From: Planctomycetota bacterium
Lineage (GTDB): Bacteria; Planctomycetota; MHYJ01; WSZJ01
DNA length: 13,307 nucleotides
NCBI GenBank assembly: GCA_038060895.1
Contig: JBBTCT010000046.1
Span: 1 to 13,307, forward strand
Direction of reading: 5' to 3'
Program-made: the position numbers and the translations under genes
The notes under the pieces: generated by a model
Database searches by the model: none
What the model was told of the DNA's origin: nothing
Seen by the model: the letters and a program-made list of their open reading frames with translations, nothing else
Shown: piece after piece, positions 1 through 13,307 of the stretch
Layout: every line of letters begins with the position of its first letter
Position numbering within the stretch: the first letter of the stretch is position 1

Positions 1-1
1 G

Positions 2-628
2 GGGCTGGGCGCGCACAACGAGGACCCGAGCCTGCCCGGGTACACGGAAGAAGGTGCGCGCGCCGGCCACCAGAGCGACATCGGGATGTCCCCGCCGCCG
101 CAGGCGATGAAGGGAATGCTCGGGACGTTTTACCACCGGGTTCCGCTTCTGCATCCCGACCTGCGAAAAGTAGGAATCGGCTACTCGAAGCTGGCTTCCG
201 GGGGCGGATGGGGGCGCGGGCGGTGCGTGATCGACTACTCGGGGGTGGGTGAGAAGGACGAGAAAGTTCAGCGCGTGGTCGGATATCCGCCCGACAAGGC
301 GACCGGCGTGCAGGTCAGGTTTGACAACGAGAGCCCGGATCCGATTCCGCCGGGGGAAGACGAAGAGGCGGGGATGCCCGTGACGCTGGCCTGGGTCGAT
401 GGCGAAAAGATCACCGATGCGGCCGTCGAGCTCACCGAGGGCGGCATCAAGGTTGACGGGTACCTCTCCAGTCCGGAGCACCCCGCCCGGTCCGACTTCC
501 CGAACGAGGCGATCTGTTTCATCCCGAAGAATGCCCTGAGCGGGAACACGAAATTCCACGTCAAGGTCTCGGCGAAGGTGAACGACGAACCGTTCGTGAG
601 GGAGTGGGATTTCACGACGGCGAGATAG
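2..628 (+). CDS. CAP/SCP-domain protein with a C-terminal Ig-like beta domain, 5'-truncated
   Basis: The frame of the 86..628 ORF is open back to position 2 (GLGAHNEDPSLPGYTEEGARAGHQSDIGM...), so the gene starts outside the window. HxExP..PGYTxEG..AG and TFYHRVPLLHPDLRKVGIG match bacterial CAP domain motifs. The C-terminal YPPDKATGV...ICFIPKNALSGNTKFHVKV...WDFTT resembles the Ig-like module often fused to them. Confidence 0.75.
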   Translation, partial: GLGAHNEDPSLPGYTEEGARAGHQSDIGMSPPPQAMKGMLGTFYHRVPLLHPDLRKVGIGYSKLASGGGWGRGRCVIDYSGVGEKDEKVQRVVGYPPDKATGVQVRFDNESPDPIPPGEDEEAGMPVTLAWVDGEKITDAAVELTEGGIKVDGYLSSPEHPARSDFPNEAICFIPKNALSGNTKFHVKVSAKVNDEPFVREWDFTTAR

Positions 629-2417
629 GCCGGGCCGGAGGGATTCCCCGGCCGAGCACCTCGGCCGTCAGGGCCGTCGCGATCATCGCGTGTTTCTTCT
701 GCCACTCGTCGGGTTCGTGAAAACCCATCGTGTGGGCGGAGTACCGCAGCAGCGCGACATGATAGTGCTCCATCGATGTCACTCCCGCGCACAGCTCCCG
801 GGCCCATCCGCGGACGCGCGAGACCCCGGCGTGGATCCGCGCGAGCGCAGCGTCGGTCGCGAGAACCGCGGGAAGCGGGCCCGGAGGTTCGGCCAGCGAT
901 TCCTGCGCGAGCAGGAATTCCTCGTACAGCCGCATCCGCTTCAAGGCAGCGTCATCAGGCACCGGCAAAAGGATGAACTTGAGATCGTTCTCCAGCTTCG
1001 CGCAATCCTTCAGCGCATGGGCCGGCCCGGTGTGGAAATAGTCGATCAGCCATGAGTTCCCCGCGTCGTCCACGAGGACGTTCGCGAGATTGAGATCCCC
1101 GTGCACCCACGCCACCGGCGCATCCTGCGGGTCGCGCTTCAGCAGCTCTGGAATGCGATCGTAGAATTTCCGCAAATCCGGCAGGCCCAGCACCGCTCTA
1201 CCGAGCTGCTCGGCCCTCTCGACCGTGTGCTTCGCGTATTCGGGCTTGAACTGGTAATGCTGGAAGAGCTGGATCCGGTCCCTGACGGGCGACTGGGACA
1301 GCCGGACCAGGATATCGTCCCAGAGCTGGTCGAATAACTCCTCGATCTCAGCCGGGGTCGGAGCCCGCTTCACCCGCGACTGGAGCGTCTCGACGGCGGA
1401 GTGGTGCATCGAGGCGTAGAAATACTTGATGGCGCCGCGCGTCGCGAGATCCGCGAAATCGGACATGGCCGGGGCGGATGAGCCCAGGACGTTCTCGACG
1501 CGCTCGACGGCTGCGCGCTCCCTCGCGATCTTCTCGAGCGAGTCCGTCTTGACGACGAAGGGAACCTCCCGGCGCCCTTCCTGGTCCACGCTCTCGGTCC
1601 GGAACACACGGGCGCCGCTGAACCCGCCCGACAGGCTCTTCAGTTTCACGGACCTGCAATCGCGAAAAAGGTGCCGTACGAGGCCGGCATCCTCGCCCTC
1701 GACCGGGTCGCCCTCCACGCGGACTCCATAGCCGGTCGCCGGTGCCCGCGCCGGCTCGGCGCCGACGCCGAGGGTGCGAAGGAATTCCGGGATCCCGTCG
1801 ACGACGCGGACCGCGAGGTTCTGCGAGAGGAGGTCAAGGGCCTGGAAATGACGGACCCGGGAGCGGCTCGCGCAAAGCGCGGAGCAGAGGACGATGTTCT
1901 CGATGCCGAAGCGCGTGAGCAGGTCGTAGGCGAGGTACTGCACCTTGACGTCGGTCCACACTCCGATGATCCCGGCAACGGCTTCCGGCGGAGCGGTCGT
2001 CCCGAGCTGGCTCCGGAGGCGAGGGGCTAGGTCGGTCCCCTCGAAGTCGTTGAGCACCGTCGAGTTCACGGTCAGCGTTCGCGCGTGGCCGGCGGAAAGT
2101 TCCGCCAGCGGATCGACGTAGGCGGCGCCGGGCGTGTCCTTGAGGCAGTGCGTGCCGAAATGGGCGAGATGGTGCGCCTGCGCCGGGTCCGAGGCGTCGT
2201 GCCAGTCGCGGATGTGCACGACCGTGTGCTCAGGTCCGGCGCCCTCGTAAAAGGCGCGCAGGAATCGCCCGAGCGGACCCGTCCGCGGCTCGTCCCCGAC
2301 GAGGCGATGGGATTCAGCAGCGCCGATGTGAAGCTGGTTCGGGATCGGCCGCCCTGCCGTGACCGGCGCGACGAAGTCGTTCTGGAGGCACTGCGTGAAG
2401 AGGAAGAATCGTGGCAC
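612..2417 (-). CDS. Isochorismatase/nicotinamidase-fold domain fused to an APH-like (TCAD9-like) phosphotransferase domain, 601 aa
   Basis: GTG start at 2417 with AGGA 7 nt upstream. Residues ~1-216 carry PncA-like motifs LQNDF, RDWH, GTHCLKDTPGA and GVWTD. Residues ~245-590 carry the Gly loop LSGGFSG, VVK290, E300, HGDLNLAN (D441, N446), WLID459 and HxxxDxAKLE. Confidence 0.88.
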   Translation of the reverse strand: MPRFFLFTQCLQNDFVAPVTAGRPIPNQLHIGAAESHRLVGDEPRTGPLGRFLRAFYEGAGPEHTVVHIRDWHDASDPAQAHHLAHFGTHCLKDTPGAAYVDPLAELSAGHARTLTVNSTVLNDFEGTDLAPRLRSQLGTTAPPEAVAGIIGVWTDVKVQYLAYDLLTRFGIENIVLCSALCASRSRVRHFQALDLLSQNLAVRVVDGIPEFLRTLGVGAEPARAPATGYGVRVEGDPVEGEDAGLVRHLFRDCRSVKLKSLSGGFSGARVFRTESVDQEGRREVPFVVKTDSLEKIARERAAVERVENVLGSSAPAMSDFADLATRGAIKYFYASMHHSAVETLQSRVKRAPTPAEIEELFDQLWDDILVRLSQSPVRDRIQLFQHYQFKPEYAKHTVERAEQLGRAVLGLPDLRKFYDRIPELLKRDPQDAPVAWVHGDLNLANVLVDDAGNSWLIDYFHTGPAHALKDCAKLENDLKFILLPVPDDAALKRMRLYEEFLLAQESLAEPPGPLPAVLATDAALARIHAGVSRVRGWARELCAGVTSMEHYHVALLRYSAHTMGFHEPDEWQKKHAMIATALTAEVLGRGIPPARPISPS

Positions 2418-2424
2418 CGGGGAA

Positions 2425-2428
2425 TCCT
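2425..2428 (-). promoter_or_regulatory. Probable Shine-Dalgarno (AGGA) overlapping the upstream TAG stop
   Basis: The minus strand reads AAG-TAG-GATTCCCCG-GTG. AGGA overlaps the stop of the cyclase gene and lies 7 nt before the GTG, and the intergenic gap is 9 nt. This suggests translational coupling. Confidence 0.5.
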
Positions 2429-5400
2429 ACTTCAGCTCCGCGAGAAGGCGCTCGAATTGACCTGCCTGGAGAATGGCGCCCGCCTCCCGCGCCCGGCGCA
2501 GGCCCTCGCCTGCAAGCTCACGGGCCCTTGCCGCATCTCCCGCGCCTTGCCGGATCCGTGCTTCGTCCGATAGCAGGCGCATCCGGTCGCGGAAGGGAAC
2601 GCGAGCGAGCGGACAGATCGAGGAGAGCGTTTCGATGATGCGGAGCGCTTGCGCGCCTTTCCCCGCCCTGGCTTCCAGCAGTGCTTTCGTGGCCGCGGCT
2701 AGCAGGCGGCCGATCGGATCGTGCATCGCGTCGGCGTCGCGCTCGGCCGCCGCCAGGGCGTCTTCGGCGCCGTGTCGGCTTAGAGAATCACGGAAGCGCG
2801 CCACGAGGGTATGCGCGCGTACGCCATCGACCAGGCATCGTCCGCCCGCAAACTTCCGGGTGGCCGCCTCGAATGACGCGAGAGCTTCCTCTGGCCGCCC
2901 GCGAGACTCGGCGATTTCGCCACGGACAATCTCTACGCCTGCCTGGATCTGCGGCCGGCCGCTCTCGGAAGCAAGGAGAGCGGCCTCCTCCACGAGTTGG
3001 AGAGCTTCAGCGCAACGGCCTGTGTCCAGGAGCGCCTGCGCCTTGCCCGAGAGCGCCACCACGAGGTCGGCCTTGAGATTCAGGCCTCGCGCCAGCCCTG
3101 CAGCCACTTCGAACGAGGCCGCCGCTTGGTCCGGGATGCCCTGCGCCGCCCTGCAGAGTCCCGCGATCCAGTGTATCTCCGTGATCTCCTCGGCCGGGTT
3201 GAGCCCGCGCGACAACTCCAGGGCCTTCTGCACCGATTTCTCCGCCCGGTCGAATTCCCCCCGCCTGCAATGCCCATCCGCCGCCGTTCCGAGCGTCCGG
3301 ATCGCGTTGAGTTTTTCTCCCGCCGCCTCAAAGACCTCCATGGCGCGCTGCAGGTGCGCCACGGACTCCGAGTCCATCCCGAGCTCGCCCTCAACACGAC
3401 CGAGGACACGCAAGGCAATACCGACAAGCCTCGGCGACGCGACGCTCTCGCGGATCTGGAGCGCCTTGCGGGCCAGCGGAAGAGCCCGCGCGTGCTCCCC
3501 GCATGCCTCAAGGATGCTGGTGCAGCGGACGAGCATGATGGCTTGCGATTCGGGAGCCGTCGCTCTGTCGAGCGCGAGGATTTCCTCGACGAGCTGGATG
3601 CCGTCGTGCCGCCGGCCGGTCGTCGCGTCGAGCTCAGCCAGCATCGCCAGGGCAATGACTTCGCTGGGAGTGTCGCCCGCGGCGCGGTGCAGCCGAAGCG
3701 CTTCGGTCAGGTCTGCGCGCGCTTCAACTTCCTTCCCAAGTCCCGAATTTGCCTGCGCCCGCTGTACGAGCGTAGTCCCGATGCGCTGCCGGCATCCGGC
3801 GTCGAGGCGAAGTTTTATCGAGCGGTCGCACGCTTCGACGGCCTGCGCGTGCCGGCTGACTGCGATGTAGACCATGGCGATGTTGTGCTCGCAGGCGGCC
3901 TGGCCCAGGACGTGGCCGGCCTGGCGCGAGAATTCCGCGGCCTTCGCGTAACCGTCGAGTGCATCGGTGGTGTTCCCGTTGTGCCAGGCGCGGATGCCCC
4001 GGATGTTCCAGGCCGAGGATCGCAGCTCGAGCCAGGCCGGTTCCGGGAGGAGGCCACGCGATTCGTCCAGCAGCTGCTCCGCGACGGGAAGCCCTTTGTC
4101 GATTTCTGCCCAGCAATTCAGCAACTGATGGTTGGAGAGGCGGACCATGACGACCCGAAGCCGATCGACCGGCGTGAGGGGGGCGGTGTCGACGGCGGAC
4201 ATCCGGAGAAGCGCTTCGGCCGACCGGCCCTGCCCCTGCTCGGCGCCGGCCGCGAGAAATTCGAAAGCCACTCGCTCGCCGGGCGAGAGCCCTGGTTGTG
4301 CCAGCGCACGCGCGCAGACTTCCAGGGCCTCCGCGTAGCGTGTGAATGCCGAAAGTGCGCGAGCCCCGGCCAGCGCGGCAGGGCGCGTAAAACGGAGCGA
4401 GAGGGCCGCGAGAGCGTACTCCGCCACTTCGCCGACCGCGCGCGCCTCGTCCGCCTCGACCGCTGCCGACTCCCATCGCGACGCAGCGCCCGCTTCGTCG
4501 CCCGCGAGGCGCAACTGTTCGGCCGACATGGCGCGCAGCCTGCGGCCGCCCGTCGGCGCCCGTGCCTCGAGCGCCGCGGCCCCCGCCGTATGCAGGCGCT
4601 GGCGGTCTTTTCTCGGAAGCAGGGAGTAGGCGGCATCGCGTAGCAGCGCGTGCCGGAAAGCCAGCTGACGTTCACCAGGCACGAGCGAAGATGGCTGCAC
4701 CATCAGGAGTTCCCGGCGAAGCGCCTCTTCGAACGAACCTGAAACCTCGACGCCTGCTGTTTCGGCGACCAGGGCCGGCCAGAACGCCCGACCGAATGCG
4801 CTCGCCGCCTTCAGCGCTTCGCGAACTGCGGTCGGCTGCTCGTCGAGACGGGAGACAAGCAGGCCGAGGAGGGAGTCGGGAAGGGATTTCGCGTCCAGAC
4901 CCGCGGGGTGTGAGAGGATGGCGCGGGCCAGTTCTTCGATGAAGTAGGGATGCCCGCCGGCCCGCTCGATCACCTGGCGGGCGAGGACCGTGGTGCCGCG
5001 AGAGCCGAGGAGCGAGAGAGCGAGGCGTTCCGACGCGTCGTGGCCGAGGTCGCCCAGTGCGATGCGCTCGAAGCCGACGGGGATGGCAGGGCCGGGTCGC
5101 CTGGTCGCGATGATGACGACGGGCATGCGGGCGAGGCGCACCGCGAGCTGGGCAAGAAGTGCGAGCGTTCCGGCGTCTGCCCAATGGAGGTCTTCGAGGC
5201 AGAGGAGGACTGGTCCGCGCAGCGCGCGCGCACGCAACCACTGCACCCATGCCCCGGCGATTTCGTCCGCCGCTCGCGCCGGCTCCAGTTTACCTGTGCG
5301 TGAATCAGGAACCTGGATCCCGATGGAGAGCGCAATCAGTGCCGCCGTATCCTCGCGTTCAACCGCGGAGGTGTCGAGCGCCTCGAGGCCGGCTGCCAGA

Positions 5401-6263
5401 GCCGCCGCAAACCGCAAGGCTTCCCCCGGGGACGATCCGCTCACGCCGGTTTCTGCCCGCACGACTTCCGCCATCGGCCCGAGTGGGGCGCGGACGCCTT
5501 CATAGGCCCGGCCGACGGCCACCCATGCCCGCCGTCCCGATCTTCTGACCCTCGCGCGCATTTCCGCCAGAAGCCGGCTCTTCCCCACGCCTGCCGATCC
5601 TTCCAGCACGAGGAATGCGCCGGTCGCAGCGCCCACCCGCCGCACGAGGTCCTCGAGTTCCGCCTCGCGGCCCACCAGGGCCGTGCCTCGGGCTCCTTCG
5701 ACGTGCTCCGTCTGCCCCGTCAGTTCTTCAATCACCTCGAACGTCTGCACCACCCCTTCGCGGCCCTTCAGCGTCACTTCACCCCTCGGTTCGTATCGGA
5801 ACAGCCTCGCTGCGCCGTCGTGGGTAGCAGACGACACCAGGACGGCCCCCCGCGGGGCCGCTCCCTCCAACCGCTGGGCCACGTTCACAGCATCCCCCAT
5901 CGCGGTCGCCGCGGAGCCGCCGACGCTTCCCCAGAGAACCTCCCCCGTGTTCACTCCGACGCGCATCGCGAGCTCGAGGCCGCGTTCCCGGTTGAACGAG
6001 ACAAGTTCGCGTTGAAGAGCCAGCCCGGCGCGGACGGCGCGGGCGGGGTCGTCGGCATGGGCGACGGGCGCGCCGAAGACGGCCATGACCGCGTCCCCGA
6101 TGAACTTGTCGACGGTGCCGCCGAGGGACTCGATGGCGGCGCGGAAGCGGTGGAAGAGGGCGTCGATGGTGTCGGCGACGTCCTCAGGGTCCATGCGTTC
6201 CGAGAGGCGCGTGAAGCCGGAGAGGTCGGAGAAGAGGATGGAGACGATTCGGCGTTCGCGCAT
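2427..6263 (-). CDS. Class III adenylate cyclase - STAND (AAA_16-type) ATPase - TPR repeat protein, ~1278 aa
   Basis: Numbered from ATG 6263 (alternative ATG 6278): ILFSD13LSGFT, DK53FIGD57, RVGVNTGEV, T120AMGDAVN127VAQR131LE and LK166GR. Then LVGREAEL, Walker A GSAGVGKS, Walker B LLCLEDLHWAD, GGHPYFIEEL and FRHALLRDAAY, followed by several hundred residues of helical TPR-like repeats. The ORF-track start at 6335 translates an intergenic A-tract and is unlikely. Confidence 0.92.
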   Translation of the reverse strand: MRERRIVSILFSDLSGFTRLSERMDPEDVADTIDALFHRFRAAIESLGGTVDKFIGDAVMAVFGAPVAHADDPARAVRAGLALQRELVSFNRERGLELAMRVGVNTGEVLWGSVGGSAATAMGDAVNVAQRLEGAAPRGAVLVSSATHDGAARLFRYEPRGEVTLKGREGVVQTFEVIEELTGQTEHVEGARGTALVGREAELEDLVRRVGAATGAFLVLEGSAGVGKSRLLAEMRARVRRSGRRAWVAVGRAYEGVRAPLGPMAEVVRAETGVSGSSPGEALRFAAALAAGLEALDTSAVEREDTAALIALSIGIQVPDSRTGKLEPARAADEIAGAWVQWLRARALRGPVLLCLEDLHWADAGTLALLAQLAVRLARMPVVIIATRRPGPAIPVGFERIALGDLGHDASERLALSLLGSRGTTVLARQVIERAGGHPYFIEELARAILSHPAGLDAKSLPDSLLGLLVSRLDEQPTAVREALKAASAFGRAFWPALVAETAGVEVSGSFEEALRRELLMVQPSSLVPGERQLAFRHALLRDAAYSLLPRKDRQRLHTAGAAALEARAPTGGRRLRAMSAEQLRLAGDEAGAASRWESAAVEADEARAVGEVAEYALAALSLRFTRPAALAGARALSAFTRYAEALEVCARALAQPGLSPGERVAFEFLAAGAEQGQGRSAEALLRMSAVDTAPLTPVDRLRVVMVRLSNHQLLNCWAEIDKGLPVAEQLLDESRGLLPEPAWLELRSSAWNIRGIRAWHNGNTTDALDGYAKAAEFSRQAGHVLGQAACEHNIAMVYIAVSRHAQAVEACDRSIKLRLDAGCRQRIGTTLVQRAQANSGLGKEVEARADLTEALRLHRAAGDTPSEVIALAMLAELDATTGRRHDGIQLVEEILALDRATAPESQAIMLVRCTSILEACGEHARALPLARKALQIRESVASPRLVGIALRVLGRVEGELGMDSESVAHLQRAMEVFEAAGEKLNAIRTLGTAADGHCRRGEFDRAEKSVQKALELSRGLNPAEEITEIHWIAGLCRAAQGIPDQAAASFEVAAGLARGLNLKADLVVALSGKAQALLDTGRCAEALQLVEEAALLASESGRPQIQAGVEIVRGEIAESRGRPEEALASFEAATRKFAGGRCLVDGVRAHTLVARFRDSLSRHGAEDALAAAERDADAMHDPIGRLLAAATKALLEARAGKGAQALRIIETLSSICPLARVPFRDRMRLLSDEARIRQGAGDAARARELAGEGLRRAREAGAILQAGQFERLLAELK

Positions 6264-6273
6264 GGGGAGGGCA

Positions 6274-6279
6274 ATCATA
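6274..6279 (-). promoter_or_regulatory. Candidate -10 element TATGAT for the cyclase-STAND operon
   Basis: The minus strand reads GC-TATGAT-TGCCCTCCCC-ATG(6263). It is a 5/6 match to TATAAT in very GC-rich DNA, with no Shine-Dalgarno and no clear -35. Confidence 0.4.
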
Positions 6280-6319
6280 GCGGGGAGGGGAGTGCTGGGG
6301 AGAACGGCCAGGGCGAAAG

Positions 6320-6347
6320 GAAAAACGAAAAACAAAAAACGAAAAGG
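6320..6347. repeat. Imperfect 7-bp A-rich tandem repeat (4 units) in the divergent intergenic region
   Basis: GAAAAAC (6320-6326), GAAAAAC (6327-6333), AAAAAAC (6334-6340), GAAAAGG (6341-6347), read directly from the sequence. Confidence 0.8.
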
Positions 6348-6362
6348 CTGACGGGCGCGGGC

Positions 6363-6368
6363 TATTCT
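6363..6368 (+). promoter_or_regulatory. Candidate -10 element TATTCT, possibly for a leaderless transcript
   Basis: GGC-TATTCT-TTCGCG-ATG(6375): a TAnnnT hexamer 6 nt before the start codon, with no Shine-Dalgarno. Confidence 0.4.
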
Positions 6369-6374
6369 TTCGCG

Positions 6375-7475
6375 ATGCCTTCAAGACGCATGCCATGGGA
6401 CTCGCCGAAGAACGCCTTCACCCGGTTGCTCGAGGAAAAGCGCGCTGCGGGGGCGCGGCTCATCGACCTGACCCTCTCGAACCCGACGAAGGCAGGAATC
6501 GCGTACCCAGGAGTGGAAATCCTCGACGCGCTCCGGGACGAGAGGGCCCTGGTCTACGAGCCCGATCCGCGCGGACTCCGGGACGCGCGGGAAGCGGTCG
6601 CAGCCGAGTACGGAGTTTCACCGGACGCGGTTCTGCTCACCGCCAGCACGAGCGAGTCCTACTCGCTGCTGTTCAAGATGCTCTGCGACCCCGGCGATTC
6701 GATTCTCGCGCCTCAGCCGTCCTATCCGCTTTTTGATCACCTCGCGGCCCTCGAGGGAGTTCAGATCCAGCCGTATCCGCTGGAGCGGGAACGCGACTGG
6801 CAAGCCGGGTTTCCAGCCTCGACAAATGCCAGGGCGATCCTCGCGGTCAGCCCCAACAACCCGACCGGTTCGTGGTTCGGCTCCAAGGAGGATCTCTCCC
6901 ACGTTCGTCGGCTCGGTCTGCCGCTGATCGTCGACGCCGTCTTCGCGGAGTACCCGTTCGGAGTCGCGCCCCCACCGCCCCGGGAATCGAGGGACCTGGA
7001 CGTCTTTACCCTCGGAGGCCTGTCGAAATCCGCGGGACTTCCGCAGATGAAGCTGGGTTGGATTCTCGCGACAGGCCCGGGAGCGCACGCGGCTCTTGAG
7101 CGTCTCGCGGCAATCGCGGATGCCTACCTCTCGGTTTCCGCTCCCGTCATGCGCGCGGCGCCCAGGCTGCTTGCGCTCGCGCCCCGGATCCGTGCGCGCA
7201 TCGCCGCCCGCACGCTCGCCAACCTCGACGCACTGCGCGCATCCGTGGGAGACCGTCTTCTGAAACCCGGAGGCGGCTGGTACGCCGTCGTGGGACCCTG
7301 CGCCGGGCGTTCCGACGAGACGTGCGCGCTCAAACTGCTGCGGGACGACGGCACGATCGTGCACCCCGGATACTTCTTCGATTTCCCTGTCAACGGGTAC
7401 CTCGTCGTCAGCCTGCTGGCACCGGAAGCGGAGTTTCGCGAAGGCTCGGCCCGACTGGCGTCCCACCTGCTCTAG
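6375..7475 (+). CDS. PLP-dependent aminotransferase class I/II family protein (fold type I), 366 aa
   Basis: Begins MPSRRMPWD...IDLTLSNPT. Motifs are YEPDPRGLRDAREAVA, LTASTSESY, PQPSYP, SPNNPTG, LIVDAVFAEY and GGLSK218SAGLPQMKLGW (Schiff-base Lys). The ORF-track portion 5703-6374 is mostly antisense to the cyclase gene and is excluded. Confidence 0.9.
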   Translation: MPSRRMPWDSPKNAFTRLLEEKRAAGARLIDLTLSNPTKAGIAYPGVEILDALRDERALVYEPDPRGLRDAREAVAAEYGVSPDAVLLTASTSESYSLLFKMLCDPGDSILAPQPSYPLFDHLAALEGVQIQPYPLERERDWQAGFPASTNARAILAVSPNNPTGSWFGSKEDLSHVRRLGLPLIVDAVFAEYPFGVAPPPPRESRDLDVFTLGGLSKSAGLPQMKLGWILATGPGAHAALERLAAIADAYLSVSAPVMRAAPRLLALAPRIRARIAARTLANLDALRASVGDRLLKPGGGWYAVVGPCAGRSDETCALKLLRDDGTIVHPGYFFDFPVNGYLVVSLLAPEAEFREGSARLASHLL

Positions 7476-8104
7476 CGCAGTTGCCTGAAAATGACCTGCC
7501 GACCCTTCCAGGGATACTCGAACGCGCGCTGCGACCTCGCCCGCCATCCGGTTCCCTCCAGCGCAGAAATAAGATCATCCACGCGCTTCCAGTAGAAACT
7601 CTCGTAGCTCCCCGGCTCCTCGCCTTCTTCCGATCCGGCGACGGCTTCCACGATGAACAGCCCGCCGGTCACGAGCACGAGCGCGATCTCCTCCGTCAGC
7701 ACGCCGAGATCGGCCGCATGGTCCAGCGAATTCGAATAGACGGCATCAAAGGAACCGCGGCGAAAGGGAAGCCGGTGAAAATCAGCCGGGAGGACCTCTG
7801 CGTTTTTCGCGCCCGGATTCAGGTCAATCCCGATGGCGCGGGCGCCGGCGTCCCGGAATGCACGGACTTCCGCTCCTCTACGGGCTCCAAGGCACAGGAC
7901 CCGCAATCCCCGGACCTCGGGCAACCGCTTCGCCAGCGCGGCCTGGAACTCGCGCTCGTAAGCGTCAATTCCCTTGGTCCTGGCCAGCTTCGCCTTCTGG
8001 TGCGCCACGTACGCCGCATAATCGGGGTACTGTCGCCGGGACAAGGCGCCCTCCGTGGACCACGGCAGGTCCTTGGGTCTGTCCTTCCGGCGGAAGAGAC
8101 GCAT
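7472..8104 (-). CDS. Class I SAM-dependent methyltransferase (Methyltransf_11-like), ~210 aa
   Basis: Motif I VLCLGARRGAE, motif II AIGIDL, ADFHRLPF, SFDAVYSNSLDH and EIALVLVTGG. ATG 8104 was chosen because the longer ORF overlaps the divergent SPOUT gene. The start is uncertain (ATG 8173 is also in frame). Confidence 0.85.
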   Translation of the reverse strand: MRLFRRKDRPKDLPWSTEGALSRRQYPDYAAYVAHQKAKLARTKGIDAYEREFQAALAKRLPEVRGLRVLCLGARRGAEVRAFRDAGARAIGIDLNPGAKNAEVLPADFHRLPFRRGSFDAVYSNSLDHAADLGVLTEEIALVLVTGGLFIVEAVAGSEEGEEPGSYESFYWKRVDDLISALEGTGWRARSQRAFEYPWKGRQVIFRQLR

Positions 8105-8191
8105 CCGCAGATTTTGTCCGAACCCGCCGCGCAGGCCAGCGATTCCGTTCTCGACCTCGCAATTCGCAACCATCGAGTACCGTCTTCGCCC

Positions 8192-8941
8192 ATGGAACAC
8201 CTCGAAGGCTGGCTGCAGGTCAGCGCGGCGCTGCGCGCCCGCCGCCGCCGCTTCCAGGTCGTCCTCGTGGCCGACAATTCCCGAAGCGAAGGAATCGCGC
8301 AGGCGGTGGCCGACGCGGAAATGGTCGGGGTGCCGGTGAAGCGGGCGCCGGCCACGGATCTGGATGCCATGGCGCACGGGCGGACGCACGGCGGAGTCAT
8401 CGCGGTGTGTTCCGCGCGTCCGCCGTCGCCGTGGGAAGAGATGGAAGCGATGGTCTCAAAAAAAACATCGGTCTTGATCCTCCTCATCGAGGGAGTCGAG
8501 GACGCCCGCAATCTCGGGTTTACCCTCCGCTCCGCCGACGCCCTGGGCGTCGATGCGGTGCTGCTGAAAAAACACGTCTGGGATTTCGACCCCGTCGAGG
8601 TCTCGCGGGCGGCCAGCGGCGCCTGGGACTCCCTTCCGCTCTTCCGGGTCGAACGCGCCGCCGAGGAAATCGACGCGCTGCGCAAGGCCGGCGTCCTGTT
8701 CTGGGGGTGCGTCCCCAACTCCCGTCGCGCCGCGTGGGACGCCGATCTCCGGAAAAAATGCTGCCTCGCGATCGGAGGCGAGAAGCGGGGACTTTCGGCC
8801 GTCGTGCGAGAACGATGCGACGGATTTCTCACGATTCCCATGCGCGCGGGCGCAACCTCGCTCTCTCTCAGCCATGCGGCCGCCGTCCTGCTCGGCGAAG
8901 CGTCCAGGCAGCGGGGAATCGCCCCTTCGCTTCGGGACTAG
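8192..8941 (+). CDS. TrmH/SpoU-family (RlmB-like) SPOUT RNA 2'-O-methyltransferase, 249 aa
   Basis: N-terminal substrate-binding domain (EGWLQVSAAL...THGGVIA) plus SPOUT motifs EGVEDARNLGFTLRSADALG, IGGEKRGLS and IPM...SLSLSHA. The ORF-track portion 7322-8191 overlaps other genes and is excluded. Confidence 0.9.
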   Translation: MEHLEGWLQVSAALRARRRRFQVVLVADNSRSEGIAQAVADAEMVGVPVKRAPATDLDAMAHGRTHGGVIAVCSARPPSPWEEMEAMVSKKTSVLILLIEGVEDARNLGFTLRSADALGVDAVLLKKHVWDFDPVEVSRAASGAWDSLPLFRVERAAEEIDALRKAGVLFWGCVPNSRRAAWDADLRKKCCLAIGGEKRGLSAVVRERCDGFLTIPMRAGATSLSLSHAAAVLLGEASRQRGIAPSLRD

Positions 8942-11900
8942 TCGCTCAGCCGGCGGACTTCTTCCTCAATCTTCTTTTCGACGCCGAGACGGCGGCGATT
9001 GAAGGCCGAGAGAGAATTCGCCTGGGCCAGTGCGACGCGCGCGGCCTGGCGCGCTTCATCCCGCCGCCCCAGGGACTCTTCGGCGCGCGCCAGGTGGGCC
9101 TGCAGCAGGAACCGGTCGAACGCGTCTTCCTCGGGCCGGTCGGCGAAGGGGAGAACTTCGACCACCAGGTTGCGTGCTTCCTCGCCGCGGCCCAGCGAAA
9201 CCAGGGCGGCGGCGGCACAGGACGCGAGTCCGGGAAGATCGCGAGTGAGCTTGAAGGATCGCGCGATGGCCAGACCCTCTTCCGCTTCGGCAAGCGCCTC
9301 GGCATGCCGCTTCAATTCGCCCAGAAGAGAAGACCTCGTTGAGAGCGCGGACATGCTGGCGTGCGGAGAGCCGAGTGTTCGCGCGATCTCGACCGCGTCG
9401 GTGGCGTAGGCCAGGGCCTGATCCAGGTGACCCTGGTCTCCACTGAGCGCGGCCAGGTTTCCGAGCGTCAGCGTGATCTGCTGCCGGTTGCCGACGAAAC
9501 GGTACGCTTCGAGGGCGCGCAGGAAACACGCGCGCGCGGCTGCCGGGTCACCCTTTTCGTAGAGGATGATTCCGCGGTTGGCCGCGACGGAGCCGGCATC
9601 GCCGAGGTTCCCTGAGTCCTGGAAAATCTTCTCCGCCTCGTCGTAGACGGCCAGCGCCTCTTCCAGCTCGTTGCGCTGCCGGTGAACCGTTCCGTAATTC
9701 GTGAGGTGGCGGGCCAGGGCGAGAGGATTCCCGACCTGCCGCGAAATCCGGACCGCCTCGCCGAAATCTGCAGCCTGGGCGTTGAGGTCCCGCAACTCGT
9801 GAAACAGAGTGCCGCGCATGCCGACGGCGGTCGCCAGCCCGATCAGGTCGTTCGATTGCCGGCAGATCGCTTCGCCCTCGTCGTAGAGCCGGCGTGAAGC
9901 GGCCATGTCTCCGGCGACCGTCAGCACACGGGCGAGCCAGACTTTCGTGCGCGCCACGAGCAGCGGAGTTCCTTCGGCTTCTGCTTCCGCAAGCCCCAGC
10001 TCGGCCGCCTCGCGTGCGGATGCCATGTTTCCGAGGTAGAAATCGGCGCGCGAGGCGTTGCCGTAGAGGCGGCACCGCAGCGCCGACGGCGCGGGAAGTC
10101 CCTTCAGCGAAGTCGCGCACGCGGGCGGGACTTCGAGGTACAGGCCGCGGGTGATGGCAACCTCGGACCACGCGAGCAATGCGCGTCCACCCGCCTCGCG
10201 ATCCTCGGCCGTCCCGCTCGATGCGCTCCACTCTGCCGCCGCGAGGAGGTTCTCCTCGTCCAGTGACAACCGTTTCAGTGCCTCAAGGCCCTCGGGGCCC
10301 GTCAGTTTCTGCCAGCAGGAGTCCCCATACGCCCCGAAATGCCTCGCGTGGCGGCGGGGAAGACCGCTCACCGCCTCCGTCCTGTCGCCGGCCGCCTTCG
10401 ACTCACCGAATTCGCGAACGGGAGCGAACATGCCGAAGCGCGTGCCGAACGGCGTGTCCCAGGATCGGACCAGGCTGCGGTCGCGAAGCGCCTGGATGGC
10501 GTCGATGGCGAGCGGCGCTTCGTCGAAGGCCGAAAGGTCCACGACGGCCTCCGCCGCTTCCAGAAAGAAACCACCACGGAACGCGCACGCCTGGCGAAAG
10601 GCGCTTCTCTCCCACTCTGACAGTTCGCTGTATGTCCAGTCGAGGGCGCCGGTCAGTGTCTGCCGGCGTATGGCGGATCCGCTCGCGCTGTGTTCGATGG
10701 ACCCGATGCGCAGGCGAAGCTGTTCGACGATTCGTTCGGGAGTGGCGTCGCGAAGCCGGGCGGCGGCAAGTTCGAGGGCAAGCGGGATGCCTTCGAGGCG
10801 GGCGCAAATCTCGCAGACTGCCGAGGCGTTTTCGGCGCTGAGCGTGAACGAAGGGGAGTGCTCGGCGACGCGGGCGAGGAACAGACGGACGGCATCGAAC
10901 CCGGCGAGCTGGGCGGTTCCCTCGCGTCTTGTGCCATCCCGCTGCGGTTTCGGGGGGGCCGGAAGGGAACCGAGGGCGAGCTCGCGTTCGCCCGAGAGGT
11001 GCAGAAGCGCGCGCGATGTGACGAGGAACCGCGCGTCGCGGGCGCTTCGCATCCAGGTCCCGATGGTGGCCGACGCATGCGAAACCGCGGACTCGAAGGC
11101 GTCGAGGATCAGCAGAAGCGGCTTCCGAAATTCCAGGGCGGCCGCGAGGGCACGGGGCGCGTCGTCCCGTCCGCCGAGCTGGATCCCGAGCGCCGCGGCG
11201 GCGGCGCGAGCGACGTCGGACGCGGTGCGCGCTTCAGAAACGTCCGCGATCCAGACACCGCCCGCGAATTTCGGAAGGAGGGCCAGGGCCGCCCGGCGGG
11301 CGAGCCGCGATTTTCCGATCCCGCCCGGCCCCGTGAGCGTCACCAGCCGCCCGGCGGGCGTGGGGAGCAGCGCCTGGACTTCGCGCAGCTCCGCTTCCCG
11401 TCCCACAAAGGCGTTGGACTCCCTGGGGATGTTGGTGAGGAGGGCGCTTTCCGTGCGAGGCGGCGGGAACCTGCGGGAAGCGAGGGCGGAAGGGAGGACC
11501 TGGTAGAGGCGGATTTTCGCGCTGCCCGCGGTGAGGCGATGTTCGCCCATGTCGGACACGACGGACTCTGCGGGCGAAGGGTGGGCCGCTTCGATGGCCT
11601 CCGCGGTGGCGAGGGCCTGGCCTCCATGGGCCGCCGCGGACACGGCGGCTGCCAGCGCGGGAACTCCCCCGGAATACCACGGGGCGGCGCCCGCCTCAGG
11701 GTCCGCAGGCCCCGCATGAACTCCAATCCGGACGAGCAACTCGCCGGAATCTTCGGGCCAGGGGTGACGGTGGAGCCGGAGCAGGGTCTCCGTCGCAAAG
11801 CGGATGGCCGACGAGGCATCGGGGAACGCCGCCGCGAACGAATCTCCCTCGGTGCGCACGACGCTCCCGCCGTGCCCGGCGATCGCCTCACGAATGATCC

Positions 11901-12000
11901 TGTTGTGATCAGCAAGCAGAGGCGCGAATGCCGGCCCGAGCCGTTCCCACAGCGCGGTGGAACCCTGGATGTCCGTCACGGCGAAAGCTCTCTGCGTCAT
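8938..12000 (-). CDS. Degenerate class III cyclase-like domain - STAND (NB-ARC-like, Rv0386/AfsR-type) ATPase - TPR protein, 1020 aa
   Basis: TDIQGSTALW, TEGDSF, VRIGVHAG and AAHGGQ mark the cyclase fold. The NTPase module has NIP...FVGREAEL, Walker A GPGGIGKS, Walker B LLLILD, LVTSR, AVRLFLAR, ICARLEGIPLALELAAAR and RQTLTGALDWTY. About 400 aa of TPR repeats follow. Confidence 0.92.
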   Translation of the reverse strand: MTQRAFAVTDIQGSTALWERLGPAFAPLLADHNRIIREAIAGHGGSVVRTEGDSFAAAFPDASSAIRFATETLLRLHRHPWPEDSGELLVRIGVHAGPADPEAGAAPWYSGGVPALAAAVSAAAHGGQALATAEAIEAAHPSPAESVVSDMGEHRLTAGSAKIRLYQVLPSALASRRFPPPRTESALLTNIPRESNAFVGREAELREVQALLPTPAGRLVTLTGPGGIGKSRLARRAALALLPKFAGGVWIADVSEARTASDVARAAAAALGIQLGGRDDAPRALAAALEFRKPLLLILDAFESAVSHASATIGTWMRSARDARFLVTSRALLHLSGERELALGSLPAPPKPQRDGTRREGTAQLAGFDAVRLFLARVAEHSPSFTLSAENASAVCEICARLEGIPLALELAAARLRDATPERIVEQLRLRIGSIEHSASGSAIRRQTLTGALDWTYSELSEWERSAFRQACAFRGGFFLEAAEAVVDLSAFDEAPLAIDAIQALRDRSLVRSWDTPFGTRFGMFAPVREFGESKAAGDRTEAVSGLPRRHARHFGAYGDSCWQKLTGPEGLEALKRLSLDEENLLAAAEWSASSGTAEDREAGGRALLAWSEVAITRGLYLEVPPACATSLKGLPAPSALRCRLYGNASRADFYLGNMASAREAAELGLAEAEAEGTPLLVARTKVWLARVLTVAGDMAASRRLYDEGEAICRQSNDLIGLATAVGMRGTLFHELRDLNAQAADFGEAVRISRQVGNPLALARHLTNYGTVHRQRNELEEALAVYDEAEKIFQDSGNLGDAGSVAANRGIILYEKGDPAAARACFLRALEAYRFVGNRQQITLTLGNLAALSGDQGHLDQALAYATDAVEIARTLGSPHASMSALSTRSSLLGELKRHAEALAEAEEGLAIARSFKLTRDLPGLASCAAAALVSLGRGEEARNLVVEVLPFADRPEEDAFDRFLLQAHLARAEESLGRRDEARQAARVALAQANSLSAFNRRRLGVEKKIEEEVRRLSD

Positions 12001-12033
12001 CGCGCAAGAGCGTCGCCGCGCGCCGCGACCCGG

Positions 12034-13305
12034 TCAAGGCCCCGGAAGCAGTCCCGTCTCTGCGATTTTGCCCAGCCGCCTCGCGGACTCGGCGACGCCG
12101 GCATCCTTGCTGGACTCCAGGCCCAGCGCCCTGGACGTTTCGGTCGCTTCGCGGGCCGCCGCGAGCGCCGCGTCCGCGCGCCCCGCGCGCGCCTCGGTAT
12201 CGAAGAGCGCTTTCAGGATGTTGAAGGCCCGCATGGTTCGAAGCGCTCCCTGCTTTCGCAGGGATTCCGTGGCCTCCTGAAGCGCCGCCCGCGCTTCGTC
12301 GGTCCTGCCGAGCTGCATGTGAGTCATCCCTGCGTTTCCCAGGTTCAACGCATAACTACCCTGCAGCCCCAGTCTTCGCGCCTCCGCCGCCGCGGCGATG
12401 AACGTCGCCAGGGCCTCTTCAAGCCGGCCGGAGTCATGCTGCACGGTTCCGATATTCCCCATGGCGAGCATGATCGAAGCGCCGTCGCCGCTTTCCCTCG
12501 CCAGCTTCAGGGCCTCGTCATAAAGGGCCGAACACTCGGCCAGGCGTTTCTGCCCACGGCGAACCCTTGCCAGCGACGTGAGATGCATGAAGACCGGAAG
12601 CTTCAGTCCGGCTTCGCGATGCACGGCCAGCGCTTCCTCGATCAGCGGTTCCGCCTGCTCCCAGTCGCCGAGGTCCAGGTGCGTTCCGCCGCGCATTCCG
12701 GCCAGCTTCGCCGCGTTCAGCCGTGACCCGGCCGCTCCCAGTCGTTTCTCCGCCTCATCGAAGCACGCGAACGCGCCCGACGAGTCGCCCAGCATGTGCA
12801 GGGTCGTGCCGAGGTTGGCCGCGCACCGGGCGATCGCAGGGTCGTCCCCCAGATCCCTCGCGATCCGAAGAGCCTCGTCGAGAAGTCGGCGGGCGTCGGA
12901 GAGATGACCGCGCGCCCTTTCGACGGAAGCGGCGACATCGAGGGCGCGAGTGACGCCGAGCTTGTCGCCAAGGGCATGGAAGCGTTCGCGCGCGACGATG
13001 GCCTGGGCGGCGCCACGGTCGAGGTCGCCGCCGGAGAGCTGCGCTCTTGCGACGGACAGTGCAGCGCGTGCCGCGACGCCCGCGTCGTCCGACCGCGCTG
13101 CCGCGGCCGCGCCGCGATCCGCCGCCTGCCCCGCTTCGAGCGCGCGTCCTGCGCTCATGAGGGCATCGGCGAGGGACATTTCGAGATCGGCCTCAATGGC
13201 GGCGTTTCCGGTCGGCACCGTTCGGAACGCGAGGAGGCGGGCGAGGCGCTGGTCGTACGGGCCTCGCCAGGCCAGGAGAGGCTCCAGCGCGAGCGTGGCG
13301 CGCGC
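12034..13305 (-). CDS. TPR repeat protein, 5'-truncated; probably the C-terminal part of a second STAND-TPR protein
   Basis: The frame stays open beyond 13218 to the window edge (ARATLALEPLLAWRGPYDQRLARLL...). It has ~40-aa helical repeats such as AANLGTTLHMLGD and MGNIGTVQHDSGRLEEAL. It ends 33 nt upstream of the co-directional 8938..12000 gene. Confidence 0.85.
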   Translation of the reverse strand, partial: ARATLALEPLLAWRGPYDQRLARLLAFRTVPTGNAAIEADLEMSLADALMSAGRALEAGQAADRGAAAAARSDDAGVAARAALSVARAQLSGGDLDRGAAQAIVARERFHALGDKLGVTRALDVAASVERARGHLSDARRLLDEALRIARDLGDDPAIARCAANLGTTLHMLGDSSGAFACFDEAEKRLGAAGSRLNAAKLAGMRGGTHLDLGDWEQAEPLIEEALAVHREAGLKLPVFMHLTSLARVRRGQKRLAECSALYDEALKLARESGDGASIMLAMGNIGTVQHDSGRLEEALATFIAAAAEARRLGLQGSYALNLGNAGMTHMQLGRTDEARAALQEATESLRKQGALRTMRAFNILKALFDTEARAGRADAALAAAREATETSRALGLESSKDAGVAESARRLGKIAETGLLPGP

Positions 13306-13307
13306 CG

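Follow-up and report, generated by a model that had tools for sequence, protein, structure and literature searches.

Introduction

Nicotinamidases, which also activate pyrazinamide, are the standard example of enzymes with an Asp-Lys-Cys triad. The same fold also works without a Cys nucleophile in the isochorismatases PhzD, EntB and VibB, where the Asp and the Lys are kept and no metal site is known. Amides, including those of nicotinamide nucleotides, are likewise deamidated by a nucleophile together with a Lys in the NMN deamidase PncC (Ser-Lys) and in the nitrilase superfamily (Glu-Lys-Cys).

We describe here a gene from a Planctomycetota bacterium (contig JBBTCT010000046.1; the whole stretch of 13,307 nucleotides that was analysed is called the window) whose product joins a nicotinamidase-like domain, with all three canonical catalytic residues replaced, to a kinase-like domain of the TCAD9 family (PF19974). 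The papers examined that mention TCAD9 do no more than name it, in lists or in figure legends, and one such legend associates it with vWA-MoxR-VMAP ternary systems (PMC10910872). The term TCAD is absent from the KINtaro paper. The main texts of Kaur 2020 (PMC7159879) and Kaur 2021 (PMC8195603) mention neither isochorismatase nor nicotinamidase nor TCAD, and the main text of Iyer 2022 (PMC9503650) does not mention nicotinamidase. Literature searches found no paper on the family of the N-terminal domain, no solved structure of the family was found, and a protein atlas look-up returned generic isochorismatase clusters only.

Domain organization of the 601-residue protein

The gene and its two domains are located in the window as follows.

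612..2417, reverse strand: gene for a protein of 601 residues, nicotinamidase-fold domain plus TCAD9/APH kinase-like domain (open reading frame and translation)
1743..2417, reverse strand: N-terminal nicotinamidase/isochorismatase-fold domain, residues 1-225 (about 220 residues; AF2, Foldseek, VIA-align)
615..1715, reverse strand: TCAD9/APH-type kinase domain, residues 235-601 (Pfam, motifs, Foldseek)

The reading frame starts with GTG. Pfam recognized TCAD9 (152 bits, cut-off 40), APH (40.9 bits, cut-off 23.2) and Isochorismatase (PF00857; 32.9 bits, gathering cut-off 27), the last over residues 65-202 only. It is the sole PF00857 match in the host genome (5.4 Mb, 86.5% complete).

The AF2 model of the N-terminal domain alone has a pLDDT of 94.4, and its best Foldseek match is PncA of B. 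subtilis (6a8l; E 4e-12, TM 0.69/0.83). VIA-align gave Z scores of 22.6 for 3hb7, 22.2 for 6a8l and 22.1 for 3o93, and of 22.6 to 18 against more than 40 entries of the isochorismatase-like superfamily, so that both methods assign the domain the three-layer alpha/beta fold of that superfamily. The first-pass annotation, made from the sequence alone, had proposed a nicotinamidase-like fold, in agreement with these superpositions (rmsd of 2.1-2.2 A for some 180 residues, at a Z of 22).

The kinase domain has its catalytic motifs intact (K290, E300/E305, H439-G-D441-x4-N446, D459), and 54 full-length homologues all share K290, E300, H439, D441, N446 and D459. Its Foldseek matches include maltokinase 4u94, amicoumacin kinase 6sum and APH(3'). 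By these motifs it is apparently an active kinase of the small-molecule type. This fused kinase, which the first-pass annotation had not noticed, is central to whatever the protein does. The full-length AF2 model (601 residues) has a pLDDT of 89.9 and a pTM of 0.83.

Replacement of the catalytic residues

The following segments of the N-terminal domain are referred to below.

2388..2390, reverse strand: codon tgc of C10, at the canonical catalytic Asp position, end of strand beta1 (hhalign against E. coli PncA)
1944..1946, reverse strand: codon aag of K158, at the canonical nucleophilic Cys position, N-terminus of helix 155-170 (phmmer, profile, hhalign)
2061..2066, reverse strand: codons aac tcg of N118-S119, with S119 at the canonical catalytic-Lys position, end of strand 113-119 (profile alignments)
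2046..2048, reverse strand: codon gac of D124 (LNDF), a family-specific, near-invariant acid
2148..2207, reverse strand: metal-site segment with D71, W72, H73, H83 and H90, aligned to the PncA metal ligands
2199-2207, reverse strand: codons gac tgg cac of D71-W-H73
2169-2174, reverse strand: codons cac cat of H82/H83
2145-2150, reverse strand: codons cac tgc of H90-C91, the C91 codon (2147-2145) lying just past the metal-site segment
2280..2369, reverse strand: family-specific segment, residues 17-46, with conserved P26, N27, H30, G32, E35, R38 and G41 (hhalign gap and counts)

At the end of beta1, where PncA has the catalytic Asp of xxDxQNDF, the domain has Cys10; at the end of the third strand Ser119 stands in place of the catalytic Lys; and the nucleophile motif GxxTD/ExCV carries Lys158 instead of the Cys. 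In the hhalign alignment with E. coli PncA, C10 is opposite the Asp of VDLQNDF and K158 opposite the Cys of TDYCV, and phmmer pairs GVWTDVKV with GVATEYCV of P. horikoshii PncA (1ilw). A profile of 75 family sequences sets K158 against the Cys of 3hb7, 3s2s, 1ilw and 5zn8; altogether, K158 falls opposite the canonical Cys in five alignments. The same profile places S119 opposite the catalytic Lys of 3hb7, 3s2s and 5zn8, in three alignments that are ungapped across the region, while in an alignment to 1ilw that has no gaps the non-conserved Arg113 comes to lie there. Opposite D124, the canonical enzymes have the Ala/Gly of ySAF/hSGF. Judged by homology and by their place in the secondary structure, the side chains of C10 and K158 would face the pocket.

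The codons that the first-pass annotation had given for C10 and K158 agree with the sequence, and its reading of a Cys at the Asp site, a Lys at the Cys site and no Lys at the Lys site is borne out by the phmmer, profile and hhalign alignments. Aligning solved nicotinamidases and E. coli PncA recovered no canonical D-K-C triad. The annotation had further described the Cys and the Lys as exchanged in position. This is imprecise: the Cys occupies the Asp site, the Lys occupies the Cys site and Ser119 the old Lys site, a rotation or re-seating of residues and not a swap.

The metal site of PncA (Asp-x-His, His/Glu, His) has its counterpart, by alignment, in D71, H73, H83 and H90, which form a predicted metal site: hhalign sets D71 and H73 against DWH and H90 against the His of HC in E. 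coli PncA, and H83 falls opposite the Glu of the streptococcal metal-ligand motif HPETK. As judged from the hhalign gap, the segment of residues 17-46 contains an insertion of about 13 residues that E. coli PncA lacks.

Conservation of the altered pocket

Conservation was counted over 208 domains. An HMM matched 277 proteins and also set the domain limits; 209 matches were near-full, and the 68 partial ones and one duplicate (P0003) were left out. The family so defined includes six proteins in which a Pkinase domain comes first.

Position 10 is Cys in 181 of the 208 domains, Ser in 16, Thr in 4, Gly in 4 and Asp in one; two of the four Gly domains keep K158. Position 158 is Lys in 197/208 and never Cys, and position 124 is Asp in 195/208; D124 might supply the acid, as the first-pass annotation suggested. 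At position 119 Ser (145/208) and Ala (35/208) are found, and position 118, an Asn in our protein, is Asp in 124/208, Asn in 54/208 and Glu in 8/208. The canonical D-K-C combination occurs in none of the 208 domains, nor does any domain pair the Asp with the Cys. Losses of C10 and K158 coincide: 179 domains have both, 18 the Lys without the Cys, two the Cys without the Lys and nine neither (n=208, the domains being phylogenetically non-independent). When 75 domains from 75 species genomes were compared, K158 was invariant and C10 at least 90% conserved.

The predicted metal ligands are kept as well, D71 in 203, H73 in 205, H83 in 179 (with Glu in a further 23) and H90 in 206 of the 208 domains, and so is the aromatic cage (F15 in 195/208, W72 in 180/208). 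These counts, together with the alignments, support the earlier view that the metal motifs are intact; of the two residues that view had named as a probable ligand, H83 is the conserved fourth ligand, but H82 is not conserved. The constellation of C/S/T10, K158, D71, H73, H/E83 and H90 is complete in 192/208 domains. In all 43 of 43 homologues whose N-terminal domain is less than 65% identical to ours, that domain is more similar than the kinase domain (mean 53% versus 45% identity).

Because the pattern is conserved across phyla, the replaced triad has been selected and is no product of random decay, against which the first-pass annotation had also argued; in the homologues K158 and D124 are nearly invariant and C10 is strongly conserved, and the N-terminal domain outconserves the kinase in all 43 of the distant homologues. 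We are confident that this domain is a selected, functional variant pocket. The idea that it is instead a dead fold, retained as a scaffold, for dimerization or for docking of the kinase substrate, with C10 and K158 kept for packing, would fit the lost triad, the Pfam isochorismatase score just above the cut-off and the divergent members P0253, P0230 and P0213, in which C10, K158 and part of the metal ligands are missing. We regard it as improbable, since about 90% or more of the 208 domains retain the four metal ligands, the aromatic cage and upwards of 20 polar residues, the full constellation is so widespread, and the invariant residues belong to the pocket and not to the core alone.

Distribution and fusion partners

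The family is encoded in at least 264 species genomes. Its N-terminal domain is nearly always fused to the kinase, often with a DSP-type phosphatase joined in addition, and among the matches listed it was present in 110 of 120 relatives of the kinase domain. Proteins of about 770 residues thus combine a nicotinamidase-like domain, a TCAD9 kinase and a DSP-type phosphatase, for example P0119 of Enhygromyxa salina, whose database name is 'protein-tyrosine phosphatase-related protein'. Other fusions are with NUDIX, HD and rubrerythrin domains. In P0176 a Hanks-type Pkinase (31-278) takes the place of TCAD9 and precedes a domain of the present type (351-572). Stand-alone versions of 234-253 residues also exist, one of which shares its gene row with a canonical PncA.

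Such architectures raise the question of whether the domain senses a ligand without transforming it. The metal and the aromatic cage would then bind a nicotinamide- or nicotinate-like metabolite, and occupancy of the pocket would control the fused kinase allosterically; the changes of Asp to Cys and Cys to Lys would abolish hydrolysis and add positive charge for an anionic ligand (pyridine carboxylate or phosphate). None of the canonical catalytic residues is left, yet the determinants of binding are kept, the frequency of the domain among the kinase relatives resembles a sensor-output design, the partner is sometimes a Hanks-type kinase, as in P0176, and the pTM of the full-length model suggests a fixed arrangement of the two domains. 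Sensor pockets usually drift, however, whereas this one hardly varies from phylum to phylum and is better conserved than the kinase; moreover, the stand-alone copies have no output domain, and what is fused to the domain or encoded next to it is a small-molecule-type kinase or a hydrolase and not a classic signalling output. We consider a non-catalytic sensor possible, short of probable.

Genomic context

One neighbouring gene belongs to the same operon.

2427..6335, reverse strand: upstream gene for a nucleotide cyclase - STAND ATPase - TPR protein of 1302 residues, in the same operon (Pfam, PADLOC)

Only 9 nt separate this gene from the one for the 601-residue protein, and its cyclase is PycC-like in PADLOC (E 2.5e-27, Pycsar cyclase models). 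Locus L001 has the same junction and, downstream, a Mrr-NACHT gene; positions 1-611 of our window have no Pfam match and no similarity to that gene. Pfam scans of ten neighbouring ORFs, taken singly, revealed a cyclase-STAND-TPR gene upstream in L016 too. In Anaeromyxobacter oryzae a CAP12/Pycsar-type TIR gene follows 15 nt downstream. These arrangements, and the association of TCAD9 with ternary systems in the figure legend cited above, would suit a nucleotide-signal conflict (defence) system, in which the 601-residue protein would be an effector or modulator downstream of the cyclase-STAND-TPR protein and would sense or consume NAD-derived or cyclic-nucleotide signals.

Other evidence speaks against such a role, which we judge unlikely. 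PADLOC matched no family to the 601-residue protein, and among known anti-phage systems, Pycsar included, only the cyclase of the neighbour matches. No vWA or MoxR family was found by Pfam among the 12 ORFs scanned in the window, and the adjacent vWA, MoxR ATPase and VMAP genes of the ternary conflict system that gave TCAD9 its naming context were thus not recovered among these ORFs of the 13.3 kb contig. With pieces of the cyclase-STAND-TPR protein as queries, tblastn gave a match in only one of 80 loci (L001), and no nucleotide-cyclase family is among the 25 listed of 81 families formed by the adjacent upstream ORFs of 77 loci. We rejected this gene as a family-wide partner, given L001 by tblastn and L016 by Pfam; it is a lineage-specific neighbour. 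In L002, whose protein is 83% identical, a divergent aminotransferase-like gene lies upstream in its place. An apparent upstream paralogue in L002-L006 was also rejected, being an Arg-rich wrong-frame ORF over a gene on the opposite strand, the aminotransferase-like gene in L002; the opposite-frame ORF of that gene is conserved upstream in L003-L006.

The neighbours of the family are mostly metabolic or unrelated. When 2737 ORFs from the 80 loci were clustered, each compared with all others, the most frequent neighbour family occurred in 12 loci. An aldehyde dehydrogenase family is near the gene in 12/80 loci and is the adjacent ORF in seven (two upstream, five downstream). A gene of its own for a DSP-PTPase adjoins on the upstream side in 7/77 loci and on the downstream side in 2/69; in some Gammaproteobacteria the phosphatase is such an upstream gene, and none adjoins the gene of the 601-residue protein. 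NAD-related functions were seen among 146 adjacent ORFs as one ADP-ribosylglycohydrolase, one NADAR and one NMN transporter, and L009 has a TIR gene downstream. With neighbourhoods as variable as these, the commonest neighbour family being present in only 12 of the 80 loci, the context does not reveal a pathway.

Discussion

The conserved replacement of catalytic residues, as traced in the alignments, points to a putative undescribed chemistry or a ligand-sensing role. Within the reading of a selected and functional pocket, our tentative preference is that the domain is still an enzyme, with altered chemistry. Where the position-10 Cys is replaced, the substitutes are mostly Ser (16) and Thr (4), which are compatible with a nucleophile, and C10 and K158 are lost together; both patterns favour an enzyme and argue against a sensor. 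The company of the domain is also enzyme-like (kinase, DSP-PTPase, NUDIX, HD, rubrerythrin, aldehyde dehydrogenase, stand-alone copies). On the other side, the loss of all three canonical catalytic residues is what usually marks a pseudoenzyme or a sensor, position 10 is Gly in 4/208 domains, two of them with K158, the near-obligate kinase fusion suits a sensor-output design as well, and the NAD-related neighbours are few and the neighbourhoods variable.

This module, which is predicted to bind metal, has lost the canonical Asp-Lys-Cys and fixed another constellation in the same pocket: the Asp has given way to Cys (or Ser/Thr), the Lys to Ser and the nucleophile of the elbow to Lys, Asp124 is new and invariant, and the insert of about 13 residues carries His30, Glu35 and Arg38. 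As an enzyme, the domain might work as follows. The pocket would still bind a pyridine-type ligand, nicotinamide- or nicotinate-like and probably carrying a phosphate or a nucleotide. This ligand would most likely still be transformed, with residue 10 as the nucleophile, while Lys158 would serve as general base or catch an electrophile, the start of the helix and the metal close by lowering its pKa. The reaction would be one step in a series to which the fused kinase and, in relatives, a DSP-type phosphatase, NUDIX or HD domain contribute the others.

In its most specific form, the proposal is that the nicotinamidase fold has found a second catalytic solution, either a metal-assisted Cys/Ser-Lys dyad or a Lys Schiff base or carbamate at the old elbow, that acts on a pyridine nucleotide or related metabolite and is hard-wired to a kinase and a DSP-type phosphatase; hundreds of bacterial species of many phyla would then have a cycle of NAD-linked modification or salvage that has not been described. 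So complete a scheme is speculative and, taken as a whole, less likely than not. If the domain is an enzyme, it would represent a new reaction in a well-studied fold and a clean case of catalytic-residue migration; if it is a sensor, it would be a natural sensor of the nicotinamide/nicotinate type coupled to a kinase. In either case there would be a first way into the function of TCAD9 kinases and of the nicotinamidase-like/kinase/phosphatase proteins of about 600-800 residues that databases label only as "isochorismatase family protein".

Comparison with known systems

The closest described relatives are the PncA nicotinamidases of B. subtilis (5zn8/6a8l), S. pneumoniae (3o90-3o94), S. mutans (3s2s), P. 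horikoshii (1ilw) and E. coli, which have the same fold as the N-terminal domain (Z 19-22, rmsd 2.1-2.3 A over 169-185 residues). Both have in common QNDF, the D-W-H, H/E and H-C elements of the metal site, the aromatic cage, the nucleophile elbow G-x-x-T-D/E-x-X-V and the C-terminal motif A-S, H, A-L. They differ in that Asp/Lys/Cys of PncA has become Cys/Ser/Lys, at a sequence identity of only 22-27%, and in what the domain has beyond PncA, namely the invariant Asp124, the insert with H30, E35 and R38, and the kinase fusion. The isochorismatase-like hydrolase of Alkaliphilus metalliredigens, a structural-genomics entry (3hb7), is the best profile match (E 5e-11) and reaches the highest Z score (22.6). 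Its elbow, like that of our family, reads GVWT with the Trp, but it has the Cys (GVWTNVCV), the Lys (IVQKRRHSGF) and E-A-H where our family has D-W-H.

The isochorismatases (1nf9, 3tb4) superpose with Z 18-19; in contrast to them, the domain described here has replaced both the Asp and the Lys and retained the predicted metal site. The three-domain proteins have the same TQC...K N-terminal domain and belong to the same kinase clade (34-50% identical), and the 601-residue protein lacks their C-terminal phosphatase. Its C-terminal domain shares with TCAD9 and APH kinases (4u94, 6sum and APH(3') 4fex) the Lys-Glu pair, the HGDxxxxN loop and the metal Asp of D-Y-F, and it differs from the context in which TCAD9 was named in that no vWA-MoxR-VMAP context was seen among the ORFs scanned in the window. 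The likeness to the Ser-Lys and Glu-Lys-Cys amidases is an analogy in chemistry only, as their folds are unrelated to that of the N-terminal domain.

Domain composition and fold

The gene under study lies as follows.

612..2417, minus strand: 601-codon gene with a GTG start, its first 220 codons forming the variant domain

Its Pfam matches are weak for isochorismatase (32.9 bits against a cut-off of 27, residues 65–202), strong for TCAD9 (152 bits against 40), and 40.9 bits for APH. From these matches, the 601-residue protein has two domains, a nicotinamidase/isochorismatase fold and then a protein-kinase-like domain of the APH type. The codon positions that the first-pass annotation gave for C10, K158, D71-W-H73, H82/H83, H90-C91, N118-S119 and D124 all agree with the sequence.

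AlphaFold2, given 75 domains from as many species genomes, models residues 1–225 with high confidence (pLDDT 94.4). Foldseek ranked the nicotinamidases of B. subtilis and S. pneumoniae at the top (6a8l, E 4e-12, TM 0.69/0.83), and VIA-align gave Z scores of 22.6 (3hb7), 22.2 (6a8l) and 22.1 (3o93), with an rmsd of 2.1–2.2 Å over about 180 residues and the match starting at model residue 1–3. The residue-level alignments are mutually consistent. With phmmer, GVWTDV-K-V falls on GVATEY-C-V of P. horikoshii PncA; in the family profile K158 coincides with the Cys of 3hb7, 3s2s, 1ilw and 5zn8, S119 with the catalytic Lys in 3hb7, 3s2s and 5zn8, and H83 with the Glu in the HPETK motif of streptococcal enzymes; and hhalign against E. 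coli PncA (sequence taken from NC_000913.3) aligns C10 with the Asp of VDLQNDF, K158 with the Cys of TDYCV, D71/H73 with DWH and H90-C91 with HC. In the model C10 ends strand 4–9, S119 ends strand 113–119 and K158 opens helix 155–170, so that the three residues are predicted to occupy the canonical topological seats of the catalytic triad, with side-chain orientations and distances that we infer.

Conservation of the pocket

Of two database searches with the domain as query, one returned 231 matches (120 of them listed) and the other 343 cluster representatives among 1.84 billion, 197 of these at E ≤ 1e-10. An HMM made from the N-terminal part of an alignment of 54 sequences matched 277 stored proteins, 209 over nearly the whole domain; after dropping the query's own duplicate, 208 aligned domains were counted.

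Residues at pocket positions in the 208 aligned domains
Position 10: Cys 181, Ser 16, Thr 4, Gly 4, Asp 1, Arg 1, Tyr 1
Position 15: Phe 195
Position 71: Asp 203
Position 72: Trp 180
Position 73: His 205
Position 83: His 179, Glu 23
Position 90: His 206
Position 118: Asp 124, Asn 54, Glu 8
Position 119: Ser 145, Ala 35
Position 124: Asp 195
Position 158: Lys 197

The canonical Asp...Cys pair occurs in none of the 208, and the full set of C/S/T10, K158 and the four metal ligands in 192. Loss of K158 tends to go with loss of C10 (both present in 179, only Lys in 18, only Cys in 2, neither in 9), although the relatedness of the sequences keeps a Fisher p-value for this table from being a true probability. 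The His/Glu alternation at position 83 parallels the alignment of H83 to the streptococcal HPETK Glu, and we take it as evidence for a real metal site; the fourth metal ligand of the M. tuberculosis nicotinamidase is His.

The N-terminal domain is better conserved than the kinase domain in all 43 homologues whose N-terminal domain is less than 65% identical to the query (mean 53% versus 45%). Given this comparison and the residue counts, random decay, which the first-pass annotation had already argued against, is excluded. That the domain is purely a structural pseudoenzyme we consider improbable, with all three canonical catalytic residues replaced on one side and the full set so widely kept on the other.

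Relative to E. coli PncA, hhalign shows about 13 residues inserted behind QNDF, among which P26, N27, H30, G32, E35 and R38 are near-invariant; H68, R70, D74, Y164, R169 and C178 are likewise strongly conserved in the 208 domains. The motif A183-S184...H190...A193-L194 aligns in the family profile to TAS...H...L of solved enzymes and, unlike the insert residues, is ancestral. With so many conserved Arg and His residues, the ligand may be anionic and larger than nicotinamide.

The kinase domain and its combinations

All 54 full-length homologues compared keep K290 and E300/E305 (the Lys-Glu pair), the glycine-rich loop, H439-G-D441-x4-N446 and D459 unchanged. The structures matched by the full-length model (pLDDT 89.9, pTM 0.83) include maltokinase, amicoumacin kinase, APH(3'), methylthioribose kinase and choline kinase. 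With these motifs and matches, the C-terminal domain looks like a putatively active kinase of the small-molecule type. Among the 120 listed relatives of the kinase domain, 110 carry the N-terminal domain; the other 10 are 332–377 residues long and start inside or just before the kinase domain. Such a near-obligate fusion fits well with a non-hydrolytic sensor of a nicotinamide- or nicotinate-like metabolite that gates the kinase, as does the loss of all three canonical catalytic residues, and this main alternative is a serious possibility, if somewhat less likely than the catalytic reading given below.

The family takes these forms.

About 600 aa: domain, kinase
About 770 aa: domain, kinase, C-terminal DSP/PTP phosphatase
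About 570 aa: Pkinase, domain
Forms with extra HD, NUDIX, rubrerythrin, CH or AMPK-CBM domains
234–253 aa: stand-alone domain

A pattern scan with one genome per species found at least 264 loci, in Planctomycetota, Acidobacteriota, Myxococcota, Bacteroidota, Gammaproteobacteria, Spirochaetota, relatives of Cyanobacteria, Elusimicrobia, Verrucomicrobia and one Thermoplasmata archaeon. Strong matches (E ≤ 1e-35) were present in 11 of 201 sampled genomes of the window's phylum; weak partial matches in nine further ones are taken to be ordinary isochorismatase-family genes. A PF00857 search of the window's own genome (5.4 Mb, 86.5% complete) hit nothing but the variant domain, and canonical PncA was not found in the assembled part.

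Stand-alone variants were seen in several settings. Locus L083 (G066:C3:252000-265000, minus strand 8345-1377) encodes one of 252 residues with motifs TQC... and ...TSIK, in a row of HSP70-like, variant domain, three ORFs without a Pfam match, ThiF/E1-like and a canonical PncA with its Asp, Lys and Cys motifs intact; L086, from the same genus, has a near-identical variant of 246 residues. Divergent variants (LVCPQ.DF... and ...THVKV) at L084 3850-6838 and L085 4178-6609 (minus strand) are each followed by a gene for a large pentapeptide-repeat protein, stop and start overlapping.

Gene neighbourhood

The neighbourhoods of 80 family loci are variable. The commonest neighbour, aldehyde dehydrogenase, lies within the examined stretch in 12 of them, from several phyla (L007, L010, L011, L012, L013, L017, L020, L035, L036, L063, L074 and L077), and is the adjacent ORF, upstream or downstream, in seven, with gaps sometimes of −3 to 8 nt; it scored below every NCBIfam cut-off, and no subfamily was assigned. 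A separate DSP-phosphatase gene comes second (7/77 upstream, 2/69 downstream). NAD-related neighbours (ADP-ribosylglycohydrolase, NADAR, an NMN transporter, a TIR gene) are sporadic. On the Anaeromyxobacter oryzae chromosome (L009, 9845-10843) the family gene is followed after 15 nt by a same-strand TIR gene of the CAP12/Pycsar type; since NAD+ cleavage with release of nicotinamide is typical of TIR domains, this single case is suggestive.

Other genes of the window include these.

2427-6335, minus strand: cyclase-STAND-TPR gene (1302 aa), preceding the family gene with a 9-nt spacer
5703-7475, plus strand: class I/II aminotransferase, between STAND genes
7322-8941, plus strand: SpoU-type RNA 2'-O-methyltransferase, between STAND genes
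8938-12000, minus strand: second large TPR protein
12034-13305, minus strand: third large TPR protein

The first two of these three large TPR proteins on the 13.3-kb contig share the cyclase-STAND-TPR architecture with hardly any sequence likeness (best BLASTP E 3e-4). In PADLOC, Pycsar cyclase models (PycC) hit the cyclase of the 2427-6335 protein at E 2.5e-27. Of the third protein, truncated by the contig end, TPR repeats are all that is seen.

At 2417-2429 (minus strand) the cyclase-STAND-TPR gene ends in a TAG stop, overlapped by an AGGA motif, that shares its frame with the family-gene start, three codons lying in between. In the closest relative (L001, 89% identical; 2920-2936) every letter of the junction is the same except in the start codon, which is ATG instead of the window's GTG. 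The junction has the look of ordinary translational coupling and not of a split fusion. A dedicated role for the family protein in the cyclase-STAND system would fit this arrangement, but the cyclase-STAND-TPR neighbour was seen in one clade only (the window, L001 and L016), and we regard such a role as unlikely. In L002 the upstream place of the cyclase-STAND-TPR gene is taken by a divergent aminotransferase-like gene, whose opposite-frame ORF is also conserved upstream of the family gene in L003-L006, a pattern that points to insertion of the cyclase-STAND gene between family gene and aminotransferase in the window's lineage. Downstream of the family gene, L001 (4873-8061) has a gene that joins an Mrr-type restriction endonuclease domain to a NACHT STAND ATPase; the window's 611 downstream bases have no similarity to this gene and gave no Pfam match. 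No PADLOC model matched the 601-residue protein, and no vWA or MoxR gene was found among the window ORFs scanned.

Possible function and relation to known enzymes

The variant domain is a nicotinamidase fold that retains its metal site and aromatic cage, carries a conserved, re-seated Cys/Lys pair and is coupled to an active-looking kinase. We tentatively favor a still-catalytic module, because the pocket is under tighter constraint than the kinase, 201 of 208 domains have a nucleophile-capable residue at position 10, loss of C10 goes with loss of K158, a Lys at a helix N-terminus beside the cation should have a depressed pKa, canonical PncA once stands in the same gene row, and the company is enzymatic, not regulatory (small-molecule kinase, DSP phosphatase, NUDIX, HD, aldehyde dehydrogenase). 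The pocket would still bind a pyridine-type ligand through the metal, and a Cys/Ser-Lys dyad might act there as an amidase, or the reaction might centre on the Lys (imine or carbamate).

In the main-text literature searched, we found no paper on the variant domain, the TCAD9 fusion or the altered triad, and in profile comparison no solved structure is closer to the domain than E 5e-11. By fold and Pfam score the domain belongs to the isochorismatase-like superfamily, yet it is not filed as PncA, since a nicotinamidase is defined by four sequence features and the domain lacks three of them.
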